DNA of 64,000 bases from the human T2T-CHM13v2.0 reference genome, Homo sapiens. Both the position numbers and the translations under genes were made by a program. Below, piece by piece: positions 1 to 64,000 of this stretch (position 1 is the first letter of the stretch; each line of letters starts with the position of its first letter). The stretch covers positions 23,872,001 through 23,936,000 of the forward strand of contig CP086569.2 in the NCBI GenBank assembly GCA_009914755.4. Reading direction: 5' to 3'. The notes beneath the pieces were generated by a model. That model did no database searches. It was not told the DNA's origin and saw nothing but the letters and a program-made list of their open reading frames with translations.

Positions 1-3000
1 AAGTGATATACTCTCCTCTTCTGCCTGGACACTACCCATAGGGGGCATTGTGCCATACAGTTGGGCACAGCCCCAAAGTTATATGATTTTTCTGCCAGGA
101 GCCTGCCTACAAGGAGAATATGGGAACATTTCTGCCTCAGCGTTTAGGTTATGTGGCTGTCATGCCTGTTTCATTACTGCAGAGTAAATTTTGACAAATA
201 ATTAGGCACAGCTCAATATTCTGACAAATCACTAGGCATGATAATGACTCATATGTGGACCTCCCAAATAGGAGTAAGTTTGACTCTTGTAACTCGCTTT
301 AGCAATGCAAGTGATGTCTTAGATCTCTTTCTGGTAAAAGGGTCACCGAAGATTATAACACCCTCAAATATTTTACAGCCCTTGGCTTGTACAGATAATG
401 CCATAACAAAACCCAAATGAAAGATGAAGTTGTGAGTCTCATATGCACACCCAGCTGACAGGAAGTACTGTCAGCATCTCATGTATATGAAGCCTACTGT
501 GAAACATGAAAACAGGACATGTATGTTATTGTAAATCTCATCTCTGCAATAATCTCCCAGTGTGAATGTCATACACATCTTTGCCAAGCATCTGTGTGAT
601 TTGACTCTCCAGACAGGTTCCAGCATGTATATGAGATTGTGATCTCTACCTGAGCCAGCGTCTAGGTGATGTGATTCTCCTGCCTGGACCCTTTTCTCAG
701 TAAGGATTGAGACATACCACTGGATCTAACATTCAGGTGATGTTACATTGTTGCCTGGACCATATTCACAGGCATCATTGTGACATATTACTGTGTCCAC
801 CACTTAGGTGATGTAACTCCCCTCTCTGGAATGGACCCTGAACACAGAGAATGGTAGTGCCATATTGGCAGGCCAGGGCATACAGGTGATGATACTCTTT
901 TGCCAGGGATATATTTCAAGGAGGTCATTGTGACATATCTCTGGGCCTGTCACCTAAGTGATGTGACCGAACGCTTGGGCCTCACCTACATAGATCGTTG
1001 CAACGTAAAAGTTAGACCTGCATCAAGATGATGTAACTCTTTCAATCTAGTGCTGTCCTAGGGAAACTTGTGACATATCTCAGCACCCAGCACCCAGGTG
1101 ATGTGGCTCTTCTGCCTGGGTTCTCCCCATGTGTTATATTGTGATGTACACATAAAGAAGCACCTACGTGATATGACCCACATTTTCTGCCTGAGTCCTG
1201 CCTACTGGGGACACTGGGACATATCTCTGAGCCCATGACCTAAGTGATATGACTCTCGCCCCCTGCCTGGGCTTTTAAAATAGTGGGATTATGACATATT
1301 GCTGAGCCCAGCATTTAGGTTGTGTGACTCTACTCTTTTTTTTGAACCATGCCCACAAAGGGAAATTTTGACCTATTGCACCCAGATGATGTTACTCTTC
1401 TGCCAGAATCCTGAATAAAGAGATAATTATTGCATAGTGATAAGTCCAGCACCCTGATGATGCTACTGTCCTGCCTGTGCCAGAGCCACAGAGGGTGTTT
1501 TGACACATCTTTGGCTTATTCTGTAAGTGTTTTGGCTCTCATCTCTTCATTATGTTTTTCCACATGTGGAATTGTGTCATATTGCTGGGTCCAGTATCCA
1601 GTTAATGTGGCCCTCTTTCCTAGACTCTGTGTAGAGAGAATATTGTGACATGTTAATTGCCACATCACCTAAGTAATGTTACACTTTTTTTTTCTAATTT
1701 TTTGCCCACAAATGGGATTATGGTTTATATCTTGCTTCAGTTCACAGGCATGATGAGCAAACTTATACTGGGATTCAGTCAATGGAAGATATTTTGCCAT
1801 TCATCACTAGGCTTATGGCAATAGAAAAAATTCTTGGTTGAATATTTCTACAAAGCTCACAGAAGTTTACGACACGAATTCCTGTGGTATAAACTTTATG
1901 GGTGGTACAGAGCATTTTATAACAAGGCCCAGCAAAAAGTTAAAATTGTGACTCTCAGTTTCACACCCAGGTGAAAGTAAAAGTTGTCACCATCCCACAT
2001 TTACAAAGTACACTATGGAGTTACTGAGTCTAACATGACAACACAGTACAAAAATGGAGTTGTGACTCTCACATGTGGATCTGGCCACAGGTGTAATCGT
2101 GACTCATTTTTGGGCCCAGCTCACAGGCATAAAAATGCTTCTCATTCCTGAATGTGGCCTAAATTAGAGATATTGACTATCATACCTGGATTTAAGACAA
2201 TATATAAGATTGTGAGTCCATATGAGCCTATGGGCCTCAGAGAAGTTTGCAAATATAATGGATGCCGTTTGAAGCCCTTGGATGTTGTAGAGGGTGTCAT
2301 TCGGTGGTCCAACACACACGTGACAATGTGACTTTGTTACAGACGCCAAGCTGACAGTTAAAGGTGTCACCCTCAAACATGAGGAGATTGTGTCATATCA
2401 CTGTGCCGAGTACCCAGGTGTTAAAACTTGTGCTTTAATTGTTTCCCATGTGTGTATTTTGACATATCATTGCATAAGAATCATAACAGTGTGACTCTTT
2501 TGCCTGGACCCTGACAGCAAGGGATATTATCACATTTCTCTGAGCCGATCAGCTAGGTGATTTGCCTATTTTTCCTGTACTTTTGCCCCAAGGCACATTG
2601 TGACATCAGTGGTCATAGCATCTAGGAAATGTGACTCTCGTCTCTTGCCTAGGTTCTGCCCACAAAAGGAATTGTGACATACTACTGAGCGCAAAACCTA
2701 GGTAATGTAACCATCCCCTTTATTCTGGAGGCAGCCAATAGGGGAAATTATTACGTATTGCTGAGCTAAGCACCTAGGAGGTGTGACTCTCCTCTTTTTC
2801 TTCAACCTTGTCTACAGTCGACATGGTGTCATATTCATTGAGGCTGTTCTCCGTTGACATGAATCTTCTGACTTGGCCTGCCTATGAAGGAGATTATAAT
2901 GAATTCTGTGCTCGGAATCCAAGTAAGGCAATTATGCTGCCTTGTTTCTGCCCACAGGTGAAATTTTAACATATACCTGAGTTCAGCTTACATACACAAA

Positions 3001-6000
3001 TATAACTATCATATCTTTACCCAGAAGGGAGACATATTTTTACTCTCATGGTCAGTCTCATGGCCATAAGTAAAGAAATGAGTCTCCTAATTGCATAAAG
3101 TTCACAAAGGATTATGACACTCAAGCATATCATATAAAGTCTGAGTGGTACACAAACTGTCATAACAGGGAACAGTAACCAGGTGCGATTGTGACTCTTG
3201 GATGCATGCCTAGCTGACACGATTGTCATTCCCTCACAAAAATATGATCTACAAATAAGGTACTAAATTGTTACAAAAAAGATCAGTTGAAGGTTGAAAT
3301 TGTTTCTCTCATACACAAATCTGACCCACAGGTGGTTTGGTGATACATGATTCAGCACAACTGTGAGGCCGTGACTCCCCTACTGGAACACAATCTTCAA
3401 GTGGGACTGGGCATCTTATACATGGATCTTGCCCATTGTTGAGATTGGGACTCCTCTGCTTTGACACAACTCACAGGAGGTGTTGACTCCTCCTGTACGT
3501 ACGTGAAGCCAGGACTTCTGTGACTGTGAAACATTTCTGAATATTTCCTACTGTGTGATTAGGACATAAAAGTTAGCCCAGCTCCTGAATAATTTGACTC
3601 TCTTCTTTAGGCCCATGACCACAGATGAAATTGTGATATACATGGACCATACACCTAAGCATAGGTGCCTGGGCCTGTAGACAAAGGGCACTTTTACATG
3701 TCACTGGGAACAGCTCCCAGGTAACGTGGATTATTTGCCTAATGCCTGCCTATGAAAAGCACTGTGGCTTATGTCTGGGTTCATCATGTAGTGATGTTAC
3801 TCAATTCTACTGCCTTGGCCCTGCACTAACGGTGCATTGTGACACATAACTGGGTACTGCTCCCAACTGATGGGACTCTCCATTTTGGTTTCTGCCATCA
3901 GAAAGCTTTGTAACATGTAACTTGGCTCAGCACCTAGATGATGTTTCTCCTCTCTTGACCTGCCCTGACCACAGGGGAGATTGTGACACATTGCTAAATC
4001 CAGCGCCAAGTTAAGGTCACTTTCAAACTTTGGTCCTGCACATAGTGGCCATTGTGACATTTATCTATACCAATTGCCTAGGTGAAGTGAGTCTCCTCTC
4101 CTTTCTAAGCCAAGCCCAAAAGGGAAATTTTGATACATCGTTTAAACCAGCATTCAGGTGATGTGATGCTTCTTCCAGAAGTCTGCCCACAATAAAGATT
4201 GTGACAGCTCACTGGACCAGCACCCACCCAGGTGATGTGACCTTTTTGCTTGCTGTCTGCCCATGGGGATATTGTGCCATACAACTGAGACCAGATAAGA
4301 GGACTAATCATGACTCTTAAACCTGGAGCCAGGTTATATGCATGATGGTGGCTCCCACTCCTGGAACTTTCCACCAGTGTTATTGTGACATACACTTCTG
4401 CCCAGTTCCTGAGTAATTTAGTAATCTTGCCTAGGTATAGCGCACAATTGAGATTTGGACATATATCTCAGCTGAGCACTTTGGTGATTTGATTCTCCTG
4501 TCTTAACGTTATCCTCAGGCACGTTTGTAGCATGTCTCTGGATCCATCATCTAGGTTACCTCAGTCCCCTCTCCTGCCTGAATTCTGCTTCCACTGGGTA
4601 TTGTAGCATTTTTAAACACTGCATTCAAATTATATGAATTTCTTGCCTGATCCTTTCAACAAGAGACATTATGACTTACCTCTGGACCTATCATTTACAT
4701 GATATGACTCTCCTCTTTTCTGGACCACTGCCCACAAGGGGTGTTGTGCCATACAGTTGGGCATAGGCCCAAAGTTATGTGATTTTTCTTCTAGGAATTT
4801 GCCAAAAAGAATAATATTGGAAGATTTCTGCCTCAGCATTTAGATTATATGGCTCTCATGCCTGTTTCATTACCACGGTGTAAATTGTGACATATATCTA
4901 AGCACAGCTCACAGGCATGATAAGGACTCCCATATGTAGAACCCTCAAATAGGAGTAATTTTTAATCTCATAACTTGCTTTAGAGTTATTTAAGTGATTA
5001 AGTTTCTTTATGGTAAAAAGATTGCAGAAGATTGTAACAGCATAAGTGATTTTAAAAAGCCTTCATCTTGTACAGAGGGTGTCATAACAGGACCTATCAC
5101 TAAGGTGAAATTGTGAGTCTCATATGAACACCCAGCTGACAGTTAAAGACTGTAACCATCTCATATATATAAAGCCAACTGTCACTGATAAAAATGGGAC
5201 ATATGTGGTATTGTTAGTCTCATCCTGGGAATTTTCTGCCAGTCTGACTGTGATATAAATCTTTTCCGAGCATCTGTGTGATTTGACTCTCCAGACCGGT
5301 TCCAGCCCAGTGATGTTATTTTGAAATCTATGAGGGCCAATCTCTAGGTGGTTTGACCCTTCTGCCTGGGCCCCACTCTCAGTAAGAATCAGCTGAGCCA
5401 TGCCCACATAAATTATTGTGACACATCACTGTGTCAACCACTTAGGCGATATAACTCTCCTCAGAACGGGCCCTGAACACAGTTGGGGATAGTGACATAT
5501 GGTTGAGCCACAAGTCACTATCCCCAGCAACCAGACAAGAATGTGACTCTCTATGCACACCTAGTTGATACAATTGTGATTCTCACGCATAAACAGGGCC
5601 TAGTAATGAGGTACTAAATCTCACACATAAAAGTCATCAAAGATTGAAATCATTACTCTCATACGGGGATTAGATTCACAGGTGTTTTGGCAACATTTGA
5701 ACCATGATTCAGCATGCCTGCGGTGCTGTGACTCCCCTACTGGAACACAATCTTCCAATGGGACTGGAGCTCCTATACATGGATCTTGACCATTGTTGAG
5801 ATTTTGACTCCTCTACTTCCACCAAACTCATAGAAAGAGTTGACGACTTACATACAGGAAACGAGAACTTATGTGGAATGCGAAACTTATTTGCAAACTT
5901 TTCTGAGCGTGTGATTGGGTCAGGTAACTTTTCCCAGCACATGAATGATTTGACTCTTTTTCTAGGCCCAGACCACAGATAAAATTGCGCCATAAGTATA

Positions 6001-9000
6001 ACAAACACCTTTGCAATATATAACATCTACCATGTTTCTCCTACAAAGGGCACTTTTATTTATCACTCGTATCGTCACCCTGGTGATGTGAATTATCTGC
6101 CTAAAACATGGCTACAAAGGGAATTGTGTTTTATAACTAGGTCCATCACATAAGTGATGTGACTCCCTTCTACTCCTTTAGCCCTGCACTTACAATGCAT
6201 TGTGACACATAACTGCATCCAGGTGATGTGATTCTTTTTGGGGGATTCTGCCAACAGAAAGCATTGAAACATAACGCTTGGCTGAGCACCTAGGTGACGT
6301 TGGTTCACTTTTCCTGTACCCTAACCACATGGAGATTGTGACATATTGCTGGTCCCAGCACCAATGTGAGGTCACTCTCCAGCTTTTGTACTGCACAGAA
6401 CAGACATTGTGACATAAATCTAGGCCAATTGCCTAGGTGAAGTAAGTCTCTTTCTTGTCAAAGTCTTGCCTACACACAAAGTTTTCATATGTCACTGAAA
6501 TCAGCATTCAGGTGATGTGACCCTTCAGCCAGTGTCCTGTCCACAAAGTAAGTTGTGATATCACACTGGAGCCAAACCCTCATAGGTTATGTGAATTTCT
6601 TGCTTTCCTTCTGGCCAGGTAATATTGTGCCATATACCACAAACCATAGCAAAAGTCTAATAACAACTCATATGAGTGGAGCCAGGACATATGCAGGATG
6701 GTGACCCTTATTCTTAAGCCTTTCCACAAGTGTAATTGTGTCTTATACCTTTGTCCAGCTCCTAAGTGATTTAATAATTCTGCATAGGTATAGCCCAAAA
6801 ACAATAGTCTCATAAGTACCTGAGCCAAGTAACTTGGTGATTTGACTGTGCTATCTTAACAATGTCCTCAAGGGGATTTGTAACATATTTCTGGACCCAT
6901 CATCTAGGTTGCATAACTCTCCTCTCCTGCCTGTACCTGGCTTCCTTTAGTAATTGTAGCATTTCCAAACACTGCATCCAAATGATATAAATCTCTTGCC
7001 TGGGCTCTGTCACAGGAAGCACTGTGACATATTTTTGGGCCCATCATTTTGGTGATATGACTCTCCTCTCCTGCCTGGAGACTGCCCACAAGAAACATTG
7101 TGACACAGAGCTGAACTGAGCACACAAATATATGATATTTGTGACAGAACCCTGCCTACAAAAAGAATACTGGAATATTTCTGGCCCAGCATTTAGGTGA
7201 TGTGCCTGTTCTGCCTGTTTCATAACCGCAGAGGGAATTAAATCCTATATCTAGGCATGGCTAACAGGAATGATAATGACTGTCGTATGTGGACTCAGGC
7301 AATAGAGGCTATTTTGACTTTTATAACTAGATAACTAGTTTTAGGGACATGACTGATACCGTGGACCATCTTTTATACAAAGGTTGCAAAAGATTACAAC
7401 ACTCACACATATTTTACCAAGTCTTTGGGTTATACAGAGGGAGTCAAAGCCGGGCTCAGCACACAGGTAAAATTGTGAGTCTTGTACTCACACCCAGCTG
7501 ACAGTAAGAATTATCATTACCTCACATGGATGAAGTCAATTGTCAAAGATGAAAATAAGAAATGATTGGTATTTAAAATCTCACCTTTGGAATTTTCTGA
7601 CAGTGTGATTGTGATATAAATTATTGCCAAGCACTTGTGTAATCTGACTCTCTAGACTTGTTTCAGCTCATATATGGGATTGTGATATCTACTTACGCCA
7701 GCCTCAAGGTGGTGTGACTCTCCTGCCAGGGCCCTTCTCTCCGTAAGGATTGTCTTATCACTGGATCTAGCACCCAGGTGATGTTACATTTTTGCCTGTG
7801 CCATGCCCACCAAAATTATTAGGACATATCCCTGTATTCGCCTCATAGGTTATATAACTCTCCTGTCTGGAATGGGCCCTGCACAAAGGAAATATAGAGA
7901 CATATTGCAAGGCCAGGCACACAGGCAAGAGAACTATTTTGCCACAGCCATGCCCAAAGAAGGGAATCATGACATATCTCTGGGCCTGCTACCTAGGCTA
8001 TGTGGGGCTCTTGTTGGGGTCCTGTCAACCTGGAGTGTGACATATTTCTAGGCAAGGCACACAGGTGATGGTACTCTTTTGCCAGGGCTATGTTCCATAG
8101 AGGATATTGTGACACATCTCTGGGCCTATCACCTAGGAGATGTGAGTCCCTCCTTGGACCCTACCCACATGGAGCATTGTGACATGAGCAGAGGACCTTC
8201 AATTAGTTGATGAAACTCTCTTTGCTGGGTGCTATGTGAAGAGATCCTTATGAAATACCTCAGAACCCAGCACTCAAGTGATGTGGACCTTCTGCCTGCA
8301 TGCTGCTCTCATGTTCCACTGTGACATATTCCTAGGGCAGCATCTAGGTGATATGACTCTCCACATCTGCCTGAGCCCTGACTACTTGGGACACCTTGCA
8401 ATATCTCTGAGCCCTTGACCTAAGTGATGTGGCTCTTTTGTTGCCTGGGCCTTCACGATAGGTGGATTTTGGCATATTGCTAAGCCCAGCACTCAAAACA
8501 TGTAACTCTCCTATTTTTCCTGAATTATACCCACAAAGAAGAAATTTTGACCTACTGAATGGCTCAACACCAAGGTGATTTTTCGCTTCTTCCTGGATTA
8601 TGCATAAAGAGGAAATTATGGCATATTGCATATTGCTAGGCCCAGCACCCTTATGACTGTGACTCTCCTGCCCATGCTGGAGCCACCGAATATACCTTGA
8701 CATGTCTTGGGCCCATTATGTAGGGGTTTTGGCTCTCATAACTTGGTTTGGTATTTTCCACATGTGAAATGTTGTCCAATGCTTGGTCCAGCACCAGGTT
8801 AATGTGACCCAAATTTTTATACCCTGCCTAGAGAAGGCATTGCGACATATTGCTTGGTACATGATCTATGTAATGTTACCCTCCTGTCTTGTTTTTTGCC
8901 CACATGTGGAATTATGACATATACCTTGCTTTAGTTCACAGGCACAAAGATCAAACTTATATTGGGATACAGCCAATAGGAGATATTTTTCCTCTCATTG

Positions 9001-9910
9001 TTTGGCTTAAGGCAATATTTAAGGTCCTGGGTTGCATATTTGTACTAACACACATAAGCTTACAACACTAACTTATATTGTTTAAACTCTTTGGTGGTAA
9101 AGAGTTTCATAACAGGGACCAGCAAAAGGTTCAGAATGGGACTCTTGGTTACACACCCAGGTGCAATTAAGAGTTGTCACCATTCCATATTTATAATTCC
9201 CACTATTGAGGTCCTGAGTCTAACAAAAGAATACAGTACACAGTTAAAATTGTGACATTTATATGTGGCTTTGGCCACAGGGGAGATGGTGATTCATTTC
9301 TGGACCCAGCCCACAGGCATAATAATGAGTCTTCTCCCTTAACCCTGCCTATAGATGTCGACTATCAAACGTGGTTTAGAGCAATATGCAAGATTGTGAG
9401 TCCATAGGAGCAGGCAGGCCACAGAGAGGTTTGCAACTCTCATACAGGTTTCATAAAGCCCTCGAATATTGTAGAGAAAGTTATATATTGTCTGAGCATA
9501 CATGTGAGATTGTGACTCTAATATACATGCTCAGCTAAATGTTAACAATGTCATCCTCAAAGATGATGGGATTGTGTCATATCACTGGGCCTAGTACCCT
9601 GGTGTTGAGACTTTTTGTCTCAAATCCCTTTCTGTGGGTGCATTGTTACATATCGATGGGTTAGAATCATAATAATTTGACTCCTCTGCCTGGGCCCTGT
9701 AAACAGGGAATATTATCACATATCTCTGGGTCTATCAGCTAGGTGATGTGTCTCTCCAGTCTGTGCTTTGCTCCCAGAGGACAGTTTTAAATATCACTGA
9801 AACTAGCGTCTATGTAATGTAACTCTTCTCTCCTGCCTGGGTCCTGCTTACCAAAGGAATTGTGACATATGGCTGAATGTAAAACCTAGGTGGTATGCCT
9901 GTACTCTCTC
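1..9910. repeat. Beta-satellite (Sau3A/BSR-type) tandem array of diverged ~68-76 bp monomers with higher-order repeat structure; continues past the left window edge; monomer consensus lies on the minus strand
   Basis: Two motifs, ATTGTGACATATCTCTGGGCC and AGGTGATGTGACTCTCCTCTTCTGCCTGG, alternate along the block, each recurring every ~68-77 bp (for example AGGTGATG-type motifs near 733, 806, 882, 955, 1027, 1095, 1166, 1243). Reverse complement matches my recollection of the beta-satellite core CAGAGATATGTCACAATGCCCC ... AGTTACATCACCT. Multi-kb internal homologies: 30-660 ~ 4745-5340 ~ 7130-7700; 1440-2830 ~ 8640-9910; 3170-3500 ~ 5520-5830. Confidence 0.75.
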
Positions 9911-11960
9911 TTCAACAGTTTATATCTGTGCTGCATTCTGTTTTATTACTTTGGTGCTCTATTTTTATACCAGTACCAGAGTGCTTTGATTACGACAGGT
10001 TTGTTTTGTGTTTGGAAATTGTTAAGTATAATGCTTCCAATATTTTAATTCTTTTTAAAGATTGCCAGGCTTTTCATGGTGCCTTGAGATCTTACATAAC
10101 TTTGTGGGGTTTTTTTCTATTTTTGCAAAAGTATAATTGAAAATTGAAACAGGCTGTGTTGAATGTGTTGGTCACTTTAAACAGCATGGGTATCTTCACA
10201 ATATTAGGTCTTCCAACCATTGAAAAAGAGCGTAATAAAAAGTGTGTTGTAGCTGGGGGTAGTGGCTCATGCCTCTAACCCAGAACTTTGAGAGGCCAGG
10301 AGGATGCATGGCTAGTTCAGGAGATCGAGATCATCCTAGCCAACATGGTGAAGCCCCGTCTCTGCTAAAATACATAAAATTAGCTGGGTGAGGTGGTGCA
10401 TGCCTGTAATCCCAGCTACTCAGAGACTGAGGCAGAAGAATCGCTTGAACCCGGAGGTGGAGGTTGCAGTGAGCTGATATTGCACGACTGCGCTTCAGCC
10501 TAGTGAAAGAGATACTCCATCTCAAAACAAAACAAAACAGGAAATTGTGTTGCTTAATCTTTATAAGTTTTGAATTTTTCAGCTTTTCTTCTGTTACTGA
10601 TTCCTAGTTTCATTCCATTTGGGCTGTAAATAATTGTAAAATTTTAGTTAAAAAATTATTAAGGCTTCTGTTGTGGTGTCACATGTGGTCCATCTAGAAA
10701 AATGTTTTCTGAGGTATTGAAAAGAATGTGATTCTGTTGTCTGCATACATTTGTTAGGTGTAACTATTGTGTAATGCATTCAGGTTTTTTGTTCCCTCGT
10801 TGATAGTCTCTCATTATTTATTTACTACTGAAAGTGAAATATTGATGTATTTCCATTATTATATGGTTGTCTATTTTTTCTTCAATTCTGTCAATGTTTG
10901 CTTTATGTGTTTGGGAAAATTGTCATATATTTATAAGTTATTAGTGAATAAACCCTCTTACTATAATTGAATGTCCTACTTTGTCTCTTGTTAATTTTCA
11001 CATAAAGTAAATTATATGAAATATGGTAGTTTTCATCTTAAGGAATTGTTGCCTCTTCTCCTCTCATTTGGTTAACACTTGCATGAAATGTATTTTTATC
11101 CTGTGATTTTCAGTCTTTTAAAATTAGATATGAAATGAGTCTTTTGAAGACATGACATAGTTAGATGTTCTTATAGATAGTGATAGAGGTCTTTTTTTTT
11201 TTCATTTTGAAGGATACTTTTGCAAAATATAGTATTCTTGTTTAGAACTTTTTTTTTTCAGCGTTTTACCAATGTCATCCTACCCGCTTCTTGCTTGAAA
11301 GATTTATGTTCATAAATTTACTGGTAATTTTGCAGAAGTGTGAATATAAATAATACATTTGTTTTTTTTTCTTTCTGCATTCTTCATTCTCTTTTATGTG
11401 ACTTCCAAAACGTTGCTTAACTTGTGTCTTGTTGTAAATCTCTTAATGTTAATTTTATTTGAAATTTGCTGAGCTTATTGATCTTCTCATTTTTTTTTTA
11501 CTAATGGTGAAGTACATATTAGTCTTTTTCTGTATTTCCACTCCACAATTTTTATTTCTTTTTGTGCTTTTTATTTTTTGTTGGTTTAATTTTTGTTATT
11601 TCATTTATTTCCTTTTTCTTAATTTATTTATTTCCATTTTACTCACGGAGCATCACTAAATCGGCAATGTTAATTTTTAAGGGTAATTAATTTTTTTAAG
11701 AATATATCTAGACTATAACTCATATTGTCTCTGTTAATTTTTACCTCCCCGTTTTTTAATAATTGATTTCTGGATATTTATTTTTATCTTTGATTGAGCC
11801 ATATTATCTTGATGTTTCATATATGTTGTAATCTTAGGTTGCAATTTGTATAATAAAATGTGACATGTCAAAATCTGTATTAAGTTTCTTTTGTCTGGGG
11901 GAATAAAATACACATTTTTTAGGCTAGATATTCTTCGGTCTCTAAAGCTTATTCTGTAAA
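9911..11960 (-). mobile_element. L1 fragment (older subfamily; antisense ORF2-N-terminal/ORF1 region), interrupted by the Alu at 10250-10545
   Basis: 10560-11045 resembles the reverse complement of the L1 ORF1/ORF2 junction region (…GAAAAGAATGTGATTCTGTTG… …CTTTGTCTCTTGTTAATTTTCACATAAAG…). 10140-10250 resembles the antisense L1 motif …TGTGTTGAATGTG…ATCTTCACAATATTAGGTCTTCCAA…; subfamily and exact limits uncertain. Confidence 0.45.
10250..10545 (+). mobile_element. Alu (AluS-like), full length
   Basis: GGCTCATGCCTCTAACCCAGAACTTTGAGAGGCCAGGAGG…GCCTGTAATCCCAGCTACTCAGAG…TGCAGTGAGCTGA… followed by an A-rich tail CTCAAAACAAAACAAAAC. Confidence 0.9.
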
Positions 11961-11989
11961 TGTTTTCTCTGGGCTTGTGTGTTTTTTAG

Positions 11990-12230
11990 TTTAAAAGGTT
12001 TTCCCATATTTTTCTTTTTTCTTTTCTTTTCTTCTTTTCCTTCCTTCCTTCTTCTCTCTTTCTTTCTTTCTCTCTGTTTCTTTCTTTCCTTCCTTCCTTC
12101 CTTCCTACCTATCTTCTTTCCTTTTCCTTCCTTCCTGCCTTCTTTCTTTCTTTCTTTCTTTTATTCTTCTTCTTCTTCTTCTTAATATTATTATTATTAA
12201 TTATTATTATTATTATACTTTAAGTTTTAG
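11990..12230. repeat. Compound microsatellite: (TTCC)n/(TTTC)n ~190 bp, then (CTT)n and (ATT)n; likely the expanded poly(A) tail, seen as its complement, of the adjacent minus-strand L1
   Basis: Direct reading: …TTCCTTCCTTCCTTCTTCTCTC… TTCTTTCTTTC… CTTCTTCTTCTTAATATTATTATTATTAATTATTATT. Confidence 0.9.
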
Positions 12231-12756
12231 GGTACCTGTGCACAACGTGCAGGTTTGTTACATATGTATACATGTGCCATGTTTGTGTGCTGCACCCATT
12301 AACTCGTCATTTAGCATTAGGTATATCTCCTAATGCTATCCCTCCCCCTCCCCCTCCCCCCACCCCACAACCGTCCCCAGTGTGTGATGATCCCCTTCCT
12401 GTGTCCAAGTGTTCTCGTTGTTCAATTCCCACCAGTGATTGAGAACGTGGGGTGTTTGGTTTTTTGTCCTTGCGATAGTTTGCTGAGAACGATGGTTTCC
12501 AGTTTCATCCATGTCCCTACAAAGGACATGAACTTATCATTTTTTATGGCTGCATAGTATTCCATGGTGTATATGTGCCACATTTTCTTAATCCAGTCTA
12601 TCGTTGTTGGACATTTAGGTTGGTTCCAAGTCTTTGCTATTGTGAATAGTGCCGCTATAAACATACATGTGCATGTGTCTTTATAGCAGCATGATTTATA
12701 ATCCTTTGGGTATATACCCAGTAATGGGATGGCTAGGTCAAATGGTATTTCTTTCT
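12190..12756 (-). mobile_element. L1 3' end (3'UTR plus ORF2 C-terminus), minus orientation
   Basis: Minus-strand ORF 12422-12664 translates to [71 protein letters not shown]…, the canonical L1 ORF2 C-terminus. 12230-12330 is the reverse complement of the L1 3'UTR end (…GGTACCTGTGCACAACGTGCAGGTTTGTTACATATGTATACATGTGCCATG…). Confidence 0.85.
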
Positions 12757-13042
12757 GTTTTGAGTGGGAGCTTCACTGTTGTTACCCAGGCTGGAGTACA
12801 ATGGCACAATCTTGGCTCACTGCAACCTCCAGCTCCTGGGTTCAAGCAATTCGCCATCCTCAGCCTCCTGAATAGCAGGAATTACAGGAGCCTGCCACCA
12901 CACCCAGCTAACTTTTGTATTTTTAGTAGAGACAAGGTTTCACCATGTTGACCTGGCTTGTCTTGAACTTCTCACCTCTGGTGATATGCCTGTTTCAGGC
13001 TCCCAAATTGCTGATATTACAGGTGCGAGCAACCGCTCCCGG
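12757..13042 (-). mobile_element. Alu inserted in the L1, minus orientation
   Basis: …CACTGTTGTTACCCAGGCTGGAGTACAATGGCACAATCTTGGCTCACTGCAACCTCCAGCTCCTGGGTTCAAGCAATTC… ending …GGTGCGAGCAACCGCTCCCGGC. Confidence 0.9.
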
Positions 13043-13849
13043 CATTCTCCATGTTTCTTATTGAGATCCTATAGTCAGTTGCTATACCCCTTTTCTGCCT
13101 TCACTTGTAACAGTCATTTAACTTTGGTCTCAGCTATCCAAAACTGTCAGTTACCAACTTTCCTTTCAACACTGCCATGGAATATAGAAATTAGTTTATT
13201 GTAAGGTCTCAAAAACCCAGAAGCATGGACACAGGTGTCACTATTTTATTTATTATTGGACGGTGGAGACAGGAGTTGGGAGTCGATATTTAAAGTCATC
13301 ATAGGATGAAGAATGGCTTTCGTGGGTAAACGCAAAATACTTTTATTAAACCACTATGTGGTTTTTTGCATTTTGCTCCCTTCGGGTGCTGCAAATTTTT
13401 ACCTGGTTATTAGACTTCTCACAAAGGCATTTTGATCGGTGTATTTCTGTTAAGTTTAAATTTGTATTAAGGAATTAGAGCCTGTGATATTTTATTGTCA
13501 CCTTGTTAATGTGCTTTGTTTAATTATATATTTGTAAGTTGTATTCACCTGAGTCTAATGAGGGAGAGATTTATAGTCCTTTTATTTTCTTAGCTTTCTC
13601 TTTTTATTTTACTGTAGAGCTATTGCTGGAGTATGACATAAAAGAATCATTTCAAAAAGTGATCCTGAGAAAATATGGTAGCTGTGACCTTAATGGTTTA
13701 TATTTAAGGAAAGACTACCAAAGTGTGGGTAATTCCCATGTGCAGAAAGCAGTTATGATGGGCTTTATCAATGTTTGTTAATTACCCTTAGCAAAACCTG
13801 TCAACCTAATAAATAAGGCAAAGCTTTTGAGTTGTGCTCAAACTTCACT

Positions 13850-14830
<981 letters not shown>

Positions 14831-14869
14831 GAACATTTAACTTATGGTCTTGGAGAGTCTCTAGGAAGT

Positions 14870-17800
14870 TGCTTCATAATCTGAGTGCTTTTTTGTTGGG
14901 TACATATATAAGTGTTTACTATTATGTAATGCCATTCTTTGTCTTTTTTAAAACCTATGTTGACATAAAGTCTGTTTTGCCAGAAACTAGGATTGCAGCC
15001 CCTACTTTTTTTCTGTTTTCTATTTGCTTGGTAGATTTTTCTTTTTTCCTTTTTTCGAGCTTATTTGAGATGGGTGTCTTGATTATAGCACATCATTAGA
15101 TATTGATATTTTATTCAGCTTGCCACTCTGTTTTGTAATTGGGGAACTTAGCCCATTTTCATTTAAGGTTAGTATTCATATGTATGGATTTGATTCTGTC
15201 ACTATGATCTCAGCTGGCTATTTTGCACATTTATGTGGTTGCTTTATAGTGTCATCAATTTATGATTTTTAGTGTGTTTTTGTAGTGACTGTTATAGTCT
15301 TTTTCTTATTTAATGTTTTCTTTAGAAGCTCTTGTAAGTCAGGTCTGTGCTAAAAGATTTCCTCAGCATTTGCATATCTGAATAGGATCACATTTATTTT
15401 TCACTTCTGAAGCTTACTTTGGTTGGATATAAATTTTTGATTTGGAATTCTTTTTTTAAGAATGTTGAATATTGGTCCCTAATCTCTTTTGACATGTAGC
15501 ATTTCAACTGAAAGGTTTGTTGTTTGCCTGATGGCCTTCTTTTAGAGGTGACCTGTCTTTTTAGTCTAGCTGCCTTTAATACATTTTTTTTCTTTCATTT
15601 TGACCTTGGAGAATCTCATGATTACGTGTCTTGAAAATGACCTTCTTGTGAGGTATCTTACTGGGATTTTCCCCATTTCCTGCATGTGAATGTTTGCCTC
15701 TCTATATAGGCTGGGAAAGCTCTCTTGAATGATATCTGAAAATAAGTATTTCAAGTTGTTTTTATTCTCCCCATCACTTTCAGGCACTCTTTTTAATCAT
15801 AGATTTGGTTTCATTACATAATCCCATATTTCTTAGAGGTTTTGTTTATTCCTCTTTTTTTTTTTTTTCACTCATCTTGTCTGTCTTATTTAAGAAAGCC
15901 AGTATTGAAGCTCTGAGATTCTTTCCTCTACTTGGCCTATTCTGCTGTTAATACTTGTGATTACATTACAAAGTTTTCATATTGTGTTTTTTCAGCTCTA
16001 TCAGATTGGTCACATTTTCCTCCTCATTGGCAATTTTTTCTATCCATTCCTGCAATTTTTTTCCCTTCATTGCATTGGGTTGCAACTCCATTTGTAGCTC
16101 AATGAAGTTTATTCATTTCCGTATTCTGAATTATACTTCTGTCATCTTAGGCCTCGGTGGAAATGTAATTTTTTCATTTGGATGAGAGATGTCACTGTGG
16201 CTTTTTGTGTTTTCAACATTTTTGCACTGATTTTGTCTAATCTTTGTGCGTGTATCTTTGAGATTGCTGACCTTTGAATGGGGTTTTGGGTTTGTTTGTT
16301 TGTTTTTTTTTTTTTTTTGATCCTATTTAATGGTCTTGAATATTTGATGTGGAATAAGGTGTTTGCAACTAACAGGCTTTGTTCCTGGGAGATTTTTTTT
16401 TTTTTTTTTTTTTTTTTTGGTGGTGGAGCGGCTATGCTCAGCTCACTGCTCGGAGGCTTCATACTCTTAGGAACCTGTATTGAGCTCCAGCTGTCTTCTC
16501 TGGCTCCTTGATATTTAGAGTCCACCACTCTTTGTGACTAATGTGTCACAGCTTCAGAAGAGTGTTAGTGGATATGGGGTTTCTGCCTGTCTTTGGGCAT
16601 TCACCTCAGTGACAGGAACAAAGCAGCTAAGAGGGGAGTAGGCTGTATCTGCTGGAGACTGTGTGTGCTGTTGCACTAAAGTCTTATTTGTGGCCCCTCA
16701 TGAAGTTCTAATTGTTCAGAGTGTGGGAGGATACACTGCTCACCACACAGTGTTAGCAGAAAAGCAGGGGTGAGGCTTTCTGGTTCTCTACCCACCAGAG
16801 CTTTATCTACAGTAGAAGTTGCTGAGGGTGGCAGAGGCATACTGCATTCCCACTTGCTGGTGGGGCAAGCAAAGCCAAACCCACCTTTGCAGACATATGC
16901 CAGGAAAGTAATATGGAGAGTTGCCGTGGTATCAGGGGAAGCTGCAGTATGAGGAAGATACATGTGGGCTGCAGAATGGGGAAGATACATGTAAGCTGCA
17001 GTGATAGGGTCTGCCTTGCTGTAGTTCTTCAGGGGTCAGGCATGGATTACCATTGCCGATGCTGTGGTATTATCTTCCAGGGTAACTGAGACTGCCCTGT
17101 AAGCAACTGTAGCTAGACTGGGACCCTGGGAGAGGCCCGAAGACCAAGGAGTGCTCGGTTGGACCACCCCTTCTGATTTGCAACATTATCCTGTAGAAAT
17201 TAGTTCCCCTCAGGCTAAAGTCTCTTATGGGAGCAAGTTTAGTCTATAGAAATGGCCATCACTGGCCTTATTTTACTATAGATGCTCTTGCACCAAACCC
17301 TCTGGAAACCATATGAGCTGGCTTACTGCCCCACCTCTTTGCTGGTCTTCTGGGGGGCTGCACTTGAGAGAGATGTAGGTCATCAATCCCTCGGTGCAGT
17401 CAGCCCTGGATGGAAAATATGTGCTTTCAGCCAAGTTAGGGGCTCACTGTCTGGTGAGGAGCACTGGGGAGTTTGTGAGCCCCATGGAGGATGGTCTAAC
17501 CTCCTCTCCTTGGGCATAATGCAGCTCGTTTGAGGTGTGAATAAGGCAATTAGGGTTTGGGATATTTCATTAGTTTGAGGGTAGCAGGGACAGCTCTTCT
17601 GCACAGGCAATGATGAAATATATTCAGTTGCCCCTGGAAGCTGTGTCCATGGAGTTCCTAAGTTTTTGCTGGCTCAATAGCTCTGGCAATGATTGGCTAG
17701 TGGCCCAGGCCTGGAGGACCTGCCCACTGAGAATATATAAGAACAGGAACACATGTAACAGTCTGACCCCTTTTGTGAAAAGCTGCTGCATCTGCAATAC

Positions 17801-18040
17801 GCTGGGTGTCCACTACAGTATCTAGTCACCTCAGATTTTCCGGTACCTGAAGTTATCACCAGTGAATGTGCAAAAAAAGCAACAATGGCACATGCCTTTT
17901 TCTCTGGGAGCTCCATCCCAGGGAGGTATAGACCTGTTTTCAGCCCAAAAGCACTTGTAGGAAGTAGCCAGAAATGCCTGTGGAAAGGTCTTCCCCAGTG
18001 AAAAGAAAATGACTGGGGATCCACTTAAGAAAGCAGCCTA
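14870..18040 (-). mobile_element. L1 5' portion (ORF2 N-terminus, ORF1 and probably 5'UTR) in minus orientation; 3'-truncated at ~14870 next to the ZNF remnant
   Basis: 14955-16270 is the reverse complement of the L1 ORF2-start/ORF1 region (…AAGTCTGTTTTGCCAGAAACTAGGATTGCAGCCCCTAC… …CATTTTCATTTAAGGTTAGTATTCATATGTATGGATTTGATTCTGTCACTATGATCTCAGCTGG… …CCCCATCACTTTCAGGCAC…AGATTTGGTTTCATTACATAATCCCATATTTCTTAGAGG…). 16270-18040 is assigned to the 5'UTR only by position. Confidence 0.6.
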
Positions 18041-18042
18041 CT

Positions 18043-18700
<658 letters not shown>

Positions 18701-20936
18701 ATCTTTTGTAGAACAGGTCTGCTGTGCAGAGGTACCACTTCCATCCAGTTTATTTGGATTCTCCAAAGCCAGAAGGATGGAACAGGTAAGTGACACAAAC
18801 AGGAAAAATGGCAGCTCACTCTTTGCTCTAGGAACTGTAGCCCAAAAAGTTTTCAAAATTCCATCAACCAAAGAGTACCAGTGGTGTTAGCTGGAGAAAC
18901 TCATCAGGAAGTACTTTCCAGTGAGGAAGAAGGAGATTGGGGACCTGCTTTAACAGGCAGTCTGGCCATGTCTTTCTAGAGCACCTGTACTATGCTTTGT
19001 GATTCTAGTCAGCTTGGGCTCTTCAAAGCCTGAAGGCTGAAATGGCTAAGTTTCCCAGGCAGCAAAGATGACGGCCCACTCCTCTTTCTGGTAGTTCCAT
19101 CCCAGGGAGATGCAGTGCTGCTACCAATGGTTGGCTGGAATTCTAAGCCAGTACATCTTACCCTGTGAGGCACTGAGAAAATGCGTCCTACAGACCATCA
19201 ATGCTAAGCGCCCTGAATTCTGCCTTTTTCCTATGGATATGTTCAAGATTGTAACCTCCTGCTTTGCTGGAGTTCCAGCGAATTTTTCTGGGAAGGCTGG
19301 AAAGTCAGCGAATCTAAGGCTCTTGAATCACTGCAGTCTTGAGTGGCTGCTCTGCTGAGACTCCCTGTAGCTATGTGCATTATACAAAAGGCCCCGGTGA
19401 AGTGGGTTTATTAGGGGATCACCTTACCTGAGGGTTGCAAAGATCTGTGGAAGAATCATGGGTTCCCAGGATCATGCATTCACTTACTGCCTTACTGGCT
19501 GTGAAGGTGTCCCTGGCTCCATGTTGCTTTCAGGTGTCCCGGTGTCCTGCCTTGCTTTACTCCATTCTCCTTATGTTAAGTTGCTTCTTTGATTAGTCTC
19601 AATGCAAGTACCTGGTGTTTCAGCTGAACGTCACGTATTTATGCACACCTTGCATTCCTGTCTATGAGAACTACAGAGTCTAGCTGCCTCTTTCTAGTCA
19701 GCAATCTTGATCACCTTCCTCTAAAAGGAATATACTTTTTATATTAAAAGAATTTAATATTTTTTGAGAACATATATTTTCAAAAGCAAATATTGATGTA
19801 ATTCATCTCTTACCTTTGGTGATATATCTTTATTTCTAGAATTTATGTGAAAGAGCATGGTCAATAGCTGCTGCACCAGAGTTATGAGAGGTTCTTCTAT
19901 ATTACAAGGACAGATTTATACACTTTTCCATGGAAGATTAAGAAAACAGAAATCTAAGATACCTGAAGAATTTCTATGTACAAAGGCAACTTAGTTGTTG
20001 GTTTACGACAGTATCATAAATGACAGGATGATAGGAGTGGAGTAAGGGCAACATTCTGCATAGTGAGAGAAACAATTTGATTTTTAGTTGGACATTGCTT
20101 TACCATTTGCAAATTAAGGTAATTGGAATAAAGTGAATTCCAAAATGCCTTTTTAATGAAAATGCGTGGACTTAATTTCTTTTAGTAAATCAATATTGTT
20201 ATTTTGTTAAAGCTATTTGACATTGAATGTGTATCTTGCAACTGATGATAAGTTATCCCATCTTAACCAAGGCTGTAGGTAACTGATGGTAACAATATAC
20301 TACTGAGAGACAGTGGAATAACATCTGTAGTGATTCCTTTGTCAGTGGTTTTTAAAATGAAATAATTTGGAAAGTGTGGTTTTTACAACTTACATTTTTT
20401 TTCCTTGTAACTACAGGTTATTATGATGGTTGTAATGAAGATCATATTAGTATAACGGAGCTCTATGTTTCTGAATACTGAACAACTATTTATAAAATTT
20501 GATCCTACTTTTTCTCTATTAAAGGTATGACTGCTCTGCTCTGATAAACACACACAGACCTTTAGTTTTGATTTACATGAATTTAAATATAAGAAATATA
20601 TTACTGTAAAATAAACTCTAGGTATGTAACAAACTTCTAGAAAATAATCATATTTATTTATGGTTGGTTACATTGAGAAGAAAATAAAAATATTAAAATG
20701 AAACAAATCCTTTTACAAGTGTTGACATCTTACCAGCAAGCCAGAAACTTCAAAGATTTTCAAAGCAAATCTATTTTCTCTGCTTTGTATTAAGCTCCTT
20801 GATTTAAAATGTGATTGCTAGTGGCTTAGAATCATCTTCTGCAAATTTTTCTTTTTTTGTAGGTTAGCCTGTTGCTCACCCTAGACATAATATATAATTT
20901 TCTTTTCATCAAAGTTCATAACACTTTCTTTGGACT

Positions 20937-21232
20937 GTGCTTGGTGGCTCATGCCTGAAATCCCAGCACTTTGAGTGGCTGAAGCAGGTGGATCTCCAGA
21001 GATCAGGAGTTTCAGACCGGCCTGGCCAACACGGTGAAATGCTGTCTTTACTAAAAATACAAAAATTAGGTGGGCATGATGGCGGGCTCCTGTAATCCCA
21101 GCTACTCAGGAGGCTGAGGCAGGAGAATCACTTTAACCCAGGGGATGAACATTACAGTGAGCCAAGATGGTGCCATTGCACTCCAGCCTGAGCAACAAAG
21201 CAAAACTTCATCTCAAAACAAACAAACAAGTG
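20937..21232 (+). mobile_element. Alu, full length
   Basis: GCTTGGTGGCTCATGCCTGAAATCCCAGCACTTTGAGTGGCTGAAGCAGG… …TCCCAGCTACTCAGGAGGCTGAGGCAGGAGAATCAC… A-rich tail CTCAAAACAAACAAACAAG. Confidence 0.9.
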
Positions 21233-22010
21233 AAAAGACATTCTCTGTACAATCCCCTCAGAAATTATGAAAGTGACTTTGATAAAATGTAACGCTATTC
21301 GGAAAATAATTTTTACATGTGAGTAATTTTACAGTGCATGTATGGTATGCTATTTATTTAGTACATTTTGTATTTTTTCAATTTTAGAATTCTATTTAAT
21401 CCAATTTTTTTGTTTACTTATTGACTATTTTACTCTATAAAGTTGACAGAATTGAGTTTATTAATTTTATTGGGCCAATATATTTAAGTAAACAATAGAA
21501 CGTTTAGTAAGTCATGAGGTCTTTTTGACATACACATGAAGTAAACAAATACAATACTAGGTATGTAATGGAAGCTATGTAATTAGAAATAAATATTCCT
21601 TTTAAAATTAGCCTGTGGTCTCAAGTGAGAAATTTAAAATATCTATAGTAAATAAATGACATTAATTCTGCATACGAGGAGAGCATAATTGTAACCAATG
21701 CTGCACTAGTGAATCTCACAATTGAAACAAGATTAAGAGATGGACATTTTAGCAAAACTAAGTGAAAACGTTGTAAAATTTTCAGATTATGTTTCTGCAT
21801 TTAAACATTTAGTGAGAGAAGTAGTGCACAAGTCTATCCAGTCAAACTTGAAATGGCTGACACATGTTAACCGTATTCACCCCAGGTATTGACACCTAAA
21901 ATGCCCTGAACTCTTTTCATTTAGATTAACAAAGTATTGTTTTTGTCTTCGTCCTCTAAATTCTGGCTTAGACAGAATTATCCAGCCATTTCATGTAGAT
22001 TTGATTCTAG

Positions 22011-22343
<333 letters not shown>

Positions 22344-25081
22344 ACTGGATTCTAGATCTTGACACAGCACATTTTCAACTTAATGTTTCTGCAGATAGAA
22401 AAGCTGTGTAATATGGAAGAACAAAACCAAACATTTATTACAGTTCAAGGAGATTTTGTTTGTGCCCTGCTGTCCTGGATTCTCAGAAGTGTAGGGCTGG
22501 CAGACATTACTGGAAGGCAGAAGTGGGAAACAAGCCTAAATGAGAATTCCGTGTGCGTCAAGTTTGTCTTCTTAGGAACTGGAAGGATCAGCCTTCAATT
22601 CTGGGTAGATTACGGGCAGTTGGGGGGGTATATAAAGAGTGGTTACGTTCCATCAGGTTCTAAGTCAATCCACCTTCTGCAAGTAGTAAAACCCAGTAAA
22701 ATTAGTATTTGTTTGAAATATGAATTGGGTGATTTTTAAAAATAATACACATAATAGGTTTGCTCTGTATATTTTTTAATGATTCTTTCACAAGAGCTCT
22801 TTAGCCTTATTTCTTTACTCAAGCAGATTCTGAATGTCATAAAATCTGCTTATTATCAGATACTGAAAGATAAAGCAAAGAATCTTTTTAATTTTTTGTG
22901 GGAAATTTAGCCTGTAAATTTAATCTCCTTTGTATAATCTTTAAGTTTTACTGTGGAAGACTAGATTTAGGTTTACTAAGTTTTTGGCAACTATAAAAGC
23001 ATATTCATAATGTAACTTTTAAAGATACTATGAATATCAATTTTCAAGTGCGTTGATTTCTTTTTTTACTTGAGAAAGATAAGCTATTTGAGAATTATAT
23101 TACCCAACATGTCCAAAAAATGTTTTTAATTTGCCTATTTAAAAAAATCTGTTGATTTTGAATTGCATACCAAGATAACCTTATTTTAAGATTGAGGATA
23201 AGATGAAAAATAATTTATGTAAATAACATAAACTAAGTTTACTGAAATTATTTACTTATTTAAGAAACTTGATTAAATTTTAAATAAATTGCTGTCACCT
23301 ATCAGCATTTGTGCAGCATTTTTTTTAAGATTTGGTGTCTAAAACAGGTAACGATTTGGACAAAGAAGAAAAGAAAAATTCAATGATTGGTATAACAATA
23401 AATTTCAGAAAATAAAAGCTCTGTATGATGATGTAATTAAAATAATGTAAAGGATAAAAATTTTAATATTTGTTTTTACACATTATTTGGCAAAATCAAC
23501 CCTGAGACAGCAATGTGTAGAAAATACTACTAATTATGTTTTTGAGAATCTTATGGACTTTGGCACTTTGAGAACCTTCACTATAGGCCCAGGATTCCCT
23601 AGGCATTTGTTCCAGGAGAATATCTTATGGAAATGAAGCAGAAGGCCATGACCACAAAGATAAACGGATGCTCATCTAGAGACACGTAGGTGCAGGTTGC
23701 AGAAACAGTAGGCTTTTCTTGGTGGTCCAGGAAGGGGCTATTCCCACCATCCTAGAAAAGGGGCCTGGAACTCCATTGAGCCCTCTCTCCTGCAGGGACC
23801 TCAGAGGGCATTAGGGGAGGCCAGCCTAGGTGTTCTGTCCTGTCCCTGGCCCTTGGGTCCTGCCTCATCTGCTATCTTTTTCCACAAAGAAATCAGGATG
23901 GCAACCCACAATGCAGCCCCACTAGAGGAAGGAGATAAAGAGAGTCAAGGCTCACACCCATCTTGGAACATTAAGTGACTTACTGATTAGCTAGTCCAAA
24001 AGTTAGAGCAGAATTTGGTGGTGTGACACCCTAAGATTACATTCTAGGAGAAACCTGTATGGCACATGCCTGAGGCTGTGCGTTGAAGGAGTGTTAGACA
24101 GGTCACTTGGGCTTCAGTGAGCCTGTGCCCCTAGTCAATTCATGGAGACACGGGCTTGATAAGAGCAGGCAACAAGGGTGCAACACAGCAGACATGCTTA
24201 GCTGTCAGTTGGGCAAGGAGGGGTAGGCATCAGAGTTCCCTGCAGGGGAGAACCCTCTTAGGGCCCTGAACTGAACCGAGAGATTCTTCAGTTTTTTGAA
24301 GCACAGGCTGTACTTGGAGCTTCAGGGGTGGCACTGTCCTGTGGCATGGTAAAGGTGGGGTAAGCAGTCAGTCACTGAGGGGCTTTCATTGCTCATTTTT
24401 CTGATGAGCATGATTGAGAGCCCAAAGCCACAAGCCAGGAGGGGCAACAGCACTGGGCTGAGGCATCACCTTTTTTCTTCACTGGCTCCCATAAGCCTTC
24501 CTGGCATGCCTTGAGGAAGAAGATCCCTTATCCTTGTGAGCGTAGGCACAAAACTCATGTGAGGAAAGCCCAACAACAGCCTCTTTTGTGGGCGCACCTG
24601 GGCCTCCCCACTCCAGTGGCCTGTGAAACCCAAATGTAATTCCAGAGATGAGAATTTAAATTTGGTTCTAGAAACAAAGAGTTCAGCTCCGAGGCCAGAG
24701 CAGAAGTGGACATGTTAATTCCATGACACAAGGGCCAAATCAGAGAAATGGATTGACTGTTAAGCTGCACCCATGCAGTGTGTGCACTGACCCAAGCAGG
24801 TCCCATTCTCTTCCTGTCTCCAATTATTTTACCTACAACTTGTCATTTGTACCAGCTCTTTCTCTATCCCCCACATCCGGTGGTTTTTGAAATTCCTCTG
24901 AAGGCTGCATGACTAGAGTTAAGGGTCACAGCACTCTAGCCCACTCAGGCTGTGCCAGGAAGAGAGATCTCTCAACCTACCTTGACACTTAAGAACCATG
25001 CATAAATAGTGCCAACTCTAGGAGGAGGGCTGTCACATCCTCAGACTGTTTTCTGCTCTCCATACCAAAAGATAAATTAGA

Positions 25082-25473
<392 letters not shown>

Positions 25474-27127
25474 TCAGCCTAGTCACCGTGAATCACAATT
25501 TCAGGTTCTGCGTCAGCGTGTCCCACCTTGGGAAATAGTGGAACTGGGACCCCAGAATGTCATGATCCAATGACAGTCTGGAGAAGGGGCACCTCAGCAG
25601 CCTGTACAAACCCAGTCACACCTGTAACAGAAACACACCCTACCAACTAAGAAGCCATCTCATTATCTTAGACAACCATACCAGCAATGTGCACACACAA
25701 TGGGCCTTTTAGTAAACTGTCAACTCAAGGATTTAAGAAAAATCAAACCATTTTGAATTTAGAGTCTCAGGAAGAAGACCCTCCACTGCCTTAACCAGCC
25801 TGTATGATGGATGAAACTGACAGTGTTAACTTGACTTGGGCATACCTGGAGACTGACCTTGTATTAAAAAAAAAAAAAAAAAGCTTCTGAGTGCCCAGAG
25901 ATCCAAGATAAAAAACCTAGTAGTGGCTAACCTGAAAATTATTCTTTCTTTATGAGGAATATCTCAGTACCAGGTCTGTTCCATCCTGTGGCATGGAATA
26001 CAGACCACACAGGGGACTGAGGCCACTCCTTTTTTGTTAAATAAATGCTGACAGGTGAAAAGTTGTTGAAAAAAGTGCTAAATAACAATGCTATACAAAC
26101 TGCATGCTTTTTGTAAGTGGGAATGGTTATCATGCTAAGCCCACTGACAGTGGACTTTTTCCCCTCTTTTTAAGTCCCCAGTAAAACTCCGTATCTCATT
26201 CACTTGTTCTAAGTCTCTTCTTTGACATCTTGAACCTGGTGCCATTTCTATGGGAGTTGAATTTGATGCAACTTATCCTATATTAAGGAAGGATTTCAGA
26301 CTCTGCTCAATGTGCTTCAAAGCTCACCGAGGCATCAGCTAAGAAAGATGCTGTTGTTCTCCTTAACACTCTCATTCAGGCCTCTTTTCCTTAGATGCAC
26401 AATCAGTGGTGTACCAGGAAAGATGACTAAGAGAAACATCGTGGTCACAATCAAGATTAATGCCAGAATAAGCAGCGAACACTTGGAAATCAAAAGGGAG
26501 CATTTTTCAATGCCCTCAAATTCTGTCTTCAGTTCCTGGATTCAGTAATGGTTTTGAAGATCCATCCAACCTCTAGAGGAACCATGGGCCCTTAGGAGGT
26601 AAACACCTACACTTAATCCTGGTTCAACAAAGCTTTCTCTTGACAAATATGATGTCTGTGATCGTGAGCTTCTAAGCAATCTGCACAAAGCATAACCTGA
26701 AAACCTATAAAAGGGAGATGAGTAGGTATGAGGGAAATAATTTTCCACATTTTTTCTTGGGAAATTCAAAAAATTGTGATGGTGGGAAAATGTGCAGAAG
26801 AAGACAGCATATTAAAAGTCCTCATCAGGTGATTTTTACCACCAGAGTTTTTAATCCCAGCTATGAGATCTCCAAATAAAAACCAGAAGTTACTTCACTG
26901 CATCTATCCATGATTTATTGTACAATATTTTGTCTATCACAGTGAGGGGTCTTCACTGAGGATCTTCCCATTAAACATATAAAGATAAAGAAAGGAAAAG
27001 GTAAAATAGCAACTCCATGAAATCATAAGATAAAATGTAGAAATATTCATCTTCTCACATCAATTGCATTTTTGTACATATATGAATGTGTATCTACCCA
27101 TAAAGCTAATATATTCAAAATAAATCA

Positions 27128-27472
<345 letters not shown>

Positions 27473-27749
27473 TCACATATGGTGCAGACATTACTTGTTG
27501 GAGTGGAGTGGGTGCGGCTCTGTCCTTGTAAAGTAGGAAGAGCAATCAGTGCCCTGGATTGTGTGTAGGGAACCCATTCGTACACAAATAAAGAGGCAAT
27601 CAGGGCTTCAGCCTAGCAATACTGAGGCTTGCACGGGGCTTTCGAAAGCAGTAGAAATGGCCTGTAAAACTGAATGCTAGATGGGCTTGTAACAATAAAA
27701 GATCTGTCCAGGGATAACAGCAGTTCTGATAGGAGCCCCTGACTATACC

Positions 27750-28250
27750 CTGCCTCAGCAAAATGTAGACAAATAAAGAAAAAATAATTCAAGAGAAATA
27801 AAATTTAAAAATAAAGCAATTGGAAAATAGTAAGGGCAAATAAAATAAACTGAAACAAAATAGAGAAAAGTAAAGAAAAATATAACTAAGATTAGTGAAA
27901 ATAAAATCAAGATGAAGATAAACAGTAAATACAATAAAATTGAGAAATAAGAAAATTTTAAGAATAAGAAGAGACAAGTGAAAGTAAAAAAGAAATGCAG
28001 AGAAAAATAAAATAACAAAGAGATATGCATGGAAATAAATAAAAGAAACAAGAAATTGAATAAAATTACAAACGACAAAAATCTAGAAAATTTGAAATTG
28101 AGACTATAATGAAAAAACAAAAAATAAAAAATGAAGTAAAATTAAATTAATAGAAAAAATGAAAGTAAATAAAAATAAAGAGAAACAAGATAAAAACAAA
28201 GACAAATGTACAGAAAAATAAAAGATTAAAAAGAAAAATAAGATCTAGGG
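27750..28250. repeat. A-rich / GA-rich low-complexity tract (~500 bp)
   Basis: Direct reading: AAATAAAGAAAAAATAATTCAAGAGAAATAAAATTTAAAAATAAAG… strongly purine-skewed on the + strand. Confidence 0.6.
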
Positions 28251-28632
28251 ATAATCTACAAAACATTTCACGCAACGATAGCATAATACATAATATTTCT
28301 AATTACATACAGTTTATTTCCTAAGATAGGCAAACTTCTTAGCTAGCATGCAAGTTTTAGCATATTTGAACAAATGGTTATAAAAAAGTATTACTTCTGA
28401 CTACAGTAAAATATAACTGGAGGTTCAAAACCAAAAGAAAGCTAGCATGTCTGCATGTATATGAAAAGTAGACAAATTCTTCCGCACGCTATTTTAAAAG
28501 AGTTAGAACATGCACGTTTCTTTAGACGTTTATGGTATTCAAAATGATCTACAGATCAATGAGACCTCTTTCAAAAAACCAATGGTAGTTTTTCCAGAAG
28601 TACTAAAATATTCTGAAGTGTTGGCATCAATA

Positions 28633-28900
28633 TTTGGCTGTGTCACCCAGGCTAGAGTGCAGTGTCCTAATCATGGCTCACTGCATGTAGCCTTGAGCTC
28701 TGAAGTTCAATTGATCCTCCCACCTCTGCCTCACAAGTAGCTGGGCCTGCAGGTGCATGCCACCACGGTCAGCAAGATTTGGGGGTTTTTGTAGAGACAG
28801 GGTTTCACCATATTGCCAATGCTGGTCTCAAACTTTCTGGACTCAAGCAATCCACCTGCCTTGACTTCCCAAAGTTCTGGGATCACAGGAGTGAGCCACC
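28633..28900 (-). mobile_element. Alu, minus orientation, diverged
   Basis: …GTCACCCAGGCTAGAGTGCAGTGTCCTAATCATGGCTCACTGCATGTAGCCTTGAGCTC… …GGATCACAGGAGTGAGCCACC. Confidence 0.85.
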
Positions 28901-29389
28901 AAATATTGCCCTATAATTTTTATAAATGCTCAAAAACCACAAATAGACAAACAACCTGGGAAAATATAATAAAGTCAGAGTCATATATTTTTTTATTTTA
29001 AAACATATTGCAAAGTTACAGTAATCAAACAGTGTGGTGCTGGGAAAAAGACAGAAAAATAAATGTTGAAAGAGATAAGAGAAGCCAGAAAGTAACCCAC
29101 ATGCGTATACTCAGCTTATCTTAAACGACGGTTGCAAATCCTCATGTTGCAGAACGCTTTCCTTACATCAAAAAAAATTGGGTTCTGGTCACATGACTAG
29201 AATATATTAAGTCAGGGACGCTCTGAAGGATGAGGAGTAGAGTTGATTGGGGAAAATGGAAAAAAAAAAAAGAAGAAGAAGAAGAAAACTTTTAACAAAA
29301 TGAGTTGGAGACCTGTTTACAGGCCCCCACCTCCCAAATTGATGAACACCAGACCATCACAGGAAACTGAAGAGTCCAGGCTTCTCCTC

Positions 29390-29600
29390 CCTGCACAAGA
29401 GGTGAACTTTCCATGGCTCCACTCTCTTCCCCAGTTGTGCAGGTGGATATTACTGAGAGAAAATCAGTTGGAAAAAGGAAGGCTTTATCTGGGGCCAACA
29501 GTCTGATTTTTCAGACTTCAGGCTGTTTTAAGCTTGAATGTGTGGTTTTGCCAAGGACCCTTGGCTCTTTTCTAACTCGTTATTTCCCCCCTTTAAATGA
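29390..29600 (+). repeat. Copy 1 of an unclassified interspersed repeat family (second copy at 33350-33560)
   Basis: CCATGGCTCCAC… TTACTGAGAGAAAATCAGTTGGAAAAAGGAAGGCTTTATCTGGGGCCAACAGTCTGATTTTTCAGACTTCAGGCTGTTTTAAGCTTGAATGTGTGGTTTTGCCAAGGACCCTTGGCTC is collinear and similar to 33350-33560. Confidence 0.4.
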
Positions 29601-32600
29601 GTACATCTGACTGCCATTAGAAGAAGGATAAGGATTAGGACAAAAACAACTTTTAAGTGCTTCCTGCTGAGAGGGGGCACTTTTTTTTTTGGAAAAAAAT
29701 GGCAATCAGATCTCACTAAGAGGCCTATCTAATTGTCCCCAGTGAAATGGGCCACTGTTCAAGGCTCTGGTTGAGTGACTTTTTGAACTTTGGTAGGCTA
29801 AAAATAAAAAGAATCAAACTGGGTTATTAAAAAACATGTACTGAAATGAAACAAGGGGCAAATGGCAAGGTCAGCTCAAAATTTCCAAGGTCTTTTCCCT
29901 TGAAAAGGGAAGGTCTTTTCCCATAGAAAGAGGAAGGACAAAAACTCCAATGGAAGAAAAAAAAAATTGTTTGGCCAGCATGTCAGTCTTCTGGGTTCTT
30001 TTGCCTTGAGTTCGATCCTAAGCAAACAAGTCTAAATTTTGGGAAATTAACTCTTCCAGGCTTTGAGGATGCATCTGAGGAAAGTGTCCCATAGTATGAA
30101 GACATGATTACCTATCTGTAAATAGAGGACAGAGGAGAAAGAAAAAACAAAAAACATTATTTTCAGAGAAGTCCCAAGGGTTTAGTTTGCATTCAAAAGG
30201 CACATAGACTGAAGACAAATGGCTACTCATCTAGAAAGAGAGAAGCAGTTGTCCCTGGTTCCTTTCTCTTTCTTGCAAATTTCCAGGGTATGTTGAGGGA
30301 TAGGAGAAAAAATCTTCTCTTTCCTGCTCCTATTCTTCTATCCCCGAGTCCCAGTGATTGTAACAAGGTCCGTCCATGGGTGTCAAAGCAGCTTTCACCC
30401 ATGTTAACGGAGAGAACTAGGGTGGTTGAAATGTCTGCTCTTACCCACGTATGCCCTATCTACTCTGCTGTCAGTAGTTCTGGAGTTCACTAGACTTTAT
30501 TTATGCCAAGGACACTAGCATAATCTTTATCGATGAAATGGGAGGCTTGGCTTAATTGTCTGGAATTTGTCATGCTCACCTGCACTGTGCCTTTTATCCT
30601 CCATTATCATCTCCTTCTGGATTTCTCAGATCCGGTGTTATTTCCTAGGGCTTCAACCTGAAGCTTGAAACTGAGGTTGGGACAAAAATGTGGCTCAGGG
30701 ATTTGCATGGACTCCATATAGTTAGCTGAATTTTTAGATGAAGCTGTGGGATTGAGTCCTCTTTCCACGAGGGAGAGAAATAATGTCTTGTAACACACCC
30801 AGATATCTCGTGGCTCTAGTTATGCTTGCTAAGATTTGGGTGGGCACACTATTTATTCCCATAACAATGCAGGGTTTGCAGGATAATTGCCCAGAACTAG
30901 AATATTAATCCAGATTTTTACCAGTTTCTTTTCATTTCTTCTGAGCTGCAGTTGAATATCACTAATTGGCTTACAAGAATAAGCCGGTTTGTTCTAAAAT
31001 GTAGGAAAAATGCAAATCTAATGAGTTTAGGATTTAATGACAACCATATAATTAGTTTTGACAAATAATCTTTTCCATTCAGTTCTTTTGTTGTTGTTGT
31101 TAGAAACAAATAATGATAGAACTGAGTTCTTTGTGAAATCAGCTTTAGTCGTATGCTTGGATTCATTATTTACATAAAGCACAGCAAGAAAAATTATTCC
31201 TACATAGTTATTTTACATTGGCTTTAATAGAACTCTTCCACAAGAAATTTCAGAGAGGACTTTCTGAAGTCAAACCCAGCCATGGTTTTGTACCATCAGT
31301 TAGTTATGAGTTGGGTTATCCTCTTCTCTTATGGTCCCAAAATAAACTTGGAGCCCCTGGGCCTGTCCAAAGTGTCATTCTTTACTTACCACAGATCTGG
31401 AACCCTGCACAAGGACTCTGTAGATAAGGTATAAGGCCAGTTTATCCAAGGGGCTATTATTGGCTCTGCAAGTTGAGCTTGACTGCTTAAAGGGAAGCAG
31501 AACTTTTCAATCAAGGCCTTGATAAAACAACCAGTTTCTCTAACTGTGTCCTGTTGCAAATAAAATAGACTATTATTACACTGATTCAAACAGCTATATT
31601 GCCATAAGTTAAGAACACTCATAACTATTTTTCAAATTCTGAAGAAGCCAGGAAGAGAGAGATAAACATGATTCAAATTTTCTTCACAGGAGTACACCTT
31701 ACTCAAATATTAAAGGCTGTAAACAGCTCAAAATAAGTTTCCTTGACTATGGTAAACAATACATGAGTCAGTAATGTTACAAGCAAAAATAGGAAAGATT
31801 ACTTCATGTTTCTATCAGTCCAGTCCATTCAGTTAACTCTTGTTTTGTTTAATATTCATAAACATTTTAGCTCTTCATGGGTCCTGGTAGGTTTTTCCTG
31901 TATTCCTGTCACAGCTCCAAAGTTTTCAGAAGCCTGCATTTGTGAGCACCAGTCAAAGTTCTATAGCTGATTAAAAAACATTTTTGGAAAAATGTCAAAA
32001 CCAGATGACAATTGTCTGTGTTTAACAAAACATCCAGAGTAGTTACAGTCAGAAAGATGATTGACAAAAATTTTGGTTATGTCTATGGTTTGCAATAACT
32101 TAACATAACAGCATTAATTGTGGTTGACAGCATATATGTCAGACATTAGAATTTTAGAAATTCCATACAATTTAGGAACATGTATTAGTATTATTCATGA
32201 AAATGCCATCTAAAGAATATTGAAAACCATTTTTGGGATTCCTTGTAACTAAACACGTTGTATGATCCTGTATAAAGCTCTCGTGGATACTCCAGGCACC
32301 CTCTTTAGCATTCAAAAACCAGGAATTAGGAAAGACCATTTTGTAATCAAAGTTTGATTTTGAGAAGGATATTACATGTTAGGAGTTTGAAATGCTTGAT
32401 GTTATAAAATAAAATTCCAGATTACCATAAATTATTTATTTAACGAAAATAATGACCTATAAATAAAAAAGCAGAAACTTTTACATTATTTAAAAATTTT
32501 CCTTCAGAGCAGATTAGTGCCTTAAGAGTACTTTTTGTGCTTTCATTTCAATGCTCAATTTACAAAAAAACAAAAAACAAAAACAAAAAAACATATAATA

Positions 32601-33349
32601 TCCTCTTGAATTTAATTGATATTCACACACAGAATTTCTTGGAAAGATTTATTTTTACAATTCTTCCATAACTTGTTTGAACTTTCAGCTTTATCATCTG
32701 TAATTCAAAACGGTTGTTTGATCCTAGGCAAGAATTTATATTTGCATGCCTTCTTATAATGTTGTATTAAAAACACATTTTACCGTCCTTACACACCTTG
32801 TCTGGAAATGTACTTCCAGTGGTTTCAATTACATATTATCACGGTAAATTTTAGCAATTTTAACTTTAATGTAAAGCCAGGTAAATTGTCCTAATTATGT
32901 GCTAGGAGCAGCCATAATTAAGGGTGTGTTTAGTTCCATTTTTCCTCAGGCTTGACCAATTGTGAAGCAAAGTTGAACTGTTTTCAAAAACCAAAAAAGC
33001 AGTTATAACCTTAAAACATTCAGCAAACCTAGTATCTGACCTGCATAATTTAGTCCACCTACTCACATATTGATGACATTTGTGTTTTACTGATAATCTT
33101 AAGGCTGTTTTTATTTCTCAAGCATTAAAGTCATGTGAACTAAAACATACACATCTTTCATCTTTCCTTCAAAAATATTTGATCCAAGTGCTTATCATTT
33201 TTTCAGTAAATTTATTGGAGCTCTTTTACACACATACAGGCAGAAGAAAAACCCAGTACCTATAAGATTTTAAATCTGCCAATTTCCTGATTGAATTACT
33301 GGCCTCTCATGCATCCATTTTTTTCTTTGCTTGTGTCCCCTTCCTTGAC

Positions 33350-33560
33350 ATTTCCATGGCTCCACCTCCTTTTCCCAGTGCGCGTGTGGGCATTACTCAG
33401 AGAGAAACAGTCAGGAAAGGGCCGATTTTATCTGAAATCAGCAGTTCAATTTATCAGCCTTTAGGCTGTTTTAGGCTTAAAAGTGGAGTTTTGGCCAGGA
33501 CTCTTGACTGTCTCCTGTCTCTATTACTCAAAATGAGAAAAGGTCCCTTGGCTATCTCTG
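33350..33560 (+). repeat. Copy 2 of the same unclassified interspersed repeat family
   Basis: CCATGGCTCCAC… TTACTCAGAGAGAAACAGTCAGGAAAGGGCCGATTTTATCTGAAATCAGCAGTTCAATTTATCAGCCTTTAGGCTGTTTTAGGCTTAAAAGTGGAGTTTTGGCCAGGACTCTTGACTG. Confidence 0.4.
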
Positions 33561-33699
33561 GTCTCTATCACTTTACATGAAAAAAGAACAGTTTATTTAA
33601 CAAATGAGGTAGAGAATACTGAATACTCAAACAAAAAAACAATTTTTGAACCTTACCACAAGGATGAACTTAAAATGAAACAGGACTTATTTTTATAGC

Positions 33700-34195
33700 T
33701 GTTGTAAATAATTTTTTTCTTGAACTTTTCTTTCAGATGGCTCATTCTTGGCATGTAAACATGCTCCTAATTTTGTATGTGAATTTGATATAACGCCACT
33801 TTACTGAATTTCTTTATTAATTCTCAAGATTCTTAGTGTACTATTTAGTTCTGCTATATAAAAAATTGTATGATCTGTGATCAGAGACAATCTGAATTTC
33901 TCCTTTTTCATTTGGATGTCTTTTATTTCTTTCTCTTGCAAAATGATCAGGCTGAGAATTCCAGTACTCTGTTGAATGAAAGTGGTAAAAGTAGACATCA
34001 TTGTCTTGTTCCAGATCTCAAAAGAAAAACTTTCCTATTTTCCTGTTCAGTGTGATATCAGCTAATGAATTTCATATTTTGCCTTAATTGTATTCAGGTA
34101 GATACCATCTATACCTAATTTCTTCTGTTGTTTTAATCACAAAGGCATGTTAGATTTTTCCAAATACTTTTTTTGCATCTAGAATAAAAAATAAA
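33700..34195 (-). mobile_element. L1 ORF2 (RT region) segment in antisense orientation; the inverted arm of a twin-priming-type L1 insertion
   Basis: Minus-strand ORF 33801-34001 translates to …SLIILQEKEIKDIQMKKEKFRLSLITDHTIFYIAELNSTLRILRINKEIQ, which resembles L1 ORF2 …[36 protein letters not shown]…KLISNFSKVSGYKINVQ. Confidence 0.7.
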
Positions 34196-35261
34196 GGTGC
34201 CTAGCAGTAAAACTAATTAAGAAATAAACACTGTCTACACTGTAAATCATAAAACACTTATAAAGAAAGTAAGACATGAAAAGTTTGAGAGATATTTTTG
34301 CTCATTAGTTATAAAACATATTGTTAAAATGGCTTTGCCACTCAAGGGCATCTACAGATTCAATGCAAACTCTATAAAATACCAAATGACATTTTTTTCA
34401 CAGAAATGGAAAAAACAGGCCAAAAATTCATAGAAAACAAAAGAAAACCTCTCCAAATAGCCAAAGTAATCCTATGAAAAAAGAACAACCTGAAAGCATC
34501 AAAGCACCTGACTTTAAAATATCCTACAAAGCTACAACAAGCAAAAGAGCATGACACTGGCATAGAAAACAGACACATAGACCAAAGTATGCAGCGATCC
34601 CAATAGTAAATTCAGAAACCTAGGGCCAAGTAATTTTTAAGCTGTTTGGAATATGCACTTAAGAAACGACAATCTTTTCAATGAATGGTGCTAGGAAAAT
34701 TGATTATTTAAATGAATATAACTAGATGTCAACTGGTTACCTACCATATTAAAACAACTTAATTATATATAATTAGAAGACTTAAAGGTACAACTCAATC
34801 TTAAAAACTATTTGAATAAAACATAGGGAAATGATTTACAAAATAGGACAGGAAGAAAATGTAAATAAGAACTCAAAAGCATAGGCAACAAAAGCAAAAG
34901 CAGGCAAGTGAATTTAACAGAATCTAAAAAATATCACATAGCAAAAATAAATTAATAGAGTAGAGACAACTTACAGTGTGGGAGGATATATTTGCAAAAT
35001 ATACATACGACAAGGGATAATCACACAAAATATATAACAAACACAAAAGCAAAAATAACCAGAATTTAGTAATACATGAGAGACCTTAAGTGAAATTTCT
35101 CCAAGGAAGACATACAAATGGCCAAGTACCTGCAAAGATGGTCAACACTATTAATTATTAGAAAAATGCAAATTAAAGCCACAATAAGATACCAGATTAC
35201 TCCAGTTCAGATGGATATAATCAGAAATAATACGTTAATACGTTCCTGCCACTTTCAACAG
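34196..35261 (+). mobile_element. L1 ORF2 distal segment in sense orientation (older L1), truncated at 35261 where beta-satellite starts
   Basis: …AGATTCAATGCAAACTCTATAAAATACCAAATGACATTTTTTTCACAGAAATGGAAAAAACAGGCCAAAAATTCATAGAAAACAAAAGAAAACCTCTCCAAATAGCCAAAG… matches L1 ORF2 [38 protein letters not shown]…. Later segments match …KEDIQMAKYLQRWSTLLIIRKMQIKATIRYQITPVQMDIIRNN… (L1 …[48 protein letters not shown]). Confidence 0.8.
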
Positions 35262-36962
35262 GAGGCATTGTGACATATCTCTGGGCCTATTATTTAGGTG
35301 ATATGACTCTCCTCTTCTGCCTGGAAACTGCCTACAAGGGCCATTGTGCCACAGAGTTAGGCGTAGCCCCAAAGTTATGTGACATTTCTGCCAGGAACTT
35401 GCCTGAAAAGAGAATATTGGAATATTTCTGCCTCGGCATTTAGGTTATATGGCTGTCATGCCTGTTTCATTACCACAGAGTAAATTTTGACATATGCCTT
35501 GGCACAGCTCACAGGCATCATAATGACTCTGATATGCGGACCCCAGAAACAGGAGTTAATTTGACTTTTGTAACTTGCTCTAGAAACACGAGTGATGTCT
35601 TGGATCTCTTTCTGGTAAAAAGGCCACAGAAGATTATAACAGCCTCAGATATTTTATAAAGCCCATGACTTGTACAGAGAGTGTCTTAACAAAACCCAGA
35701 AGGATGAAATTGTAAGTTTCACATGCACACCCACCTTAAAGTAAGGACTGTCAGATCTCACATTGTCACTCATGAAAACAGGACATGTGTGGTATTATAA
35801 ATCTCATCTCTGGTATGTTCTACCAGTGTGAATGTGATACAAATATTTGCAAGCATCTGTGTGATTTGACCCTCTAGATTGGTTTCAGCCCACATAAGGG
35901 ATTGTGATCTCTACCTGGGCCAACTTCTAGATGATATGACTCTCCTCCCTTGGATGTCCTCTCAGGATTGTGACATATCACTGGATGTAAAACCCAGGTG
36001 ATGTTACAGCTTCTAGAGGATGTGACCATCCTGCCTTTGCCATTCTCTAAGGATTGTGAAATATTACCAGATCTAACACCCAGATGATGTTACATTCTTG
36101 CCTGCGCCATTTCCGCAGACATCATTGTAACATATCACTGTGTCCACCACTTAGGAAATGTAACTCTCCTCTCTGGAAAGGACCCTGAACACAGCAGGTG
36201 GTAGTAACATATTGCTAGGCCCAGGCACACAAGTGACGGTACTCTTTTGCCAGGGCTGTGTTTTAAACAGGGCATTGTGACATATCTTTGGGCATATTAC
36301 CGAGGTGATGTGACTCAAAGCTTGGGCCTCACCCACGTAAGGCACTGTGACATAAAAGTTGAACCTACACCAAGGTGATGTAACTCTTTCACCTTGATTC
36401 TATCCTAAGGGAGCCTTGCAACATATCTCAGGACCCAACACCCGGGTGATGTGGTTCTTCTGCTTGGTTTCTGTCTATGTCTTATACTGTGACGTATACC
36501 TAAAGAAGAACCTAGGTGATAAGACTCTCCTTTTCTGCCTGAGTCCTGCCTAATGGGGACACTGGGACATATCTCTGAGGCCATAACCTAACTGACATGA
36601 CTCTCTTTCCCTGCCTGGGCCTTTCAAATGGTGGAATTGTGACATATTGCTGAGCACAGCATTTAGGTCATGTGACTCTCCTGTTTTTATCTGAACCGTG
36701 CCCACAAAGAAAAATTTTGACGATTTGCACACAGAGGATGTTACACTTCTGCTACGACACTGAATAAAGAGGGAATTATTGCATACTGGTGGGCCCAGCA
36801 GCCTGATGATGCTACTGTCCTGCCTGTGCCAGAGCCACAGAGGGTATTTTGACATATCTTCGTCCCATTCTGTAGGTGTTTTAGCTCTTATCCCTTGGCT
36901 AACTTTTTCTACATGTGGAATTGAGTGATACTGCTGGACGCAGCACCCAGTTAATGGCCATT
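35262..36962. repeat. Second beta-satellite block; a diverged copy of window positions ~1-1620
   Basis: Same monomer motifs; collinear homology to 30-1620, e.g. CCCAAAGTTATGTGA...TTTCTGCCTC(A/G)GC(A/G)TTTAGGTTATATGGCTGTCATGCCTGTTTCATTAC and ...GATGCTACTGTCCTGCCTGTGCCAGAGCCACAGAGGGT(G/A)TTTTGACA. Ends abruptly at ~36962. Confidence 0.75.
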
Positions 36963-37589
36963 TGGCCACCTTCAAACCACACTGAGACGGAAGCTCGGCT
37001 TTTGTGCAGTCCAGCAGTACAGAGAAACAGCAACCCAAAGTGTTGGGTTGGGGTTGCTTCTTCCCAGAGACCAAAGCATACCACCTCCTCCGCTATCCTA
37101 GTGTGGGAAGGAGGGTCAGGATGCACATGCATCAAGCACCCAGTGCCCAGCAATCACTACCACAGGCAGCAGGGAGATGAGGCAGAAAGGGTGAGGAAAG
37201 TAGCAGTTGGAATGTGTGTGTGCAGAAAAGCTACTAACCCTCTTATTTCAGCCACAGTTAGCTCACTGCAAGCAACAGAAATCCACTCTGGGAAACCTAA
37301 GCCAAAAGGAAGATAAACTGAAGAACCAGAAGACAGAAAGGGAAGAAGGGGGATGGTGGCAGAAGGTACTTTGTGGGAGAGATGGATCTTTCTCAAACCT
37401 TTTATCCCTGCCTGTTATTTAATCATGATTGGGTTCTTTGGGAAGAGGGTACGGCTGGCCAGGGGAGAGCAGGATACCGTGAGTGGTAGCTTCCAGGCAT
37501 CTGTCTACCAACACAGGGGAAGGAAGCACGTCCCTCAAAGAAAGCCAGGATGCTGGCACCAGAAAAAGGGCGAAGGATGCTGAGCATGG

Positions 37590-37700
37590 GGAGGACAGAG
37601 ATGTCTCTTCTCTCTTTGGGACTGTATCTTGTCACCTGTAAAATGGGGGAAAACTGTGGCTACATTGTGAAAATTTAATGAGATAAAACAGCACAGTGTG
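37590..37700 (+). mobile_element. MIR fragment
   Basis: …TCACCTGTAAAATGGGGGAAAACTGTGGCTACATTGTGAAAATTTAATGAGATAAAACAGCACAGTGTGGC… resembles the MIR core …CATCTGTAAAATGGGGATAATAATAG…GATTAAATGAGATAATGCATGTAAAG…. Confidence 0.5.
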
Positions 37701-40471
37701 GCTTATGGGAAGTCCCTAATATATAATAATTTTAAATAATTGTAGCTAAATAATTTTAGCTTATCATCTTAATTTTTGATTCAGCTCTCTCTGAATTTTA
37801 CATCCTAGCACAGATCAATGATCTTGCAACTCCAACCACACCATTTTGCAATTCTGAACCTCTACCTAGAGAAAGCAGTGGATCTTTATACATTCGACAC
37901 AGCCCTTCCCTCTAGAGTAATAAAAAATAAACCTAGTTTTGCATAAGTCTTTTTCTGTAGGCTGGGTCTCTGGAGTAAGTGAACCCCATGGCCAATCCAT
38001 CTGAAGTCAAGGTTAATAGGGCCGTGATACTAAAGATGTGGTATTAAAGATCTCCTTCTGGTACCGCATTCTTTATGATGCATGGCCAATTACCCACTAA
38101 GGAAGATACTGCAGCCGTAGCAATTTTATCCCAAAAGCATGTCATTTTATTTTTATTCCCACTGACAAGCACATACCTCTTTAAATAAAAAAAAAAAGAA
38201 AACGAAAGTGACTATTGCTCAAACTTACATTTTGCCCACACATTTTTCAACTCTTGGGATTGTATATTCCAGTCCGGATATGGGCACTAACCAAGCCTTT
38301 CCTGATGGATGGGCTTGGCTGTTTTCTCCATGGTTTCTTGGCTCAAATTTTTGGCAAATTACATGTTTTTGCTTAGTTTTTGGGCAAAACTAGATGTTTC
38401 TGTGGCTTTGCAGTTTTTCTCCACCAAAAGCATGAAATTTGACCAATTATTTACTGATAGAGTTATGGAAAGATGAAGCTGTGGCAGATTTCAAGTTTCA
38501 AAATCCATCTCTGGTTAATTTGTTTGAAATAATTGACTATAGGATATGGTAGATATCAATTATATGACAAACCTTTTAGGTTTTGTTTAATGTTAAAAAT
38601 AAAGTGATAATGCTGGCCTTAGCATATTAATTAATGACTTTCGTTTTCATCCTAAGAACAATGGGAGCACATTAATCTTTGGCAGAAGATAAAGTGACCA
38701 GATTTGTGTTTTAACAGGTCTCTGTAGCTATTGAAAATGGACTGGAGAAGACGAATTGGAGTGAGAAGAGAGTGACAGAATCAGATAAAAATGTGCCATG
38801 TTACTATGAGCAGGAGATGAGGCAGCCTCAACCAATATGGTGCAGAGAGAAGAAAATCACTTGAGAGAATGGATTAAACTGGGTGGTTAGCAAAGAGAAC
38901 TGAATCGAAAATTATGATAGTAAGCTAAATAATTTTACACACAAAAAGGCAGAGTTGCATTCACAATTAGTCTCTTCAGACTGAATATTACAGCCAAATT
39001 ATAACAATTGGTGTTGCAATCACTTCCCTTGGGTTTGTATCCAAGGTTAAGAATGTCAGCATCCAGAGGTCCAAATTCTTCTTCTTTTTTTTTTTTTTTT
39101 TTTGAGAGGCCCAGAGGCCCAAATTCTTAATGTTTTTAGATGATAAAGTTTATTCAAGGTAGACTGTCTGTGTTGAATAATTTAGCCTCTTACAAATTTC
39201 AAGAAAAAATCTATTGTCCCTCTTCTCCACCACAGACACACTTTAATTGAACATTAAGCATATTTATTAAAGAAACATTCTCTTTTGCTTTTTCTCCCAA
39301 GAGAGATGGTGTTCTTACTCAGAGTTATAAGTGTCAGAATAAAGAATGCCCATGAGGTTGAATTGTATGATGCTACGGTAAAGTGAAATAAACATTCTCA
39401 AAAACATGATTATGACTTACAAACAAACAAACAAAAACCAACAAACAACTTTCTGTCGAGGAATTACGCTTTTGGGACAGAAACTTTCCTTTAAATTTGA
39501 ACAGCTGCATGCCGACAAAGAATATGAAAAAGGCACAACACACCGATTATGAAAACATGACTACACTTTAAGAGAACACAGAATTTTTCAGATCCATCTT
39601 AAATCTCAGGAGTTCTAGACCGAGACAGGAATGAGTGCTCTTGTTGCTAAAATCACTCTGATGTGCTTCTTGTTAAACAATTCACTCAGCAACATTACAG
39701 ATTAGCACACACACACAAAAATTGTTTGTAGGTGAAAAATTGTTTGGAAAAGGACACCTTATTAGCCATGTTATCTACTTACAAATAAAAGCCGATTTTT
39801 GGCTCTCCTGAATGAAAAGAAGGGTAATTGGAGGATATCTGGGGCTTACTAACTTGATTTTAGGCCAGGGGTGTCCCAGAATCAGGGAGCTCCTGAAGAG
39901 GGGCCTTGTCATAGGAACTACCTGATCTGAGCTTCTCCTCAGTCCGAGATGTACCAAGGCCACTGCTTGCCCCGTGTTTACAGGATTCAGAGTCTTCAGG
40001 GAAAGTTGAGCCCAAGTGGTAGAGTCTTCTTCCCCAGCTGTGTTCTCACCTCCCAAAGCCCCACACAATGGAAAATCCCTCAAGAGGAGGCAGTCACAGA
40101 GAGAAGTGGAGGCCAGGTGGCCTCCAAATGATCAATGTCATACAGGGCTCCTGTCTGCTCTACGGCCACCTCTCAAGTTGTTCTTTCCTAGGTTCCTTCT
40201 TAAATTTGATAGATTTATCCAAAACAGGTATGAATTCAGATCCTACCAATTTAATATTGCAAGAACTCACCCAGGGGAAGGAATAGAGCTTAACAGTAAT
40301 GTTGAAAAAGAAAAAGGAAATTTTTAATAAACAAAAGGTATCAATAAAATGGAGGACTCTTTATCTACTTAATTAACTGTTTGGTGACCCTGATGAATTT
40401 AATGATACTCAAACCACCTAAGTAAGTGAGCTACTGGGACTGAAATTTTGGCTCTCTCTCTCTCTTTCTTT

Positions 40472-40757
40472 TTTTTAGAGAGGGTCTTGCTCTGTCATCC
40501 AGGCTGGAGTGCAGTGACATGATCAAATCTCACTGCAGCCTCCAAATCTCAGGCTCCAGCAATCCTCTCATCTCAGCCTCTCAGATAGTCAGGACTACAG
40601 GTACATGCCACCATATCTGGCAATTTTTTAATTTTTATTTTTTGTAGAGACAGGGGCTCACTGTGTTGCCCTGGCTCAAACTTCTAGCCTCAAGTTATCT
40701 TTCCATCACAGTCACCCATAGTACTGGGATTACTGGCACGATCCCCTGTGCCTGGCC
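40472..40757 (-). mobile_element. Alu, minus orientation
   Basis: TTTTTTAGAGAGGGTCTTGCTCTGTCATCCAGGCTGGAGTGCAGTGACATGATC… ending …GGGATTACTGGCACGATCCCCTGTGCCTGGCC. Confidence 0.9.
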
Positions 40758-41011
40758 TTTCTTTGTTAAAATTCGCCTCTAAGTGGCAGCCCTTGAAATG
40801 TATTTCTAAACTGCTGTGAACAATTAAGTTTGATTTTTTTAAAAAAGTAAGAAGAAACCCGATTATTCAGACCTTGCACTAATTCAGGCTTTCCTTCCTA
40901 CCAACCAGCCCCTTTTAAGATGGTCTCATGAGTTATTAGCATCTTCATCAATGTGTCAACAAGAATGACTACCTACATCTGCACAACAGTTTTCAAGATA
41001 TTTCCATGGTT

Positions 41012-42570
41012 ATTATTCTCTTATCTGGCCCCACCCACATCCTGCTGATTGGTCCATTTTAGAGAGAGCCGATTGGTCTGTTTTACAGAGCGCTGAATGG
41101 TCTGTTTTGACAGGGTGCTGACTGGTGCATTTACAATCCCTGAGCTAGACAAAGAGGTTCTCCACATCCCCACTAGATTAGCTACATAGAGAGTGTCGAT
41201 TGGTGTATTTACAAATCCTGAGCTAGACACAGAGTGCTGATTGGTGCATTTACAAACCTTGAGCTAGATACAGGGAGCCAACTGGTGCATTCACAATCCC
41301 TTAGCTAGACATAAAGATTCCCCAAGTCCCCACCAGATTAGCTAGACACAGAGCTCTGATTGCTACACTTACAAACCTTTAGCTAGACACAGAGTGCTGA
41401 CTGGTGCATTCACAATCCCTTAGCTTGACATAAAGGTTCTCCAAGTCCCCACTAGATTAGCTAGATACAGAGTGCCAATTGGTGCATCCACTAACCCTGA
41501 GCTAGACACAGTGTGCTGATTGGTGTGTTTACAAACCTTGAGCTAGATACAGAGTGCTGATTGGTGTATTCACAATCCCTTAGCTAGACATAAAGATTCT
41601 CCAAGTCCCCACCAGATTAGCCAGATACAGAGTGCCGGTTGGTACATCCACAAATCCTGAGCTAGACAGAGGGTGCTGATTGGTGTGTTCACAAACCTTG
41701 AGCTAGATACAGAGTGCTGATTGGTGTATTCACAATCCCTTAGCTAGACATAAAGACTCTCCAAGTCCCCACCAGATTAGCTAGATACAGAGTGCCGGTT
41801 GGTGCATCCACAAACCCTGAGCTAGACACAGGGCGCTGATTGGTGTGTTCACAAACCTTGAGCTAGACACAGCGTGCTGATTGGTGCACTCACAATCCCT
41901 TAGCTAGACACAGAGGTTCTCCAAGTCCCCACTAGACTCAGGAGCCCAGCTGGCCTCACCCAGTGGATCTTATACCAGGGCCACAGGTGGAGCTGCCCGC
42001 CAGTCACTCACCGTGCGCCTGCACTCCTCAGCCCTTGGGCGGCCGATGGGACCAGGCACCATGGAGTAGGGGGTGGCGCTCGTCCAGGAGGCTCAGGCCA
42101 TGCAGGAGCCCATGGCGGTTGGGGGAGACTCAGGCATGGTGGGCTGCAGGTCCCAAGCCCTGCCCCGTGGGGAGGCAGCTAAGGCCGGGTGAGAAATCCA
42201 GCACAGCGCTGGTGGGTCAGCACTGCTGGGGGACCCGGCACACCCTCTGCAGCTGCTGGCCTGGGTACTAAGTCCCTCACTGCCTGGGGCTGGCAGGGCT
42301 GGCCGGCCACTGCAAGTGCAGGGATCAGCAAGCCCACACCCACCCAGAACTCTAGCTGGCCCACAAGCACTGCACGCAGCCCTGGCTCCCACCCCTGCCT
42401 CTCCCTCCACACCTCCCCGCAAGCTGAGGGAGCTGGCTCCGGCCTCGGCCAGCCCACACAAGGGCTCCCATGGTGCAGTGGAAGGCTGAAGGGCTCCTCA
42501 AGCATGGCCAGAATGGGCGCTGAGGCTGAGGAGGCACCGAGAGTGAGCCAGGGCTGTCAGCATGCTGTCA
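41012..42570 (-). mobile_element. LTR12-type (ERV9/HERV9) LTR; the 3' LTR of a minus-strand provirus; appears truncated at its R/U5 end (~41012) and lacks the first ~200 bp of U3
   Basis: 41020-41940 is a CCAAT-box tandem-repeat block (…CTGATTGGTGCATTTACAAACCTTGAGCTAGACACAGAGTG… repeated), i.e. the reverse complement of the LTR12 U3 repeats. 41940-42570 is the GC-rich U3 body, paralogous to 49260-50010. Homology to the other LTR starts only at …TTATTCTCTTATCTGGCCCCACCCACATCCTGCTGATTGG. Confidence 0.8.
41030..41940 (-). promoter_or_regulatory. LTR12 U3 enhancer tandem repeats: ~18 units of ~37-45 bp each carrying ATTGG (CCAAT-box, NF-Y-type) motifs
   Basis: Repeated …GCTAGACA(C/T)AGAGTGCTGATTGGTG(T/C)ATT(T/C)ACAA(A/T)CC(T/C)T… counted by eye. 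Confidence 0.7.
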
Positions 42571-42989
42571 CCTCTCAATCCCCCCTGGCAGTTTTGGAGA
42601 GTCACTGCTGCCAAAGAGTCTATTTGGGATTATAAAGTAAGAACAGATTTCGCTATTTCTTGCAAACTGTCTGAGATATCCTTGGAGAGTGTGTGGTAGT
42701 AGGATAATGAAGTAGATAAACCACATATTCTGGTTCCTGTAGCCATAGCCATTCCTAACCCTTTAAGGAGGGGTATTAGTTGTATGGCTCTGCACTGACA
42801 GACTTGAGCTTTGAGGGGTACTGATAAGGTCTGATTTCCTGGGGCAATGATAATGTTGGGACTTAGACTAAGGTGCAGGTGCCTGTCAAGTTAGTGGGGA
42901 GGCAGATACAGGTCGTTGTTCCACATAAGAAGAATCTGCCTTGTCTGGGTAGACAGAACTTAACCCTGGCTTTTAAAGGAATAGTGTAC

Positions 42990-43200
42990 ACTGTTTTTTT
43001 TTCTTTACTATTTCTTTCTCTCTCTTTCTCTCTTCAACTCCTTCTTTGTCTCTTCCTCTCTTTTTAACTCTCTCTTTGACTTTCTGTGTCTGTCCCTCTT
43101 TCTCTCTGACTCCTTCTCTTTGTCCCTCTGTTCCTTCCTCTCTCTCTCTCTTTCTCTGACTTTCTTTTTCTCTCCTTCTTGCTGGTCTTTCCCTACCTCT
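42990..43200. repeat. CT-rich (TCTC/TTCC-type) low-complexity tract inside the ERV9 3' internal region
   Basis: Direct reading: …TTTCTTTCTCTCTCTTTCTCTCTTCAACTCCTTCTTTGTCTCTTCCTCTC…. Confidence 0.8.
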
Positions 43201-43271
43201 GCCAGTCACTCATGCTGCTGTTCTCCCCTCTTCTTCCCATTTTGATGGCTTTGGCAGTGTAAGAGTGCCAC

Positions 43272-45210
43272 CTACTTGTGTTTTTGCATTGCATGCAATA
43301 ATTCTATAATTTCCTTGTGGCATTTAACAGGGGTTCCCCCAGAGGTTAGGAACTCCCTCTCTTTCCATATTGCAGCATGGGCATGTAGGATTAGATAAGC
43401 ATATTTGCTATCTGTATACACATTTATTCTTTTTCCCTTTCCCAGTTCTAAGGCTCGGGTAAGTGCCACTAGTGCTGCTAACTGGGCACTGGTCCCTGGG
43501 GGAAGAGGCTTACTTTCAAGTATGGATACATCACTAACTATGGCATAACCTGCCCTTCGTATCCCATTCTCCATAAATGAACTTCCGTCGGTATATAGGT
43601 TAAGGTCAGGATTAGTTAAAGGGACTTCTAAGAGATCATCTCAGGCGGCAAAAGTCTGGACTATAATTTGTTGGCAGTCATGCTCGATTGGTTCCCCATC
43701 CTCTGGGAGAAAAGTGGCAGGGTTGAGGGCCATGCACATGAGTATTTGAAGCGCCAGTCCCTCAAGGAGTAGCACCTGGTATCTAAGTAGGTGGTTGTCT
43801 GATAGCCACAAACTTCCTTTGGCACCTAGTATGCCATTTACATCATGAGTAGTCCAGACAGTGAGATCCTTTCCTTGTATTATTTTGATAGCCTCTGACA
43901 CTAAGACGGCCACTGCTGCAGCTACCCTTAAACAGTGAGGGCAGCCTTTTGCTACTACATCAATTTCCTTACCTAGGTATGCCCCTGGTTGTGGGGTTGT
44001 CCCACGAGTCTGAGTAATGACTCCAAGAGCTATCCTAGCTCTCTTTGTGAAGTATAAAGAGAAGTTTTGTCCTGTGGGAAGGCTTAAAGCTGGAGCTTCT
44101 ACTAGGGCCTGCTTTAAGGTTTTGAAGGCTGTTTCTGCCTCTGGTTCCCATTCTACTAGATGAGTATTTGCCTTCTGGGTTTCCTTGATTAGAGTATAGA
44201 GGGGCCTGGCTATCTTGTTGCATCTGGGGATCCACAGTCGGCAAAAGCCAGTAATTCCAAGGAACCCCGCAACTGTTTTAATGTTTTAGGGTGGGGATAA
44301 GCCAGTAGAGGCTGTATTCATTCCTTGCTGAGGGCCCTGGTCCCTCTGGCTAAGATTAGGCCTAGATATTTGACCTGCTCTAGGCAAAGCTGGGCCTTCG
44401 ACCTAGACACCTTGTACCCTTGATTAGCTAGAAAGTTCAAGAGATCTAGAGTAGCCTGCTGGCATGAGGCTTCCAAACTGGTAGCCAAAATAAATCATCC
44501 ACATACCAAAGGACCAGAGTGCCTGGACTTGAGAAGTGGCCAAGATCTTGGGCCAGTGCCTGATCAAACAGGTGAGGGCTATCCCTAAACCCTTGGGGCA
44601 AGACCGTCCATGTTAAGTTGGGACATGTGGTTTGTGGGATCCTCAAAGGCAAAGAGGAACTGGGAGTCAGAGTGCAGGGGAATACAGAAGAAGGCATCCT
44701 TGAGGTCCAGAAGCATGAACCATTTTGCTTCCTCTGGTATTTGAGAGCAGGGTATCGGGGTTGGGTACAACTGGATATAGAGGAATTACTGCCTCATTGA
44801 TGAGTCTAAGATCTTGCACTAGTCTCCACTGACCGTTTGCTTTTCCTACTCCTAGGATTGGGGTGTTGCAGGGATGGCTGCATTTCCTTACTGAGCCTTG
44901 AGCTTTCAAATGTTTAACAATATTCTGTAGCCCTTTATTAGCTTCAGGCCTTAAGGGATAGTCTTTGATAAGGAAAAGTGGTGGGATCTTTTAAACTGAT
45001 TTGGACTGGGTGGGCATTTTTTGCCCTTCCAAATTGTCCTTCCAATGCCCAGACTTCAGGGTTGATTCCCTCCTCAAGTAGGGGACAACAAATGGGTAAG
45101 TTCTTCCCCATATTCATGTAGATAATAGCTCCAGCCTTGGCTAATATACCCCTCCCTAATAAGGGTGTGGGACTTTCAGGCATAACAAGAAAGGGATGTG
45201 AAAAGACCAA
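43272..45210 (-). pseudogene. Retroviral pol remnant (protease C-terminus, reverse transcriptase, RNase H), frameshifted
   Basis: ORFs 44944-45210, 44667-44909, 44585-44770 and 44446-44697 overlap in different frames with RT motifs ([31 protein letters not shown]). ORFs 43641-43913 and 43272-43574 carry the connection and RNase H domains. Confidence 0.8.
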
Positions 45211-45961
45211 AGTCTCCCAATTACAACTCAGGAGGTGGGAGAAATACCTGGTAACAGGTTGTCCCAGGATTCCTCAGATGGTAACGGACCTTGAGGACAG
45301 TCGTCCAGGACCAGAGATTAACACTGAGAATGCCGCACCAGTGTCCAGGATGAAGTCAATTTCCGGGCCCTCAATAGTTAAACATACCCGGGGCTCAGTG
45401 TGGGTGATGGCATGAGCTGGTGCTTGCCCGGGGCACCCTCAGTCCTGTTGTTGGATTATCTGGTTGGGGGCTTCTGACCCAGGAAAACTTCATCCTCTGG
45501 GGCAGTGCACCTTCCAGTGATTGTCTCAGTGTAGTGGACATGGACGAGGGGGCAGCTTGTTTCTCATTGGACAATCTTTTTTAACGTGTCCTAGTAAGCC
45601 ACACTGATAACAAGCCCTACCAGGTGATTGGACTGCTCCATTTTCTGTCCTCTCTGAATCACCAAGGTTTGTTTATCTCAGGGCCAGGACTAAGGCTGCA
45701 GCCTTTCTCTGACCTCGCTTTTCCTTTTGGGCCTGTTCCTCTTGGTCCCTATTATAGAACGACGAGGTTTGCCAGGTTTAATAATGCCTCTAGATTTTGT
45801 TCAGGGCCCAGGGCTTGCTTTTGGAGCTTTCTCCTGATAGCTGTGGCTGATTGGGTAATAAATTTATCTTTTAGAATCAATTGACCCTCGAGGGATTCAG
45901 GCGAGAGGGGAGTATATATTCTTAAGACCTCTCGTAGCTGCTCGAGGAAGGCAGAAGGATT

Positions 45962-46643
45962 TTATTCCTTTCCCTGTGTTATGGTGGACATCACTGAATA
46001 ATTCATGGGCTTTTTTCTAATCCTCCGTAGTCCCTCTAGAACACAGGTCAACAGATGTTTACAACTCCAGTCCCCATGATCTGAGTCAAGGTCCCAGTGG
46101 GGATCCATACTGGGGATGGCTTGCTGACCAGTAGGGAATTTGTGCCTTTCTTCAGCTGTCATTCTATCATTTACTGACTAAGATACCAGGTATCTCCAAA
46201 CTCTCAGGCTGCAGCTAAAGCCACATTCTTTTCATTAAAGACCAGGGTTTGATCTAAGAGTAGCATGACATCTCTCCAAGCGAGGTCAAAGGTTTGCCCT
46301 AGACCCTGTAGGACATCTACGTACCTATCAGGATCATCTGAAAACTTCCCCAGGTCTGCCTTGATCTGCTTTAAATCAGAGAGGGAGAAGGGGACATGCA
46401 CCTGGGTTGGGCCAAGTTCTCTGCCCCCTACAGCTTGAAGGGGACATAACCGATTGCCTGGGGGGCGGGTTGTGGTCCTCTGGAGATTTCTTTGCTTATT
46501 TCCTTCTGGGCAGGGGAGATTAGAGGAGGATTATCATTCATAGGAAGGGGAGCTATAGGGAGGCTAGGATATGGGGGTAAGCTGAGAGGTCCTCCTGTGG
46601 GATGTAAATTGTAAGCTTTGCATAGTTGTGTATTCTCCCTCAA
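45962..46643 (-). pseudogene. Retroviral gag remnant (three short ORFs in different frames)
   Basis: ORF 46204-46401 (…PFSLSDLKQIKADLGKFSDDPDRYVDVLQGLGQTFDLAWRDVMLLLDQTLVFNEKNVALAAA) resembles the gammaretrovirus-like gag (PFSxxDLxNWK…FSEDP…) region, and sits upstream of pol on the minus strand. Confidence 0.55.
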
Positions 46644-48151
46644 TGAAAAGAAAGCTTGGACATAAGGTATTTCACTCCATTTGCCTTCCCTCTTACAGAA
46701 AAGGTCAGGATGCAGGATAGTATTGTAATTTCTACTTCCCTCACGTGGCCATTTTTCCCCATCAAAGAGGGAATATTGGGACCAAGCCGTAGTGCAGAAA
46801 AAAAATGAGCCACCTCTTTTTCAGGGTTTGTGGGTTAAATTGGTCCCAATGGTTTAGCATGCATTTCAAGGGTGAGCCTGTTGATGCCTGAGTGTTTCCC
46901 ATCTGAAAGACAAAACCGCCTGCGGTTTTGGTTTGTTTTGTTTCTCCCCCTGCCCTAGAACCCGCAACGGTCCCTGGACCCTGCTGATCAGAATAGTTGC
47001 ACTCACCAACGCATCAGCAGAAACAACCCCTGCCCAGGAACCCACAATGGTCCCTGGACCCTGCTGGTCAGAATAGTTGTGCTCACCGACGCTGCAGCGG
47101 AAACACTAGCTTTCCTTCCAGACCACATGGAGGACTGAGGAAGGTCGGTCCTTACCGATGCATTCTCAAAAACCTGCACCCTTGCCTGTCCTCCTAGACC
47201 ACAAAGAGGACAGACTGAGAAAAATCGGATTTAGTGGCCCTTACCGACACATTCTTAAAAACCTGTTAGAGTCCTAAGCATTCACCTTTTAGTGTTGGGA
47301 CTTTACCCCTGTCCTATACAGATGTTATGCCCCAAAAATGAAGTGGAGGGCCATACCCTGAGGGAGGGAGGGGATCTCCAGGGTGGAAGAGTGACACATT
47401 TTGTCCTCACTTACATGAATAGGAAGGATACAATTTCTGAGGCTCCCCATATCCTAGCTTCAGGAATAGTTTTTGTTAGGCCTATTAGTCGGAGGAGGGA
47501 TCCTAAAATTCCAGGTAGTCCCCACTACGACAGGGCTTTGGGCAAAAGTTATGTCTTTCTGATTGGTGAGCCCAGGTGCCTGAAGAAAGTAACAGAGTCC
47601 TGGACTTTATACTAGAAATCATTCTTATAGGAGAAACTAGAAAAGCACCAGAGACAGGTAACAATTTTTAGAAGGAGGACTAACCTCAGAGAAGAGAGTC
47701 AAGAGGAAGTTTGTGTGGCAAGCATTTGGACACAGAGGGCAAGGGTCAGGGATAGATAAGATAGATGGGTGAGTCTCGCTTGGGCGACATGCCTTTGAGA
47801 GTTCCACTCATGGCCGTAGGGTCAACCAACGTGTTGTCGGGACCCCGGAGCTGAATGGCTTTCCTCTCTGTTGACCCTCGGCTGAGCCCAGAAGTACAGG
47901 AAAAGCAGAAGCTTGTTCTAGGCAAACCAACGCTCCCAACTCCGAAGAGCTGGGGGTTGTTAGAGAGCCCATTTCCAGAAAGCCTGACACCCGTGTCTTT
48001 AGTCCGGTGGCCACACTAGTCGCTTTTAGCTGGCCGACAGGTGCCCGATATTTAACCCCCGAATTCTAAGGAAAATAGGATAGAATAGCAAGTGAAAGGG
48101 GTCTGATGGTACTCACTGCTTGGTGACAGGCGACAGTCTCACCGCTTGGCG

Positions 48152-48175
48152 ATAGTCCCTTCGTGGTCACCAAAA
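48152..48175 (-). other. Candidate primer-binding site adjacent to the 5' LTR U5 end (TTT + TGGTGACCACGAAGGGAC on the minus strand), tRNA-Arg-like as expected for ERV9
   Basis: Plus strand GTCCCTTCGTGGTCACCAAAA immediately precedes TGTGTCCGGAATTGG, the reverse complement of the LTR12 U5 terminus …CCAATTCCGGACACA. The PBS begins with TGGTGACC, as in tRNA-Arg-primed ERVs. Confidence 0.5.
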
Positions 48176-50050
48176 TGTGTCCGGAATTGGTGGGTTCTTG
48201 GTCTCACTGACTTCAAGAATGAAGCCGTGGACCCTTGTGGTGAGTGTTACAGTTCTTAAAGGCAGCATGTCCGGAGATTTTCCCTTCTGGTGTGCGGATG
48301 TGTTTGGAGTTTCTTCCTTCTGGTGGGTTTGTGGTCTCGCTGGCTGATGAGTGAAGCTGCAGACTTTCGCGGTGAGTGTTACAGCACTTAAGGCAGCACG
48401 TCTGGAGTTGTTCGTTCCTCCCAGTGGGTTCATGGTCTCGCTGGCTTCAGGAGTGAAGCTCCAGACCTTTGCAGTGAGTGTCACAGCTCATAAAGGCAGT
48501 GTGGACCCAAAGAGTGAGCAGTAGCAAGATTTATTGCAAAGAGCAAAAGAACAAAGCTTCCACAGAGTGGAAGGGGACCCGAGCAGGTTGCCACTGTGGG
48601 CTCAGGCAGCCTGCTTTTATTCTGTTATCTGACCCCACCCACATCCTGCTGATTGGTCCATTTTAGAGAGAGCCGATTGGTCTGTTTTACAGAGAGCCAA
48701 TTGGTCTGTTTTACAGAGAGCTGATTGGTCTGTTTTGACAGGGTGCCGATTGGTGCATTTACAATCCCTGAGCTAGACGCAAATGTTCTCCACCTCCCCA
48801 CTAGATTAGCTAGATACAGAGTGTCGATTGGTGTATTTACAAACCCTGAGCTAGACACAGAGTGCTGATTGGTGCATTTACAAACCTTGAGCTAGATACA
48901 GAGTGCCGACTGGTGCATTCACAATCCCTTAGCTAGACATAAAGATTTTCCAAGTCCCCACCAGATTAGCTAGATACAGAGCTCTGATTTGGTGCATTTA
49001 CAAACCTTGAGCTAGACACAGAGTGTGGACTGGTGCAGTCACAATCCCTTAGCTGGACATAAAGATGCTCCAAGTCCCCACCAGATTAGCTAGATACAGA
49101 GTGTCGGTTGGTGCATCCACAAACCCTGAGCTAGACAAAGGGTGCTGACTGGTGTGTTCACAAACCTTGAGCTAGACACAGAGTGCTCATTGGTGCACTC
49201 ACAATCCCTTAGCTAGACACAAAGGTTCTCCAAGTCCCCACTAGATTCAGGAGCCCAGCTGGCCTCACCCAGTGGATTTCACACCGGGAGGCAGGTGGAG
49301 CTGCCCACCAGTCCCTCACCATGCACCCACACTCCTCAGCCCTTGAGTGGTCAATGGGACCGGGTGCCCTTGAACAGGGGGCGGTGCTCACTGGGGAGGC
49401 TCAGGCCAGGCAGGAACCCATGGTGGGGAGGGGGGGTGATGGCGGGGACTGAGGGGGGTGGCAGGAGGGATTGGGTGGGTGGGAGCGGTTGGGGGGGGCG
49501 GTTTTGTGAGGACAGCGGCGGAGGGCGGGCGGCGGTACGGGTGTGGAGCCTCAGGCATGGGGGGCTGCACGTCTGGAGCCCTACCGCACGGGGAGGCAGC
49601 TAAGGCCCGGCGAGAAATCGAGGGCAGCACCAGTGGGCCAGCCGTGCTGGGGGACCCGGTGCACCCTCACAGCTGCTGGCCTGGGTGCTAAGCACCTCAC
49701 TGCCTGGGTACAGCAGGGCCGTCTGGCTGGCTGCTCCGAGTGCGGGCCTGCCAAGCCCACACCCACCCGGAACTCAAGCGGGCCCGCAAGCGCCGGGAGC
49801 AGCCCCGGATCCCCCCGCCGTGCCTCCCCCTCCATACCTCCCACAAGCGGAGGGAGCCGCCTCCAGCCTCGGCCAGCCCAGAGAAGAGCTCCCATGGTGC
49901 AGCGGCAGGCTGAAGGGCTCCTCAAGTGCAGCCAGAATGAGCACTGGGGCCGGGGAGGCACCGCGAGCAAGCGAGGGCTGCCAGCACGCTGTCACCTCTC
50001 ACTAAGACAGAGATTCTCAAGTTTTTCCAGTTCACAGCTCCCCTAGTATC
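48176..50050 (-). mobile_element. LTR12-type (ERV9) LTR; the 5' LTR of the minus-strand provirus (U5, R, CCAAT tandem repeats, GC-rich U3)
   Basis: 48176-48610 is the reverse complement of U5/R (…GCAGCCTGCTTTTATTCTGTTATCTGACCCCACCCACATCCTGCTGATTGGTCC…; the polyadenylation signal appears as TTTATT). 48640-49260 is the ATTGG tandem-repeat block. 49260-50046 is the GC-rich U3, ending CTCACTAAGACAGAGATTCTCAAGTTTTTCCAGTTCACAGCTCCCC, which is the reverse complement of LTR12 …GGAGCTGTGAACTGGAAAAACTTGAGAATCTCTGTCTTAGTGAG. Confidence 0.85.
48640..49260 (-). promoter_or_regulatory. LTR12 U3 enhancer tandem repeats: ~13 ATTGG (CCAAT-box) units, fewer than in the 3' LTR
   Basis: Repeated …CTGATTGGTCCATTTTAGAGAGAGCCGATTGGTCTGTTTTACAGAGAGCCAATTGG… then …GCTAGACACAGAGTGCTGATTGGTGCATTTACAAACCTTGAGCTAGATACAGAGTGCC…. 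Confidence 0.7.
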
Positions 50051-50181
50051 TCTATAATTTTTTCATGGCACATACAGGTCAAAATAAATACCCCAAAATT
50101 TGTTTATGAATTAGTCAGGCCCAAATAATTTACCAATTATTTATGTCCTGAAAACACAGTGGCCACTTCAGGAAAAAATAA

Positions 50182-50552
<371 letters not shown>

Positions 50553-52289
50553 ACAATTTCTTAATAATGTGAGGTGTGTGCCTGTTGGGCACTGAACAAT
50601 TACTCAGACCTTGGACTCAGATTGGATACTGCCATTCTCATTTCCTATTTCACGTTGATTTTTTTCACAATGCGTCTTTTTTATCATAGCAACTGTCTGA
50701 AACTCAGATACTGTGCAAAACCATCAAAACCAGTGTTTTTGCACAGTATCTGACGGATGTTAATGAGTTTCCTTCAAAAGTCTAAACTACCTTGCAGTGT
50801 TCTGATGTGTTCACTGAGGCACCTCAGAGAGCCTCAGCAACAATTTGAGAACCATGGCATACAAGTCACCATGCTATGTCTAGATATGGCTGTGCTGGAG
50901 GAGTAATGCCTTCTAACCTGCCTAGCAGTCACTTCCTCTGTCCTTTACAGGCTCCTGTGTCATGCCAGGAGGACAAAGGGCTGATGATTTGACCAGCAGT
51001 TTCCTGGCTACCATTCCTCAGCCAGGAGGAACCAAGCTTCCCAACATGAAGCAAAACCAAACCCATTTAAAAAGTAAAGGTGATGATGGTAGGCTCCTGC
51101 ATGTTTTCTGAAATTACCTATATTCCTCTCATCCTGTGCTCACAGGCATGTGACATAGGTAAGACTGAAAACTGGATTGAATTGTGAGGAAAGAACAAGT
51201 TTTCCCCAGCTCCCAAGCACGTCCCATCTGAATACTGGAAACTATGTGTAAATCTTAAACAGCAGGGTGTGGAGGAGAATCCGTTCAAATTAGAGTCGAA
51301 TGTTATGAAGACATCCCAGGATCCTCCTGGGGAAGGAGATCTGAACCATCAGGCACCTGAAGAACTGCTTGGTGGCGAGGTAGTGTCGAGGCATTTCAGT
51401 GTGGTTAGTGCTACACATAGCCTCTATGCAGATGGGTGAGAAGCCTGATTGTCTTTGACTAAGACTGAATTTGGTTCCACTTCAAACTCTTATTCTACTG
51501 CATGGTAGAAATGAAATAGCAGGCAGTTCAGGCTTTCCCATGATGTTACACAAAACAATATGAAATTGCTGCTATTTGATCATTTCTAAACTATAAAAAT
51601 TGCAACTACATATGGCCCAGATGATAATTTGTCTCCATCACTCCCAGGGTTTGTGACAGTCATGATCCCAGGGGCCACCTGGTTTCCATCACCACCCACT
51701 CTGTTGTGCCTCCGAGATGTCCTTGCTCTCCTATGCTCTCCATCACTGGTCCACGAAGACCTCATCTGCCTTAGCCCCATCAGCCAGGGCTTTCTGAGGC
51801 TGGAGTGAATCATCTCAGCAATTCCCACATCTCCCTTGGGTGCTGCTATGAAAGGTCTGTGACAGGAATGAGGCACAGTCCCTTTTCTCAGTGACATTTA
51901 CCAACAGCCAAACTCTCGTGGTCCCTAGTCTCTGTTCTCTCCCGCTCTCTGGAGTGAGAAGAACCAGTTCTTCCAACTTTATTTACTCTTCCAAGTCAAA
52001 TGCTTCTGGCATCAACTTAGTACCTGAACTGTAAGGGTCAGGGTTTTAAGCTCCTGCATCTCAAACCTTTGGTGTGGAAACAGAAAACATGAGTTTCTCT
52101 TCATATTCCCCAGCATCCCTCCTTTTAGACAGCAGATACCTCCCAGTGTAGCTCCAATGGGAGAAAGCCCTTGGGGTGAAAATAGTGAGGAAATCAGGAC
52201 CCGCGCATCACCTTGGTGTGCAGTGGGTGTCTGGCTCCTCTCATGCCTGGGTCTTGTCCAGGTGTGTGGGATGCTCCTGACAGGGAAAG

Positions 52290-52385
52290 TCCTGACCTCT
52301 CATTTCCAAGCTGTGTAACCCTGGGCAAGCCACTGACCTCTCTCCAAACATCAGTTTCCTCAGGCCCTCAGAGTTAGAAAACATA
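52290..52385 (+). mobile_element. MIR fragment
   Basis: …AGCTGTGTAACCCTGGGCAAGCCACTGACCTCTCTCCAAACATCAGTTTCCTCAGGCCCTCAG… resembles MIR …CTGTGTGACCTTGGGCAAGTTACTTAACCTCTCTGAGCCTCAGTTTCCTCATC. Confidence 0.5.
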
Positions 52386-53439
52386 CTGCCAGCAGGCCCA
52401 AGGCTCATCCTGTATGGTCAAATACAGTCAAGCAGAGAGAGAAAAATCTTCTGGATTCAATGCAAATGCAACAACTTCCTGTTGCATTAGGAGTAGCAAG
52501 ACTGGCTGGCTTTCTAAAAGCTTAGAGATATTATTTTTGAAGCTATCTGTGTATACTTTATTCCCTTTCATACATACCCCTCCTGGCTGACCCAAATGAA
52601 AAAAGATACGAAACTCGTTTCTGGCCCGGCTCTTGCCTGCTCAGATGGAATGTGTGGTGATACGCCCATTTTTCCGCTCAGCTGTATTCCTGTTTATTCC
52701 TGTGAACACATGGTCTCTGTAATTGGCAATAATTTTTTTCTTTGGGATATTTACCTTCCTTTTGTGGGACAGCCCAGATTCTTGGGTGGATTCGTTTCCC
52801 ACTGAATTACCAGAAAAGGGCACAATGTGATTGGGAGAACTACGTGGAAGAAAGCTCAGCTCCCAGGCCGTCACACAAGCAACTCTGTGCTCCCATCTAT
52901 GTCAGAGCCTGGGGACTATGAGGAGATTGCAACGGAACATCCTGTCCCCTCCACCAACATTCTTTCCCCACGAAGCAGTGGCATTTTCTTTTGTGTTCTC
53001 ACACAATTCAGACTAGGTGGAGTAGCCTGTACGGAATGACTGGAATGACCCTACTGAGCAGAAGTGTTCCCCTTCTCCCTTGCCAAAACTGTGGGCTGAG
53101 AGAGAACCCGCCTGATAGCCCCCTGCTTTGGAGGTGTTTCTGCGGTGGTCCTTTTAAAAAGGGTGTATTCGGGGCATGGGTTGAAACACCAAGCAAGTGT
53201 AAATCACAGGCTTCACACACTTGCCTTTTGGGAGGCAGGTCAGCTCCAACCTGCAGCAGCTGAGAAAGAATACATAGGGGTCCTTGAGGACAGAGAGCTT
53301 TGTTGATGACCAGCCTTAGGGTATAGGAGAAAGAGAAAGGCCGGAGCAGCCACAGCCACTTCTCTGTGCCCAGCAGTGTAGCCACCCGCCTAGCAATGCT
53401 CCAGCCATGCAGAATGGGCCTGCCTCCTCTCTGCCTTGT

Positions 53440-53640
53440 CCTGAGGATGGAGATATCTCTGACCTGGAGGTCCTAGGACCTCACTTCCTAAATGTGTGAC
53501 CCTAGATAAGTTGCTTAACCTCTACCGGAACCTCAATTTCATCATCTGTAAAACAAGAATAATCAACCCACCTACCTCATAGGGTTGTTTTGATACTTAA
53601 ATGAGACAAAGCATGTGTCTAAGGGTTTTCTGATTCGTAA
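53440..53640 (+). mobile_element. MIR
   Basis: …CCTAGATAAGTTGCTTAACCTCTACCGGAACCTCAATTTCATCATCTGTAAAACAAGAATAATCAACCCACCTACCTCATAGGGTTGTTTTGATACTTAAATGAGACAAAGCATGTG… closely follows the MIR core. Confidence 0.7.
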
Positions 53641-55249
53641 AACACCACAGGTGTATAAGGATTGTTTTCCTGACTTATCTTAGGACCTTTTGAAAGAGAC
53701 CTTCAATAAGAGACCTTCAATAAGTTCTCTAAGTTCAACCTCTACTATGCACAATCCTGAAAGGTCGTCTACCCTCTGCTTGAATCCTTGCTATTATGGG
53801 AAACTTACTACCTTTCTTTGAGGAAAAACTCACTACCACAAAGCCCTATGACTTGAGCTTCCTCTGGTTAAATCACAGCCATCTCACATAAGCTCCAGAG
53901 TAAATGGGAAGGGAGAACCTGACTCATCCAGCAATAGCAGAAAGATCATCACGTAGATTGTGTTGTTCTGCTATTTACAGATATTTGTGAAAAACCTGAA
54001 GTCAGTGTCATTCATCTTCCCTTTTGAAGGTTAAGTGTGTTTGTTTTTGTTTTTGTGACCAGAAATACATTAAAATTGGATTAGGAGCCATGTGCAGAAA
54101 AATTCACTGATGCTCAGTGCAGTGTATTCATTGTATAAACATGGAATAAAATGTTTGTCCCAAGATTATTTCACTTTGTCCACTTAGAAAGATTTCCTGT
54201 GACTTGCATAAATGTGGAAGAAAGCGTCTTCATTTCTTTTTAGCCAGGATCATTTGATGACATTTTGAAATGTCAGGGAGACTCTTAACTTAAATCTGAC
54301 CTACAAAGGGCCATTGAGAACAGTGAAGTGTGCCCCCAAAGCCAAAAACTTTGTATAGCTTTAATTTCAGTACAGAGGTAAATCGACTTCTGCTTTTGGA
54401 TTTAAGATTTGGCAAGCATGTGAAATTAAGTATCACTAAGGGGGACTTTTTACAGAGGGAAGCTAGGAGATTATGAGTGTTAGGGCTTACAGATTTAATC
54501 TGCAATTAGCATAAACATGCAAAGGTCACCCTAAAGAGATGCATGCCCCTGTGATCTGTAGGGGTAGCTGTCAGAAGTAGAGAGAAACGGCAAACAGAGT
54601 TTTGCAAACAAATGTGTGGTGGGGATTCAGGTTTTCATGTACGTGTTGCATCTGTGGCCTAGAAGATATCAGACACATGGCCTAGGAGAAATCAAGGGTG
54701 AGAAGTCACCAGCCCACAGAGAAGATATCACTAACCTTGAGGCTAACAGAAGTAAATGACAGCTTGTGGCAGCAGCTGTTGGTCACCAACTCAACAGTGA
54801 TTACCTCCTTCTTCTTTGTTAACAGAAAATGATTTCTGTTCAGGAACTGAGCAGCAGATAGTTTTTAGAATCTGGACCCCATTGAAGTTTCAAGGTGTCA
54901 ACCTTGATTAGTCTGTGTCCAAAATTGTAGTTCTGTGTCCCTTGTTAGTGATTGGTTTACGATGGGGCATGTGCCACAATTCTGATCAATGAGAAGTCTG
55001 CTAGAGGTACTTCTAGAAGAGTTTTCCTTACTTTTAAAAAAGAAGAAACCAAAGAGACTTTCTGTTTCTGTCATTTGGATGTTGCTGGGAGATAATGTGA
55101 TGCTTGGAGCTGTTGCGGCCATTTTGCAACCATGAGGGGAGGACCCTGAGGCAAAGGCAACATGCTTAGGGTAACAGAATAGGAACATTGACAAATCTAG
55201 ACTCCGTATTAGGTTGATGTGCTAAACCAATCAGTGCCAGTACTGCCTC

Positions 55250-55450
55250 CCTGTAGACTTATTACCTGGTCACTCACAGATGAGACTATGGAGTCAGACT
55301 TCCTAGGTTCAAATTCCAACTTTACCACTTACCAGCTGTGTGACTTTGGACTTCTCTGTGCCTCATATTTCTGATTTGTGTACCTACCCTGTAGTATTCT
55401 TGTTAGAATTAAATGAATTAATACGTGGACAGTGCTAGAACCATACCTGA
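55250..55450 (+). mobile_element. MIR
   Basis: …GGTTCAAATTCCAACTTTACCACTTACCAGCTGTGTGACTTTGGACTTCTCTGTGCCTCATATTTCTGATTTGTGTACCTACCCTGTAGTATTCTTGTTAGAATTAAATGA…. Confidence 0.65.
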
Positions 55451-55614
55451 TCACTCAAACATTTAACATTCTTTCATCATTTAAGCCATTTTGAGTTGCA
55501 TCTTCTAGTTGTTGCTTTTGAAAGTATCCTATGTAACACAGCAACTTTCGGTTAATGTTTTCCTGTCAGAAAGTTAGGAAACTAACAACAAAAACACAAA
55601 CCATCCCTTAAACA

Positions 55615-56280
55615 GTGGAAAAAGGACTTGAGTGGATATTTCTCCAAAGAAGAGAGGCCATGGCCCACAAACACATGAAAACATTCTCAGCATCATTCAT
55701 CATTAGGGAAATGCAAATAAAAAGGAGGCACCACTGTACACCCATTAGGATGGTAATGACTTTTTAAAAAGAAAACAGAAAACAGCAAGTATTGGTGAGG
55801 ATGTGGAGAAACTGGAATTTGTATATTGCTGGTGGGAATGTAATATGGTTCAGCCACTGCAGGAAACAGTTGGTGGTTCCTCAGATGACTCAACACAGAA
55901 TTATCACAGGACCCTGCAATTCCACTCCCAGGCGTCTGTACCCAAAAGAATTGAAAACAGGGATGCAAGTACATGCATACACATGTTGATAGCAGCACAG
56001 CAGCCAAAAGGTGGAAGCAAACCACATGTCCATTGATGGATGAATGGATAAATAAATTGTGATATATACATACAGTCGAATAACATTCAGCCATAATAAA
56101 TTAGAAAAAATGATGGGAAATGAGAAAAATATCCCATTTACAAAAGCAACCAAAATCACAGAATACTCAGAATCAAACACAGAAGAAATACAAAACGGCC
56201 TAAGGACACGGAAGAAGACATGAAATGAAGGGAAACATCACACACGTGAATGAGCAGGCTCAGGCCTGACAAGATATCAA
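55615..56280 (+). mobile_element. L1 3' end (ORF2 C-terminus), sense orientation, old subfamily
   Basis: Plus-strand translation …IREMQIKRRHHCTPIRMVMTF…GEDVEKLEFVYCWWECNMVQPLQETVGGSSDDSTQNYHRTLQFHSQASVPKRIENRDASTCIHMLIAAQ… parallels L1 ORF2 …IREMQIKTTMRYHLTPVRMAII…[72 protein letters not shown]…. Confidence 0.75.
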
Positions 56281-56397
56281 TTATTTCCCAGTCACCCTGT
56301 GAATTTAATCAATCTTTAATTTTTTAACTTAGCAAACTGATTTTTAAATTCTACTCAAAGAATACATTTGTAAAAGCAACTGAATTAATTTTTTTAA

Positions 56398-56527
56398 AGG
56401 AGCCAGGTGTGGTGGTATGAGCCTGTAGTCCCAGCTACTCTGGAGCCTGAGCTGAGATAGAAAGGTTGCTTGAGCCCAGAAGTTTAAGACCAGCCTGGAC
56501 AACACAGTGAGACCCCATTTAAAAAAT
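56398..56527 (+). mobile_element. Alu monomer (FLAM/FRAM-like)
   Basis: GCCAGGTGTGGTGGTATGAGCCTGTAGTCCCAGCTACTCTGGAGCCTGAGCTGAGATAGAAAGGTTGCTTGAGCCCAGAAGTTTAAGACCAGCCTGGACAACACAGTGAGACCCCATTTAAAAAATT. Confidence 0.7.
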
Positions 56528-58177
56528 TAAAGGGGATAGCTCTTACTAGATAGTAAGATATATTTTAAAATTACTATAATTTAGGAATTTGATACCAACA
56601 TAGGAATGAGAAAATTGATTACCGAACCAGAAATCAGAATTTGTCATATACTGATTGGTATTTGCAATCGGTAGGAAAAGGAAAGATTAATTAAATAGTC
56701 CGGGAACAACTGCCTTGAAACTAATATACTAAAATAAATTCCACGTGGATTAAACACAAAAATAAAACCGCAATAGAACTCAAAGAAAATATAAGTAAAT
56801 ATTTTCCCATTTATCAGAACCCATCCACATGGTTCAATTCAACTGCAGGGGAGGTTTGAAAACGTGTGTGGTTTTTTGGGAGGCACTCACTGTTATTGTC
56901 ATAGATACATAACCTATTTCTAGGGATGAGGGAAAGGACAAAACAAAGGATTGAAACTGAAGGGCTTTCTGCCTATCCTCATGTTTATCAAAAAAATTCC
57001 AATACCCAAAATACACCATCCCACAATTATAATTGGTTGCATAGGCAAAGCTTCTCTTTCTCGTTTGATGATCCTAGTATATCTCTATAAGGACCACATC
57101 TTGGCTGATATTCCAGCTGCACATTGGAATTACATCTGTTCTCATTCTCATATTAATAATGAAGCTTGATTAATAAATTACAAGGGCTAACTCTGGAGCT
57201 ATTGGTTCAAAATTCCTTGCCAGTGAGGAAAACAAAAGAACAACTGTATTTTAAGAATAGATCCACCATAATAACATGCTGATGGTCAAAACTGATCAGG
57301 CAGTCTGGATGAAGCCTCACACCTTCCTACACTTTGCAAAAGAAGTAGCAGGTAAGGAAGGACTAGCCTGAGCTCCTGTTCAGCCCTGGGGAGGGAGCAG
57401 GTATGATGGAGCTGGCAATGTGGTCATTCCTGCTGTGCTCAGCCAATTTGCTTGAACTTCAAACAGAAGTGTTAACTTCACGGTGTGCAAGTTCATCCAT
57501 CCTCTGCTTTTGTCCTCCTTGGAGGCTTTCAGTGGCACATGTTGGGGGAAGAAAAGGCACTTGTTCTCTTCTCAATTGTACAGAGCAGCTGATCAGTGTC
57601 TGCACGAATTCCTGAACAAAGAACATATTTCAGACCTTCTTATTGCTTGCTTATTTAATTTAACAGATGTCAGTTGTGACACACACATACGACTTTCTCC
57701 CTAGGCAATGGATTATGGCAAATTTCATTTTATGCCTGGCATGAAAGCCATGCAATATTGGGTATTGAAAGGACTTTTTTTTTTTTTTTTTTTTTTTGAG
57801 AGACAGAAAGAGGGGAAAACCTGTTGTGCCTTAAAATCCCTAGTAATGCAAGAAAACCAATTTCCACAAAGGCATTGTCCTGGAAAGCTTTGTTGGTTTA
57901 TGTCACTACCTAATGGGAATGTGTCAGATTACACAAGGGCTGTTGTGTCAGGTCACACATCCTGTCACAATGAACACACTGGTGGTGTGTGGGTGGGAAT
58001 GCAATTTATGGGGATGCCTGCGCTGGATGAGATGTTATCTTCACATTCTGTGTCTACTTCTAGTTATTTAACCTTGGCCAAGTCCCTCAACGCCTCTTAA
58101 CTCAAGGATCCTCACCTAAAGGAGGGTTCTGGATGCCAGCTTTGTGAGATTGTTGACAGAACTAGGAAAAGGTGTAC

Positions 58178-58345
58178 TTAACTGGGCTAGGTGGCTCATG
58201 CCTGCAATCCCAATGCTTTAGGAGGCTGAAGCAGGAGGATCACTTGAGGCCAGGAGTTAGAGACCAGCCTGGGCAAGATGGCAAGATCTCATTTCTTCAA
58301 AATAGAAATTAAAAAATTAGCTGGGTGTGGTGGTGTTAGCATGTA
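58178..58345 (+). mobile_element. Partial Alu (left arm plus linker), truncated
   Basis: GGGCTAGGTGGCTCATGCCTGCAATCCCAATGCTTTAGGAGGCTGAAGCAGGAGGATCACTTGAGGCCAGGAGTTAGAGACCAGCCTGGGCAAGATGGCAAGATCTCATTTCTTCAAAATAGAAATTAAAAAATTAGCTGGGTGTGGTGGTG. Confidence 0.8.
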
Positions 58346-58384
58346 TTATACACCATACCTGGGTAACAGAGAGACTCTTTCAGG

Positions 58385-58600
58385 GAAGAAAAGAAAAAAG
58401 AGAAGAGAGAAGGAGGAAGGAAGGAGAGAAAGGAAGGAAAGAAGGAAGGAAGGAAGGAGGGAACAAAGGAAGGAAGGGAGGGATGGAGGGAGGAAGGAAG
58501 AGAAGGGAAGAAGGAAGGAAAGAAGGAAGGAAGGAAGGAAGGAAGGAAGGAAGGAAGGAAGGAAGGAAGGAAGGAAGGCAGGCATGTATTTTAAACTGAG
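58385..58600. repeat. (GGAA)n-rich compound purine microsatellite, ~215 bp
   Basis: Direct reading: …GGAAGGAAGGAGAGAAAGGAAGGAAAGAAGGAAGGAAGGAAGG… ending in a pure (GGAA) run of ~17 units. Confidence 0.95.
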
Positions 58601-59389
58601 GCATAGCCCAAAGCTCGTAAACTCAGGGTTCTGTCAGTCCATGTAGTAAAATCATGAAGCCCTACATATTTTTTCTTCTTTTGGTATAAGTTTCGGTTTC
58701 AGAGGTATGTTTTTTGACACAAGTAAAACTTCCAGCATGGAAATAAACTGCAGTCAATGGCTGCCCTGGAAGTTGGAGAGGTGATAGGAAACTGCATTGA
58801 ACTGGACTGCATTGAACTGGTTTGAGTGGCTGCATTGAACAGGACAACACTTATCTGGTCTCAGGTGGATGACTGCTGTCAGCCCAGAATGGCCAGGATG
58901 TGTGGCAAGATCTTTCTGTTTACCAAAATCAACCAACCACTTGGGATATCCTGCTTGTAAATGCTGGCCCAATTTTTTAAACACTACAGGGGCTAAAGAA
59001 ATTATCCCTGGGGACCAGGTTCAGCTTGTGGATCTCAGCTGGCGCTCTGCTGCTCATTGCTATAGACTTGCAAGAAGGTGGGTGCTAGGTGTGGAGCCTA
59101 TGCTATCTGGGGTACTCTATAAGTGGGGAAGGGGGGCTCAATGCTCCATGTCTGTGGGGAGGTTAGTGGGAATCTAGAGACAGAATCAGGATTGGGGACC
59201 TGAATTACTATGTTACTGGCCTGACACCAGAGGCTCAGCCTGGTAGAGGCCTACGTAAGGCCTTCCCTGGTCGTCAATCCTCCTTCCTCGCCACCATGTG
59301 TTTCTCTCCTCTTCCTTGGGACAGCTCTCCCTGAAGCCTCCAGGCTTCCCTTATGAGATCCCCCCAAGAGCTAAACAGTTCCTGGAGAC

Positions 59390-59630
59390 CACTGAGAAGA
59401 CTGCCAGACTGAGAGTCAGACTTGTGGATACATACTTACTGTTTGGCCTTGAGCGGGAACCTCCATCCCTCTGAGTCTTTGTTTCCTCATTTGTAAAGTG
59501 AGGAGGAAGAGAAAAGCCTTTCCCAGCTTCTCAGGATGGCACCCGGGTACAGATCATAGAGATGATGCATGAGGCATGCTTTGTGAACTTGAAAGTGCTG
59601 AGCAGTACTTGGTCATTTTAAAACAATGAC
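59390..59630 (+). mobile_element. MIR
   Basis: …CCCTCTGAGTCTTTGTTTCCTCATTTGTAAAGTGAGGAGGAAGAGAAAAGCCTTTCCCAGCTTCTCAGGATGGCACCCGGGTACAGATCATAGAGATGATGCATGAGGCATGCTTTGTGAACTTGAAAGTGCTGAGCAGTACTTGG… resembles the MIR core and 3' region. Confidence 0.65.
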
Positions 59631-59799
59631 ATCTTCTTTGAATAATTCTTAAATCCTGGTACAGAATTAAGAAAGGATCATCTATTCAATTAGTCAACTA
59701 TTTGTTCAAGAAATATGTACTGAGCCTTCCATTATGTGCCAGGTACTTCTAAGCAATAACTAAGACAGACATGGATTGCCTGTCATGAAATGTCAATTC

Positions 59800-59995
59800 T
59801 AGAGTAGGAGGCAGAGAATAGGGAAGAAAGGACGGGAGGAGGGAAGAAAGGAAAGAAGGACGTGAGAAGGAAAGGAAGGGAAGGAGAGAAGGACAGAAGA
59901 AATGAGGGAGGGAGGGAGGAAATGAAGGAAAGAGGGGAGAAGAGAAGGAGGGGAGAAGGGGAGGAGGGAGGGACGGAGTGAAGGAAAGAAGCCAG
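59800..59995. repeat. Purine-rich (GGAA/GGGA/GAAG) low-complexity tract
   Basis: Direct reading: GGAGGCAGAGAATAGGGAAGAAAGGACGGGAGGAGGGAAGAAAGGAAAGAAGGACGTGAGAAGGAAAGGAAGGGAAGG…. Confidence 0.85.
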
Positions 59996-61687
59996 CTTAA
60001 AATTGGCCATGATGAGTATTTATACTACTAACATTGGAAAACTCAGTAAATCAGGGTTCTTCCTGCAGGCTGACTTTTAAATATTTGCCGTAACTACTGA
60101 AGCCAGAGGTTACAGTGAGGAGCCAGAGGAGGATTCTGAGTACAGGAGAAACACAATTTGCTACTCATTTTATCCATTTTTCAAAGGATCCTCTTCACCA
60201 TGTACAGAATAGACTGGAGCCAGGCACAGTAGCAGCGGGAGTTACCAGCCTAGAAGGCTGTGAAATAACCCAGGCATGAGATGCAAGGGGCTTCGGTTGG
60301 ACTAGCAATGGAGTAGCCAGACATGGATGGTTGGGATATGATGGGGGGCAAGGCTGACAGCGTTCATTTGTGGATTGGCTGTGAGGTAAAGATAGAGACA
60401 GCTAGTGAATTGTACAGAAACACTCTGTTCATGAGGAGCTTACAGTTTAGTGGCAGAAACAAAGCAGGCAGTCAGCTAGGACTTTCACAGATATTTATTT
60501 ATACTGGCTTTCAACGACATATAACACAGGGAAACCTAGCCACATTTGGAAATGAAATGTCATTTGAGCTTTGTTATGGTGAGGTATGATACAATCACAC
60601 ACCCATGGAGGTATTTACATATAATTTCCTCCACACCTGATTTGGTTCTGCAAACACCCCAGGCCCTATACATGTCATTCGCTAGTAATGTGCTGCGTCA
60701 AGGAGGCGTCAGAACCGTGTGAGCTTTCACACATTATCTACCCACCCAACTTCTGGGTTTTGCCTATTCTGTCAGGGTCCTCTGTGAGCTGCTGGGGTAA
60801 TGGGCAAAGGGTGGAGATGCAAATGAAAATAGAAATGCTGAGTGAACAGGTTATCTAGTGGAAAGAGGGTGCCAAAGGAAGCAGGGTAGCTAGTGTGAGT
60901 GGACTGTTTGATACAGAGTGTGGGAAAGAGTAAGATCTGGAGATGCCCGGATGAGGGGAGTCTTGAGGAAGGAAATGAATGATGAGTTTCTTCAGGGCTG
61001 ATGATAGGTTATGTCATTCAACCCATTCTGCAATGACCACCATGTGACTTTGCTCCTAATAAATAAGCAAATTATATTTCCCCACCCCTTGATATGGGGT
61101 TTGGCCATATCACTTGCTTTGGCTGAAAGACTGAGATGAATGGGAGTGACAGGGAACTCCTTATGAGATTTCTTCTTTAAAGGCTTTCCACATTTGCCAT
61201 TGTCATCTGCCATTGTTTGCCACAGGAGGAGAATGAGAGACACACGCTGCAGAGCCAGCCTAGCTAAGCCCTGCCTCGGTCAGCCAAAAAGCAGCTGACC
61301 TGCAGACATGTGAGCAATTATAAATGGTCATTGCTTTATCCTGCCGAGTCTTGAGGAGGTGTTTGCACAGCAACAGCTGACTGATGCAGGGACTTACAGT
61401 GTGTCCCACAGTGTAGTTTGGCTTTTCCTCATTTGGTGTAAGTAGGGACTTCAGTTACTTCTAAATGCTTTCCAAGTGGTTGATTACTATTTATTTTGGT
61501 AGTATTGAAAGTGTCTTTGCAAAAATTCTATCAGTGAGAAAAATTATAACAGTAAGCTGAGCTAACTAGTTACACGTAGTTAGACAGGCATGACTGGGGC
61601 AAGAGAGAGATCTTTCCTCTCCTACCAGGAATGTTAGGTGATAGTTTGAGAACTATCACACTGTCTCTGAAAAAAAGATAATTTGGG

Positions 61688-61992
61688 GGTCTAGGCACAG
61701 TGGTTCACACCTATAATCCCAACACTTTGGGAGGCAGAGACCAACAGATAGCTTGACCCCAGGAATTCAAGACCAGCCTAAGCAACAAGGCAAATCCTGT
61801 CTCTACAAAAAATACAGAAATTAGCCAGGTGTGGTGGCACACACCCGTAGTCCTGGCTACTCAGGAGGCTAAGGTGGGAGGATCAATTGAGCCCTGGAGG
61901 TTGAGGTTGCAGTGAACCATGATTGCCCCACTGCACGACACCTGGGGTGACAGAGCAAGACCTTGCCTCAAAAAAAAAAAAAAAAAAAAAAG
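61688..61992 (+). mobile_element. Alu, full length, with ~24 nt poly(A)
   Basis: GGCACAGTGGTTCACACCTATAATCCCAACACTTTGGGAGGCAGAGACC… …GCCAGGTGTGGTGGCACACACCCGTAGTCCTGGCTACTCAGGAGGCTAAGGTGGGAGGATC… …TGACAGAGCAAGACCTTGCCTC then A24. Confidence 0.9.
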
Positions 61993-63291
61993 CTTTTGTT
62001 ACCATAGGTAGTTAGGCAGACATGAGCAGGGAAGGAGAGGGCCCTCTTCACCAGGAATGTCAGGCGACCATAAGGTGATAGTGAGGTGGTTGTTAAACTG
62101 TCTCTAAAATAATAATTGGTTGCAGCCAGCGCCAGGGAAACGCAGTCTCCCAATAGATAGAAAACACCTGAAACTGATGATCAGCAGCTTCCTGATTAGA
62201 TGGCAGGAGTTGGGTGAGTGAACTCAAGCATGCACACTAAGAGGCAAAATGGTGGAATTAACTGGTACCTCACCTTCCTTAGGGAATACTCAACCGGTAA
62301 GGGAAAAATGTTTCAAGGCGGCCTGAATACAACTTTAGTAAACACACTGCACACGTGGCCCCTCCTAAGTGCTGGCAGGCCACCCCAAGGGAAGGATCAG
62401 GGGAGAAGGGCACAATCACCCCAGAAGCATAAAAACCCAAGTCAACGGTCAAACCTTGCACTTGATCTCTCAAGTCACCCGCTTGCCCCTCTTCCAAGCG
62501 TACTTCACTTCCTTTCATTCTTGCTCTAAAACTTCTTAATAAACTTTCACTCCTTCCCTTAAGCTTGCCTCAGTTTCTCCCTCTGCCTTATTCCCTTTGG
62601 TTGAATTCTTTCTTCTGAAGGAGGTAAGAATTGAGGTTGCTGCAGTCTTGTGTGGATTCACCACTGATAACAGTTAAAATGGTAAATTTTATGTTATGTA
62701 TATTTTATCACAATAAAAATTACCAAATAAGAGATAATTGGCTATTTAAACATAAATAATAACCATGTATTATAGGGGTTATGACTTATATAAATTGGAA
62801 GACAAAAACAATAACATAAAGGCTGGTGGGGGGAGAAATAGAAGTATACCCATTTGAGGATATCATACCACATATGAAGAGGTATAGTATCCCTCAAAAT
62901 ATATCGTGATAAGAAAAGATGTATGCTACCACTAAAATAATAAAACAAAGAGTTAAAGCTAATAAGTCTATAAAGGAGATAAAAATAGATCATAAAAATA
63001 CTCAACTAATTCAAATCAATCCAGTTAATCTAAATTAATCCAATTAATCTAAAATAAGACAGAGAGGGAGGAAAAAAGGAACAAAGAACAGGTGGAACAA
63101 ATAAGAAACAAATGCCAATGTGATAGAGTGAAAGTTAGCCATTACAGATAAAAAGTTTAAATAAAAATAGTCCAATTAGCCCCATTAAAAGGCAGACTGT
63201 CAGATTGGATAAAAATGCAAGACAACTTTGTGCTGCCTGCAAGAGATGCACTTTAAAATATAAAGACACAAATGGGTTAAAAGTGAAAAAA

Positions 63292-63400
63292 AATTTTTTT
63301 TTCTTGAGGCCAGGCTGTTCTCAAACTCCTGCGCTCAGGATCCACCTGCCCCAGCCTCCCAAAGTACCGGCATTACAGGCATGAGCCACGGGGCCTGGCC
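63292..63400 (-). mobile_element. Free left Alu monomer (FLAM-like), minus orientation
   Basis: TTTTTTTTTTCTTGAGGCCAGGCTGTTCTCAAACTCCTGCGCTCAGGATCCACCTGCCCCAGCCTCCCAAAGTACCGGCATTACAGGCATGAGCCACGGGGCCTGGCC. Confidence 0.7.
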
Positions 63401-63779
63401 AAATAGTCTAAGTTTTGACAAGGGTATGCCATTGCTGACACTGGCCAAGAGGAAGCTGGAGTGGCTGAGCAGTTTTCTGAGAGCCAAAACCCAACTCTGT
63501 GTGTGAGTTTTCAGCCACTACAAAGGCCTTACCACAAGTTTGTTCCATGGGTCCTCCCCACCGGCCTCGGTGCACAACCAGAACCAGAGCACACAGTCCC
63601 CTAGGGGAGTTGTATCAAAGACTCACGTCCCCCCGCACTTATGTTCTTACACATACCTGCATTCCCAGCCCAGATACGTCCATGCAGAGGTCCCCGGATC
63701 AGGAGGGTCCTGGCAGAGGTCTTTCTTGGCTGCCTCTACTAGACACCAACTTCTTGAGGGTAACCTGAAAAACATGCTT

Positions 63780-64000
63780 TTCTCTCTTCTTCTTCTTCTT
63801 CCTCCTCTTCTTCTTCTTCTGCTTCTTCTTCTTCTTCCTCTTCTCCTTCTTCTTCTTCCTCTTCCGCTTCCTTCTCTTCTTCTTCCCCTTCTTCCTCTTC
63901 TTCTTCTTCTTTTTTCTTTTCTTCTCATTCTCCTCCTCCTCCTCCTCCCCCTCCCTCCTCCTCCTCCTCTTCTTCTTCTTTTTTTTTTTTTTTTTTTTTT
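63780..64000. repeat. (CTT)n/(CCT)n pyrimidine microsatellite (~180 bp) running into poly(T) at the window edge
   Basis: Direct reading: TCTTCTTCTTCTTCCTCCTCTTCTTCTTCTTCTGCTTC… …CTCCTCCTCCTCCTCCCCCTCCCTCCTCC… then T24 at 63977-64000. Confidence 0.95.

What the first reader, a model, noticed from the sequence alone, without database searches (positions are those of the whole stretch)
1..9910. Beta-satellite array with nested multi-kilobase higher-order structure
The first ~9.9 kb is a tandem array of diverged ~68-76 bp monomers whose reverse complement matches the beta-satellite (Sau3A) core. Above the monomer level there are long collinear homologies, judged by eye: ~30-660 recurs at ~4745-5340 and ~7130-7700; ~1440-2830 recurs at ~8640-9910; ~3170-3500 recurs at ~5520-5830. 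This implies a ~7.1-7.2 kb super-unit containing ~2.35 kb sub-periodicities. Such structured higher-order blocks are assembly-prone and often copy-number variable between individuals.
Basis: partly seen in the sequence, partly recalled or inferred. Interest (0 to 1): 0.5.

Follow-up and report, generated by a model that had tools for sequence, protein, structure and literature searches.

The report
Old, decayed beta-satellite block
The first 9.9 kb of the window is an ancient, heavily mutated stretch of primate beta-satellite DNA whose multi-kilobase internal repeats are real but are fossils of old duplications, next to a dead zinc-finger gene: an ordinary, already described kind of sequence.

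Summary
Window 1-9905 is a one-orientation array of about 135 degenerate beta-satellite-type monomers (spacing 70-71 and 75-76 bp, mean pairwise identity 52%). Off-diagonal homologies lie at 2.35, 4.7 and 7.05-7.18 kb, far above a monomer-permutation control.

The layout is A0-tail | B1 | A1 | A2 | B2, with A about 2.35 kb and B about 2.32 kb. The likely ancestral period is A+B (about 4.7 kb) with one B missing, not a 7.1 kb unit.

The copies are only 68-77% identical (K2P 0.30-0.43). So the "assembly-prone, copy-number variable" reading is not supported.

The structure is not locus-specific:
- A 1.7 kb fragment at 35252-36956 matches window 3-1607 at about 80%.
- Sixteen unrelated contigs carry collinear A/B pieces at 67-89%.
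- Unit A2 groups with those contigs rather than with its own neighbours.

The monomers differ from canonical 68 bp beta satellite: no Sau3A site, 42% G+C, CpG o/e 0.16.

A degenerate KRAB-ZNF finger exon lies 3.6 kb downstream. This fits the beta-satellite/ZNF architecture named in the title of Eichler et al. 1998, whose details I recall from memory.

Verdict: an ordinary relic satellite, already a known kind, of low interest. The chromosomal location could not be determined.

The parts
1..856 (+). A0: last ~850 bp of an A-type block, cut by the window edge, so the array continues to the left
   Evidence: Collinear with 4700-5389 (74.9%) and 7052-8004 (71.0%). Collinear with 35298-36008 at 79-83%.
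857..3172 (+). B1: complete B-type block (~2.32 kb, about 33 monomer lengths, partly degenerate)
   Evidence: 857-2703 matches 8037-9891 at 72.1%; K2P 0.34. Not collinear with A blocks.
3173..5524 (+). A1: complete A-type block (2352 bp)
   Evidence: 3173-5389 matches 5525-7750, offset 2352, 70.8%; K2P 0.36.
5525..8036 (+). A2: second A-type block, directly following A1. This A->A junction was not seen in any other contig.
   Evidence: In the NJ tree A2's tail groups with the contigs L021, L060, L036 and L045 rather than with A0/A1 (split bootstrap 1.0). Junction survey.
8037..9905 (+). B2: B-type block, truncated at the point equivalent to ~2725 of B1 where an L1 fragment begins
   Evidence: The last monomer hit ends at 9868. 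Sequence beyond 9905 reads as antisense L1 ORF2 by eye.
35252..36956 (+). Detached 1.7 kb fragment of the same family, spanning an A-tail to B-head junction. It is the closest relative of window 3-1607.
   Evidence: BLASTN gives 79.0% (35298-36008 vs 3-747) and 81.2% (36007-36956 vs 656-1607). K2P 0.19-0.21. 19 monomer-profile hits, all + strand. A local 86-bp duplication lies at 35924-36094.
13540..14830 (+). Context: degenerate finger exon of a ZNF91-like KRAB zinc-finger gene (pseudogene, with frameshifts and stop codons), 3.6 kb downstream of the array
   Evidence: TRF finds an 84-bp period at 13886-14753. Three-frame translations show frameshifts and stops. The best protein hit is 'zinc finger protein 736 [Callithrix jacchus]', 68% identity over 99% of the composite, collinear finger by finger.

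Best explanation
This is a relic block of a divergent beta-satellite subfamily, with monomers of 70-71 and 75-76 bp and no Sau3A site. It is now decaying essentially neutrally.

Inferred history:
1. A beta-satellite array whose monomers had already diverged to about 50% identity.
2. Unequal exchange or segmental duplication of multi-kb pieces. This produced a tandem of A+B super-units of about 4.7 kb. One B was later lost, or one A gained, between A1 and A2. That gives the observed 2.35, 4.7 and 7.05-7.18 kb offsets.
3. Dispersal of multi-kb pieces of this structure to other sites, including 35 kb downstream and many other loci, probably as passengers of the segmental duplications that expanded a pericentromeric KRAB-ZNF cluster.
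4. No homogenisation since. Each copy has accumulated 10-20% substitutions, lost its CpGs and dropped from about 50% to 42% G+C.

Shown: the anatomy, the identities, the multi-locus family and the tree. Inferred: the order of events, the link to ZNF-cluster expansion, and present-day inertness.
For: - Same-strand monomer array and periodicity.
- Homology to canonical beta satellite and to published BSR primers.
- Long collinear homologies that beat the permutation control.
- K2P 0.30-0.43 inside the array, against 0.19-0.21 to the fragment at 35.3 kb.
- Sixteen contigs carry collinear A/B pieces at 67-89% and share the 70-72/75-76 bp, GATC-poor, 43-47% G+C character.
- NJ tree: {A0, A1, 35-kb fragment} versus {A2 plus contigs}, bootstrap 1.0. 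A2 is closer to the contigs (K2P 0.20-0.23) than to its neighbours (0.33-0.41).
- Single alignments span the A->B junction in 7 contigs and the B->A junction in 2-3, but the A->A junction in none.
- CpG o/e 0.157, G+C 42.4%, only 16 GATC sites in 9.9 kb.
- Substitution load in recognisable monomers equals that in the degenerate stretches.
- Adjacent dead ZNF91-like finger exon.
- The existence of complex beta-satellite structures in the 19p12 ZNF cluster is documented by the title of Eichler et al. 1998, seen in reference lists. Its details are from my memory.
Against: - The chromosomal location could not be established. The ZNF pseudogene's best hit is named ZNF736, whose human namesake I recall at 7q11.21 rather than 19p12. 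The link to the published 19p12 architecture is therefore by analogy.
- The contigs come from metagenome assemblies and are presumed to be host (human or primate) contamination. If some come from distant primates they could be orthologues rather than paralogues.
- Only about 1.4 periods are visible, so 'A+B with one B lost' and 'A-B-A super-unit' cannot be separated rigorously.
- A/T sites of the two conserved cores change slightly less than other A/T sites (7.2% vs 11.2%). Strict neutrality does not predict this.
Confidence: 0.85

Rival explanations
1. This is a living higher-order-repeat array. A 7.1-7.2 kb unit with 2.35 kb sub-units is tandemly repeated and kept similar by ongoing unequal crossing-over. 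It is therefore prone to assembly collapse and varies in copy number.
For: Off-diagonal lines at 2.35, 4.7 and 7.1 kb are real. The array runs off the left edge of the window, so more copies may exist.
Against: Copies are 68-77% identical (K2P 0.30-0.43). That is far below what sustains homologous exchange or confuses assemblers. A2 is closer to copies at other loci than to A0/A1, the opposite of local homogenisation. TRF finds no array.
Confidence: 0.04
2. The true repeating unit is A-B-A (about 7.1 kb), rather than A-B (about 4.7 kb) with a lost B.
For: A0+B1 (3-2703) is collinear with A2-tail+B2 (7052-9891) at a 7.05-7.18 kb offset. A1 could be the third element of unit 1.
Against: The A->A junction that this model needs at every unit boundary is absent from all 15 paralogous contigs examined. 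A->B and B->A junctions recur. A0's tail is closer to A1's (K2P 0.30) than to its supposed positional counterpart A2's (0.34), and A2 sits in a different clade.
Confidence: 0.12
3. The array is a selected functional element. It might be a heterochromatin nucleator or boundary, or a platform for a DNA-binding protein, in a KRAB-ZNF cluster. The conserved cores ATTGTGACATAT and GGTGATGT would be the binding sites.
For: The 17-mer ATTGTGACATATCTCTG recurs 38 times on the + strand at <=3 mismatches, against 0.18 expected. Core A/T sites changed less than other A/T sites (7.2% vs 11.2%, p=0.007, counts not independent). Single 4qA beta-satellite units have reported enhancer activity and ZNF555 binding (PMC4787827).
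Against: G/C sites show no core effect (14.4% vs 16.6%, not significant). Degenerate stretches evolve at the same rate as the recognisable monomers. 43% of the block no longer scores as monomer. The test rests on about 8 monomers and is confounded by shared ancestry and by ascertainment of the motif. The two primers specific to the ZNF555-bound 4qAe unit give one and zero matches in the window at <=3 mismatches, no more than chance.
Confidence: 0.06
4. It is not beta satellite but another tandem family or a transposon-derived repeat that resembles it by chance.
For: The monomer is 70-71/75-76 bp rather than 68 bp, there is no Sau3A site, G+C is 42%, and TRF is silent.
Against: The consensus aligns to canonical beta satellite over 63 columns with 54 identities, score 87 against a shuffled maximum of 32. 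The window-derived profile hits canonical 68-bp arrays monomer by monomer (91 hits in L061).
Confidence: 0.01

Closest known systems
Canonical beta satellite (Sau3A family, BSR/Beta) of acrocentric short arms and chromosomes 1, 9, Y and 4qA/10q
   Same: Homologous monomer: 54 of 63 consensus positions identical, with the cores GGTGATGT and ATTGTGACATATCTCTG shared. Head-to-tail, single-orientation arrays.
   Different: Canonical arrays recovered here have 68-69 bp monomers, about one GATC per monomer, 46-57% G+C and 74-83% TRF match. PMC4787827 gives 67-69 bp, a Sau3AI site and 53% G+C. The window has 70-71/75-76 bp monomers, 16 GATC in 9.9 kb, 42% G+C and 52% monomer identity, and is invisible to TRF.
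Beta-satellite blocks interspersed with ZNF91-family genes in 19p12 (Eichler et al., Genome Res 1998; 8:791)
   Same: Diverged beta satellite with multi-kb higher-order structure beside a ZNF91-like KRAB-ZNF gene copy. The family is present at many loci, and the age is of the order of early primate evolution.
   Different: The paper could not be read here; only its title was seen. From memory it describes 25-30 kb inverted, symmetrical blocks. In this window the two blocks are direct, and >=9.9 kb and 1.7 kb long. The neighbouring pseudogene's best hit is named ZNF736, so the locus may be a different pericentromeric ZNF cluster.
Divergent or monomeric alpha-satellite layers flanking active centromeric HOR arrays
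   Same: Works like it: an old satellite layer that has dropped out of homogenisation and keeps only low-identity traces of former higher-order units. This comparison rests on my general knowledge.
   Different: A different satellite family and monomer length. No active homogeneous core is visible in this window.

Membership tests
Beta satellite (Sau3A / BSR) | Monomer sequence homologous to the beta-satellite consensus | tested here: met
   The 71-bp consensus built from the window matches 54 of 63 positions of the consensus of canonical 68-bp arrays. It matches 41 of 50 positions of a 53-mer assembled from published BSR/4qA primers. Shuffled controls score at most 32 and 27.
Beta satellite (Sau3A / BSR) | Monomer length 67-69 bp | tested here: not met
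   Spacing modes are 70-71 and 75-76 bp. Canonical contigs give 68-69 bp with the same profile. The definition is taken from PMC4787827 and PMC8125562.
Beta satellite (Sau3A / BSR) | One Sau3AI (GATC) site per monomer | tested here: not met
   16 GATC sites in 9910 bp, about 0.1 per monomer and not in phase. The consensus reads CTGGGCCCAGCACC where the canonical one reads CTGCACTGATCACC.
Beta satellite (Sau3A / BSR) | Head-to-tail tandem array in one orientation | tested here: met
   92 hits on the + strand and none on the - strand at E<0.05. Regular spacing.
Beta satellite (Sau3A / BSR) | G+C-rich (about 53%) | tested here: not met
   42.4% G+C and CpG o/e 0.157. This is consistent with long decay from a richer ancestor.
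Classical higher-order repeat (HOR) array | A multi-monomer unit repeated in tandem | tested here: inconclusive
   A1/A2 are adjacent 2.35 kb copies, and A0-B1 matches A2-B2. Only 1.4 to 2 periods are visible, and the order A,B,A,A,B is irregular.
Classical higher-order repeat (HOR) array | Unit copies far more alike than monomers within a unit, typically >95% identical (from my knowledge) | tested here: not met
   Unit copies are 68-77% identical, against 52% between monomers. The direction is right, but the level is that of a fossil.
ZNF-cluster-associated beta-satellite blocks (Eichler 1998 type) | Lies beside a ZNF91-family KRAB-ZNF gene or pseudogene | tested here: met
   A degenerate finger exon lies at 13.5-14.8 kb. 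It includes the spacer motif ESFQKVILRKY, which I recall as typical of the ZNF91 family. Best hit is marmoset 'ZNF736', 68% identity over 99% of the composite.
ZNF-cluster-associated beta-satellite blocks (Eichler 1998 type) | Located in 19p12 | not testable with these tools
   No primate genome assembly is searchable here. The look-up of encoding contigs found no record for P0001.
ZNF-cluster-associated beta-satellite blocks (Eichler 1998 type) | Same block structure present at several loci of the genome | tested here: met
   16 of the 120 contigs carry collinear A/B segments at 67-89% identity. The caveat is that the origin of these contigs is presumed host DNA.

The most novel reading that the evidence does not exclude
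The two short cores that survive in these otherwise decayed monomers (GGTGATGT and ATTGTGACATAT) might be kept by selection as binding sites for a sequence-specific factor, for instance a KRAB zinc-finger protein. These relic blocks would then act as heterochromatin nucleation or boundary elements that are co-duplicated with, and help to organise, pericentromeric ZNF gene clusters.
Probability: 0.05. Interest if true: 0.5.

Novelty: already known. Interest (0 to 1): 0.13.

Why it matters
It matters little beyond annotation. The block is a useful worked example of how an old satellite records duplication history. Its internal units are older than the dispersal of the blocks, so such blocks can serve as markers for ordering the segmental duplications that built a KRAB-ZNF cluster. 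In practice, copies this divergent should not trouble assembly or read mapping, and no special copy-number instability is expected.

Tried and rejected
- Tandem Repeats Finder at default settings finds nothing in 1-9910. The monomers are too diverged, so I used a profile built from the window instead.
- Eichler 1998 and Waye & Willard 1989 could not be retrieved. Full-text searches for consensus fragments gave only primers. Literature searches for modern descriptions of ZNF-cluster beta satellite gave reference-list mentions only. PMC4787827 has no supplements held as text.
- The two 4qAe-specific primers give one and zero matches in the window at <=3 mismatches, no more than chance. Only the comparison at consensus level is informative.
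- I tested whether B is a diverged copy of A. There is no collinear chain, only short hits in the degenerate parts at inconsistent offsets of about 2.78 and 3.15 kb.
- I tested whether the flanks of the paralogous contigs match the window's flanks. They do not.
- My first per-position conservation table was mis-phased. The corrected version is biased by ascertainment. I replaced it with an ancestor-based test, which gave at most a weak core effect.
- The look-up of encoding contigs holds no record for the marmoset protein, so no orthologous locus could be fetched.
- Rfam finds no match in the whole window.
- Translating 42.6-48.7 kb, between the two 41-bp-repeat blocks, showed no clear retroviral reading frame by eye.
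Full report
**What the window is.** The sequence is primate-like. It has Alu-like repeats by eye (for example 10250-10540), L1 fragments, an 84-bp-period zinc-finger array at 13886-14753, and blocks of 41-bp repeats at 41.0-41.9 and 48.7-49.2 kb. No reading frame longer than about 200 aa looks like an intact gene.

**Checking the observation: monomers.** Tandem Repeats Finder reports nothing in 1-9910. Base autocorrelation nevertheless peaks at lags 71, 76, 36-38 and 146, which control regions lack.

I built a monomer profile iteratively from one window monomer. It gives 110 + strand hits from 16 to 9868. A full-length profile gives 92 hits at E<0.05 on the + strand and none on the - strand. 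Spacing between successive hits is mostly 70-71 or 75-76 bp. The 51 cleanly delimited monomers are on average only 52% identical to each other, which explains TRF's silence.

Significant hits cover 57% of the region. The gaps are 215-594, 1736-2380, 2988-3410, 4910-5276, 5510-5944, 7259-7637 and 8650-9565. They keep weak similarity to the consensus on the forward strand only. A majority consensus of the three copies of one such stretch recovers more monomers, leaving a core of about 330 bp that was already degenerate when the copies were made.

**Checking the observation: higher order.** Self-BLASTN gives four long collinear matches:
- 3173-5389 ~ 5525-7750 (offset 2352, 70.8%)
- 857-2703 ~ 8037-9891 (offset 7180, 72.1%)
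- 3-965 ~ 7052-8004 (offset 7049, 71.0%)
- 4-707 ~ 4700-5389 (offset 4696, 74.9%)

Counts of shared 9-mers by offset reach 179, 88 and 135 in the 2350, 4650 and 7150 bins. The largest bin in 200 permutations of 71-bp blocks held 69.

**Anatomy.** The region parses as follows:

| Block | Coordinates | Note |
|---|---|---|
| A0 tail | 1-856 | cut by the window edge |
| B1 | 857-3172 | complete, ~2.32 kb |
| A1 | 3173-5524 | complete, 2352 bp |
| A2 | 5525-8036 | directly follows A1 |
| B2 | 8037-9905 | truncated |

B is not collinear with A beyond monomer-level similarity. B2 stops at the equivalent of B1 position ~2725, where a 3'-truncated antisense L1 ORF2 fragment begins (by eye). That junction is therefore a breakpoint, not a simple insertion.

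**Family assignment.** A scan of metagenome contigs for the 17-mer ATTGTGACATATCTCTG returned 120 contigs. Several are labelled human gut or oral metagenome, and many have coverage of 1-3x, so I take them to be host DNA.

Many of them are textbook arrays. They have TRF period 68, about one GATC per monomer, 46-57% G+C, and the consensus CCCAGGTGATGTAACTCTTGTCTAGGCTCTGCCTACAGGGGCATTGTGACATATCTCTGCACTGATCA. This fits the published definition of beta satellite: 67-69 bp, a Sau3AI site and 53% G+C (PMC4787827; PMC8125562).

The window's 71-bp consensus is TAGGTGATGTGACTCTTCTGCCTGGGCCCTGCCCACAGGGGACATTGTGACATATCTCTGGGCCCAGCACC. It matches the canonical consensus at 54 of 63 aligned positions. It matches a 53-mer assembled from published BSR/4qA primers at 41 of 50. 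Shuffled controls score far lower. The 17-mer itself occurs 38 times on the + strand of the two blocks at <=3 mismatches, against 0.18 expected.

The block fails three descriptive criteria, however. The monomer is 70-71/75-76 bp. There is no Sau3A site (16 GATC in 9.9 kb). G+C is 42.4%, with CpG o/e 0.157.

**The structure is neither confined to 1-9910 nor locus-specific.** A 1.7 kb fragment at 35252-36956, in the same orientation, is collinear with window 3-1607 at 79-81% identity (K2P 0.19-0.21). That is closer than anything inside the array, where K2P is 0.30-0.43.

Sixteen of the 120 contigs carry collinear A or B segments at 67-89% identity. They share the 70-72/75-76 bp, GATC-poor, 43-47% G+C character.

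In a neighbour-joining tree of the ~740 bp A-tail, {A0, A1, 35-kb fragment} separates from {A2, L021, L060, L036, L045} with bootstrap 1.0. L075 joins the first group in 99% of replicates. A2 is closer to the contigs (K2P 0.20-0.23) than to A0 or A1 (0.33-0.41). The internal units are therefore older than the dispersal of the blocks, and there has been no local homogenisation since.

**Which period?** Single alignments span the A->B junction in seven contigs and the B->A junction in two or three. None spans an A->A junction like 5524/5525. The simplest model is an ancestral tandem of A+B super-units of about 4.67 kb, which equals the observed A0->A1 offset of 4696. A B was then lost, or an A gained, between A1 and A2. 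That alone yields the 2.35 and 7.05-7.18 kb offsets.

**Age and mode of evolution.** Per-lineage change from the inferred A-tail ancestor is about 11% at A/T sites and 17-19% at G/C sites. The rate is the same in recognisable monomers and in degenerate stretches. Judged against typical Alu-family divergences from memory, this points to tens of millions of years. The oldest events would be roughly 50 My or more, and the K2P ~0.2 dispersal somewhat younger. This is a rough inference, not a dated result.

A/T sites in the two conserved cores changed a little less than other A/T sites (7.2% vs 11.2%, p=0.007 on non-independent counts). G/C sites show no difference. I regard this as inconclusive. 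It is compatible with mutational bias and with ascertainment of the motif.

**Surroundings.** A degenerate KRAB-ZNF finger exon starts 3.6 kb downstream of the array and runs from 13.5 to 14.8 kb on the + strand. It has frameshifts and stop codons. A frame-corrected composite is 68% identical over 99% of its length to 'zinc finger protein 736 [Callithrix jacchus]'. It is collinear finger by finger, including the spacer ...DIK(E/D)SFQKVILRKY.... All other listed hits are 34-48% identical.

This is a ZNF91-like family member. From memory, human ZNF736 lies in the 7q11.21 pericentromeric cluster, whereas the published beta-satellite/ZNF architecture is in 19p12. I could not determine which locus this window comes from, because no primate assembly is searchable with these tools.

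**Interpretation.** The best explanation is a relic, non-homogenising block of a divergent beta-satellite subfamily. It was carried along by the segmental duplications that built a pericentromeric KRAB-ZNF cluster, and it is now decaying essentially neutrally.

The kind of structure is already known. The title of Eichler et al. [quoted passage not shown] From memory, standard repeat annotation lists BSR/Beta and divergent subfamilies. Interest is low.

Noticed in passing
window 35252-36956: A second, detached 1.7 kb piece of the same beta-satellite A/B structure, spanning an A-tail to B-head junction. It is about 80% identical to window 3-1607, closer than any pair inside the main array. It carries a local 86-bp duplication at 35924-36094. 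Its left edge abuts a + strand L1 ORF2 fragment cut mid-frame, which indicates a rearrangement breakpoint rather than an insertion.
   Followed up: yes
window 13540-14830 (+): A degenerate finger exon of a ZNF91-like KRAB zinc-finger gene, with about 10 fingers, several frameshifts and stop codons. The best hit is marmoset 'ZNF736' at 68% identity. No KRAB exon was looked for systematically.
   Followed up: partly
window 41044-42635 and 48672-50046 (+): Two blocks about 7.6 kb apart in the same orientation, each with 41-bp tandem repeats (unit AGCTAGACACAGAGTGCTGATTGGTGCATTCACAAACCCTG) followed by G+C-rich sequence. They are 81-91% identical to each other. From memory they look like a pair of ERV9/LTR12-type LTRs. 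The interval between them showed no clear retroviral reading frame by eye.
   Followed up: partly
window 18325-18690 and 58409-58582: Long (GAAG)n / (GAAGGAAGAAAG)n purine-rich microsatellites, with a further GA-rich tract at 59820-59989. A (TTC)n/(CTC)n tract lies at 63780-63969.
   Followed up: no
L114 (contig OJMB01000324.1) 943-4143: One contig carries pieces of the same block family in both orientations: + matches to window 1919-2150 and 3079-3489, and - matches to 6978-7105 and 3326-3658. This is an inverted arrangement, reminiscent of the inverted beta-satellite blocks I recall from the 19p12 description.
   Followed up: no
L021 and L060: Two contigs from different assemblies differ by only K2P 0.04 over the A-tail, while every other pair differs by 0.18 or more. 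They could be a very recent paralogue pair, the same locus in two host species, or low-coverage assembly error.
   Followed up: no
literature (PMC5762523): A paper on ZNF208 SNP genotyping prints an oligonucleotide containing GTTACATCACCTG, the beta-satellite core in the conventional orientation. This may mean that some assayed ZNF208 SNPs lie in or beside beta-satellite sequence.
   Followed up: no
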